Shown here: piece after piece, positions 1-64,000 of the stretch
How positions within the stretch are numbered: position 1 is the first letter of the stretch
Layout of the letters: every line of letters starts with the position of its first letter
Assembly: GCA_023515725.1 (NCBI GenBank)
Contig: JALDTO010000154.1
Coordinates: 639,484 to 703,483, forward strand
Length of the DNA stretch: 64,000 nt
Direction of reading: 5' to 3'
Source of the DNA: Amoeboaphelidium protococcarum X5
Lineage: Eukaryota > Fungi > Aphelidiomycota
Position numbers and translations under genes: made by a program
The notes under the pieces: model-generated
Seen by the model: the letters and a program-made list of their open reading frames with translations, nothing else
Databases searched by the model: none
Told to the model about the DNA's origin: nothing

Positions 1-306
1 TGGCCATTTCCAAAGTACATTGAGCTGCTGTTCAGTATTTGAGCGGGAAGAAGACGTCGTACTATAAGTACTATACTTGGATTATTGGATATGTTTAGGA
101 ATTTACTTGAGTGAAAGAGTAATAGTTATACCGGAATGTAGTGGAACTTATTTATGCTCATTTACTTTTAGCTTTCTTGCTATGTTAATTTATTCTACTA
201 CAATAGTATCATAACGAATTTATAGAATCACAGAATCATTTTTATCATCATCATCATCATCAAAAGTAACATTAACAATATCTCTCGACGTCTGTGTGTA
301 TAGTAA

Positions 307-2893
307 TCAAGACATTTCAGAGCCTTGAGTTTGACTACCACCAGTCATCATATTCTGCCTCTCGTCAGAGTCGGTGGGCGCATAATACGAACTGTGTTTG
401 TCCAAATGTCCCTGTGAGCCAGATTTCATTCTGGTAGGACTTTAGCTTCTAAAAGTGTTGAACAAGTTCTTGGCTGCTTTGGTAGGGGATAGGCGATTAA
501 ATTTAGCAGACAGTGACTTGTCGTCCTAATTCACAGATCTTTCATCTCCAGACACTGCACCGCCACCACTCGCATTAAATGAAGAGTAATTATGATGTTG
601 ACCATTTGCAGAAGAGCCGCCATGCTAATCATAATCAGGAGTCATCCCAGGGTCGGGCAACTGACGATCTGGCGCATTCAGATCTGTGGATGAAGTTCGG
701 TGAGTCAGCTCACTGTTAGCCGTAGTGCTGACAGATGGCGGCAATCCAATCATGGTATCGCGCTATGGTGCCTTCTTGGCAGGCAAACTCTCCTCCAACT
801 CAAATTAATGCAGTCTGATCATGGTCACCAACTGCGGATCTCCCTTATCTAATGCCAAATCAATTGCCAACTTTCCACCGGCATTCTTGATGCTACAATC
901 AATTCTTCTCTTCAGCAGATACTAAACAAACTTTTAATCACCGCTCATAATAGCATAATGTAGCGTACTATTACTATCCCGGTCCACGACTTTAATATCG
1001 GCATTCCACACCAAGGCAAAATGCTTCATCAACTAATCATTTCTCTCAATTGCAGCCAACAGAATTGTCTATCCACTACTATTGCGCGTATCTACCGGGC
1101 AACCTTATGCAATACATGTCAGCAGACGGCCGATATCTTTGACATCAAACGCCTACCACAAACTTTATTACAATTCTGCGATTGGCGCCTAATTAACAAA
1201 TTTCTTATTAACATACTTGGCAGCAATCCACTTCTCTTTTTCTAAACGGTCAGATTTGACGGTGGCCTTCTTGACAGAAGATGTCTCTGGAGAATACTAG
1301 GCCTCGTAGATTTCATTAAGTTTCTAATTACCCAACATGATCATCATATCATACGATTCCTGTTCCCATTTATCGAGCAAAAGAGATCTAACCTTGGACA
1401 CCTAGACACCCAAAGATCGATGAATACCAGAGCACTCGATACACAGGAGAATACCCAAATTAATACTTGACCACTCGGCTTAATCATTGCCACAATCAGC
1501 ACAACAACTATTGCCGGGAATAGACTTAATCTACTCAGCCATCTCCCTATTGACTTCAGGTATCTGATCCTTATCCAAGTCGAAAAAGTCATCATCGAGC
1601 TTCTCCTTTGAATGCATATTGCGCAATAAATGATCGGCAGAGTCATCACTATTCAATGCCAACCCAATAGCATTCTATATAACTTCCATCCAATCTTTAA
1701 GATCCTTCTCATTCTCTGCCTGAAGAACATAAGACTTCATGGGGGAGATTAGTTCAAAGCAGAATCTTCTCTCTGGTACTTCAACCAACTTCACTGTGCA
1801 TAGTTTAAGTGCAGCAGCTAAAGTCGCAGGCTCATCCTTGCCCCTGGTGGTGTAAACAAAGTATCCATTCCTGACCACGAACCATCTCCTGGACCAAACT
1901 TGGGTAATTTTGCCTGACCCCTTCTTGATCAAATATCCAGCTTTTGTGGCCACCGGTATCTATTTAATCTTACTAGGATACACCGGACGGGTCAGAGGAT
2001 TGTAATATGGCACTGCATTCTTCAATTCTTGCTCACGAACATCTTTAATTCCCACCTGATACTCCTAATGCTACAATCGGACACTGTTCAAATACTTGGA
2101 AAACTCCTAAATCGTGGGATCCAGCTCATGCATAAACTCGTAACACTAATGATAAAAACTGCTCTGCAGCTGAATAAAAGCAAGAAGGGTTTCCAGATAC
2201 TCGACACGCTTCAACTTCTGGAAGGCATTCAGCTCTTCCGCATGCTAAATACTCTTCTAGTGGAAATCATATCGTACATGAGCAACCTCTTCAGCGGCCA
2301 TCTCCAGCTGATTCTAACTATTAGCCATTGCAGTGGCCTGAGCCTGGTCTCCCTTCTAAATGGTGATCAATTTCTGACTAGGATCAAATGGTCTCTTGGA
2401 CAAATACTTTTCCAGAGCCGAGTCCACCTTATCACTCATCTACTCAAACTGCTTCTTGCTCTCCTTCACCAAATGAATGTCTCTCTTTACAAAAGTGTCC
2501 GACTGATCCACAAATATCAACTGCATCTACTGCGCCATAATCTTACGAGCCTTCTCCACCTCATACATGCTCGATATGAAAGACTTGATGGACAGGTCAA
2601 CAGTTTGATCATCAGACTCCAAGTGACACATATTGTTCAAATCATGACAAAACTGAAGCTATTTAGTAGACATATCTACATACAATATATCTGATAAAAG
2701 AGTATAGATGAATACATATAATGTGAATATATAATAGCATACCTCCAGACAAATCGATAGTGCCTTTGACAGACTTCATCAACCCCTTCACTACGGACTC
2801 CAACTGATGGATCTAATTCTCATTAATACTCAGACTTTATCTATAGCCAGGGGAGTCTCTAAACGCCTGCGTTATATCAATCAACTCTTTCAT
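307..2893 (-). CDS. ACAP/centaurin-beta type ArfGAP (BAR-PH-ArfGAP-ankyrin); one 5' intron at 2676(or 2691)-2742
   Basis: With TAR=Gln: MKELIDITQAFRDSPGYR (BAR start), PH domain KAGYLIKKG...WSRRWFVV...LQAENEKDLKDWMEVI, ArfGAP zinc finger [41 protein letters not shown], then a region consistent with ankyrin repeats; GTATGC..AG intron; TGA at 307-309. Confidence 0.92.
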
Positions 2894-3026
2894 GGTATAT
2901 CAATTAATTAATAACAATTAAAACGTTAACTCAAAAAGATGATGATTAATGTTCAATTAGTAATTGAGCTGTATTGTAATAAAATGCCCAGATTAGAGAA
3001 CAATCCCACAATTGTGATTGATTGAT

Positions 3027-3048
3027 GAGAGAGAGAGAGAGAGAGAGA
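3027..3048. repeat. (GA)11 microsatellite; a CT tract on the sense strand upstream of the ArfGAP gene
   Basis: Directly visible; about 135 nt upstream of the minus-strand ATG at 2893. Confidence 0.9.
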
Positions 3049-3473
3049 AGAGAAACGGAAAAGTTTGACACTCGCTCGAATTCTTTTCTCTTCACTCCCT
3101 CTTTGGGCGTTCGTTCTCTAATCTGTTTTAAACAGGGAGGTCGTTTCACACTGCGCCACATTTCCTATCGTAATTCTTTATTCTCAGTCTTTTCTCATAT
3201 ATTAGATCATCTACTTACTTACAGAATGCATGCATCTGTAGTGAATTACCAGAAATTAATTTCAACGTTCCTTGGTTACGCGGCGAGAGTTAATTTCACG
3301 TCTCGCTTTTGCCTGCACACACATATTTCCCGTTCCTTCAGTGTGTGTGTGGGTGTGTGTGCTGAAACAACTATAGCAAAACAGTTGCAAATTTCGTAGA
3401 ACCGCCTGTAGGGAAGGAAGAAGTGAGAAAGAGAGAATTAACAAAAAACCAAGAAAATCATATCAATTAAAAA

Positions 3474-3758
3474 ATGTAAACAATTCTTGCTGCAGCTGTC
3501 GGATACTCGATTGGTTTGTAGTAAAATTAATATTTTGGATCAGATTCATTGTCCGGTCTCACAGTTCTTCCTCGTAATAAATTCAGTTTGATTGTGGCCG
3601 CCGCTAGTTTATCTATTGTATATACCGCTTTGGTCTATCTCATTTACCGCTGTCTACCTCCGGAACTTGTGAACGATCGACCCGGCCTTACACCACGGTA
3701 ACAATAGTTGCAATCATCTCGGTACTTTAGAGAATTTAGACGTAGAGGTAGTTTCTGA
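3474..3758 (+). CDS. 94-aa single-pass membrane microprotein / uORF immediately upstream of GPI1
   Basis: AAAAA-ATG context; MQTILAAAVGYSIGLQQNQYFGSDSLSGLTVLPRNKFSLIVAAASLSIVYTALVYLIYRCLPPELVNDRPGLTPRQQQLQSSRYFREFRRRGSF-TGA; one clear hydrophobic helix; stop 40 nt before the GPI1 ATG. Confidence 0.6.
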
Positions 3759-3798
3759 ATACTTGGTGCTCTGTATAGCATTATTATCTGGATATTAG

Positions 3799-6096
3799 AT
3801 GGATAAAGTTGTTGTTTTATTTCCCTCTAGCCTTTAATTGGAGGCTGACTGCGGCTTTCTGGTTGGTTGGAATTCATCGCCCTCTCAGTGCTGTGTGGCT
3901 GCTGTTGTATACTAGTCCTCTTTTAAGGAGTTGACTGATGTTTGTACTGAATTGAATAAAGATTATAAAGAATGCAAGTACATGAATGAAATAGCTGGTG
4001 CGGAGGCTTGCGTTTTGGGACAAATATATAAAGATAAGTAGACTTATAGCTAGTTGAATCGCTCGTCTTCAAGAATGTAGCAGTAATACATTACGGATTC
4101 AACATTCTGGTTAGAGTTGGTTTTTGATGATGATAGTAATGGTACAGGTACCGGCTTGGATTTTCTGGCTCTTTCGTTAAATGGTCTTCCATAGTAAGGT
4201 CTCAATGTCTAAATGATATTTTACCGTCCTACTGATTCTTTTGATCTCTAATTCTATTCCATCTATCCAATGAGTTTAGACGTGGATTTGCGGACGATTG
4301 TATAGAATGTGGATGCTGTCAGTAGTAAGGCCTCTATCCATTCCTCCCTTTAGTCGTCATTAGAAGCTAAGGTTTTATCTCATGCTTATGATGGTGAAAT
4401 GGAGGGCCAATCGAGTAGCGATATCAATCATAACAGTAAATCAAATGACTTTTCGGTACTTATCGCTCAGGCAAATTGCTCTAATGATTTTAGAAAGATA
4501 CTTACTGATTAATGTAAAGAAATGAAGCTTGATGCAATTGTTTTAAAGGGTCGTTAGAATTTGACTGTACTTTACCTTGCTAGATTGATGATATTGCAGT
4601 TTATATCGTCAATATTTACTATATTTGGAAAATTGGTTAGACTCCTTAAGTATCCTGTATCTATGGCAATAATGATATTGCGAGTTATATGTGAAATTAT
4701 AATATTGGTCATTAATTTTTAAATTGGGAATAGCATATCCTTGGTTAGTTTATCCAATATTGCACGTCAAATTAATCTGAGACTGCAATAGGCTTGCTTC
4801 TGGCCCTGGCAGTACGCAGTATTCCTGCGTCCTGGATGGAGAAAGTCTGTTAGGAATCGAGCGCATTATATCAATTTTTATAATACAGTCTGGTTGGTGG
4901 CGAATGACGTTATTATGGGTATAGCATTTGGCACTTTTATCTACGAGAATAGACACTAACTTACCAAGTATCTATCCAGTTGCCTACATTTCATCAATGA
5001 CGATGTGATTGAGAACGCCATAGGTTGGTTGATGGGATGGCCTGCTGGGTTGAAGTTGAATGATAATTTGGACAAGTTTATTGGGGAGCTGTTTCTATGG
5101 CTTCTCCAGATGTGGATTCATGTTATAGGCATAGTTATGAATGTAATGCCATAACTTTTGGGCCTGGTTGGAATGAGTGGAGTCTTTGGTTGTACAATGA
5201 TATTGGCTATTGCTGCGGACTTGTCTTTCTTATTGAATCTGCATATAGTTCTATTTTATACTTTTGCTGCGAAAATATACAATTGGTAGTTGTAGATATT
5301 GTATTCGCTGTTTAATCTGTTCCGAGGTAAGAAGTTTAATGCTCTGAGATTGCGTCTCGACTCTTGCGATTATGATTTAGATCAACTGTTGCTGGGGACT
5401 ATTCTGTTTACTCTATTCTCCTTTCTCTATCCTACGGTCATAGTATACTATGTGTTATTCTGTGTGTGTCGTGTGGTTAGCATTTTATATCAAGTGGTAA
5501 TTAAGATCCTATTGGCATTCCTCAACCATTTCCCCTTGTTTGCATTAATGCTCCGAGTAAAAGATCCATCTAGGCTGCCTGGTGGAATTTGGTTTAAATT
5601 TTTATCAGAGTCTGGCGACAGTAAAATGGCTAAGTTGAATGAAGTTGATGAAGATGAAGAACTGTATTTGAGGCGCGCATCAGCTTAAAGTTCACGAACT
5701 CACAGTCGGTAATCATCGCGATCCGGTGGAGCTGCTGTAGGTGCGGCTAGTATAATACAAGATCGTGCTCCGTACAATATGACTCCATCACTGGTATATA
5801 ATTTGTAGCGTCATCGCAACTCTTGGAACAAGATATAAAAAATGGAGTTGTGCAATAATCCGATTAGTGTTATTACAATCTTCTATCAGTATAAGTTGCT
5901 TCTCAAGTAGTTGTCAGAGTATTATCCAATGCATTATGTGATAATGTCTTTGCTTTATGGTGAACCTATAAAATCAAGCCCGAATTTGTAGTATCCTAAT
6001 CTGCCTGACGATAGACCGTCCATGCAAACCTATTGGACATTTCTTATCAGTCTTTTATCTTCTGAATAGCCGTCTTAGGAACCGGAAGAAATTTGA
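3799..6096 (+). CDS. GPI1: GPI-GlcNAc transferase subunit Gpi1/PIG-Q
   Basis: YINFYNTVWLVANDVIMG, WLMGWPAGLKLNDNLDKFIGELFLW, LYSLFNLFRGKKFNALRLRLDSCDYDLDQLLLGTILFT; single frame to TGA at 6094-6096. Confidence 0.95.
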
Positions 6097-6152
6097 ATTG
6101 AAGAGAAAAATAAATATTGGACATATCATAATTCAACATTATTATACATTGA

Positions 6153-6986
6153 TCAACTGCATTACCACGTAAATATGAGAATAATGACTGAAAGAAGGAA
6201 GGCGGTGGTTCCAATTAAGGCCACCTCAAGACCAGCTGTCTCGAATACTTGAGCAGTCGGCGGGCTCTCGAGGGACTCGCGCCATTGATAGAATTCGCTG
6301 GCAAACTATTTATCACCTGCAGGTATAGGAACGTGATATATCTACCCTAACAGGTCTTCTGATTTGCATTCAAGCTCATAAATTTCTATGTCGATCAATT
6401 CCTGGATTAATTACCGCCTTGAGGGAAGATCACACTACGGATCGCTTTACTGATTGTTTTGCTATGGGCCTTACTACAACGTAACTTGCCGAGGAGCAGC
6501 ACTTAAATCTACCATCTCGATCTCCTCATCCGCACCAGCTTTGACTGAATACTCAGCTTACACCTCAATATCATCATTATTATCATCATCATGCTAAGAA
6601 TCAGAATCATTATCATTTACCAGCCCCTCTTGACTAGCGCGAACAGCTTTACGATTGGATCCTATCTAAGCGGATTCCTACCGCTACCTCCCAATAGACT
6701 AATCCTACTACTAACTTTAGCCATACTTGAGCGACATCTTTTTTAAACTCCATCGTCGACCAAACCATCCAATTATAAATGTGATCACCGCAAAAACAAT
6801 TAAACTAATTCCAATACGTCTCAGGCCACACGATTTTTCCAACGCTGGCGTAAGACCATATAATCGCAGTAGAAACATTCCAATAGTAATCAACTACAAG
6901 CAAGTGCGCATATATCCCAAGTCAAAAGTTCGCTCAGTAGCCGCAACCTCCAAATGCTCTTTAGCATAATTTACTCCGTCAGACAT
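6153..6986 (-). CDS. DUF202 (YidH/Vtc1-like) membrane protein with a long acidic/Gln-rich insertion
   Basis: N-terminal AATERTFDLGYMRTCLQLITIG resembles the ANERTFLAWxRT DUF202 motif; two TM segments, a long polar loop, C-terminal TM; 277 aa. Confidence 0.65.
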
Positions 6987-7123
6987 ATCTGGACTTTTTA
7001 CGATTATATAAAGCAATTCAGTTCTAATCTTACAAATTGAAGAAACCGAGTTCAACTTTCCTGATCGCAGTTATTCAATTCTGGCGTTCCTACAGCAGCT
7101 GTAACTTTAATTGACTGATTACA

Positions 7124-7447
7124 ATGGAGAACGCGTAGATCTAAAGTGATCACGGTGATTAAGAAATGGCAATAGAAAATGACACGTCTAGTGTTGTGAG
7201 AATAGTTGCCTAAATTGAAAAGTTGCAAGCGGCTGTACCTCAGCTCCTGGATATTGCCGCAGATGGTTGCACAGTTATCTCGTAGTTGACACAAGCATAA
7301 AGTGAAGATGTAATTTAATCTAAAACTGAATAGATTCAAGACATCACAGAAGCATACTATGAGTTACTAGCTAAACTTCGGATGGCTACGCGATAAATTG
7401 TACAAGAGATTGAAGATTAGTTGAATGCCGCGACCAGGACTGAGTGA
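7124..7447 (+). CDS. Small helical protein, probable Mediator subunit Med11
   Basis: 107 aa; IEKLQAAVPQLLDIAA...ITEAYYELLAKLRMATRQIVQEIE follows the Med11 helical pattern; ends in TGA. Confidence 0.5.
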
Positions 7448-7681
7448 ATGATTTTTGTTCAGATTGATATTGGATTTTAGCTGTTCTCTTTATAAAACTT
7501 TGGATTTGATCTTTACAACTCCTGAGCGTCCTAATTTAAAAAATGTTAATATTATTCTTCATACTTACTTGAGCAAATTTTATTCCCACTTATGATACTC
7601 TCTCCAACTTCGTTCGCTGATCATTTCTTCTTTCTATCGCCCCAGAATCATCTTACCTTACAACACATAAACGCGTAAATA

Positions 7682-7957
7682 ATGTCGACATCCGCGTCTT
7701 TATCGCCATCTGAGTAGGCAGCGTAGAAGGAACTATAGTAATTTCTTTTGATGGAACAGTAGAAGGCCAAGTTTTAGTAGCAGGTGCATACATTCACGTC
7801 AATGTGCTGGGAAAAGTGTCCAATTGGATCTGTGAGTGCGTGGAAGCTCGGCTCTAAATTGGACAAGGCCGATGTTGACTGCCTCGGTAATTGCGTGGAG
7901 AGATTTCTTGATACTGGCGCATTATTGCTGAAGCGCTTGGAATAATACGGCGGATGA
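7682..7957 (+). CDS. TIM8: Mitochondrial small Tim chaperone Tim8
   Basis: ELQQFLLMEQQKAKFQQQVHTFTSMCWEKC...CLGNCVERFLDT, twin CX3C; many of the conserved Gln are TAG/TAA. Confidence 0.95.
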
Positions 7958-8310
7958 TTGAATAATGATATTGGTAATAGATATTTTTCATTCCTCTACC
8001 ATAATTGATTGAGGCTTGATCATAGTTGTTTTGTTTTACCGCGTTTTCCCTATAACGAAACCAATGGGAGCATGTTAAGCTGATTCCCTTCGTTTCTTCA
8101 TTTTAAGACTTGCCTGAATTATTAGTCCCCAGTTATTAAAGTACTTAGCGGGGGCTTTATTTAAGATATACTGTAACTAAGTTTGCGCTTAAATTAAAGC
8201 CATGACATCACAGTAATGGCTTTTTGGGAAAATACTCTATTTCAGTCCAAGTGTAAGAGATACAACATGGACAATACTTAATAGATAATGAGACTTTGTA
8301 TCCGCGGTAG

Positions 8311-9366
8311 ATGTGTATGCATTGATTAGCTCATACCTTTTTTCACGTCCTAACAATGTTTGAGAATGTTTTCTCTATTATTGTGGGAGCTATTCGGTTT
8401 ATTCAGCCAATAGCTGATCGGCTTCGCTCCTTGTATTTGGAAAGCTTGAAGCAGCACGAGAAGTTCTATTGTTCAGCTATTCACCCGTCTTTTATGCAGA
8501 AAGTAATAGTTTTGCTGAACGCCTTGGTCTGGTTAAAAGTAGGAGCTTAATACTGGTACATCTATGGCCGTTTAAAAGGTTTGGCATCATCTTTAGATTC
8601 GATGAGACTGAATTGTGTGTTGGTTGAGAAGAGATGAGTTTACTTAAATTGCGCATACTCTGCTATCCCATAACTTAATAACTTTAGAATTAAAAGTGGC
8701 TGATGACTTATACTGCAGAATTGAGAACGTAGTAGTAGAGCGTAAACACCAAGATCTGAAGTGGATTCGCCAGTTCTGAATAATGGCGTAGACTGAACAC
8801 TCGTCTTACCGTAGAACAATACTGAATTAGCAAGACTTAGAGAAGGGATTAGAGTTGATAATAAGTCCATGCTGATGGCCCGAAATGTAAATATGCATTA
8901 GTTGGATTTCCTTTTTAATCGTACTAGAGTTTAAATAAAGTTTGAATAATGTGGTATAGCTGTTACGTGGGCTGCTTTTACAATTAGTACTGGCAGAGAC
9001 ACGGGAACCACCGTTCCAATGGACATATTTTTCAGTCATGGAAAACGCTATTTCCAGATAATATTATTTTCAATTACTCAAATTCACTCTTCAAAAAAAT
9101 ATCCTTCAAAAAACTCTTCTCAGAAGAACCGTGTCAACAGAGGCGGACCCCTTGATCAGCCACATGCGAACGACTCAATCTTCATAACCTGAGAAACCGT
9201 CAATACATCTAACAATAGCGGCTACTGTAGAGCAGGCTTTGAGTGATCCACAGACTGTAAGGGGGGCGTTATCTCGTGAAGATGCGGATTATGGTTGTAA
9301 GCTATAGATATTGCGCGTTAGTCGTCTCTGGAATATATCACATTTGAGCTGGTTTTACCTGAAAAG
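8311..9366 (+). mobile_element. Decayed Ty1/copia LTR-retrotransposon fragment (integrase core and start of RT)
   Basis: Frameshifted motifs FFHVLTMFENVFSIIVGAIRF, YSPVFYAESNSFAERLGLVKSRSLILVHLWPF (cf. PYTPQQNGVAER..ARSML..LW) and SDPQTVRGALSREDAD/WLQAIDIARQSSLEYITFELVLP (cf. EPxTYxEA...WxxAMxxExxSLxxNxTWxLV); IN-before-RT order; no LTRs found. Confidence 0.6.
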
Positions 9367-9625
9367 TATACTGGCTACAGAGAATTGTACCGTGGTTTGT
9401 GAGCTAGCAGTCTGATTTGGTTGAGTTACAATCCTTGGTGTATTCCAATGACAAAGTGAAAACTCTCAATGATGGTGCCTCTTCTTTCTGAAAAGTACTG
9501 TCTAAATATAGAGCAGCTCTATGACAGCGCATTTACCTAATACTTCACTCTCTTCCTCACATCGATCTGTCAAAGTTGAAAATCTAAGAAATAGTTGACG
9601 CAAATCAAAAGCCCTGTTGTTTCAA

Positions 9626-10194
9626 ATGCTAATCTTTAGTGGAATCGTTGGTATCCAAACGGTTGCAAAGTTCAAAAATAGTAATCTTTATTCATTGTAC
9701 GAATATGGGTTCCCATTGGTATGCTCTGCATACACATTTGCCTTTAATAAACCAGATACTGACTCTCATTGTATATTTGGCCAAAGGATGACGCGTCAGG
9801 CAGGGACTTTTGTGTCTACCCTCCTGAAGTTGGAGGATTGTGCTAAATCACAGGAGAGTTTATTTATAAGAATAGGTATCTTATGATCAGCACTACATAG
9901 TTTTATCCTGTTGAAACATCATTTGAAGGCTTTGCTCCTGCTGCTATTGTCACTTTGACTGGGGCGATCAAGAAGTGCGATGCTAGTAAGGTTGTAGTTG
10001 AAGAATATGTCTTCCAGTCTGACAAGGAAGTCGAAGTTACTTGCAAGTACCTGGCTTAAAGGTATGAAGGGTTGACCTCTTCCAAGGGCTTTAAGTCAAA
10101 ACGCGTCTTGAGCGTGTCTGGCCAGCTGGTAAGTTGGAACGGGCTAAAATTTTCAACTGATCAGCTTCATCGGTGCGCGAAACACGCTCCCTGA
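9626..10194 (+). pseudogene. Frameshifted ORF of unknown function, beta-rich (possibly OB-fold-like)
   Basis: Two protein-like frames joined by a shift near 9760-9770: MLIFSGIVGIQTVAK... then ...PPEVGGLCQITGEFIYK...IVTLTGAIKK...RVLSVSGQLVSW-TGA. Confidence 0.3.
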
Positions 10195-10925
10195 CTAGTA
10201 AAGTTATTTTAATAATAATAATATTGAAGTAGAATAATTTCTTCCGAAGCGGATTAAAAGGCCGTCTAATTATTAAGTGCTCTTCAAATTAATTGAATTT
10301 CTTGGAAACACTTGGTACATAAGAGTAGATAGTGTCATCGTGAGAATGGTGCAGATGGCTTTTCAGACAGTTAAATCAATAGAGTTACTCCATAGTTTGG
10401 AAAATCGGCGCGAAATCGTCTTACTTTGCATAAGATTTTAAAGCTGAATTAAATATATCAATGCGTGAATCTTTGACTTTTTAAACACTGATTCTTGCGT
10501 TAGATTTCTTTAGACATTTTTGTTTGAGAGTTAGTGATTTGAAAATAACATTCAAATCAGGGCTACTCATACCAGATTAATGTTGAGTTTAGAGACGCAT
10601 ACAATACGCAGTCTGATCAGCACCCTCCACGTGAGACTGCCTACACTGTTTCAATGTGTTAGGCTCGAACAATGCGGACCAGATCATGTGCGAGAATGAA
10701 ACGCGTCCTCTATAATCAGTGTTAAATGTCAGACAAAAGCCACATCACGTAAAACGGCTACCGAATGAGACTTTTGTGAGCGCGTCAAGTGAAACAGCGA
10801 AGCGCCGAGTTTCTTAACTGATTCATGATTTTCATTCCTTCTTCTTTCAGACAGCCAGAAACCTTCTGCTTCTTATTGCTCTTTGAATTGTCGTGTCCTA
10901 TTGGCCATTTTTAATAAACTGAGAG

Positions 10926-13547
10926 ATGAGACGATAAGATTTAGTGTAGTCAAAGTAAAACAAGGCTGTGAAGGGTGTAATCATTAGGACCGAGTATGAG
11001 AATAGTGACAGTGAAGGTGATGACGATGAACAGTGGCGTGATGTTGCTTCTAACGGTCACACCAGCGATTCTGATTAGGATGACAGGTCCGACTTTGTCT
11101 GTCCCGGCACAGTGCGCGTGAAATGGCAAAATATTGAGTAAATGAGAATGGCGGAATTCAAGGCTGTGACTGAGCATAGCTGCAAGAATTCGATTGACAT
11201 TCGAGAGTGTCCTGTATATGATCTGGAGCTTGTGGACCGCACCTTCCTTACCGGCGATGCTGTTATTTAGTAATCATCTGGCAGACGTGGCCTAGTGAGC
11301 AAGGTGTAGAAGAAACTCAGTGTTACTCCGCTCATTAGTCAGTAGTCAAACACGCGTACCATATTCGCTATGGATGAGGTGAGCTGTGATGAAGTGAAGC
11401 CATTCTTCCCTGTGAGTAAGAATGACCTGGTATTGTATAAGAATTAGGTGGCCACTGTGTGTGATATTTGCTACTGTTATACACTCAAAGTCGCCAGTGA
11501 TTAGACTGCTGGTAGTAGAAGTAATCGCGGAGGGAATAAGAATAGAGGTACCAAAAATCGTGGTGGTGGTTTGTTCAAGTTGGAGCTGTGGGATAGATCT
11601 AGCCGTGGTGCCGGCGGACTGATGAGCATGATGCCAATGGAAAATATGGATTTGATGAATTATCAACCGCGCCTGGTCAATGGATTAGGTTTATGTCCAG
11701 AGCCAGAGGATGACTATGAAGATTGGGATATGGCTGATATCGGATATAGATTGTATCCATCGATGTTGGTGTCCATCTTGGTGAATAACAAACGAGTCAC
11801 AGCCACAGTGCTGAATGCCAATATGGTCAAAGTCAAGCTGAGTGTCATTGCATGTCTGCCATACAAGAGCGTGGATGATACTAGACGCAAGCTGGATGGT
11901 GAGAATTCGATCAAGATGGTTACTGACCTGTCGAAGGTGTATCGCTTGAAGTACAACATCCATGAAGAGTATGAGCGTGGCGATGTTGTGCTTTTCAAGT
12001 ATCCACACGTGGAGTAGGAGGTGGCATCTGTTTTAACACGTACGCGCACAATTGTCGACGTCAAGTTTCGTGATGGTTCTTTGGGCTCGGCTCTACCAGC
12101 TACGTCTCTCATCCCAATGTCGAAGATGGATGACGACGATAATTTGTGGATAGGTGATCTTATTCTCTGTCATGGGAATGTTGCGAAATTGATGTCTATC
12201 GATGAGAGTTCTTTTAGTGTCACTGTGAAGACTGGCGATGGAAATATAATCAGTTGCCCATATGATAAAGTGGCGCGTATTTAGTTGACTGATGATCTTA
12301 TCGGTACTCTGGTGGTAAATCGAGATCCAGAGGAAAATGTTAAGCGTCAGATTGGCTTTGTGTTGGATCGCAATGTCAATGGTGATCTTCTGGTTCATTG
12401 GATATCCTCTTCTTCAGCTGATCGTGTCGAGTAGACTGAGAGTTGGTGTGATAGCTACGAATTGAAGTACATTCTGAATATGGTTGAAGGATAAGTGAAC
12501 ATGTGGACTTAATTGCTCGTCACACCTATAATGGCATCGAGGCCATTCATTCTAAATGGGGTTCCATCTATACATGCTCTAGTCTAATGCGCTCCTCCTG
12601 GTCATGTTCTTGAGGCGTTGTGTGTGAAGTATGTTGCAGAGATTAAAAGTGCTGATAGAGTCATACATGGACCGAAGGATCGCTTTCTTCTGCTTGATGC
12701 GCCCTTGCCTGATAATCACTTGTGCCTTGCTGAGCCTATCGCTACATCAAAGTCGTAATTTTTAAAGCGGCTGGCAGAAGAGTATTACTTGATGAAGATG
12801 GACGGCGGTCTTTTTGAGAATGTTTACGTGCAAAGTTACTAATGCAGAGGGGAATTGTACAGAGCCTTGTTCTTGATGGATTCGTAAGAGTGTAGCATAT
12901 TCTTTGGACTGTGCCTGCTGGTTGATGGCTATGTTCCTGAGTATTATCCGGAAGCTTATGTGATCATGAAGTATCATTAGTGGTTCACTAACCTCCTGCT
13001 TATTCAGGATAAGTTTGGAATGCATCCATGTTTATCTCCTGATGGTATGGTGGACTGCTTTAAGCTGGATGATGCGCTTAGTGAGAATGGTTCGTAGGCA
13101 CTGAATCTAGATGTTGTGAATATTGCAAAGTTGCTCAATTCTCTCAGTGCATAGCTGGATGCCACTGAGGATAACTTGAATACCGTGTCGTAGATGCAAA
13201 TATCTGGAAAGACATCCATTTTAGGACAGAGAAAGGAGCCCATCAAGGTGGACTAGATGAAGGATCGTTTGATGTGCGTCAAGTTTCATCACATCAGGTA
13301 TCTTTTGTTTGGATACACTGATTTGGAATTTAAGCAGACTGAGTTTGAATCTGTTGTTGGAAGAGCATGGATCAGCAGTCTAGTTGGTTCTTCCATGGTG
13401 GATCTGGTGGTTGAGTTTTACATTAAGCATAAAGATGCATTGGTTGCTCAGATCAAGGATTGGCTCAGCACTACAACGCTAGATAAAGATTTCAAGACTG
13501 AGCCTAAGCAGTTGCTTCAAGATTTCTAAACTTATAAATTGTAGTGA
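10926..13547 (+). CDS. UBE2O-like large E2/E3 hybrid with a divergent UBC domain
   Basis: N-terminal acidic stretch then VRVKW...LELVDRTFLTGDAV (UBE2O CR1-like), SH3-like repeats, C-terminal UBC-like region FLKRLAEEYYLM...MHPCLSPDGMVDCFKL; 873 aa. Confidence 0.8.
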
Positions 13548-13579
13548 GTAAGTATATCTATGAATAAACATGCTAGCTA

Positions 13580-15682
13580 TCACACGATGAGTTATTCTCT
13601 TTCATCTTGTAGATCTCCATCTTCATCATCATATTCTTCTCCGTCACCACAACCATCGGAGAATCTCTCTTCTTAACCTTCAATATCAACTGCTTTATAG
13701 CTAGGATTATTGGAATCCGCAAGAAAGTCTTCAAGATCTTGATAAATGTCGTTATTCTGCGGCTATTCTGCACGCACTAATACTGGCGATGCTTACCGAC
13801 TATTCGGCGCGGATGGAGGAGTAATCATCAAATTTCGTACAATATCTTGGGACGCACTACGTACAGATGGATCGACAGGAGACAAAGTCCATGGATCCAT
13901 CTTAAGAGAAGCTTTCTTGAACTCGGAGTCACTAAATATTAAACTCTCAAACTTATAGCCCATCACCTCCTACATAACTAGTTCTGGTAATTACTCTATA
14001 AACAAGCATTAGACTGTGCCAAGCTTAGGGAATTTCTATACAGATTGTAGCTATTTAATCAATAAAGGCTTATGGTAACTGCTTTCGTTATTGATCAATT
14101 TAATCAGTCCTTATTGCAGGCTACCATTAAATTTACTATTATCACCATTTTATAGAGCACAAATGGAAATAATGAGCTATTACTTCAATGTCAAATTCCA
14201 TTTCTACCATTAAAAGAGCAGCAGCTCACAGTATAGAGCGCAAACTTACGAATTAACCAAATGCAGAGAGCATACATTGAGAACAGAAGACAATAGAGAA
14301 TCATCCTAGCTCTCAATCGATGCTATAAGGAATCTCTGACATATCTCATCACGGCGTTCTGATGATATCGAGTCAAAGTTTTCAAGTACAATAATGATGG
14401 AACGCTCACGTATAGAGATATTACGCGCTATATCAATGACACTCAGTAATAATTAAAGACAAAACTCCGGACTAATATCGAATATAGCGCGGATTATATC
14501 CAACACTTTCATAGTATGCAAAGGATGCTACAACTTGAGAATGGGCACACAATCTTGGCGCAGTATCTGCTCTATAATATCCTTACTACCACCATGTTTA
14601 ATCACTTTTACGATAATACTCTCTACTCTTGGCTGCATTCTATTCTGCACGTACTCGTACAGCAATGATCGTAACTACTCCAGAGTCAGAGAAATCGACT
14701 GATTCATAACCATATCACATAAAAGTGAAGCAGCAAGAGACTAGTAATTTGAGTTTTAATTCTATAACAAGGAGAGTATGTGTGTTAGTAGTAACTAGTG
14801 CATATCACTACAATTGTAAATTAACTCCATTGATTTAAAACATACAGCTTAATTCTTAGAATGTAAAAGTAGCCATATAGAATCCATCATCAGCTTCATT
14901 TAATATTATACTGTTTACTCCTGCATCAAGTCATCTATAGATTCTATCACAGCTTGAGATTAGCTTTCACCTCTTTAAGTATGAATTTAATCAGAACTTT
15001 ACCTGGTATCGATGGAGCTCTTATATAGTTCCATCGTATTTCTGCAGTAATGTTAGAGAAAGTCCAGAGTAGATATCTAATCCCAAGGTTACATGTCTAT
15101 AATCTAAAGACAGCACCGATAATAATAACCATGAACCAAATCAAATTCGTATGGACACACTTTCATAAAACATCTAAGACCTTACGCGAATACATTCAAA
15201 TTTCTATCCTTTAACAATTAATTAATTATATCCAAGATCTCCTATTTACTGATAGAATCAGACTCACTCTACTGGGAATATAGTGCCAATAAGGACTCAC
15301 CACATTACTATCGAATAGATGCGCGCTAATCCACGATACATTTTTACCTGATGCATAGAACTGCGATTGGACATAGCTCTGGGATGTGTACGGCAAGTTG
15401 AGTTAAAGTTTTAAGTGCATGCAATGTTAACAGAGCATTACCATCAGTGAGGAGATTCTACAGACTATTGATACTGAGTAGAGCAGTCTCGTGGCTAATA
15501 CCACCGATATCCAAAGATCTAACCAGTATACGCATAGTCATAAGCTTATCATTAACAGAACTTACCTTCCTAAAATTATCAAGAATCAACTATGCCACCG
15601 AGTCTTGATGCACTCCAGGCACCCTTGGTCGAAGCATCAACTAGTCCAAAAGATTTATAAATCGTCTATCATCTTATTACAT
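13580..15682 (-). CDS. APL6: AP-3 adaptor complex beta subunit (divergent)
   Basis: ALLSINSLQNLLTDGNALL...IINQLLKDRNLNV...KVCPYEFDLVHGYYYRCCLQIIDMQPWDQISTLDFLQHYCR parallels AP3B ALLSISTFQ...VCPDRIDLIHKNYRKLC...EWGQ; acidic tail; 700 aa. Confidence 0.8.
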
Positions 15683-16020
15683 TTCTCAATTAATTAAACT
15701 AATGGAATATTGCAAAAGTACTGTGAGCAATTCAAAACTATATAATAATTTCTAAAGAGGATATAAAGTAGTCCAGTAATATGATATACACGCGCAAATA
15801 GAACGTTAGAATCCTCTTAATTGCCTTCTTGAACTGTTAGAGAGAAACTAATTGTACTGCATCTACAGAATACTGTAAACGAAACTGTTTCGTTCGTTCT
15901 TTTCATTGCGCGTTCTCTTCTGTTCCTTCACTCGTTCGTTCGTTCGTTGTACATCACCCACCACCTCTAGATAGATTGAACGAACCTCGTAGTGTAGTAA
16001 AAGTCAATAACAACTACATA

Positions 16021-16263
16021 ATGCCAGTCACGATAACTTCGCTACTCTACTCTATAGTTATGCTAACTAATGCGGTGTGTATTCTGAGTGAAGACAGATT
16101 ATTGAGTCGAATTGGATGGTCAGCGACAATGATGGATACTCGCGACTCTGATTCTGTAAAGTACAGATTGCTTACACTAGTGCATGCCATTCGAACACTC
16201 TTAAGGATTCCACTCATCCTCCTCAATATAGTCATGATTTTATATGAACTCATCGCTGGCTGA
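16021..16263 (+). CDS. YOS1: Yos1/IER3IP1 ER-Golgi transport protein
   Basis: NAVCILSEDRLLSRIGW...LVHAIRTLLRIPLILLNIVMILYELIAG. Confidence 0.95.
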   Translation: MPVTITSLLYSIVMLTNAVCILSEDRLLSRIGWSATMMDTRDSDSVKYRLLTLVHAIRTLLRIPLILLNIVMILYELIAG

Positions 16264-16649
16264 TTCCTCTGAATGATTCTCATTGATGAATGTGGTATGT
16301 AAAATAATACAATACTTACAGTAATCATAATATCGTTTCTGTATCGGATGTTGATTGTAAAATTTTGTTTCGGAACTAGTTTATTTCACAGCCATGCGCT
16401 CACCACTAAGACTTCACATGGCTGTGAATTGACTTGCGCAGTGCTGAGGATTCTTTCGCCATGGAAGGTTTCAGAAGGTCAGACGTGTTTCGCTTCTTTC
16501 TCTCTCTCTTTCGTTTCTTCTGCTTGAACAAGTAGCTTCCTACAGTATTACCGTTGCTGTACTGTATACGGTATTGTACTTACTTTTTTATTATCGAGTT
16601 TATAGATTAAATCTTGTAATTAATCGCCTAGTTACCCAGTGATCCATTA

Positions 16650-19280
16650 ATGATTAGTTTGGTGGAGAAAAAGTATAAGGATTTGTGTCAGATTGAGTTG
16701 GGTGTGTAGAGTGTGCACGCAGAGTACGAAGAGTCTGAAGATCATACAATGCAACAGTTATCACATTCAGATAGAAGAATTTAGCATTCCACTGTTGGTC
16801 TCACTCTTGGAGGATCTGGCGTGGTTAATTATGTTAATGTAGTCTACTCTCAGGCGTGCTCGCTGTTTAACGCCAACTTTAGTAGGTGTGAGTACATGGT
16901 GCCTCTGGTTGATATTGATTATGACATTAACCATGTGCATTTCATCTACCGCTAGCCTCCATCTGACTTTAAGAAATTGTCTGAGATTAAAGAACGACTT
17001 GAAGATCAATAGATTTTAACTATTGGACATTAATTGACTGTAACGTTGCAACATTTGCATGAGTACGGGTTGGTTCATGGTAATCTGAATAGTGATTGTA
17101 TTTACTGGAATGGCTAGAATATTCTACTATCCAATTACTGGCTCTGCTCTAGTACAAACTATGGGTAATGGATAAGATTTCCAATTTATTCAGTTGATTT
17201 AATGTCACCAGAGAGGTTATTGAGTGATGGTTATGCTCTCTTTAGTGATGATGTGTGGGCTCTTGGTATGTTGGCCTATAATCTTGCCTCTGGTCAGCCA
17301 TTCTTTGATCAAACTTTCAGTGAAAATAATAAAAATAGTAATGGCTATTAACTCTTGCATATGTTAAGATCTGGGTAATTTCAATCTGAGTATGTGCAAA
17401 GGAAATTGGATAATGTGGAGTGTCACTCTGTTGTGAAAGATTTGATTCTGAAATGTTTAGTGGTGTCAATTGAAGATAGAATTTTACTTGGAGATATTTA
17501 ACAATTATTAATGTCATCTATAAGTATCCAAGCATTAAAGCCTTCAGCTATTAGCCCGATTGACCCTTATACAGTAGACAAATTGTGTATGCATTTGTAT
17601 CGCTTGACATCAAGTGGAAGTGCTACATCTGGTCTGCAGAATTAAAAGAGAATGAACAAGATTTATAGAATGCCTAAGATTATTAAGACTTAATTCAACT
17701 CCTAGTCACCCATCTATAGTAGGCGGTAGTATTATTAGTTTGGTCAAGAAATCGGTTCAAGCACTGATCCTTATCTCTTGTACGATAAGCATACTTTTGA
17801 TTATTGTTTAGATCTGAGTAGAGTTTATAAAAGTTGCGCCGCTACAGATGCTTTACAGCATACGAAGATTTTAAGATCTGATGATGATGATGATATTGAT
17901 ATCGCTGGGAATTCCTAGTAGATACTTATTGGAGATACTGCCGTGAATCTGCCATATATCTGCATTCAGAGCATCGATAAGCCTGAGCTTCCTCTAGCAC
18001 AAAGATAGAAAGACTGCCAATACTAGTTATTTTTAATTTAAAGTTATCATAAATTGCTATAGTTTTTGCCGCATTCAAAGTAACTATTACACCGTTTTTG
18101 TAAATTGCATGATATTCCATTATTTATGGCTGGATAGATTTGGTCAGCATTATTTGACATTCGGTAATCGTGCGCTGAGTAATTTCATCAAGTTGACTCG
18201 ACGTAATAAATGGAAGTAGATAAGTAGCTGGATCTTGATCTCCCCAGATGCCATCCATATCATAAACAAATAGCCTCCTATTATGGTCGTGGTATGCTGC
18301 GGTAGATTATCAAAGCTTATTTGTTGAATAACAATGGCCTCGTTTACTGGCAAGGATTAGATTCTGTTTGTGCCCCATTCGTTGTACTTCATTATTTTGA
18401 TATCGGTGCAGCGTATGCTTGTTTTGATAAGTTTATTCAGAGATATTTATATAGCTTCTTTAGATCTGATAATAGTAAAGTGTTGAAGGAACATCTGCAC
18501 TTAATGAAAGTTTTATTAACATGGCATGATCCATAATTGGCGACTGTGCTGGATAATATTGGATTCACTCTAGATCTCTTTGCCATTCCATGGATTCTCA
18601 CCCTGTTTGCTCACATTCTCCCTCTGTAGAAAACTATTTAGCTGTGGAGTATGATTCTGGCGCATGGTATGGATCATTCATCCGTATCTGTGTTTATTGG
18701 TCTAGCGATGTTGAATAATTCTTCAATACGATAGAATCTACTCACGGCTGATTTTACAGACTGTATGCAGTTTGTCGGCGCGTCTTCAATTGTTGGACTC
18801 GACATGGAGTAAATCTTTAGCACTGCCTCTGAGTTGTAAAAGTAATGCCCTTAAAGTATGTATATTGTTGCTGATTAACGCAATCAGAGCTTGCCATTAT
18901 ATATCTCAGACGGAGAACCAATTGCGTATTTGTCTATTTAAGATGTTATTAAACTTGCCGAAGATGGTGTCTGCGTTATCGATTCTAGAGCTGAATCATT
19001 ATTCAAATAGAGCCATTATCGCGGATCTATTAACATTTCCGACGCTGATTAGTTAGATTAGTCGACACTGAGTTCTGCTACATCTAATAAAGTAGTAGTC
19101 GTTGTGGGGGATAATGCTCAGAAGGTTTAAAGAATAGCTCGACGGCTTGTTCATGATTTTTACGTAATGAAGGTGAGTATTCTCGGTGGCGGTTGGGATG
19201 TTCTGTAGAGTCACTTTGGCCATGAGCTCATTTCTCAATCTACTCTGGACCATCCTCTGCCACCTTCTCGTAGCGATTGA
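16650..19280 (+). CDS. TBCK: TBC-domain-containing kinase (pseudokinase-TBC-rhodanese)
   Basis: Degenerate kinase (LHEYGLVHGNL, MSPE, DDVWALG), TBC motifs DKQLDLDLPRCH and LVYWQGLDSVCAPF, C-terminal rhodanese-like VSILGGGW; 876 aa. Confidence 0.88.
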
Positions 19281-19376
19281 AACTGATCTAACATTTATAA
19301 AAATTAATGGTATGTCTATCTATCTATCTATCTATCTAAAAGCGTCTCATCAGATATTTCAATCACGCTTTAGTTA

Positions 19377-20612
19377 TCAAATTAATTCTTAAAGGGCCTA
19401 CCTTAACCTCTTAAACGTTTCCTATGGAGGGATAGCAGAGAGGAGCCTAGCACAAACCCAACTGCTGTCAGATGATTACTTAACCACGTTAACAATCAAT
19501 CGCGTAACGTGTTTAGGCAGCAACTCATCCAGTTGCACATCCTCTATGGTTTTAAAAAACAAAAATATTCTCATCTCATCCCATTCATACACCAATTCTT
19601 CAACAGAAATGTCCAATTGCACAATTCTATCCAAGTCCTGAAGTGAAGCCAGATTGATTTCATTACTAACACGTACCTTACCATTAATAGAACATGCAGG
19701 CTGTCGGTGACATATTATTTTTAAAGCGTTAGATTATCGCATCAACATATTCGATAAATGCACCAACTCTCTGTCATTAAAGACTTACCATTAAGGCTGA
19801 AGCGTAATGGGCTAAAACATCGGATTATCAACCACATTGACCAAATCGAATGTGGCATGCAGAATGTTCCGCTTCTATGGCTTCATAGTGTGAAGATTTT
19901 CACATTTTAAAAATTCAACGCGTAATACAATTACCGAATGTGCAATTGAGTCGCTGGGAAGCAAGTCCAGAGGACGGCCATTAGATTAGATGGAATTTTT
20001 GGTGAACACCATTTATCTATCTAAATCTTTAGGAATAGCGTCAGAGTACCCGACAGAGTACTCGATATCGTGCTTTCCCCATTGATTACTCATCCGCACT
20101 TAAAATGTCTCTAATATCAGCGACTTTTTTCTCTCATTTCTGAAATCAAATACAAAGTACAGGTAACGGGAAGAGCTATAGGGTCTTTTGTAATTGCTTT
20201 TCCAGAATTCTTGATGGCCACTATGTTCATTTGCCGTATAATGGCTATCATCATCCTTTTCTTTAGGCATTCCATTAGCTTTGAGCTGATACAAGGCCGG
20301 CTGCACGACAGCAGCTCTCATATTCTAATGAGGAATCAAATTGGGACAACCAAAGAACTTTGCCAGTTTACCGATCGGACTGATGGCAGCTTTCATGGGG
20401 CCAGCGATAACATATTTCATGGCCCTTCTTGTACTTTCATCCTTGTCGAGTTCAATGCTGACATCAGCGACACCACTAGCAGCTTCTGTTGATTGATAGA
20501 AGAGCTTTATCGGAATTTCCAATTTCTGATGATCAAGTATTCGTAACGTTGCTGCATGAACCAAATTAGCAATTGATAATGCCAACAAAACCGAGTACAT
20601 CATCTTTTACAT
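19377..20612 (-). CDS. Orphan secreted protein (about 410 aa)
   Basis: Signal peptide MQKMMYSVLLALSIANLVHA; ORF-track fragments 20325-20603 and 20100-20321 join in one frame to TGA at 19377; no recognised domain. Confidence 0.7.
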
Positions 20613-21316
20613 ATCTTTCAAATATTCTATTTAATCTAAGTGGAAGCTCTAATTAATGGTTTGGATTAGAGTTTATAGATATCGGAGACTGAATTTCAAA
20701 ATTTAGGCGTGACAGATACCACGCGGATGATGATCATGACTTTGAATTTCATGAAAGGGGTTATTTGAATGGATGGGAGAGCAGATTGTACAACAATTTC
20801 GTGCAGAGCTTACAGTAAATGCTAGTTGGGTGTTAATGACGCGATATATTATAGGAAAATAATCTAATAATTATCCCTTAAGTGAGATTGAAATTAAATT
20901 TTGTTCGCCTACAAATGACTGCTACCAACACGAGAATACTGAAGTAGAGTATAAGCGCGCCAACTGAATCAAATTTCTTATGGCCTAACAGAGATACGCA
21001 ACATTTACGTACTACTTCCAGCCAATGTTTTAAACAATGTGTATAGCATTGGCTATTCTGTTCCAGGTTTAATGCTTCAACCACAAACAGTATTCTCCAT
21101 TGTAATTGAAGGAAAGACGCGTTGAAACAATTGGCCCCTTGATGCTCTTTACTATTGAACGCTGCTCAAAGTCTCGTTCTCTCTCTTTTCTATTCTCTCC
21201 CTCTCTCCCACTTGTGTCGCTCTGTTTCGCCTCGTGTAGGAAATATTTCATTTCTTTCCGCTATAAAACTTCATCTATCAATCTATTCATTTACATAGAG
21301 TATTTGGACTTTATAT

Positions 21317-24300
21317 ATGGATGAAGCTAGTGTCAAGGTGGCAGTCAGAGTCAGGCCTCTTTCCGGTAAAGAATAGGCTGCTAAATGTAATGATTGTGTC
21401 ACTGTGATGGGCAGCAGTCCACCTCAAATAATTCTAGATTCTACGCGAGCTTATTCATACGATTACTGCTTCTCTACCACTAGTACTCAGCCGTAGATAT
21501 ACGATAATGCGGTGGTTCCACTTCTGAGTAAATTTTATGAAGGATACAATGCTACTATTCTTGCGTACGGCCAGACTTCTAGTGGTAAAACTTATACGAT
21601 GGGTACTGGATTGGAGACTTTAATACTGTAATCTTAATCATTAGACCTCAATGGTTTGAATGGCGATGATGGTTTGGACTCTGTTGGAGTAGTGCCGCGT
21701 GCGATTCGGTCAGTATTTGAGTATATTAGTGATAGATAGTCTAAAGACACGTCATACAGCTTTAAAATGTCAGTCTGCTTCCTAGAGCTTTATAATGAGG
21801 AATTGATTGATTTGTTGTCGCCGTAGACTAGACTGCTTTCTGCTAATGGTGGCGGTAATTCGAAGAAAGTCGGATCTTTGTTGAATATTCGTGAAGATGG
21901 CCAAGGTGGAATTTATTGGGCTGGTGTGAAAGAAGAGTTTGTGACATCTGCTGATCAAGTATTCCAGTGTCTCCATAAAGGATCCGTGTGCAGGACTACC
22001 GGAAGCACTGATATGAATCTAACTTCATCCAGATCTCACGCCATTTTCTCCATCACTCTTTAGCAGGAGTTTATTCCTAAATCTTAGTCTGGGCATAATG
22101 TACAGTAATCGGATGATCAGAGTAATCTACTTCAAGATTAATAGTAAAAGACTAGACTCAGTAGTAAATTCCATTTTGTCGATTTGGCTGGTAGCGAGCG
22201 GATGAAGAAGACTAAGGCTACGGGAGATAGAGCCAAGGAAGGAATTGCTATTAACAGCGGTCTTCTGGCTATGGGTAAAGTTATACATGCCCTGAACGAT
22301 AGATCAAGTCATGTTCCATACAGAGACAGTAAATTGACGCGATTGCTGCAGGATTCTTTAGGCGGAAATAGTCAGACGTTAATGATTGCTTGTATTAGTC
22401 CGGCAGATTCTAATTTTGGAGAGACGTTGAACACTTTAAATTATGCCAGTCGTGCTCGAAACATCAAGAATAGAGTCATGGTGAATTAGGATTATCAAGC
22501 AATGGAGGTGCATTAGTTGAGGGCTGAAGTTGCGCGACTCAAGATTGAGCTCATGTCCTTGAAAGGCTCATAGCGCCTACCTAGCTCATCTGATCTGGTT
22601 ACTTAGTCTCAGAATGTCAGCGACATTCAGACCATCAATGACCGTCAACTCGGTATTATACAAAGTCGACTGAATAATGCTCAAGATATTCTGTCAGCCA
22701 TATAGAAGTAATTGTAATCTTTAGAGGATGAAACTCTGTCGAGCTAGTTGATTAAATTGCAAGCTGAAATGAATGCTTTACAGTCGCTCTTGTAATTTGG
22801 TGGTCAGTAGAAGTCGTCACTCTCCTCATATCCTTCTTCTAAATCTCTGCCAAATGCCAAAGTTCTCGAGACTATCGACAAGGTAAAAGAGGAGATTAAG
22901 CGGGAGTAGTAGCTTGTACAGTAGAATAAGAAGTAGATCGGATCAATGTCACCAAAGGCAAGTTAAAGTGATATCGGAGTTTCTGAAATGGATTCAGATG
23001 CAGAGAATAGCCATCTTGATGCTTTTGAATCTACGGAGAATGAGGACAAGATGCTGAGGATGCTCGATTAAATTGAGACTGATATTTCGATCAAGGAAGA
23101 GTTGGTTCATTAATTGGAATCTACCTAGTAGGAGTATGATCATATGCGTGAGGGTTATGAGAAGAAAATTGCTATGCTGCAAGATAGTATGGTGTCGGTG
23201 GAGCGGGAGAGGGATGAGGCTTTAAAGAAGGCTGACTCCTCAGGCGACAAGGCTTAGTATGGTATCATCCGTTAGAGATACGAGGAGAAAGTTAGAAAGC
23301 TTCAAGTGGAGATTGGTGATTATCGGAAAAGATATCAAGATACGCAGCGGGAGTTGTTACGTAAACGCGAGTAGAATGAGAGTGTGATTAGAAATCTAAA
23401 GACTAGTCTTTAGTCTATGAAATAAGACAAGGTCAGGATGATTAAGAAGTTGAGAGAAAAGGAGTCCAAGATTAAAGAGCAAGAGCAGTTGAAAGATCGA
23501 GAGATTCAGATTCTGAAGAGGAAGGAGAGGCAGTTGACTGAGTAGACAAAGAAGCTTGAAAGCAGTAATCAGAGTTAGAAGGCTCTATTGAAGAAGCGCA
23601 CAGAAGAATCGATTCAATTGCAAGGCAAGTTGCGACAATTCCTGAATAAAGCTAAAACAACTCATAGTCCGTTAAGTAAACGGTTCTGGTCTCCTAAGCG
23701 ATCGAAAACTATGGTGCGTTCGAAGCGCGAGTCTTCTGATGTATCCATCACCTCAAGTACCACTGCCGCCGTTGACAATACGAAAAAGAGCTGGAAGTCT
23801 CTGCTGGGAATAGCCAATGATGAGAACTCACTGGACAGTATCAATGAATAGGAGGTTAGTACCAACGTTGCGCAAAAGAAGGATTTATTCGATAAGGAGG
23901 TGGAACAGTATTTGAATAGCAGAATGGTGAATGAAGTTGTGGAAGATTTGCTTAGTAAGCGCGAGAGTTTGGTTAAAGAAAGAAATGATTTGGAGGCTGA
24001 GTATGGCCAGCTTAATCTGCAAATACTCAGTTTAGCTGTAGATGATCCGAATGCTGAATTTGTAACGTAATAGCTCGGTGAAACTTAGAATAGAATTGAC
24101 ATTGTCGATGCTGAAATCAACTACTTCTCCAATCGAATTAAGAGTGCATAAATGGAAATTGCACAAGGCTCAGATATGGACGGAGACGTCTCTGCTGATA
24201 TTGTGTAGAGTTATGAGAATGCAGTGAATGTCGTGCATAGCGTCAATCCTATGGAGAGTGTACGGTTTTTGGAACTATTGCTGGATGATGTGATCAATAT

Positions 24301-24922
24301 GAAGTTGGAGAATCGCAATCGCTCATTGTAGATTTAATAATTTGAGAAGGAGAATGATCATCTCAAACGCACAGTGAATGCTCTCAAGACTACTGCTCTG
24401 GAGACTACTCTCAAGTCTGAAGTTATGCTAGCTCATAGTAGATAGGCCTCCTGTAACAATAGAAATACTCTAGAGGAGTTCCAGGCCGACTTTGACGCGA
24501 TTGAATTTGCTCTAGGAAAGACGCCTGCTCGAGTCCGCAAGCCGACTGCATCAGCTGCTGCTAACTTACGACGCCGCTCCTGGTCATCTGACAGTCCATT
24601 CACTAACGGAAATGATGATGATGGTGATGGTACTGAGTAATTATAACCTTCTATAGTTGATTAATAGAAAGCTGCTGTAGACCCAGGTGCCGATGAAACG
24701 CATAATCAAAGTGCATACTTTGACAGTTACAAGGACGTATTTGAGCGACTTCATCGGGAGCAGACTATTGCATCATAAGCCAAAGTTAAAGAACTCCAAC
24801 AGTAGATGATGCTCCATAACGGTGATAACCACAATGTTAACACTAATAACTTCGGTTTGCATAAGAAGGAGGAAGGCGATGATGGGAGTTAAATTGGAGC
24901 CGTAACTTTGATTGATAAATGA
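21317..24922 (+). CDS. Kinesin-4 family motor (KIF4/KIF21/KIF27-like)
   Basis: [75 protein letters not shown], long coiled coil. Confidence 0.93.
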
Positions 24923-25280
24923 AAAAGAAAAGGATTTGCATTTACTCATTGCCCATTGTAGTATGTACTCAATAGCAATCACTGATCTGAAAGTCTACGT
25001 ATATTTCAGTCGAAAGACTTCACTGTCATTTTTGCACACCATATGACACCGCTGATAGTCTCATTCCGCAATTCCATTCGACGCAACATATTCGGTACGT
25101 TGACTCACCTTACAACATTTTGCATCTTAGTCGTTGATTGATTGACTGATTGATTGAACGATGATGAATTGTTCGTTTCGCGTTTCTCTCGTTCGTGTTT
25201 GATCAACAATCTTTCCTCTTCACATTTACCGCCATTTTAGCAACGTTATTATTAAGGACAATAATCACTCAGCTATCATA

Positions 25281-28200
25281 ATGAGCTCCCTTCGTGGTAG
25301 AACTTCCCCTCACATGACTAGAGCGTAAGATTTTACAAAAATAGTATATGTGATAATGAATATATTGACATTTTATGTGGGTAGGTTCAGCATCAAGGAA
25401 AAGGAGAAGGCTGAACATGAGTTATCTATCAGTGTGAAGAAGGCACTAAACCAGGATGAAACTGCACCAAAGTAGAAGCATGTCAGAAGTAAGTCATGTC
25501 ATGATAATAGTAGAAATTATGATAAAATTTATGTAATTGATTGATAATTGTAGTATGTGCTGTGTTTACGTGGGATTTCAAGACTGCTCAGCCGTTCTGG
25601 AATGCTGTCAAGATGCAACCTGTTCTGTCTGATGAGATTCAGTGTTTCAAGGCTCTGATTACAATTCACAAAGTTTTGAGGGATGGGCACTCTTGTGCTC
25701 TGGAAGAGTGTATGAGGGAAGTCCCCTTTTTGGACACTCTGGAGCGGGCTCACACTTATGGTGGTAGGGGATATAGTACTCTTATTCAAGTGTATATCTA
25801 ATTTATCAAGGCCAAGTTGTAATTTCACACCATGCACCCAGAGTTCACAGCCAATATGAGCTATGAAGAGTACAGAGCTCTAAAAAAGGTTGATGATGTG
25901 AATGAGGGCTATATTACTATCACGGAGCTTATGGATCTGCAAGATACGTTGGATAGATTTTAAAAGACTATATTTGATAATTTCAGACCCAACTCTAATA
26001 ATGAATGTAAAATTTCTGCTCTTGTCCCCCTGGTGGAAGAGAGCTATGGTATTTACTAGTTTTTAAATTCGATGTTGACTGCCATGCATAAGACTGTTGA
26101 TGCCGTGGAAGCTATGGAACCTCTTCGTCTAAGATATCGCTAGCAGTATGAGATGTTGCGTAAGTTCTACTTTGAGTGCTCAAATTTGAGATACCTGACC
26201 AGTTTAATAACTGTGCCCACTCTTCCTCCTCTACCTCCAGACTTTACTAATAGTCAGGCTCTTGTGCGCAGAGTTGAGCCTGAGCCTCCTCGCGAAAAGA
26301 CTCCTCCGGTTGATGATCTATGGGGCTCGGTATCTAATATCACTCCAGAGCCAACAGTTATCCAATCTGATTATGAGCGTTAGTAGATGATTATGCGCCA
26401 GTAGCTGATTTAGAATAATAGTCACCTGGATGAGTTGCAGAACTTGAAAAATTAGTTGTTGTAAGCGTAGTAGATCATCCAAGGCTATGAAAGTAGAATT
26501 CAGGATGTGAACCGCGTTATGGGAGAGTACCAGTCCAGAATGTAAGATTATGAGAGGTAATTACGTTCAAAAAGTAGCTGGGATCTTTAAAGGGCACAGA
26601 AAGAGTAAGAAGTTGATGATTTGATCAAGCACTTGCAAGATCAAGTTGCCATGTGGAAAGCCAAGTATGAGAATGTGGCAGCTATGTATGCGTAACTGCG
26701 TAAAGAGCACCTAGATGTCTTGTAAAAGTTTAAGGAGGTGCAAAAGTAGGCTTTATCAGTTAAAGATGTTGTGCTGGAGAAGGAAAAGTTGGCGCAGACC
26801 ATGAAGGCCAAGTTTATGGAGATGGAAGACTTGAAGAAGGAGCGTGACTAGTTTAGAAACCAGCTTGAGAAGTAGAAGGATGAAGGTATTGAGCAGGTTG
26901 CACTATTGCGGAGACAGGCTGCAGATGCGAAAGCTAGATTTGAAGAGCTGTCCATGACAAAGGGTGCAGAAACGTAGAAGCTGGTGGCTTAATTTAAAGT
27001 GGAGAAGGACCAGTCGGAGCAGCTGTTGAAATAGCAATTGGAAGATTAGAATCTTTTGAAGGATGATTTGAGAAATGTAAAGAGTGAACTGGAGAGATTG
27101 AAAGAGTAGAGCAGTGCCAAGGATGAAGAAATACTAGTCTTATAAGCTGGATTAGATCAGAGCCTTATGGCTTTGTAGAATCTGTAATCGTAAGGTTCCT
27201 CGAATGAAGCCTCTCTATTAGGCAAGATTGATTCCTTGAGCCTGGAACATCGATCTTAGATGGATAAGATTATGGACAGTGTTCTTGATGATTGTAAGAA
27301 TAAGACATCAGATGCCATGTTTGAGCTGGATAGCTCAGCTCATAATGGAAATTAAACTGCTACTGCTGAAATTGTTTTATCTCTTCTGGACAAGACATCC
27401 GCTTAGTCTAATGATTTTGCAGCATCGTTCTCAAAGCACTTGGTTGGTGGCGATGCTAGCGGTGAATCTTAAGCTGAGGCGATAAAGAATGCTACAAATC
27501 TGGCTTAATCTGTCTATTATTTGGCTTCCAATTCAAAAGGTCTCCTTCGTCTGGTGGAGGATGTTGAAGATTCTGATGCTGTATCTGATAAATTAATTAA
27601 GCAGGCTAGAGTGATTTCCGAAAACGCCAAGTTTTTCTACCACCGCCTGTAATCTTCTTAGCTTGCATCTGTGGATTTTACTCAGCGGCCACAGAAGGTG
27701 CAGGAGTATAATGCTCAACTACAGTCTACTCTTTCGCCGCTTACTCAGTTAGTATCTTCGCTGGTGTCGAAAGATGCTCGCGGAGGTGATGGTCAGGGTG
27801 AAGAGTTTGACAAGGTGGTTGAAGACGAAATGTTGGCAGCGTCTAAAGCTATTCAGGATGCAATCGATGCTCTTTTGAGATTGCAGAAGGCACCTAGAGA
27901 TCCGAAATTGACTCAAACGGACCTGGCTGTTCATGATTCGATTCTCACCAGTGCGCGGGCCATTACTGATGCTATTGCCAGATTGATTGTGTGTGCAACC
28001 AACTCTCAGAAAGAGATCGTCTCCAATGGTAAAGGCAGTGGTAGTGTGGCTGCTTTTTATAAGAAGAACTCCAGATGGATTGATGGCTTGATATCTGCTG
28101 CGAAAGCTGTAGCTGCAGCCACGAAGCTACTTGTTGAGAGTGCTGATGGTGTCATTTAGGGCACGCACAGTATGGAGTAGTTGGTTGTCGCTGCCCAAGA

Positions 28201-28540
28201 GGTGTCTGGCGCAACAGCACAATTGGTCGCTGCAGCCAGAGTTAAAGCTATAAGAGGCTCAAAGACTCAGGATTCACTGGAGGTCGCTGCCAGGGCCGTT
28301 ACGGACGGTACTCGTATGTTGGTCAAAGTAGTGCAATAATTAAGGGACAGCAATAGCAAGTAGGGACTTGATAAGGATGTCGATTTTTCCAAACTGTCCG
28401 CGCATGAATTCAAGAAGAAGGAAATGGAATAGCAGGTGCAGATATTAAAGTTAGAGCAGTCGCTTAGTGATGCTCGCAGTAGATTAGGTGTTATGCGCAG
28501 ACAAGCCTATCACAAGGAAGGCGATTATAATTTGCAATGA
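25281..28540 (+). CDS. SLA2: Sla2/End4/HIP1 (ANTH-coiled coil-I/LWEQ); introns 25325-25384 and 25489-25553
   Basis: KKALNQDETAPKQKHVR, FKALITIHKVLRDGH, FYFECSNLRYLTSLITVP, FYKKNSRWIDGLISAAKAVA; GTAAG..TAG introns restore the frame. Confidence 0.95.
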
Positions 28541-28671
28541 TTGGATGCCTTTTTTGAATGGAATAATTTATACTTTGTAGTAAAACAGAATTCTATTCAC
28601 CGCTCATTCACTCATCTTCTTTTCAACTATTCATCATCACCGCCATCAATACAACTTCACTCATCGATATC

Positions 28672-31600
28672 TCATTCTCGAGGAGGTTCGCTGCCCCCAG
28701 CCTTATTAGTAAAAATTGAGACATTCGTACCCGTCATCAACTTTCGTCTGGCCTCGCTCTATCCGTCAGGTCCAACTACGCTTATACTATTCTTTTTCCA
28801 TGTACCAAGCTTAAATGTACCACCGGGCTTCATATTAGACATGGCCTCTGGTGATGGAGCTTCATTCGAGTCCATTTGTAGAGCCAAATCGCTTATGTCT
28901 CCGGCACCGTCTTGCGCGCCATCCATTCCAGTGCTGCCCTTTCCAATACGCACTGAGCCTCCACTGAAAAGACGCGACATGAATTTCTGTGTGGTGCCCA
29001 TCTTGCGAGATGATACACTCGGGCGATTCTGATCTTGCGATGCAGACGCACCACCACTACCACCATCTGAATTAGGAATCTACAGCACATCCTATACATC
29101 AGTCGTTGGCATCACTGGACTGGAAACTCTGGCCACTGACTCTAGCTTATCTTGGCTACTCATACGCTGATCTAGCTCAAATTCTATAGTTCTACTGAGA
29201 GACGAAGAGGTAGCAGCCGCGTCATCAAATGATGGTGGATTTAGAGAAATGGTCGGAGCAGGTAAACTGGACAGCCTTTTATTCACCTTCTGGGTAGTGG
29301 AAGAAGAGGCTACATTGTTGCCACCACCATCATTAATATTAATTGCAGACAACTTGGCTAAATTGGAATCCTCACTTGACTTGGTCGACATTCCGCCAAC
29401 TTGGATCATCTGTACACTCTATTAATCATCATCCCCAAGATGAGCCACACGCTCTGCATTTATAGGATGAGATATCAGCGTTGGAGTGGATATCATTCTA
29501 GTCTTTATGTTGGTAGTAGTAGTCTTCTTGGCAGCCTTCTTATCTGCAGGTGTCATGGATTAGGCCGCAACAGTAATCGGCGTTTTGGTCGCTTTAACGC
29601 TGCTCATATTGATGATAGAGAATGGCTTGATAATATGAGGACATTCTTCAATCTATTTCTTACTAGATGTCCATACAGCATGGTACTGCGCATACATATC
29701 AGCCAACTTCTCTTGAAACATGAACAATCTATCCAAGTCGTCTGGCACAATATGGCCACGATGGCCAAGAGTAAGCTCCGTACCTTGTTTCCGATGGGTT
29801 TCCACTTCAGTCTTCAATGTCACCAGGTCATCATGATTATTAATTATTTAAAGATACAGATAGTTCAACTGCCTACTTAGATCTACATCTTGAGCTGTTG
29901 GCACAGCGGCAGTGAACTTTTTATTGGCATCGCTTGCGGGAGCTGTAGAGAAATGAAGAATACAAGTCTTCATTGCATCAATATTAAACGTAATCCAAGG
30001 ATTGCAGAATTCCATGTGAGGCTCTTTACCTTTAAAATCGCTCAGATTAGCCAAGTTTTACATCACTTTAGCAATCAGAGTGAGACTTCTAGATGCCACA
30101 GGATTATCGCTTATCTCTGGCCATAATCCAAAAAGTTTTGGATTCAATATGGCCGGGCAAAAGAATCTTAGAAATATAAAGCCAGACACTGATGAGTACT
30201 GGACCTGATTCAAATTATTCATCTCCTTCTCAGTCGTTGTCTTTCTTCCTCTGAATGAATTGACCACCATTTCCCTGATACTTTGCAGAGTCTCGCGCAT
30301 ATTTTTTGGACACTTCTCAACACTATTCTAAATGGCATCCCAGAACATTTGTGCCCATGCCAGCAGACGCTTCTAGTGTTTCTTAATTAGCTCATCGTCT
30401 GGACGCTCTAGGCGAGTGGGGTCAATTTCACAGCTCTCCTGGCGACTAGACTTTTCATACACAAGCTTTATAGGCGCTGAGAGAGTGTTCATCAAAAACT
30501 CTCCGCACACAATCTTCATGTACTGATCAATGACCTTTGTCGCCATAGAATTACCTCTAAAAATGATATTCGGATCTTCAGTGCCCTCAACATCAACGGA
30601 TAGTAAGGCTCTGAATGCAACAATATCAGAGTCTGTCGCAATCAAAACATTGACCAGACTGCGAGCAAAGTCATCACGAGCAAATGATACACACTTCTCA
30701 GCTGATCTTGCCAGAGTCTTGAGCACCCGATAATCCTCACCGAAAAGAGTATTGACAAACGAAGGATACTCGTACAGCGGCAGAATATTCTCATTAGACA
30801 CTATAGCAGCAATTCTCACAGCTGGATTCCCATCACGCTCAGGTTGATCAAATTCATCTACAGTTGCAGTTTGGATGGGCAGCCACGCTTCATACTTCTT
30901 GTGAACATGATTCTAAGAATTCTATTCATCGGTAAAACTACTCAATTTCACACTAAGAGATCCTAACTGAAGTGACAGATTTTTTCTCCTTCCGCTACTG
31001 TGCACCTCAATCTAAATTTCAGATTCACAATCCGCGAGTTCATCAAAGTAGAACTCCTCACCAAAAAATGGATTCGTACCAGATTTGACGGCAGTCTTTG
31101 CAATCCTAGCCTCATTCACAGAAACGGTACAGAATGTACTATACGTCTTTTAACCCTGAAATGCATTAAACAGATTACCTTAATCCTGTGCCAAGCCTTG
31201 GCCGGCATCAGCAGTGCTAGGACGGGCAGCTGGTTCAAGAACATGAACATCGCGAACCTCCATGATCCACAGAGACAGAGTTCTAATGGTTCTGTAATGG
31301 ACCTCTTTGGGACTGGCACGCGGGAAATTAACGGCAACCTCCTCAGTGGAATCCAGATTGAGTGAAACTGGCTCAGCAAGAGCACTAGACAGATCGGGCA
31401 TACAGCACAAAGAGTACGCCCTCAGTGAGTCCATCCACTCATCCTTCTCTTCCTCTCGCTCCGCTGACAAATACAAAATCTTCTTCTTAATCACAAGTTG
31501 ATTGTTCTCAGTCGTTGTCAGAGATGTAGATATGAGGAATAGATTCTTCTTCTCACCGCCAGACATTGTATCATCCACAGAGTAAACACTTGCTCCACTG

Positions 31601-32879
31601 AGGTCAACAATTCCCTTCGGCTTGGTGGAGTCCTCTTGCTCAAAATAGTACAATCTACCAGATGTTGGCTGATACGAAGGATTAGTCGGATCTGTACGAT
31701 CGCCCATCAACACAAAGTAACGAGGCTTCCACACCAGGTCATTCTCATCCGACTTCTTCAACATTCGACCAGACTTGATTGGATTAACTAAACTATGCAC
31801 CGATATGCTAGGAATCCCCGCTCCAGTTTTACTATCATCAGTAGGATCAAAGCTAGAGTTCATGTGCTCCGTGAAAACCTCCTCCAAATCACCACTAAGA
31901 TCCGTATTCTCCAAGATATCTAATCGCTTCTCTCCCGATTAATTTTCGAACTCAAACAACTATTTCTCCATCAAACACCAATTCTTCAGGGTACTATGGA
32001 CAGTTGCACATCGCTCCTCTTCCTTATTGTACAATTTCTCAAGTAGAGCTGGCAGCAATGTCTACCAATAAATCTGCTGAGCATTTTTACAGTTCTCATC
32101 ATGCTCTTACAACGTGGCGTCAGCGATATTCAACTTCTCCTGGCACACTAGAACCTTTTACTGCAACTTCTCCAGTTCCTTATCTTTGACATTAGGCGTG
32201 CGCTAAGCCTTGGTGAGTGCTTCCTTCGCCTCATTATTAGCTTATAAGCAATCCTCTTGATTCTACTTTACCTTCTTCAATTCTATAAACATATCTTGCA
32301 AAACTCGCTACTACCTCATGGCCTCATCAATCACAGCCTTCCGATCTGCTTCCATTTCCCTGATGTATTGCTGAATCGGTGCAGCCACATCATTACTTAA
32401 AGTCATCGAAACACTTCTCTACACACAATAATCACGATTATCATCACAAACACAGATCAGCTAAACCGTCTACGAATTGAGAAACTTACCGCTACACTGG
32501 CTTAATCATAGAGGCATTAAAGGACATTACTAAATGAACTCCACAGAGATCTACATCAGTCACTCATACAGTATACGAGAGATAAGATTTAATAAAAGTC
32601 AAAGTTAAACTTACGATTTCAATATAGCCATGTCCTGAGACTTATCAGCAGATTTGTTCTTTTAAAAATGGCTCAGAGTTGTCTAACACAGTTTAACTAC
32701 AACAAGTCAATTAGAACAGCCATAATTTCACAATCAGTACACAAACAACAGATGCAAATCCTACCTAGACCCTTGGCATATTCTGCATCCATAGCACTCT
32801 TCTTCTTAAAGAAGTTGAGCAGCTCTTTACTACAGTTTATACTGTCTTCAGTGTACTTGGCCAAAGATTCCAAAGTCAT
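28672..32879 (-). CDS. RasGAP with F-BAR-PH-C2-RasGAP architecture; introns 32697-32764, 32551-32614, 32419-32489
   Basis: FCH-like start (CSKELLNFFKKKSAMDAEYAKGL...SLWSSF), PH (WKPRYFVL...LYYF...EEKDEWMDSL), C2 (FCTVSVNEARIAKTAVKSGTNPFFGEEFYF), RasGAP (IFRGNSMATK, FLRFFCPAILNPKLF, AKVMQNLANL). Confidence 0.9.
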
Positions 32880-33076
32880 TCGATATTCTAATCTTCTTCC
32901 TTGATGTTTACGTATAGATAGACTTTATAAATTAACAAATAATATCAATTAATAGTACTAGTTTGGCAGGGTGTTAAGGATATTTTGACTTCTTAAGACT
33001 TATTAATGAATATTCAGGTGATCACTAGTGCAGTAGAAGTGAAACAGAACAAGAAGTGGATGAGACAACCGGGAAA

Positions 33077-33092
33077 GAGAGAGAGAGAGAGA
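33077..33092. repeat. (GA)8 tract (CT on the sense strand) upstream of the RasGAP gene, next to (TTGA)n at 33124-33140
   Basis: Directly visible. Confidence 0.85.
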
Positions 33093-33461
33093 CAAGATAG
33101 AAGAATAACGACGAGAAAGCGACTTGATTGATTGATTGATCAAACACTCACTTGCCTAGTGAAGCGTCAATCCAATCAATCAGGCGAGTCAAGTAATCAG
33201 TTTTATCTTTAGTGAAGATTTGTTTGCTTGGTTTCCAAACAGATGAAATAGATGACAAGAGAAACTTGGTGATGTTTGCTAGTTTAAAGTGTTTTTAATG
33301 TTTGCTAATTAATGCAGTTCTCTCTTTTCATCTGTCCGTCTCTCTGTATGTCTCTAAATGGTGTCAACTAGAGGTAAAGCGATACACTGAGGAAACAACC
33401 TCCATAAAAAAGAATAAAATATGTATCACGTCAATTTACTTTTATCAAGTCACGATATAGC

Positions 33462-34256
33462 TCAGATGTTTTCGTAGACTTTCTCTTTGAATTCACCAAC
33501 TCTGACACCCTTGTCTTCACCAGTGGCGCCAGATGAGCCGCTCTCACCGTGGAGCTCCAATAGCTTGCCGAGCTCATACTTTGGTGCCTTCAAGATCTTC
33601 ACCTTTCTCACAAACACATTCTACAATGGGTAGATACCCTGAGTGGCCTTCTCAATCTCCTTGCCCATAACCTCTGGGATCAGCTTCTCAACGAGACCCT
33701 TCAAGTCAACAGTCGACACCTCCTTCTTCACAATGTCGAACATCTTCTTGCGGATGGCGCGCACCTGACTGGAGAGAGCGTATGTGGTCTTCTTCACCTG
33801 GTTAGGTCTTCTCTTGGTGAATCCAATGACAAACACGCGCAACAGGTAATCATCAGTGGTCTTGACATCGACGAAAGCCTCAATAAGAGTCTACCACTTC
33901 TTGACCATGGAGCGGATCTTGTCGCTGGTAAAGTCAAGGCCGTAGAAGTTGGTCAGACAAACTTTGCTATTTCCGGCAGTCTAGATCTCCTCAACCTTCA
34001 ACTTGATCTTTCTGAAAGACTGAGCCTCATCCTTATTAAGATCGGCCAGACAGACCTCCAGCACACGTCCACGCAGATAATCATCAGCATTTTTAAGACC
34101 GTACGAGCGGTTCACTAGAGTCTTTCCAATGTCGCGATTCTCGAACATGACTGGTGCCTTAATATCGTACCAGTCCTTACGAGTGAACGGATCCACGACA
34201 CGCTTCTTAATACCCTTCTTTCCCTTGGATAAACGCTTATTCTTACCGACAGCCAT
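33462..34256 (-). CDS. RPS1: 40S ribosomal protein eS1 (S3Ae)
   Basis: [15 protein letters not shown]...[14 protein letters not shown]; KKW[TAG]TLIEA and IYPL[TAG]NV at conserved Gln positions; 264 aa. Confidence 0.98.
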
Positions 34257-34529
34257 GATGTATGCTTTGTTAAATTGCAAAGAAATTAAATGGACCGCGT
34301 CAGGTAAACTGGTGAGGTGACTGGCGAAAAAAATATTGATTTTCTGTCCAATCTAAGGTTAACCGAAATGGCGCGCGCTCTCTCGTTCTCTGCTTGATTT
34401 GACACGCTCGCATTCTAGTACAGCGAGGATTGTACATACTACTCACAGCTGTCAATTAGTACCATCACAAAGAACCAATAAGCGTAAATTATAATTATTC
34501 TCGTGTATCCCGCGTGTGTGTATGTTTGT

Positions 34530-34979
34530 ATGAGTAAAGACAACTTCTATTTACATTACTACTCGGGGCATCGAGGGAAGTTTGGACACGAATTTATAGA
34601 GTTCGAGGTGAGATCAAATGGCCTGGTTCGATATGCCAATCACAGCAATTACAAGAACGACTCTATGATAAAGAAGGAATTTTACATCAGCCAGATTGTG
34701 ATTGATGAAATGAGACGAATTATTGAGTAGTCAAAATTAGTTGGAAATCACGTCACTGATAAAGATTGGCCCAAGCCAGACAGAGTGGGAAAATAAGAAT
34801 TTGATTACTAGTATGGTGAAACTAAATTTCATTTGGAAACGTCCAAGATTGGTTCCCTTACTGAGGTGAACGCTTGTAAAGACTCTGAAGGGCTAAGTCT
34901 ATTCTATTATTTGGTCCAAGACTTGCGGCGCCTCATCTTGTCTCTAATCAGCCTACACTTTAAAATCCGTCCAGTGTGA
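34530..34979 (+). CDS. MAGO: Mago nashi (exon junction complex core)
   Basis: [21 protein letters not shown]...[11 protein letters not shown]...[15 protein letters not shown]. Confidence 0.97.
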
Positions 34980-35449
34980 ATATAAATAAATGTATAATAT
35001 GATTGTTGTTTGTCTGTGTATTACATCCTTGACTCTTCCTTCTATTATGACTAAGCCAACGCGGCTTATTTGTTCGGTTAATGACAGACGCGTTTGGTCG
35101 GCCGACAATATTTAGGATCGTTTGAGTGTTGAATAGAAACGGTTTTTGTTTTAACGCCATTTCTTATACTTCAGTGTATATTCACCCTCCACTTACTTGT
35201 TCTGTCACATTCCAATTATAATTTACGGCAATTAAGTTTTTGCGCTCAATGATCAATTCCACGTTTCCACTCTCGGCTGTGCTTCATCAACGATCAATCA
35301 ATTTTCATCATTTCTGAGGCAACTTTGGGGCGTGTGTTTTCTCTTTTACAGTAACGCGAATTCCCCCTTGTGTATTACAAATTGAATTTATTAATTGTTA
35401 CTACAATTACCAGATTGTATTTGCATCAATATTTTAAGGGAAAATTAGT

Positions 35450-37303
<1,854 letters not shown>

Positions 37304-37404
37304 TCCATTTGTCTTTTGAAGTGACGCTCTAAGTGGAATTGAACGTTGTGAAAGCAATGAAGAGTAAATTTTTTAACGCTATTTTCAACAATTATATTCC
37401 ATTC

Positions 37405-38184
37405 TCATAATACCAAATTCTTTTGAAGTGTCTTTTGTATTGTACTAGACTTGACGTCAATAGCGCTAGGAACTTGGACTTGGATTTAGATATCTACGCT
37501 GGCTCTAGTTGTCTATGGGCGGTAAAGACTAGGTGTATTAGACAATAGACCAAGAACATCAACGCCATTAACATTGCCCGCGTCTTATTCAACGCTAGGA
37601 TACAATTAAATTGATGGTGCTCTCATGTTATGCTTACCCGATAAATAATCCACCAGAGTGTCATTGTCCCTAACACTCAACGATTTTAAAGGCTTTGGAA
37701 TAGGAGCGATTTCATTAATCTCCTTACCAAGATCAACAACAACCTCCAGACCTTATTTCGAATTACGATTTGACTTCTTTGATTATGCTGATGAACCAAA
37801 AGCTTTCTGAATTTTGACGCGTAAATCTGTAGTGTTCAGTACCTTCTTCAAAGTTGCCTCAACTCTACCCGCTATGAACTGCTCAGCCAATACTCGTCGC
37901 TCCTTAACATCCCTCATACCAGCAAGCGCCGAGTCTAACGTGGATCGCGGTAATTTCAGTTCAATCCGCTCACCACTATCTACTTGATGTTGTGGAGGTC
38001 GCCGCTATAATCTATTCTACTCTATCCACTTCAGAACGTCTCCCTTAAGCAATCGGCCATGAGGGCCACTTGATGGTATTGACGCCAACTCTGAGATTCC
38101 ATAGTAAGCCACAAGTCTTTAAACAGAAGGAAGAATAGACACGCTGCCAACTGACGCCATAAGCATTCGACTTGCAGTTGTCAT
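37405..38184 (-). CDS. Pyruvate dehydrogenase E3-binding protein (Pdx1-like) lacking a lipoyl domain
   Basis: Short transit-like peptide, then peripheral subunit-binding domain [35 protein letters not shown] (cf. fungal Pdx1 LLPSV...[13 protein letters not shown]); divergent C-terminus; 259 aa. Confidence 0.65.
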
Positions 38185-38551
38185 TCTGCACTTTTTCAAT
38201 TAAACTATTTACTGCGCTATTATCTATAGATTGATTGATAGATTGAAAAAGACTTTCTATGTAAAGTGTTTAAAGAACTGAAATTTCCTGTTGAGCGAGC
38301 CGACAAGGATCAAATCGGATAAGAAGAGCTGCCCTGTGAATGAGATAGAGCATAAGACAAGCTCTTGTAGATAACGCTCAGGTTTTTTCATTATTTTTAT
38401 TTATTAAAGATTTTGAAATTTTAGTCAGGTCTTACTGATTTTAACTCTCGCATTACCTGTCAACAGTATGCGATACTGCAAGTGATCGAGGACAACATTG
38501 CCCACATCGCTGTTGCACCGTTTTGTTACATAACAACGCACTTTATAGTCA

Positions 38552-41320
38552 TCAGACCCAAACCTTGCGGCGGGTCAACATCTCCAATATTACTATTGCA
38601 ACAGCGTAAACATCAGCAGCAAAGTATGACACGACTTAGTGGCCATTAGATGCAGAATTGCGAAAATTATGCAGAATCTCAGGTGCTGCATAACTGATAG
38701 ACGCGCCTTTTATTATTCCAGTTTAGAAAGCTTTGACTTTAAGTGACTGCTCATCCACAATTTTTGACAAACCAAAGTCAGTCAGTACCGAGAATATCAT
38801 CCCACTCTGCGCATCATAGTCCAGCAAAGCGTTATCAGGTTTTATATCCAGATGAACGATTCCACTTGAATGCATCATAAAGAGAGCCTGCGAAAGAGTT
38901 TTTATCAGATACAGCACTTGTCGCTTTGTGTACCTATATTGATACGCCATCTTACTTTCTCCATAAATATAATTCCTCATGGAGCCAAGCTCATAGAATT
39001 GCAATAGCAGTCCGGCTGGCTCGTCACTATACGCGTAGATATAAGCAAACCTTGGATCATCTCGGAATCGGTACATTATACTCAACTCCTGAAGGAAGAT
39101 GGCACGCTGGTTGTCTGTCAACATACGAGTACTAGGAGCGATTTACTTGAACAGCACCTTAACACCAGCTGGAACTCTCTGTTGCAGCGATGGATTCAAC
39201 ACCTCGGCAAAGTATATAGAGCCAACGCCACCTTTGGTCAATAATTGGGACGTCCTAAAATCAACGCCACATTATGCTTGCATAAACACCGGGATGGCAA
39301 TAATATTAGACGCTTAAAGTGTTGTCTGTTGCATTTGTGTACCAGGGTAGGCATTAGTGTGAGTATAGCTATAAGTCAAGGTGGAGGTAGTACTATGGTA
39401 CATCGATGGTGAGTCTTTAGGCTTTCTAGCCATTTCACGCCTTCTCCTCTTCATCAAAAAGTATGTAACACCCATTACAATTAGAGCAATAAGAGCGATC
39501 GCGGCGACTGACGCATATGCACCTAACATGCTTAGAGACTAATTTTGACTGGCTTATGTATCGGGAGTAACAGTGGTACTTGACACTCCGCGATAAGAGG
39601 TGCCCTAAATAAGATCAGATCCCCAGGGATTGATAAATCCAATGCCAGAAGTAGTTAAAAGGCTAGTAGTGGGTACAGTCGAGTAGCTATTAGTGAAAGT
39701 TATTAAATCAGACGTGACTTATCCATTCAATACTACGCTTGTGTATGTACTAGTGGCCAACGTAGAAGACGACTCAATCGATAAAGATGACATTGAGGAT
39801 GTACCCATAGATGTGGCATTTGGAGTAATAGTAAAAGGAGTGCTTGTAATCGTTGATGACACAGTGGTAGTGGATGGTGAAGTTGTGCTTTTAGTACTAG
39901 TTGTCGCAATTGCTGTCGTTGTGGTAGAGATTGCAGGTGTAGTCGTTGTCGTCGGAGTTGTAGTAGTAGTCGTCGGAGTTGTTGTTGTTGTAGTAGTTGT
40001 AGTAGTAGTAGTGGTGGTGGTTGGAGTAGTCGTCGACGTAGTAGTAGTCGTAGTTGTAGTAGTGGTGGTCGGAGTGGTGGTGGTTGTAGTGGTTGTCGTT
40101 GTCGAGGTTGTAGTAGTTGTTGTCGTGGTTAATAGATACGATGCCACATATGGCGCCAATGATGTAGTGGGCAGAGTAAAGGCCTTATTCACCAGTAAAA
40201 ATGCGTTTCCATCCAGCAGCAAACTACTGGCACCAACTCCAATAACAGTACGGTCATCGAGCATAGTCAATGATGTGAATATCGCTGGGAGATTGATTCC
40301 AGATGTAAACCCATACGATGCAGAAGAGTAACCTATACTAAAATAGGTACCTTGCTTATTAAAATAGTGCCAATCGCTAGTCCCTTCAGGATTAGAAGTG
40401 CCGACTGTCAATACAAGATTAGAAGCCATATCGACTTAAATATCATATGCTCTATCATAACCTTGAAACCCAGTCTTAAAGAATTAAGTATCCAATGTGC
40501 CATCCAAACCATATTTTACCACAAGAGATTTATATAAATTAGAGGATGACTATGATACCGAACCATAGTTGTAATCACCATTCCAAGTCCCGCCAGCATG
40601 CAAGTAACCACGGTAAAATTTCACAGTGTTAAACTCGGTCAAGACGCCAGTAAAGAGAATTTACTACCATCTCTGAGTGAACACACCAGAAGATGACACC
40701 TCATAACTAGCTATGAATCCTTTGCGCTAACCAGATTACAAGACACTGCCAGCAACAACAAGAGTACGATCATCATAATTCACTGAGGATCGAATAATAT
40801 CATCAGTACCAAGATCAATGATTATGCGATTCAACAGAGTGCCATCAGAGGCGTTAATAGACATAACCTGGCCATCAATACCACCAAAAGTACTTAGAGG
40901 ATCATTTTTAGTTTAACCAGTCACTGTAATAAGATTCTTGGATGCAAATAGCTATATATGCCAACCAATGTTGTCCAACCCCGATGTACCATACGTTTTT
41001 GTCCAAACCACAGTGCCACTATTGAGGAGACGGGTCACATACACGTGGCCATCAACACTATTCCTAACCTGACCAGTCACATATATATCACCGGTTTACT
41101 GATCCAACGCGATCCCATAAGGCCTATCGACACCAGATGCCAGCTGATTAGCTTTCCAGGAAAACTGTCTTGCAATAGCTCCATTGTTAGATATCACCTG
41201 CACCATGCTGTTAAACGTTGTTTTAGCCTAACACACGGCAAAAGCAGTGTTATCACCGACACGAGCCACCACTGAATAACAGTAATAGGCGGTATTGAGC
41301 ACCGTCCGGGTTGTTGACAT
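38552..41320 (-). CDS. Receptor-like Ser/Thr kinase: beta-propeller ectodomain, Thr-rich stalk, TM, C-terminally truncated kinase (true start may lie further upstream)
   Basis: One 922-codon frame: YGIALDQQTGDIYVTG...VVWTKTYGTSGLD repeats, poly-Thr, TM AAIALIALIVMGVTYFLM-KRRRR, KGGVGSIY, HLDIKPDN, DFG, YAAPE, DVYAVAIVILEMLTRRKVWV-TGA. Confidence 0.88.
39880..40130 (-). repeat. ACN-codon low-complexity tract encoding a Thr/Pro mucin-like stalk
   Basis: GTA/GTT/GTC/GTG triplet run on the + strand. Confidence 0.9.
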
Positions 41321-41524
41321 TTCCTAACGTAATCAAATTATTATGGGATGAACGCGACAAGATTAAGCAAAAATTTAATCCTAAATAGGCAGGCACTCTA
41401 TGTTTAGTAGAAAGTAATAAAGAAGTATTGATCAAGTTTACGATAACATTAAAAAGACCTGCCATATAAGTCCGTTTATAAATAGAACATCGAAAAGTTA
41501 CATCTTTACCAATCAGCTTAAACT

Positions 41525-42889
41525 TCACTGTCTTAACAACCGACCAGATGCTCTTTTAAATACAAAATACAGGATGAGAATACCATGCTAGAACACGCTT
41601 TTAAACCCACTACGAGGACTAGTCTCCCACTCCCTATTCACAATGCGGAAGACAATATCACGATATACGTGTCCATCGCAACTAAAGACAATGAGTTTTG
41701 AAGACTATTCGAGTGTCTTGTCGCTATTACCTATTGGCTATGCGCTTTGTGGACAATCAATCAACCTGAATGAGGGCTTTCTGCCACTACCAATGAGATC
41801 CGGGAAGAATATGTTAAACTTATAGCCCTGAATCAACTTTGGCGGGGGATTATCAAACGAGTATTTGGCACGATTATAAGAAGTCCACACGTATCCAGTC
41901 ACCGCTTTACAGTAGTACTCTGGAATCTATAGCTATTCCGAGTCGTGAAGGTCACCCAACTCACGCCAAACGCTTTCACCCAAATCGGACACTTTTAGGT
42001 GAGATAGAATATTCTCTTGATTGTAAGCACTGTGTCTCTACTCTCGACGCAGAAGATTCTTCTTATACGATTCATGTGGTGTTAGAGCCTACTTTTCATG
42101 AACCAGAATCTTGGCAGAGGCATCATCATCTTACTGCTATTATGCTTCCGCCTCTTATGCTTCTCCAGACTTGAGTTGGTACAGCAGGTCAATTTACTTG
42201 GTAGACCGCGATTACTCCACCTAGCCATCATCTTCATAATACTCAATTACGCGTTCCAATGTACGCTCATACTCCATCTCCAGCACTGCTTTAGCCATAA
42301 ATACTTTACATATCTAGGAAACAATAGTCCAATATTGCCTATCATATTCTGAGCGAGGATGAGATTCCATAGACCGCTAGCAATCCTATAATTCAGTTAA
42401 TGACATCTCTGAGAATATTTAATGAACATCCGCCAAGACCAGTTTGGGAATACTGACAAAGGTTTACTGGTCAAATGCAAAGCTTGTAAGATGAATAAAT
42501 TTAACATTATACATTCTCTTGGCATCAGGTCTATTCTCTGTAAATTACAACTTTCGCGCGTAATCTTCCACCAATACTAGAACTTGCTCCCACATGGGGG
42601 CATCTGATGGTTGAAGATAACTCTTGATCTATCGACATTCTTCTACATATAGCTGCATATCCTTGGCATTTTTATACCTATTAATCAGGGTAAATACATC
42701 AACCAGGTAATCATCCACCGTATAGTCTTCAATAGAATTGCCAATAAACATGACGCGTAACAAGTTATCCACCATAGTCGCCCGCCTCTCATCCAGTCTG
42801 AGACGTGCCTTTTCTAATCGCTATCTCAATTCAAATGTATATTAAATATCGCTAGTCTATTAACTAAATGCATACTAAGATTCATTCAT
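41525..42889 (-). CDS. CACTIN: Cactin (spliceosome factor; mid and C-terminal domains)
   Basis: FELRQRLEKARLRLDERRA, DRQYW...FMAKAVL, TGYVWTSYNRAKYSFDNPPPKLIQGYKFNIFFPDLI, YRDIVFRIVNREWE; 454 aa. Confidence 0.9.
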
Positions 42890-43372
42890 TGCAAATTACA
42901 TATCTAATTTAATTTTGACTAAATGATCTTCCAATGATGAGATCTGCGGGATAGCAACACAAAAACCTCTTTAGATTAAGAATGAGCGCAAATCAGCAAA
43001 AGAAACGCGCTAAGAATTGAGTTTCGTCGGGCCTCTGTAAAATGCTCTGCAAATCTGACAGGGCGGGCGATGGTGATCTGACCAAGCATGTGCAGTATAT
43101 TGTGAGCAGCCGATGATAAATAATCGCCCAACCAAGAACGACGGTTTCTAACACACAACGAATCGCGTTTCAGCGTTGTATTCATCACTTTTTCTCGTTA
43201 GTTTCACCACTGGGACACTTGACGGCGTGAGTAAGTAGATTGGTCAGAGTTTGAACATTTGTGAATTTTAAAGTTCAGCATTTCAGTGTCGCTTTGTGTG
43301 TTGATCATTCTGTGTAATATTCTGTTTAGCGTCATATTTTTGTTACTGTAATAGTTTTAAAGTTGTGAAAAG

Positions 43373-44641
43373 ATGGATCAATAATTAATTAGAGATTTAA
43401 CCAAGTTTGTATCTAAATGTTTACAGAAAGAGAAGGAGTATGAAGATGAAGTGGAATAGAATACCAAGAATGGCAAGCGATGGGTAATATAACCTAAAGT
43501 GATGGAGCATCTCAAGACAGAGGCGCGGACTCTAGGCCTATGGAACTTGTTCATTCATAAAAAGTATTCACAGTAGCTGTAGAGACTTGGGATTTCTTAA
43601 AAGTATACTTTAACTCATGAATAATATGCGTAAGTCTGCGAGATTATTGGAAGATCATTTCTCGCTCCAGAAGCCACTAATACGAATGCCCCGGACAGTG
43701 GCAACATTGAGGTACTGCTTAAGTACGCATCTGATAGCTAGAAGTAATAGTACCTAGTTCCATTATTACGTGGTGAGATTAGAAGTGCTTTCGCAATGAC
43801 GGAGCCTCAAGTTGCATCTAGTGACGCGCTGAATATTTCTTGTGCTCTAAGTAGGAAGTTATCGGATGATGGGGACTAGATGGTGTTAAATGGCAGGAAA
43901 TGGTGGATATCCAATGGAGGACATCCCAATCTGCGTGTATTACTAGTTCTCTGCTTGGATTAGACCATATCAAGTGGGGCGGCGAGACATCGCCGTCACA
44001 CCATTGTTCTTATTCCCAAAGATGCTCCCGGTGTCCGCTTCATACGACCAATGTTTGTATTCGGCCATGATGATGCAGTTGAAGGTCATTGGGAGATTGA
44101 ATTTGATAATGTCCCGGTCATGTAGGAAGATGTAATATAAAAATAAGGCGCGGGATTTGAAATCATTCAATCCAGACTTGGCGGTGGTCGAATCCATCAT
44201 TGTATGCGTGCTATCGGAATGGCTGAACGTGCATTGGAGGCAATGATTCTTCGTGCCAATGAACGTGTGGCATTTGGGAAGAAGCTTATCGAGAACGCCG
44301 TAGTAATCCACTAAATAGCCCAGTGTAGAATTTAGATCAACTAAGCTAGATTGTCAGTTCTACACGCTGCATCTCTATTGGATTAGAATGATTTGAAACA
44401 AGTATATGTACATGTGGGCATTATAAAAGCTAGCGTTCCCTTGATTCTGTGTAATGTCATTGATCAGGCTATTCAGATATATGGTGGTATGGGACTATCT
44501 CAAGATACATTTCTGGCCAGAGCTTACGTATTAGCGCGTTCACTTCGCATAGCTGATGGTCCCGATGATGTTCACCTTAATCAAGTTGGAAGAACTGAGA
44601 TTAAGCGTACGTTACTTCGCCTTTAATAGTCTAAATTATGA
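43373..44641 (+). CDS. Acyl-CoA dehydrogenase, ACAD10/11 type, peroxisomal (PTS1)
   Basis: [51 protein letters not shown]; ends RL[TAA][TAG]SKL-TGA. Confidence 0.93.
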
Positions 44642-44834
44642 ATTCTTAATATTTATTGATACTTTATATCATACTTGAGATAAATTTCTACTTTGCCCCT
44701 CACCCACTTTGTAGAAGGAGAAAATTCAATAATCAAAGAATCGACCGTGGGAAGCTTTTTCGTTTGCTTTATTCTTGTTTGGTTTGTTTCTACCATATAG
44801 AAAAGTCACCATCGTAGCTTGAGGTCAAATTAGA

Positions 44835-46364
44835 ATGCTTAAAGTAATTAGATAAAGGAGATACTTGAGTAAAGTGTATGGATCTGCTAGCGAGGCTATT
44901 AGCGATATCAAATCCAAGTAGAAACTTTTAGTTGGTGGATTTGGTCTGTGTGGAATCCCGGAGAATCTTATCAAGGCATTGAATGCTCGCCCAACTGTTA
45001 ATCAGCTCACAGTGGTCTCGAACAATGCTGGAGTAGATGATGCTGGTATTGGATTACTGCTAAAGAAGTAGCAGATCAAGCGAATGATAAGTTCCTATGT
45101 GGGGGAGAATAAAGAGTTTGAGCGGTAGTACTTATCCGGGGAACTTGAAGTTGAATTAATACCGCAAGGTTCACTGGCTGAAAAGTTGAGGTGCGGAGGT
45201 CATGGCATACCGGCATTCTATACAGCTACTGGAGTAGGAACATATATTCATCACGGTAAGGTGCCGATCAAGTATGACGCCAGCGGAAAGGTGATTGAGT
45301 ATAGTTAGGAGCGAGAGAGCCGCTAGTTCAATGGGAAAGAGTACATTATGGAGGATGCCATTAGGGGAGACTTTGCTCTGATTAAAGCATGGAAGGGAGA
45401 TGAAGCTGGAAATCTGGTGTTTAGAGGCTCGGCGCTTAATTTTAATGCAATCTGTGCCAAGGCTTCGGATATATGTATCGCTGAAGTTGAAGAGATTGTA
45501 CCTGTTGGCCAGTTGGATCCGGCAGAAATTCATCTTCCTGGCATCTATGTGCATAGATTGGTGAAGGGCGAGTAGTATGAAAAGAGAATTGAGCGTCTGA
45601 CTCTGAGTGATCCAAGTGGCAAAGTTTCTATCAAGAAGTAGACTATCAAGTCTTCAGGTAAGAATGATGCTGAGAGTAAGAGAATAGCTATTGCCAAAAA
45701 GGCGGCGGAAGAGTTCCAGGATGGCATGTATGTGAACCTGGGCATCGGTCTACCTATGCTTTCATCCAACTTTATCAAAGAAGGCGTTAATGTCGTACTC
45801 TAGTCTGAGAATGGTATACTCGGCTTGGGTAAATATCCTGTGAAAGGGTAGGAAGATGCTGATTTCATAAATGCCGGTAAGGAGACTGTCACTCTGATAC
45901 CAGGTGCATCTCTATTTGGCAGTGATGAAAGTTTCGGCATGATCAGGCGTGGTAGAATAGACTTGACCATCCTGGGAGCCATGCAAGTATCGCAGAATGG
46001 CGATTTGGCTAACTGGATGATTCCACGTAAAATGGTCAAAGGTATTGGTGGTGCTATGGATTTGGTGACGCGTAATGGTCGCACCAAGGTCATTGTTATC
46101 ATGGAGCATGTGGCTAAAAATGGCAGTGCCAAAGTTTTGAAGTAATGCTCACTCCCTCTGACTGGTATCGGATGTATCGACAAGATTATCACGGACATGT
46201 GTGTATTTGAAGTAGATCATAATACTACTAATGGTGATAATGTTGGAAGTAAATTGATCCTGACAGAGATTGCCAGCGGATTGAGTGTAGAAGATGTCAA
46301 GTAAGCTACTGAATGTGATTTCAAAATTGCAGATAATCTTAAAGAATGGTAATAGTCTGAATGA
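44835..46364 (+). CDS. OXCT1: Succinyl-CoA:3-ketoacid CoA transferase (SCOT)
   Basis: [31 protein letters not shown], active-site L[TAG][13 protein letters not shown]. Confidence 0.96.
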
Positions 46365-46561
46365 GTCTTTTATTACTATTATGATTACAGAAATGTTCTC
46401 CTAATTTAATATTCACACTTCAAAATTATTACTCTTGTTATTGACCATTCAAAGTTAAGGGGCTCCTTTAACCGTTCCGTAATCTGTCGCTCAGAGCCTA
46501 GCAATAACACAAGTTCTTCAATAGCGATTATAATAATAAAACAAATTTACCTGCATTTTAA

Positions 46562-46996
46562 ATGGCTATTAGTTCTATAAGATACGTGATTTATCTCCTG
46601 TTGACATTGTACGTTTTGATTTAATTTAAGATGATTGACATTGCATGGGTAAAGTCTTTGATTAATAGTAGTGGCTCTGCGGTTGCATCCAACAGATTGT
46701 GCCTGAACATTGAAGGCTTTAATGGCTGCGGATACTTTAACGCTGCCAAAGCTCTAGGTGAAAAGATCGATTCTACTCCCGCTGCAGATGGTCGTGAGAT
46801 TAAAGTCTACCCGACTGGACATGAACGTGCTCAGTGGACAAGTAAGCGCGTACCTGAACTGCAGAAGTTGATCCCTGGTGCTGGCAGTCATCGCACATCA
46901 CCTTTTGTCTATGAAGGATGCTCATCATTTGAATATAAGTTTGTCGGAGGTTATACTGAATTCTCTAGAATGTATAGCTAGAAAGTTGATAATTGA
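46562..46996 (+). CDS. Membrane-anchored or secreted glutaredoxin-like protein (single-Cys CGYF motif)
   Basis: N-terminal hydrophobic YVIYLLLTLYVLI; GFNGCGYF...HRTSPFV...FVGGYTEF follows the Grx fold pattern; 144 aa. Confidence 0.6.
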
Positions 46997-47106
46997 TTGA
47001 TACTGCAATCAAAGGAGCCTTGATAATGCGCGTTAATATACATAAGGTATTGTGTGAAAGACATTAATAATTATAAGATGTAATACTTTTCAACTCGGAT
47101 GTTCAA

Positions 47107-49464
47107 TCAATCATCCTGGTCGCTCTTGGTCTAACTCTACTTTTACTACTACTACTTCTTATTTTGATCTTTATTACCGCTGTGTCCACTCTCCACTGAA
47201 TCCCTCAATGCGTTAGGCACTTACTTCAGACTATCTTCGTACTGATGCTTCTCTGCAAATGGACGCGGCCCCAGGAGTTCGAACATATCGTCTCTGTTCA
47301 GCACCTCCTTCTACAGCAATCGCTCGGCAACCTTCTCAATGTCACTCTTCTTCTCAGTGAGTAATTACTTCGTCCTTAACAGCGCCTAACTGATCAACTT
47401 GCGTGCCTCTTCATCAATCATGCGACCAGTCTCCTCACTGTATGGTTTCTAAAATCGCTAATCATTGTCTTGAGGATTACCATAGCTAACAGCGCCAACT
47501 TTTTCGTTCATTCCATACGTGACAATCTGAGCATAAGCCATCTTGGTCACTTTGTCTAGGTCATCCTGAGCTCCTGTAGTGACGCTATCAAAGAATATGC
47601 TCTCGCTCACACGTCCTCCTAGAGTCATACACATCCTATCCAGCAATTGATTGGTACTGAGTAGATACTAGTCTTTAGGTAGATATTGAGCGTAACCAAG
47701 CGCTGCCACACCACGAGGTATGATAGACACCTTCAGGAGAGGATCTGCATACTTTAGATACCATCCAGCCACAGCGTGACCAGCCTCGTGATATGCCACA
47801 GTCTTCTTCTCTTCAGGGGATAATACTCTGGATTTCTTCTCCAATCCGGCTATAACTCTCTCTATAGCCTGCTCGAAATGTTTCTCCTCCACATGATCTT
47901 GATTGAATCTGGCAGCAATCAGTGCACTTTCATTACACACATTGGCGATATCAGCTCCACTAAACCCAGCAGTCAACACGGCCAACTTCTGAGATAGAGC
48001 ATCAAGATCAAGGTTAGTCTTGATAGGCTTCAGATGTACTTTAAAAATCTCGGCTCTGCCCTTCACATCCGGCTTATCAATAGTAATATGTCTATCGAAT
48101 CGCCCGGCTCTGGTCAAAGCTGGATCTAGAATATCAGGTCTATTAGTACCAGCCATCACCACCACATGCTCAGAACTGGTGAATCCGTCCATTTCAACCA
48201 GCAGCTGATTCAACGTCGACTCGCGTTCATCATGCGAAGATGCCATATTGCCTTTACCTCTAGCCTTACCAATGGCATCTATCTCATCAATGAAAATGAT
48301 GCATGGGGCCATCTTGCGAGCAGTAGAGAACAGGTCACGAACACGAGAACTACCAACACCGACAAACATCTCGATAAACTCACTTCCACTTACACTCAGA
48401 AATGGAACACCAGCCTCTCCAGCAGTGGCCTTTGCAATCAGAGTTTTACCACAACCAGGACTTCCCGATAATATGGCACCCTTTGGTATTTTGGCACCCA
48501 ATTTCTCATACTTGGCAGGATTCTTCAAAAACTTGACAAACTCCATAATCTCCTCCTTAGCCTCATCCATACCTGCAACATCCTTAAATTTAACTTTGAC
48601 ATCAGTCTCCTAGTTGAACAGACGCGCCTTACTCTTTCCAATTCCAAATATTCCACCACTAGGACCTTTTCCACCTCCAGTCATGCCCATCAGAGATCTG
48701 TTGAAATATATCATTGCTCCAACAAGAATCAACGTAGGAAGTAAAGTATAGACAAGCGATGATGCAGACACGTTGCGCTCATAATAGAGAGGGATACGTT
48801 CTCCATCTGGAATACCCATCTGTGCCTGAATGTTATCAATCTTGTCCTCAAACTTTTCAGGTGATGATATTTCAAACTGATACTTTGGTGTTCGCGTAAT
48901 ACTTTGAGTTCCATTACTAAAAGACACGTTCTTATCGTTGCGGGTGTACACTTTCACTGTGGTATTGTTCACAATGGACAAGTGATCAACCTCTCCCTTG
49001 CGCAGTAGAGAGTTGACAAACTCTTGGAACGTGATCTATTTAGCATTACCACCAGCTGCAGAGCTGAGAAGAAAATATAAACTCGTAGCCAGAAATGCCA
49101 TACCCAATACTGACGCGTTATTAGGAGTCTATGGATCTTGCTGACCAGGTGACTTTTTATCACCTCCACCACCACCAGATTGATTATTCTTCTACTACTA
49201 GCCACCTGCACTCTTCTATTACTAAGATTACTTGTTCTACTATGAATTCTTTCCAGATAAACCAAACCATTGCTCAAACTCCTTTATAAGAGGATCTTTA
49301 TCGGGCTCATTCTTCTGGCTCTTATTACCACTACTACTGTTGTTCCTATGCTACCTCATCAACAATCTCGGCGTGTTGAACGTTCTTCTCCACAGAGAGA
49401 CTCTTTACACGTTCCTAGATGCAGATACAAGCGGCATAAGTCTAAACTATAAAAATGCGCTCAT
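47107..49464 (-). CDS. Mitochondrial m-AAA protease subunit (Afg3/Yta12/AFG3L2)
   Basis: GSPGCGKT Walker [33 protein letters not shown] zinc motif; transit peptide; 785 aa. Confidence 0.96.
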
Positions 49465-49768
49465 GATACGCCTTAAATACTCGATATTATATAGCTAAAC
49501 AAAAATAGCCACGATCAATAAATTAAAGAGTTTAGTTCTGCAAAGAGATGAAGAAAGACGAAAGGATTTCCCAAGTGATGACGTTCTCTCATTGTCGCTC
49601 ACCCGCTGTTGATCGCTCGCTGTTGATCTTTGCTTATGCTTACAAAGGAATAGTTTATTCATTAGTATTCGATTCTATTCTTTTTTGAAAAGATTCAAGA
49701 GTAAATGAGAACGCGCTATGTTGGCATAACTGAACAGTGTATTTATTACTTATATCAAGTCATTTGGT

Positions 49769-51655
49769 TCATTTCAAATTATATGCTGAAAGTCTCTTCT
49801 GACTGATTTCAGTGTCGTTGTTCGCCGATTCTGGTACAGGCTCGCTATCACGAACAACTTTCAAGTGAGATAAATCTTTTGAGCGCTTCTTTTTATCAGA
49901 CTGAGAGCCACCATGAGACTTTTACTATTTCTACTTCTCTTCCAATCGCTCCTGCAATTTTCGCCTAAACTCTTTGACTTTATGCTTGGACTTGCGCTTA
50001 AAGCGACGCTGCCACTAGTAAAATCTCTCATCAGCTCTATATGGGGCCAATTTCTTCAGCGAGACGAAATCATTGAGAATATCATCATCTGCCTCCAATA
50101 TTTCCGATGCATCCAGACCATAAGTGTCCTGATCGACTTGTTTGTACTTAAAACGCGTCTTTAACCCGCCCTTAATGTCTTCATAATACAGATCATCGTA
50201 CTCTTTAAGCAAGTCTCGCAACTTTTAAGTGGCTGAGTCATCTTCACCTTCACCACTGACATTATCTGTACCAGTACTCTCCTGTTCAACATCCAACTTG
50301 CGCTTCTTGTGAGATGAGGCAGCCGGTTAAGAATTCTCCAAATGGTCGGCATCCATGTCAATATCAGACTCATCACTAAAATCTGGTCGCGTCTTGTCAA
50401 CTTGTTCATAGTATTCATCATCAAACACCTCAGACATGAGCTAACTGAACTTATCAGGATTAAATTCAGATTCGCCATCATCCAACAACTTTTCAATCAC
50501 CTTCTACACCTTCTTATCATATCGCTTCTTCTATTCTTTATCAAGGCCAGAAATCTTGAGTACCTGCTGACACATTTCTTCCATCTCTTTACGCTTCAGC
50601 TACTTTAATCTCTTCAGCTCATTTATCTTAAGCTCTTTCTCAATCCTCAGACGCTCCTCTTTCGCACGGCGCTGATCGGCTCTATGACTGTCCACCTTAC
50701 GCACAGACTCTGGTTGCTATCGGGCATAAGTATTCACCAAAGCCTTACCAGTTTGTGTGTACGACGAGCCAACAACTCCCATCTTCTATTCCAACTCTTC
50801 AAATCTGAAGTTGAATTTAGTCTCAAACTCCTCATCCTAATCATCTCTTTCAAAATCCTCCTCGTCCTGTTCAGTAAGCGTAAGATACTTTGGCGTCTAT
50901 CTGCGGTCAGACTTCTCTTACCATCCCTTGTTGAAGACATAATCCAGCAGGAACTGATCATCTTCATCCGCAGCCTTCTTCTCTCCACCACCACTAGCGA
51001 GATAATTATTGAATACTTTCTACGCGTTCTTATCATCCTTGATCTTTGGCAGCACCCAATCATTGTACTGATCATCTTCTTGTTGAGTCTATTCAATAGA
51101 CTTAGGCTTTACTACGAGCAAATCATCTTCAGGATCTTCTACTGCAATTGCCTTAATCAAATTATCTTTAATCTATCTCTACTCTTGTTCATGGGTGATA
51201 ATGACCTATTCAGGACTGTCATCCAATTCACCGTGTAAAAGACGTTCCTTATGGTAATCTGCCAATAACAACGGCTTCTATTAACTAACGGAGGTATCAG
51301 CGTTAGATGCATCAACATTCGCGGCAGACTGAGATTAAAAGAACTGATGAGATGGATCATAAATTGCAGAGTCGCGCGTCCTAATCGCAGCAATAGTCTT
51401 TAATACCTGAGCCTCTTGATCAGCAGTTATTTCCATCGCGTCATCATCTTCATCCTCATCTTCGCTGCTACTATCGTTGCTATCACCATCGCCCAGTTAA
51501 TATTGATCATCTCCGCCGCCGTACTTGTCCTTCAACCTGTGCAATTCCTCTCGCTACTTGTTGTAATTGAATCTCTTGGCATAATCCTCGTTAACATTTA
51601 ATATGGCGCCGTGCTATGAACCAGCGACATCTTCATCCTTATCAAATAACTCCAT
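49769..51655 (-). CDS. KRI1: KRI1 40S biogenesis factor
   Basis: VNEDYAKRFNYNKQREELHRLKDKYG; YEDIKGGLKTRFKYKQV...YGLDASEILEADDDILNDFVSLKKLAPYR; ends KRLSAYNLK. Confidence 0.93.
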
Positions 51656-51867
51656 TTTATTTGTGTTAGATTTCGGGATATCCAAAAATTCAGTTTTGCT
51701 TTATTTTCACTAGTGTGATGATAATAGTAAGGCCTAAGTGAACAGATCAGAAGATTGAATATTCAGGAGACTCGGCATGTTTTCAATGACTGTGAGCTAG
51801 TAAAGGGAAATATCACAATCTTTTTCTAATCAAAAAAAGCTGTTAGAATAATATTGATGATAATATA

Positions 51868-53160
51868 ATGATTTAAAAGCTAGTATATCTATTTGTTATC
51901 AATTGCGCGTATGTGCTGGCCATAGATTTTAGAGTGATCAATCCATTGAAGAATTCCTAGTGGATCAGTGGATCAATGATGGACATTAGGTGGAAGATGG
52001 ATAATGTCAGTCTGCCGTATGATGGTGTACGCGTTAAAATAGATCTGTATAAGTATGTTTACGGATCGCGGTCCTTCATGCGGACTATAGTATCTGCTGC
52101 GGAGAACAATGGACTCTATGAATGGCCCGTGGTGAACGATGCCACCGATACTGACACCTTTGAGATTGTTATATCATCGTCGTCTAACTCTGAAGGTGAA
52201 CATCGACCTGGAGTCAGTGGATATTTCAAATCAGTTTAGCCATCGCCAGCTAATATCGCTATTAATATCGATTCACCTTAGGTGTAGAGCACGTTCTATT
52301 CGGGCCAGAAGGTGAATATTGGCTGGTCTAAATTGTATCCGTTGCCTGATTTCCAGTATGGACTGTATGCCGACCTTATGCTGGACTCTCGATCAGTGGC
52401 AAGCATCGCGCGTAATGTGTCTGCTTAATCAGATTCTGGAATCATCGAATGGACTGTGGGCGACAATTATCCTCTATCTACATCCACATAATCATATGAT
52501 ATTAATAATCAACAAGGCGGAGAATTCGTGTTTACTGGCAAGTTGATGCTTTGGGGATTCGATGTGCGAAATGATAAGATTGTATATGGCACTCAAGGTC
52601 CAATGTATGTTGATTATACAGACAAGATACCACTGGCCATATCTTTTGTGTCCATTAATTAAGGAGATTTCTGGTACATGGGAGCCAAAGTGACAGTCGT
52701 ATTACAGTTGGCGGAGAAGGAGCGAGCTAAAGCGGTGCAGCGCGATGTAAAGATTGAACTTGGACTTTACAATAATGACAATGAACGCGTCGATTGGATT
52801 CTATAGCCTGGCTCTGTCATTAAAGAATCTGAATGGAAGGCTGGTTCTGCTTTTATCAGTTATGTTGTTCCTGAAGGCATTAAATTGGAATCTTTGAAGT
52901 CTCTAGTCATCGATAGTAATCAACAGTAGCATACATTAAGTGACGAGAAAAAGCCAAAGACTTTCTATTTACATTTTGATGCTGAATATGCGGCCAAAGA
53001 GCCTGGTAAATGGTTTAGAATTGATGGTAATAGTCCCGTGTTTAATCTCAAACCATTGTAGAAAGAGCGCGGACCTGGCGGTGCTGCATCATCACTGTAG
53101 TTATCCGCTCTCTCTACCATTGTATGCATTCTCTCTGTACTCTTATATTTATCAGTTTGA
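51868..53160 (+). CDS. GPI-anchored surface protein with about 3 tandem Kre9/Knh1-like Ig-fold repeats
   Basis: Signal peptide MIQKLVYLFVINCAYVLA; repeats of the type IxxP...W.SG....I.W...G..EW.V; C-terminal GGAASS plus hydrophobic tail; 430 aa. Confidence 0.7.
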
Positions 53161-53406
53161 ATTTTTGTCTCAATACAAGTATCTTTATATATATGCTTGA
53201 GTTTCTCTATCAATTAGTCAAAAGTAGTCTTCGAACAATCCACTCCTTGTCATGAGGCGTTCAGTAATAATAAACTCTTTGATCAGGGGCCAGTTGAACT
53301 CATAATTGCTCCCAAACTGACGATTAATCTTCATATTGGCTATAGGCATTCTATTTAATCTATAAGAGTATAAAATAATATTTGTATTCCAGTCATCATT
53401 TATATA

Positions 53407-54729
53407 ATGAAAGTGCTCACTCTACCGTGCGATGTATCTGAGGATATCTTTCACTAAATACCATCTTGTCATTCCGCTGGCCGGATTACTATAATGGAGC
53501 TGATTGATAGTGCTGATAGTAGTAATAACAGTAGCAACTAAATCTAAAAGTCAAGTAAAGTGAGTCTGAGGTATGCAAATGCTAGATTTGATGAAATTTC
53601 TGTATCTGACGCCTAGCTGCTTCTTCATAGATAACGTGTGCCGAGCAGTGGTGATGGCGAGTAAGATGTGGTAGGAATTTTAATATTACATCTCCCTGAT
53701 GGCGTGCCGCAGTCTGTAAAATTTCATTACGCGTCCGTGCTACCTAATATAGCCAAGGCATTTGGAGTATATAGAGCCAAGACTATCACGTCGCTAGAAG
53801 ATTTACCCAGCCAATTGAACATCCCGTCTGATTTGGACTTGCACAATGCACTGTCTGAGGGTGAACGCGTGAGATTGTCAGCTCTGAAAGCAGTCGAGCA
53901 GGAGCGCGAAGAGTTGATTAAAATGCACACTCAAGACAAGATGACTGAAGCTGCAAAGAGTGGTGGCTTCCATTCTATTGATTTGCAGTGGAATTCAGAA
54001 ATTCAATCATCTCTGAAGGACTTGTTTAAAGGTTATCCGCTGGAAGATGATCAAGATCTATTCGCCTTTATTAAATCGATGAATTTGGTGAACAATTACG
54101 GTTATCCGAGAATGGTAAAGTATGTGCAATTCTTTATATCCGGAGATGAGCAGCAAATGAATAGTACTGCCGTAAAGTCGCTCATGTCAAATCAGCATAT
54201 TCCACTCACTCTGTGTCCACTGGACTCACCACGCCTCATCATCTTGGCGTACCCGCTGGTTGTGAAAGACAACATTGCAGCAATCAGGCGTGTTCTTGTG
54301 CACTGGATACCTGATGGAGCCGATCCGCGCGTAAAAATGATTTACAGCTCTGCCAAGCCATAGTTTAAGCGAAATGTTTTGTCATTAATGGAAGCGCAGC
54401 AGATCAACTTTGATGAATAGTTGAGCTTGTCGAATGACGATTTGTATAATTAGACTGAAGATTTGAATGCTTCACACGGCGAATAGAAAGAAGAAAACAC
54501 TGATCCCCAAAATGAAGTCACCCTTGAATCAAGCGGCGGTGATGTTAAAGATGGCAAGTTCATGACAGTCCTGGAACTATTGCGAATGGTTGAGGAGAGT
54601 ATCGAGATGAGAGTGGCTGAGCGGAGACGCGAGAATGAAACGTTGAAACTGAAAAAGAATTTGCCGCCCAAGCCGAGACAGACGCGTAATCCGTCCTCTG
54701 CGTTGCATCAAAGAGTGATGTGGAGTTGA
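53407..54729 (+). CDS. Divergent twinfilin-like protein (two ADF-H-like domains)
   Basis: LHLPDGVPQSVKFHYAS and HWIPDGADPRVKMIYSSAK resemble ADF-H PDxxxVxxKMxYAS motifs; basic Pro-rich tail; 440 aa. Confidence 0.6.
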
Positions 54730-55076
54730 ACCCACTGTGAGTGTGTGATCTCTTGCCTAGTGTGTAAGTTTATTTGGAAATACATTTAATCTTTGTATAC
54801 AGTACATTGTCTTCAGTATTTATCTGTCTTTTTAATTTCTACCGAGTTCTTTCATCAAGTACAGGGAGGTAAAAGCGAGAACTTTTAGGCATCACTAACT
54901 TTTAGATCGGAGAGCAAAGCCTAGAGAGAACTCACTAACGCCGAATCCGACTGTCTTTTGAAGAAAGTAATATTTTTCGCGATACAAACTCTGAGCTAAA
55001 AACAAAATTGTAAATAAAGCCCAATAGAAAACACCGATTATGCAAAGACGACTGTATAAACTTTACTCAGTAGAAA

Positions 55077-55361
55077 TCACTTTCTCCAGTCGTTCCACAT
55101 GTCCTTCCAACTGACACGACCCATTCTGATGGCGTTGATGTTCTCTTCCCTAAATCCATCTTGCCAGCTAACACCCCACTCATTAGTATAGTAAAGATAC
55201 GCAGGAAATGCACCATACAAAATTATCAACCACTTCAAATTGTACGAATTTATCCTAAACTAACCAAACTGACCCAGATATCTCTAATAGACCCATCGAT
55301 CAATAGCGGGATCCTTCTTCAGGACAGTATTGTACTTGTGATCAAAAGTGTGCAATGGCAT
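55077..55361 (-). CDS. Complex I accessory subunit, NDUFB4 (B15)-like
   Basis: VLKKDPAIDRWVYQR...FRINSYNLKWLIILYGAFPAYLYY; 94 aa, one TM. Confidence 0.7.
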
Positions 55362-55476
55362 ACTGAGGTTTAATTAAGAGAAGCCTTCTAATCAATATAG
55401 TACAGAACTGTAAATAATTAGGAAAAATAATCCAAAAGTACTCTTTACGCCCAAATTTGACCGTTTGACTTTGAAA

Positions 55477-55496
55477 GAGAGAGAGAGAGAGAGAGA
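55477..55496. repeat. (GA)10 tract in the divergent NDUFB4-like/ETF-alpha promoter
   Basis: Directly visible. Confidence 0.9.
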
Positions 55497-55687
55497 GCGA
55501 AAGGGAGAAAGGAAGGGAGAACAAACGACAGACCCAAAGTTGAAATAAAGTCTCTCCTCAGAACGAGAGTGACGAAATTCAAAATATTCAACTCTTGTTC
55601 TTCTCTGTTGAAATAATAAAGAGATTTGAGCATCACTTGATATTATTTTTATTCAAATACTTTAAGTAAATATCATTTTTAAATAGA

Positions 55688-56704
55688 ATGTTGAGCTGCT
55701 CTAGACTGTGCCAAGTGAGATCTGGAAGTTTGGTCTTCAAGAGAAATGCATCCCTGTTGTTGTGTGAACATGTGAATGGTAAGGTGTCTGCGGGCACTTT
55801 GAGTGCTCTTAATGCTGCTCAGTAACATTTGAGCAAGCCTATCCATGCCGTTGTCGCATCTCCTTCTGCAGAAGTTACTAAAGCGGTTGGTGAAGAGTTG
55901 AAGAAGTTTTCAGTGGAGAAAGTTATCGTGGGCGAGAATGCAGCCTACGAACATCCACTCAGCACGGACGTTGCCTCCCTTGTAAAGTCTGTGGTTGAAA
56001 AGACTGGTCCATATCGCCATATTGTCGCTCCTCACTCAACTTTCGGTAGAGATTTGGCACCTAGAGTTGCTGGTATGCTTAACACTTAGCAAGTGTCTGA
56101 TGTGATAAAGATTGAAAAGGAGGATACTTTTGTGAGACCAGTGTATGCGGGTAATGCTCTTGTTAATGTCACCTGTGCCGAGAAGTAGATTGTGTTGACT
56201 ATAAGGACTACGGCGTTCTAGCCATTAGAAGCTGGTAGCTCGGAGTCTGCAAAGAATGCTGTGATTGAGACAGTGGACGCTCCTGCTCCATCTGGTTCTA
56301 TTCAATGGGTTAAAGATGAGTTGAGCAAGAGCGATCGACCAGAGCTGGGCAGTGCCAAGATTGTGATTGCAGGTGGACGTGGTTTGAAGAGTGGAGATAA
56401 TTTCAAGCTGTTGTATGACTTGGCAGATAAATTGGGTGCCGCAGTTGGTGCCAGTAGAGCTGCTGTAGATAGTGGATTTGTTCCGAATGATTTGTAGATT
56501 GGACAGACTGGAAAGAATGTCGCTCCATAGCTGTACATTGCAGTTGGTATCTCTGGTGCGATCCAGCATTTAGCCGGTATGAAGGACTCTAAAGTTATTG
56601 TGGCTATCAACAAGGATGCCGATGCACCAATCTTTAGTGTTTCTGATTATGGCCTGGTTGGAGATTTATTCACTGTCGTCCCTGAGATGACGCAGAAGGT
56701 GTGA
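55688..56704 (+). CDS. ETFA: Electron transfer flavoprotein alpha subunit
   Basis: [36 protein letters not shown][TAG][21 protein letters not shown]. Confidence 0.97.
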
Positions 56705-57667
56705 TAATATGATTAAGATAGCTGAAATATACTACCATAAAACTGAATGCTCTTTGAGATTTATTTAATTTATATTTTCATTTAATCATCATTTAAAGTA
56801 ATGCAATGTGAAGAGCATCCATTTCGTTTGGTTATTTTTGACTTGAAAGCTTTACTTGACTGCGCAGAGTTACCAGTTACATCATAGTGCGCTTTGTTCA
56901 ATAGCTGAAATCTGGTACATCCGCTACCTTCCTTACCGCATAACCACGCGTTGTCAAAATGATTGTAGCAACTCAGGTAGAATCTGACTCGGCGTTCCAC
57001 AGGGTCTTGTTAGCCACCTGGCCAGTTTCGAGCTTTACGATTGGAAGAATTGCAAAGTTCCCCGCAAAAAACAAGCACTTATTTTGCCTTGCATTCACCA
57101 TATAGCGGCAACTTCAAAAATTATGTCTCAACCGACAGAATTAGAAGCATTTTAAAGCGTCCAACTCTTTTATATGCAGGATATCAGAACTTTAAGTTGG
57201 GTACAGTTATTTACATATTACGCGTCATCGTTGTAGCTGTTGTTTCAGAGGGGACTTATGCGGAGGGTATAGACGCTACATCATTGTATTCACTCATACT
57301 CACGCTAATAACATCAATTATCAACGAATTTCTTTAAAAGAGAGAAGCGATATCAGCTTATGCACATTCACAGCAACCATGACAAATTCATAGTCACAAT
57401 CTCGTCCGTCACGAACACGTAATAGCGACTGGTTTAATGATTTAAACGCACCCGCTATATCTCTTAAAAATCTCTTTTCGGAAGCCAAGCAATTTTCTAA
57501 CTACCCTTTAGTGCCTGAAAGGGTCCTTAAATTGTCGATCAAATGTTGCGAATCAAGCGGAATTTGACGTGACAAAATGTCCCTTTAACGCGCCCTAACC
57601 CCCCCCCCTCATAGACGTCTTTTCACCATAAACTCAACTTGCAAACCTCTGAAAATTATTGACGCCA

Positions 57668-59011
57668 ATGATAAGTAAACGCGCTAGTTAATGGATTAAT
57701 ACACCTTATGGTCTGATGGAAGGGATGCAGCTTGCAAAGGCAGACCCATTTTCACTTGATCAAAACGTTGCTGGATGTATCAACCTTGGAACTGCAGAGA
57801 ATGAGCTCATGTTTGACCACATCCAGTCTATAGTCTAGTCGAGTTAATGTCTAGAAATAGCGGCACAAGATGCCAAATACAATGACTTTTTGGGGATAGC
57901 CCGCTTGCGTGCATCTCTATCATCCTTTATAAATGAGCGCTTTGAAGTTCATCACTAACTCAAGTTGGCACCTGGAAATGTGTCTCTGCACAATGGCTGT
58001 GGATCAGCGATCGAGTCTCTGTTCCATGTTCTCTGCGATGATGGTGATGGTGTTCTCATATTCACACCTTTCTATGGTGGTTTCTGTATGGACGTTGAGT
58101 TGCGTGCACATGTTAAGCTCATTCATGTTCCCTTGAGTAGTGAAGATGGATATGCATTGAATGCTGACAAGTTGCGAAAGGTGTACAAGGACTCTGTCGC
58201 GTAGGGCGTCAATGTGAAGGCGCTTCTCCTCATGAACCCCGATAATCCTCTCGGAGTCATTCGCTCATCCGAAGAGATGGTGTCAATGATAAAGTTTGCT
58301 GAGGAGTATGACTTGCATTTGGTAGTCGATGAAATTTATGCTCTGTCAGTATTCGATCAGAAGGCTTTGCAGGTGTAAAGGTTTAAGTCTATTTTGACGT
58401 TTGGTGACGTGATAACTAAGCCTCAAAATGTTCATCTTCTTTGGGGATTTTCAAAGGATTTTTGCGTCAATGGATTTCGATGTGGAGTAATTGCATCTCT
58501 GAATTAGGAGGCGATGTATGGACTTGCCGTGTTGTCTTACTTTACTGGAGTGAGCACCGTCTAATAGAAACTAATCTGTGACATGATAGAAGACAGAGAA
58601 TGGGTAGACTCTTTTGTTGGTACAAACATGTAAAGACTACGCAATGCGTACCAGACTGTAACATAGCGTATCACTGCCTTTAATGAGTCACTTACTGATG
58701 CGCGTTATGCTATAAAGTATGTGGAGGCTGAGGCTGGCTTCTTCATATGGTTAAACTTGTCTCCTTACATTCATCTAATGGACGGAACAGACATGACGGT
58801 GTAAGCTAAAGAGCGTCTATTATTTGTCGACCTTATTGAAAATGGCAAGTTGTATATTGCACCATCCAGTCTGGCGTTTTATGGCGCCAAGTCTGAAAGT
58901 GGATGGTTTCGCATGATTTTTGCCGCTCAAGATCAAGTTTTGAAATTGGCTCTGGATCGTCTCTTTAAAAGATTATTAGAGCTTTAATCATAGAGTGAAA
59001 ATAATAAATGA
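57668..59011 (+). CDS. ACC-synthase-like PLP-dependent class I/II aminotransferase
   Basis: DPF...GCINLGTAENELM, TPFYGGF, NPDNPLG, VDEIYALS, WGFSKDFCVNGFRCG, GWFRMIFA. Confidence 0.88.
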
Positions 59012-59673
59012 ATTTTCAATTGCTCATTTTTGGTTTTACTCATGTATTGGAGGAAGTTGGCCATACATATAGTGGTCGTTCAGTTCAATCAAATTGGCGT
59101 CTCAGAGCGCGTCATTGTACGAAACTTACTCGGTCCTCGCGAGTTTCAAGCAGCGATATGAAACGTCGTTCCAGGTATAACATATCAGCTAAAAGTTTTA
59201 AATATGTCTTTTGAATTAAAGTGGATTCTACATAAGTAGTTAAAGTGATTTAAAAGTTTCTAGAGCTTCAAGACTATAAATAATCATAAAATTACGTTTG
59301 TTCTGACTATAGCCACATGGCGCTGGCCGATCATTATCAACTACGTGTGGCTTTATACGCGACTGCTAGAAAAGAATGTGGTAAATTTTAAACAAATTTA
59401 CGAGATTCAGCATACAAAATAGTTTAACGGAGTTATTTTGTTTACAGCTCTTAGCCCGGTCCGAAACACGGCCGTTAGCAGTTTTGATGCAATCGCCCTT
59501 CACGCGTATGCTGTTTTATGCAAACAGAATATCTTTCACCGTCGTCGCTGTTCGGTGTCGCGCAGTTTCAGGTCGAATTTAAACTTTAAAAAATCATACC
59601 CGTCATTGTTCTATTAGTGAGTCAATTCTAGCCATAAGTTATTGTGTTCCATCTCTCTCCCTGGTCAACAATC

Positions 59674-61050
59674 ATGTCAGCGAAACAGGTAAAGTCTTTG
59701 GCATATGTGGTTCTGCTGTCTATGGCCTTGATCGTGGTCTCTATGGCACTCATTTACAAGTCTCGCATTATACATCACACTATTGTACACTCTTCTGTCG
59801 GTTCTAGTTACCGTGACGTTGTTCAAAGCATTACTGGGCAAAGTTCATCATCTCACCCATCTACCGCTTCAGGTTGCGGCAATTGCTTGAACAGTAATCA
59901 AGACTGCTCCATTCCGAATATCGTTAATTTTGCATATGTGACTCCATCCAGGAATAGCTCTCTCAACTTCTCCTTTAAAGATTGGCTCTGTGTTCATTCT
60001 GCTGCATTCCATCAGAACCCTGACGTTATATACATACACACAAATGCAGTGTATAATATGCCCATGTAGGTATCTGAGAAGGAAGCGCGGACTCAATTCA
60101 GGCACTTGTACCCATCCTACTGGACATACCTAATTCTGACTCAGTATCCGCAAGTTTAGGTGAAATTTATTGAGGTGAATGATACCACACCACTTGGCTA
60201 TAAGATCAAGAGACTTGAGAATTTGAGTGATTTTACGCGCACTCAGGCAATGATGAAGTATGGTGGAATATACTTGGATTTTGACTCTTTTCTATTGCGA
60301 TCAGTTGATGGCTTGCGATGCACTGGCTACCGATCTGTAGTTGGATATCAGGCTGATGGCAGGATTGCGTGTGGTATGTGGTTGAGCTCCCCCAGTAGTA
60401 GTCTAGGTGTGCTGTACAGTAAACTACAAGGCGATGCTTTTAATGGTGCTTGGGACACTCATGCGGTTAAATTGTTGGACATTGTTGTGCAGAGTATCAT
60501 GTAGTTTGACACTAAATAATCTGCGGGCAGTGGTGGAAGAGAAGTTTTGGCTATGTATCACAATGCTTTCTTTCCACTCGGATGGAGCTTGAAAGATTTA
60601 CAAGTGCTTTATAATAATGACATCAACTCTACATCCGATGGGACGTTTGAGGATACCATAGAGTCATCTCTGGATTTTGATAATGTGTAAACATGGCTAT
60701 CTGTGGATCAGTTGCAATAAGTTGAAAGTCAAATAAGATAGAAGCTGGTTGGTTATCATTTGCCTAAAGATTCTATCGGCAATACGACATTGCATCGTGC
60801 CACTAAATCTAAAGTGTTCGACTGGTCCAAATCATATGCAGTTCATGGCTTTAATAGTGGAGCGAAAAAGTATTTCGCCTAAGGTAAATTCGCTGGCATT
60901 TCCAAAGGGATTCCAGAAGGATACAGTGATGGAGTGACTATTGACTATATTCTGCAGCGTAAAAGCAATTTTGCAATTGCGGTCTATCCTTCACTGAAAG
61001 ATGCTCTAGACAAGAATGTTGTGAAGCAAGAGCTAATAACTACTTGGTGA
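59674..61050 (+). CDS. Type II membrane glycosyltransferase, GT32 (DxD) family
   Basis: N-terminal TM; IPNIVNF, SDFTRTQAMMKYGGIYLDFD; 458 aa. Confidence 0.85.
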
Positions 61051-61181
61051 TGTTGACTTTATAAGAATATGATGATGACCTTTTGTGTAAATACAATTTC
61101 ATAACTTAACATTTTAAAATAACGCTTGACAAGAGATGTATGTGGTAGAAATTTCATATATTTATAAATATAATGTTCAAC

Positions 61182-62888
61182 TCATTATTGCACAGATTTG
61201 TCTTGATACAGACCAGATGTCTGGGTAGAAATAGAAAACATTCCAGTGGGAAGACTCTCGGACAGAATGACATAGTCTTCACCTTCAGGTAACAGCGAAT
61301 CATCTTGGTTATCCATGAGGTTACAATAACTATCTCTAGATGTATCATTACCGAAATTGATACTACTTCTTGACGCGGTACATCGATTAAAATTGTCAGC
61401 CTTGAGTTGTTCATGTAATCTACCCACGAGATTTTAATCAGATCGAGATAAGTGGAACCCAGAAGTGGGTGACAGACATTGATCATGCACACCTAGAACG
61501 GGACTTTTGAGTTTTACAGAAGCATTATTGTATACTTGCGGAGATTATGTTTAATCCAAGATTAATGGCGCTTCTTACTCTATTTACATCGGATCAACCG
61601 CCATATAATCTGCGACTGGAGTTTAAGTAGATTGATCTACAGATGGCCACTCAGAAAGTGTCTACGTAGATGCGGACTATACCATCTGTCCTTATCCATC
61701 TGGCCTACCACTAGTAACAACTCTAGAATAACTCATTGCAGGAGTTTTCCATACATTAGCGCCGTTACTGAGGATATTGCTATTAGCGGCATTAACGTCT
61801 TGACCAAATGGAACAAAATCACTTCCGCTTTAACTGTTATAATCCATGGTAGAAGTCTTCAGCAGAGGGAAATCGCTCTCTTTATGCCGGTATATCTAAT
61901 CCTTAACACTGACGGCGGCCATTTACTTGTTCAAATCATCCTCATTAAGAGACGCTCTTCTCTTCTTATTGCTGCCAGTATTATTCCTTTTGTTATTGTT
62001 GTTGTGTCGATTCGAACTAGATTCAGAAATGGTCTTATAATTCAAAGGAGAAGACTTGTGATTCTAAAATCCCTTTTACTGACTTGATTACAACAAATAA
62101 GCACCACCACTACCACTGCTTCCGCTACTAGAGCTACACCGTACCTGCTCTTTCGATGTCTACTAACCGCCAGATTATACAGCGCCCCGACAGGACTAAT
62201 GCTATTAAGCCAAAGACTTTGAATTATTGAAAGATCTCTGTTGATCAGATCGGTCCATTGGAGAAGATTATCCATTAAAAGACTTGCCTCCGCCATGACA
62301 AATGGACTTCCAAAAATTAGAACCTTGATTATGACCATTGTATGAATAGCAATTGCCACCATATACTTAACCATTACCATAATTGTATGACTAAGAGTAT
62401 GCAGAATAGTTATGTCGCTAATTATAGCTCTAATAAGAACCATTCTAATAGTTGTGATACTGCTGAGGATAAGGATCACCATTCACATATGGATCAGAAG
62501 GACACCGTTTACTCTGTCTGTCCCCAGTACCATTCCACCTATTATCATTATTATTATTATGACCGGTTTGACTATTACTACCAGCGGCAGAACGCTCAGA
62601 TCTGGCTAAATCCATACTATACATGTTATTGTTAGAGCCATATTGATGTCTAGATCTATACTGATGACGATGATAAGGATCAAGTCCATTACTATTATTG
62701 CTACTGTTCCAGTTATATCCCCGCCTTCGGTCAAGATTTGAATCATCTTTACTGCCGCCGTACTGAGACTAATGATTGAGAGAATAAGTAGTAGGAGGGG
62801 GAGATAGTGCCGACTAATGGTGAGATGCCGTGGCAGTTGATGAACCCGAAGCAGATGCAGCAGAAATGACATTCGATGGATTAGTCAT
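61182..62888 (-). CDS. Low-complexity N/Q/S/Y/G-rich disordered protein (568 aa)
   Basis: Uninterrupted frame under TAR=Gln; YPQQYHNYQNGSYQSYNQRHNYSAYSQSYNYGNGQVYGG; KKRRAS basic motif; no folded domain recognised. Confidence 0.7.
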
Positions 62889-63416
62889 ATTTTAAATGCT
62901 TTCTATAATTCTACGGTATGATGTGAGGGAACGTATGTGGGGACAATATGAGTACTATAAATGGATAGGAGATACTTTAAATTGACAAATAAATTACAGA
63001 CCAGTTCAATGTAAAGATTAGCGAAATAGTTTCAGCAGAGTGATGCCTAAAGTTGATCCTGTTACAAAATGCAGTAAGTTCCAGAGTGATGATATAAATA
63101 GGGATGAATATATTCTGTCTGTGATGCAAAAACTCCTCCTTCAAGGAAGAAATCTCAACTTTCCGAGCACAACAACAACAACAACTCTGCGGTAGGTAAG
63201 AGAGAGAGTTAGGGCCAAAGCGCGGAAAGAACGCAGGCCTGAGCTGAGAGCAAAGCGAGTGAGAGAGGTCGAGTGGAATGAATCAGAGTCATGATGAAAG
63301 AAAATCTGCCACAATGTACAGTTGGCACTATATTCTGAATTTGACAAGTGAAAGTGTAACGCGAAATTCCTTCGTTTTATTGGATTCAAATCTAATAGTA
63401 CTTTCTCTTGCACTGA

Positions 63417-64000
63417 TCAAATAATCTGTCCATTCTCGTCGATTGCCAAAGTTTCATCGTCCGCGTATTACTACTGCTGAGTATTAGCAGAGTTGAGCTT
63501 TGATCCATCACTTTGCTGCTGCTATTGAGTCGCGCTATAACTAGAGTTGTCTTGGAATTATTAGAATTGGAATTACTGCTAATGTTGTGCAGGGTAATAT
63601 TAAGCAATATTGTAGTTGTAAGTCTAATCCTGTAACTTCCACGAACCAGATCTTTAAGAATTACGTCTAACATTGACCGAATCTTCAACATAAATTTCAG
63701 CGTACAAGCTATAACTTCTGTGTTCATTCACCTCCATAATCAACTTGCCGGCAACAACATCACCCTTATTGACAGCCAGCGGTTCTTTAAACAAGAGTCT
63801 CAATTACTACCAATGGGTGATAGGATGGAATGGCGACGTGCTCATTAAAATCTCAACACTTGGCTGCTACTATGCAATGGGAATTTTATCAGCATACTCT
63901 GGTGGCACGCACGGCTTGTCACTGAATACAAGATCAAACCATGACGCAAGACCATGCAATAGTGCACTATACGCAATCTCCCATCTCAAAGGGATCTCTA
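63417..64000 (-). CDS. CARM1: Protein arginine methyltransferase CARM1/PRMT4, 3' part (runs off the window)
   Basis: LHGLASWFDL...STSPFHPITHW[TAG][TAA]LRLLFKEPLAVN...RSY; Gln-rich tail; TGA at 63417. Confidence 0.85.

What the first reader, a model, noticed from the sequence alone, without database searches (positions are those of the whole stretch)
3474..3801. Membrane microprotein ORF ending 40 nt upstream of GPI1, with a terminal RRRGSF motif: candidate bicistronic or conserved-peptide uORF regulator of GPI synthesis
Seen: a 94-codon ORF in an AAAAA-ATG context lies just after the promoter-like region. It has one TM helix (FSLIVAAASLSIVYTALVYLIY) and an ordered-looking tail, PPELVNDRPGLTPR...YFREFRRRGSF-stop. 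Only 40 nt separate it from the GPI1 ATG, whereas other co-directional neighbours here are about 190 nt or more apart, so a shared mRNA is likely. Established: RRxS is the PKA consensus; the yeast GPI-GlcNAc transferase is linked to Ras2 via the small subunit Eri1; human PIGY, another small subunit, is on a bicistronic mRNA. Inference: an unannotated small partner or translational attenuator coupling Ras/PKA signalling to GPI-anchor initiation. It does not resemble PIG-Y by eye. Caveat: with one stop codon, chance ORFs of this length are not rare.
Basis: partly seen in the sequence, partly recalled or inferred. Interest (0 to 1): 0.8.

Follow-up and report, generated by a model that had tools for sequence, protein, structure and literature searches.

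The report
Unannotated conserved microprotein gene before GPI1
A 94-codon reading frame 40 bases upstream of the GPI-anchor gene GPI1 in the algal parasite Amoeboaphelidium protococcarum is a real but unannotated gene for a small membrane protein, and it may share an mRNA with GPI1, though its function and any link to signalling are untested.

Summary
The genome reads TAA/TAG as Gln.

An ORF this long is not unusual here. The window holds 117 spurious ATG-ORFs of 80-130 codons, and codon usage is ambiguous. Comparison settles it. Four haplotypes of Amoeboaphelidium protococcarum (window, G000:C264, and two contigs of GCA_023515745.1) all keep the ORF:
- same start and stop, and no indel
- 17 synonymous versus 6 non-synonymous variable sites (p=1.6e-6)
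- codon 2 is TAA, TAG or CAG

The flanks are about 83% identical and full of indels. The public annotation calls no gene here.

The product has one transmembrane helix and a basic tail ending RRRGSF-COOH. No relative was found in any protein, metagenome, structure or family search. PIG-Y, PIG-P and DPM3 are encoded elsewhere in the genome.

From about 225-245 nt upstream to the GPI1 ATG, the ORF's start is the only ATG in every haplotype. Only 0.2% of equal-length coding stretches are ATG-free. This fits a shared mRNA but does not prove one, and no RNA data could be listed.

A role as GPI-GnT partner or Ras/PKA link remains speculation.

The parts
3255..3305 (.). Conserved non-coding block with an ACGCG core, 170-220 nt upstream of the small ORF. 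Candidate promoter element.
   Evidence: Nearly invariant in three or four haplotypes while the surrounding upstream sequence is 79-83% identical and has many indels. A 4-kb mobile-element insertion in C264 lies just upstream, at about window 3170.
3233..3473 (+). ATG-free leader upstream of the small ORF
   Evidence: No ATG on the + strand between 3230 and 3474. The sister haplotypes have 224-238 nt ATG-free leaders.
3474..3758 (+). Small ORF: 94 codons plus TGA, with TAA/TAG read as Gln. Unannotated microprotein gene.
   Evidence: Intact with the same start and stop and no indel in four haplotypes. 17 synonymous versus 6 non-synonymous variable columns, p=1.6e-6. dN/dS is 0.18 between window and C264, against 0.85 and 1.2 in the other two frames. 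No gene is called here in GCA_023515745.1.
3579..3647 (+). Transmembrane helix, residues 36-58
   Evidence: Kyte-Doolittle 19-residue mean of 2.29. The only change across haplotypes is S45G.
3738..3755 (+). C-terminal RRRGSF-COOH. It fits the PKA consensus, the mode III 14-3-3 motif and a tribasic COPI-type signal.
   Evidence: Residues 75-94 are identical in all four haplotypes, and the Ser codon varies synonymously, AGT/AGC. The motif definitions come from PMC4760375. A 14-3-3 gene is present in the genome. The function is inferred only.
3759..3798 (+). Spacer of 40 nt, or 41 nt in the other haplotypes, with no ATG
   Evidence: 82.5% identical with a 1-nt indel between window and C264, so it evolves like non-coding sequence.
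3799..6096 (+). GPI1 (PIG-Q), 765 codons plus TGA
   Evidence: Pfam Gpi1 E=7.6e-41. dN/dS is 0.11. The N-terminus M-x3-VVLFP...GFLVGW matches the start of chytrid and basidiomycete GPI1, and the chytrid has an in-frame stop just upstream. The gene is annotated from this ATG in sister haplotypes.

Best explanation
Window 3474-3758 is a real, so far unannotated protein-coding gene of Amoeboaphelidium protococcarum. It encodes a 94-residue single-pass membrane microprotein with three parts: a weakly hydrophobic N-terminus, one transmembrane helix, and a basic tail ending RRRGSF-COOH. By the positive-inside rule the tail should face the cytosol.

Shown by comparison: the protein sequence is under purifying selection.

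Inferred: because its ATG is the only ATG from about 225-245 nt upstream down to the GPI1 ATG, and its stop lies 40-41 nt before that ATG, it is most likely the 5' cistron of at least part of the GPI1 mRNA population. Scanning ribosomes would start mostly at its strong AAAAAUG. The minority that pass it, or that resume scanning after its stop, would next meet the GPI1 AUG. The gene would then both make a membrane protein and hold GPI1 translation low.

Motif-level inference only: the tail resembles the COPI / 14-3-3 / PKA trafficking switch of TASK channels, which suggests residence in the early secretory pathway.
For: Coding:
- Window versus C264 has 19 substitutions and no indel over 285 nt, at codon positions 5/3/11. 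There are 12 synonymous and 7 non-synonymous changes, dN/dS 0.18, binomial p=6e-4.
- The flanks are about 83% identical, with 9 indel events in about 400 nt.
- With two further haplotypes there are 23 variable columns at codon positions 6/3/14, of which 17 are synonymous and 6 not, p=1.6e-6. All 11 sites that differ among the three C264-like copies are synonymous. Codon 2 is TAA, TAG or CAG, and codon 16 is TAG or CAG.
- TAA/TAG exchange mainly with CAA/CAG in known genes.
- Controls: spurious intergenic ORFs are frameshifted or evolve neutrally in C264, whereas two real small genes show the same signature as this ORF.
- The antisense frame scores weaker and is neutral where it overlaps GPI1.

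Shared mRNA:
- No other ATG occurs in any frame over the 322 nt between the two start codons, in all four haplotypes.
- Only 29 of 13,579 coding stretches of that length (0.21%) are ATG-free.
- ATG-free leaders are a general feature upstream of starts here, with a median of 98 nt against 36 nt at random positions.
- The 40-41 nt spacing is below the 5th percentile of 60 co-directional pairs.
- The spacer evolves like non-coding DNA.
- Precedents are the human bicistronic transcripts PYURF-PIGY, MIURF-MIEF1 and the SLC35A4 uORF microprotein (PMC13303939), and polycistronic mRNAs in fungi (PMC4503453).
Against: - There is no transcript, ribosome or peptide evidence. No RNA run could be listed.
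- The small ORF's start context (A at -3, -2 and -1) is the best by this genome's own consensus, while GPI1 has T at -3. Leaky scanning would therefore be inefficient, and reinitiation after 94 codons is usually poor.
- ATG depletion was noticed after the fact. It would also arise if a GPI1 transcription start lay near the 5' end of the ORF.
- Codon usage is only borderline.
- All four haplotypes belong to one species complex, so conservation is shown only over dS of about 0.2-0.3.
- No relative exists in any searched collection.
Confidence: 0.5

Rival explanations
1. It is an independent, monocistronic small gene. The microprotein gene is real, but its mRNA ends in or just after the spacer. 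GPI1 is transcribed from its own start site inside the 3' part of the small ORF or in the spacer. The closeness reflects genome compaction, with no translational coupling.
For: The genome is compact: 71% of 264 kb lies in long ORFs, convergent stops are a median of 120 nt apart, and other co-directional pairs sit 31-66 nt apart. The small ORF has a strong start context, which is not what leaky scanning predicts. Two perfectly conserved blocks of 78 and 59 nt inside the ORF could hold GPI1 promoter elements. Only 3% of coding windows of the same length have two such blocks.
Against: A start site late in the ORF does not explain why the whole ORF lacks ATG in all three frames (0.21% of coding stretches). 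The 40-nt spacer is poorly conserved and too short to hold both a terminator and a promoter. AT-rich 3'-end words that are enriched after other stops are weak here.
Confidence: 0.35
2. It acts only in cis, as a conserved-peptide uORF. The ORF is translated, but only the act of translation or a nascent-peptide stall matters, and the product has no role as a membrane protein.
For: The last 20 residues and 59 nt are invariant in all haplotypes. The position is directly upstream of a main ORF.
Against: At 94 codons with a well-formed transmembrane helix, it is unlike known stalling uORFs. Purifying selection acts along the whole length, including the helix.
Confidence: 0.06
3. It is a non-coding conserved leader or promoter, and the ORF is a chance reading frame inside a conserved regulatory or structured-RNA segment.
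For: Chance ORFs of this length are common under a one-stop code. Codon usage is ambiguous. No relative was found anywhere.
Against: Substitutions follow a three-base periodicity, and 17 of 23 variable sites are synonymous in this frame only. Stop-type Gln codons interchange with CAG. Conservation begins exactly at the ATG and decays after the TGA. There is no indel, against 9 indel events in the flanks.
Confidence: 0.05
4. It is the first exon of GPI1. A 61/62-nt GT-AG intron (window 3748-3808) would remove the TGA, the spacer and the ATG, and would fuse the ORF in frame to GPI1 residue 4 in all haplotypes.
For: The frame arithmetic works in both the 40-nt and 41-nt spacer versions, and both the GT and the AG are conserved (my own reading of the sequence).
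Against: The donor GTAGTT and the purine-rich acceptor are poor compared with a clear intron on the same contig, which has GTAAGT, a pyrimidine tract and TAG. GPI1 in a chytrid and a basidiomycete starts at the equivalent Met just before the (V/I)F(W)P motif, and the chytrid has an in-frame stop upstream. The public annotation starts Gpi1 at 3799. The TGA and ATG are conserved while the spacer between them is not.
Confidence: 0.04

Closest known systems
Human bicistronic microprotein transcripts: PYURF-PIGY, MIURF-MIEF1, ASDURF-ASNSD1 and the SLC35A4 uORF microprotein STREMI (PMC13303939)
   Same: A conserved upstream ORF of about 70-100 codons encodes its own protein directly before a main ORF. 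PYURF-PIGY also involves the GPI-GlcNAc transferase. The SLC35A4 product is also a small single-pass membrane protein.
   Different: No shared transcript has been shown here. In human it is PIG-Y that lies on the bicistronic mRNA, whereas here the neighbour is GPI1/PIG-Q. The upstream protein has no sequence relation to PreY or any other known microprotein. The genome's own PIG-Y is monocistronic and lies elsewhere.
PIG-Y / Eri1, PIG-P / Gpi19 and DPM2/DPM3 (small membrane subunits of or near GPI-GnT)
   Same: Small ER membrane proteins of 70-140 residues, functionally tied to GPI1/PIG-Q.
   Different: The genome has clear PIG-Y (83 bits), PIG-P (2 copies) and DPM3 (2 copies) at other loci. 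The small ORF's central 55 residues hit none of these Pfam models. It has one strong helix, not two.
TASK-1/TASK-3 C-terminal trafficking control region, -K-R-R-(K/S)-pS-V-COOH (PMC4760375)
   Same: [quoted passage not shown]
   Different: This is a six-residue motif match only. The carrier is a microprotein, not a channel. Topology, phosphorylation, and COPI or 14-3-3 binding are all untested.
Polycistronic transcripts in fungi (PMC4503453)
   Same: Adjacent co-directional genes in a fungus-related lineage that may be co-transcribed.
   Different: Those were shown by long-read cDNA in mushroom-forming fungi. Here the idea is only inferred from spacing and ATG depletion.

Membership tests
Protein-coding small ORF (microprotein gene) | The ORF is kept intact, with the same start and stop and no frameshift, in independent copies | tested here: met
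   Four haplotypes each have 94 codons, no indel, and the same ATG and TGA.
Protein-coding small ORF (microprotein gene) | Purifying selection on the encoded protein (dN/dS below 1, in this frame only) | tested here: met
   dN/dS is 0.18 against 0.85 and 1.2 in the other frames. There are 17 synonymous and 6 non-synonymous variable sites, p=1.6e-6.
Protein-coding small ORF (microprotein gene) | Evidence of transcription and translation | not testable with these tools
   No RNA run was listed, so read laying could not be used.
Bicistronic mRNA / functional uORF | Both ORFs lie on one mature mRNA | not testable with these tools
   No RNA data.
Bicistronic mRNA / functional uORF | Scanning ribosomes can reach the downstream AUG, meaning there are no intervening AUGs | tested here: met
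   There are zero ATGs in any frame between 3477 and 3798 in all four haplotypes. Only 0.21% of coding stretches of that length are ATG-free.
Bicistronic mRNA / functional uORF | Weak start context at the upstream AUG (for leaky scanning) | tested here: not met
   The small ORF has AAA at -3 to -1, the preferred context in 119 genes, while GPI1 has T at -3.
PIG-Y / Eri1 (PF15159) | Match to the family profile | tested here: not met
   No Pfam hit for the 55-residue core at E up to 1. A six-frame genome scan with PF15159 finds only C182:27422-27628.
DPM3 (PF08285) and PIG-P (PF08510) | Match to the family profile | tested here: not met
   Genome scans find two loci for each family elsewhere, and none at C154:642957-643241.
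TASK-type COPI / 14-3-3 / PKA C-terminal switch | Tribasic signal followed by R-x-x-S/T-x-COOH at the extreme C-terminus | tested here: met
   The tail is RRRGSF-COOH, invariant in four haplotypes. The motif is as defined in PMC4760375.
TASK-type COPI / 14-3-3 / PKA C-terminal switch | Cytosolic tail, phosphorylation of the Ser, and binding of COPI and 14-3-3 | not testable with these tools
   A 14-3-3 gene exists in the genome. The topology is inferred from charge distribution only.
Subunit of GPI-GlcNAc transferase | Physical association with Gpi1 or other subunits | tested here: inconclusive
   The complex prediction of the 55-residue core with GPI1 residues 500-629 gave no answer, which counts neither for nor against.

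The most novel reading that the evidence does not exclude
The microprotein is a lineage-specific regulatory subunit of the ER GPI-GlcNAc transferase. It would be made from the same mRNA as GPI1. Its RRRGSF-COOH tail would work as a PKA-triggered COPI / 14-3-3 switch, tying cAMP signalling to the first step of GPI-anchor synthesis in an aphelid.
Probability: 0.07. Interest if true: 0.8.

Novelty: new member of a known kind. Interest (0 to 1): 0.55.

Why it matters
- It adds a real gene that the public Amoeboaphelidium protococcarum annotation misses. It also shows that comparing haplotypes can rescue small ORFs in a genome where a one-stop code makes ORF length uninformative.
- The ATG-free design directly before GPI1 is a concrete, testable candidate for a bicistronic mRNA in the sister lineage of fungi, next to a GPI-GnT gene. 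The only classic bicistronic case in that pathway is human PYURF-PIGY.
- If the tail motif works as in TASK channels, it would be an unusually small carrier of a COPI / 14-3-3 switch.
- If none of this holds, the result is simply one more orphan membrane microprotein.

Tried and rejected
**Homology searches on the 55-residue stop-free core (3534-3698), all blank**
- Pfam.
- Word-indexed protein search.
- Exhaustive HMMER against 1.84 billion representatives. The only hit was a bacterial repeat adhesin matching a low-complexity stretch.
- ESM Atlas.
- JGI metagenome scan.
- PDB sequences.

The N-terminal 13-residue and C-terminal 16-residue pieces are too short for the tools. The full 94-residue read-through protein was translated only inside scripts and was not sent to any search tool.

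**Other checks that led nowhere**
- tRNA and Rfam scans of the window found nothing.
- RNA evidence: no run was listed, so read laying was never called.
- Complex prediction of the core with GPI1 residues 500-629 gave no answer. This counts neither for nor against binding.
- Local tblastn of the full protein against the GPI1 loci of Zopfochytrium polystomum and Marasmius tenuissimus gave only random short hits, none upstream of GPI1.
- PDB searches with GPI1 pieces found no PIG-Q chain.
- A. occidentale could not be reached. The length window of the word search excludes full-length orthologues when the query is a stop-free piece, and the Tim-gene search returned only this species.

**Readings considered and rejected**
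- DPM3, because of a similar RRG..F ending: rejected.
- An exon of GPI1, and an antisense ORF: see the rival explanations.
- A promoter or initiator motif near start codons: only a weak A-rich and TAGA enrichment, not informative.
- A gene-conversion tract as the cause of high identity: rejected because the differences are periodic and the boundaries coincide with the ATG and TGA.

Full report
**What is in the sequence**

The window is G000:C154:639484-703483 of a 23.6-Mb assembly. Long ORFs appear only when TGA is the sole stop. In known genes, in-frame TAA/TAG codons exchange between gene copies mainly with CAG/CAA: 91 exchanges, against 51 with all other codons. They therefore encode Gln.

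The organism is Amoeboaphelidium protococcarum. A neighbouring Tim10-family protein clusters with KAI3651501.1 of that species.

- ATG at 3474 in an AAAAA-ATG context
- 94 codons, with TGA at 3756-3758
- a 40-nt spacer
- the GPI1 ATG at 3799, in another frame

GPI1 is confirmed by Pfam (E=7.6e-41). The product has one strong transmembrane helix at residues 36-58, a weakly hydrophobic N-terminus, and a basic tail ending RRRGSF.

**Is it more than chance?**

On its own, no. The window holds 117 spurious ATG-ORFs of 80-130 codons. The ORF's codon-usage score falls between the spurious and real distributions.

**Comparative evidence**

The genome carries a second syntenic copy of the region on contig C264, about 90% identical. 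Between the two copies:

| Region | Identity | Indels |
|---|---|---|
| Small ORF (285 nt) | 93.3% | none |
| 300 nt upstream | 82.7% | 6 events |
| Spacer | 82.5% | 1 event |
| GPI1 | 91.3% | 3 events |

The ORF's 19 substitutions fall 5/3/11 by codon position. They comprise 12 synonymous and 7 non-synonymous changes, giving dN/dS of 0.18. The other two frames give 0.85 and 1.2. The binomial p is 6e-4.

Neighbouring genes have dN/dS of 0.02-0.25 and dS of 0.25-0.36.

As a control, other intergenic ORFs of 50 or more codons in the aligned region are frameshifted, gain TGA or evolve neutrally. Two real small genes show the same signature as this ORF: a Tim10-family gene at 7686-7949 and a 149-codon gene at 34530-34979.

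Two further haplotypes came from the public assembly GCA_023515745.1, contigs JALECJ010000005.1 and JALECJ010000007.1.
- All four haplotypes keep 94 codons with the same start and stop.
- The three C264-like copies encode identical proteins although 11 nucleotide sites differ among them, all synonymous.
- Codon 2 occurs as TAA, TAG and CAG, and codon 16 as TAG and CAG.
- Overall, 17 of 23 variable columns are synonymous, p=1.6e-6.

The wobble-matched antisense frame scores weaker (10.5 synonymous against 8.5 non-synonymous). It is neutral where it continues over GPI1.

I conclude with about 0.9 confidence that this is a translated gene. The public annotation calls no gene between the ArfGAP gene and Gpi1 in either contig. 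The protein collection does not hold the product either, although it does hold the neighbouring 91-residue Tim protein. The gene is therefore unannotated.

**What the protein is**

No relative was found by any of these searches:
- Pfam
- the word-indexed search
- an exhaustive HMMER search of 1.84 billion representatives
- ESM Atlas features
- JGI metagenomes
- PDB sequences

All of these used the only searchable stop-free piece, 55 residues.

It is none of the known small subunits around GPI-GnT. The genome encodes PIG-Y (E=5e-22), PIG-P and DPM3 at other loci.

No relative lies upstream of GPI1 in a chytrid or a basidiomycete. In both, the upstream neighbour is a divergent gene.

The tail RRRGSF-COOH is invariant, and its Ser codon varies synonymously. 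It fits three overlapping short motifs known from the TASK-1/3 C-terminal trafficking control region, -K-R-R-(K/S)-pS-V-COOH (PMC4760375):
- the PKA consensus
- the mode III 14-3-3 motif R-x-x-pS-x-COOH
- a tribasic COPI signal

The genome has a 14-3-3 gene. This is a motif-level lead only.

**Relation to GPI1**

GPI1 starts at 3799:
- Its first residues align with the N-terminus of chytrid and basidiomycete GPI1, and the chytrid has an in-frame stop just upstream.
- The public annotation uses the same ATG.

A 61/62-nt GT-AG intron (3748-3808) that would fuse the two ORFs is arithmetically possible. Its signals are poor next to a clear intron on the same contig.

The stop-to-start distance is 40-41 nt in all haplotypes. 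That is below the 5th percentile (65 nt) of 60 co-directional pairs in 264 kb, where the median is 350 nt.

The ORF's start codon is the only ATG on the strand from 224-244 nt upstream to the GPI1 ATG, in all four haplotypes. Only 0.21% of 322-nt coding stretches lack ATG in all frames. Leaders upstream of starts are generally ATG-depleted here, which shows selection against upstream AUGs. Among 120 genes, only 4 have a nearest upstream ATG that opens an ORF of 60 or more codons ending before the gene start. This one is the longest of them.

This is the layout expected if ribosomes must reach the GPI1 AUG through the small ORF. However, the small ORF has the optimal A-rich context while GPI1 has T at -3. 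On a shared mRNA, GPI1 would therefore be translated only by a minority of ribosomes.

No RNA run could be listed, so the transcript structure is unknown. I put a shared mRNA at about 0.5 and independent overlapping transcription units at about 0.35.

**Limits**

- All four haplotypes are from one species complex.
- The ATG-depletion argument is post hoc.
- The one complex prediction gave no answer.
- Full-length read-through proteins were handled only inside scripts. The steps that would need the joined 94-residue sequence in a search tool were left out.
- No contig looked human, and no reads tool was called.

**Verdict**

The bicistronic or attenuator idea is plausible and now testable. The roles as Ras/PKA link and GPI-GnT partner remain speculation.

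Noticed in passing
G000:C264:2233410-2237459 (absent from window at about 3170 and from L035/L036): A 4-kb insertion carrying a 1,224-codon ORF with no Pfam match. A 95-residue piece of it has at least 16 identical copies and about 30 matches genome-wide, so it is a recently active mobile element. It sits about 300 nt upstream of the small ORF in one haplotype only.
   Followed up: partly
window 3255-3305: A non-coding block of about 50 nt with an ACGCG core, nearly invariant across haplotypes inside an otherwise fast-evolving intergenic region. Candidate promoter element for the small ORF / GPI1 pair. An ACGCGT also precedes the Tim10-family gene at about 7672.
   Followed up: no
G000:C182:27422-27628 (L034 1020-1562, minus strand): The genome's PIG-Y is a clear family member ending ...FFRHN. 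It carries an N-terminal extension of about 80 residues (about 150 residues from the first Met) and looks monocistronic, unlike human PYURF-PIGY.
   Followed up: partly
window 33465-34256 (-): This gene is 98% identical between the C154 and C264 copies, with 15 synonymous and 0 non-synonymous differences and dS of 0.09, against about 0.3 in neighbouring genes. This suggests gene conversion or very strong constraint.
   Followed up: no
GCA_023515745.1 contigs JALECJ010000005.1 and JALECJ010000007.1 (L035, L036): Both copies of this region in the public assembly are C264-like: L035 is about 98% identical to C264, and both are about 90% identical to the window. Strains therefore carry different combinations of diverged haplotypes.
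   Followed up: partly
G000:C154 about 549,050-549,200: A clear canonical intron (GTAAGT, then a pyrimidine tract, then TAG; about 70 nt) joins two ORFs. It is useful as a local splice-signal reference in a mostly intron-poor region.
   Followed up: no
G000:C154:439484-703483: Other very tight co-directional ORF pairs occur, with gaps of 31, 51 and 66 nt and one 50-nt overlap. Earlier readers flagged two further bicistronic candidates in this genome (MoaA-MoaC, TAF10-ATG5). Tight coupling of genes may be a wider feature here.
   Followed up: no
window about 7150-7430 (+): The public annotation of the sister haplotypes calls a 93-residue gene with no Pfam family between the DUF202 gene and the Tim10-family gene. 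Small genes are therefore annotated here, yet the ORF at 3474 was missed.
   Followed up: no
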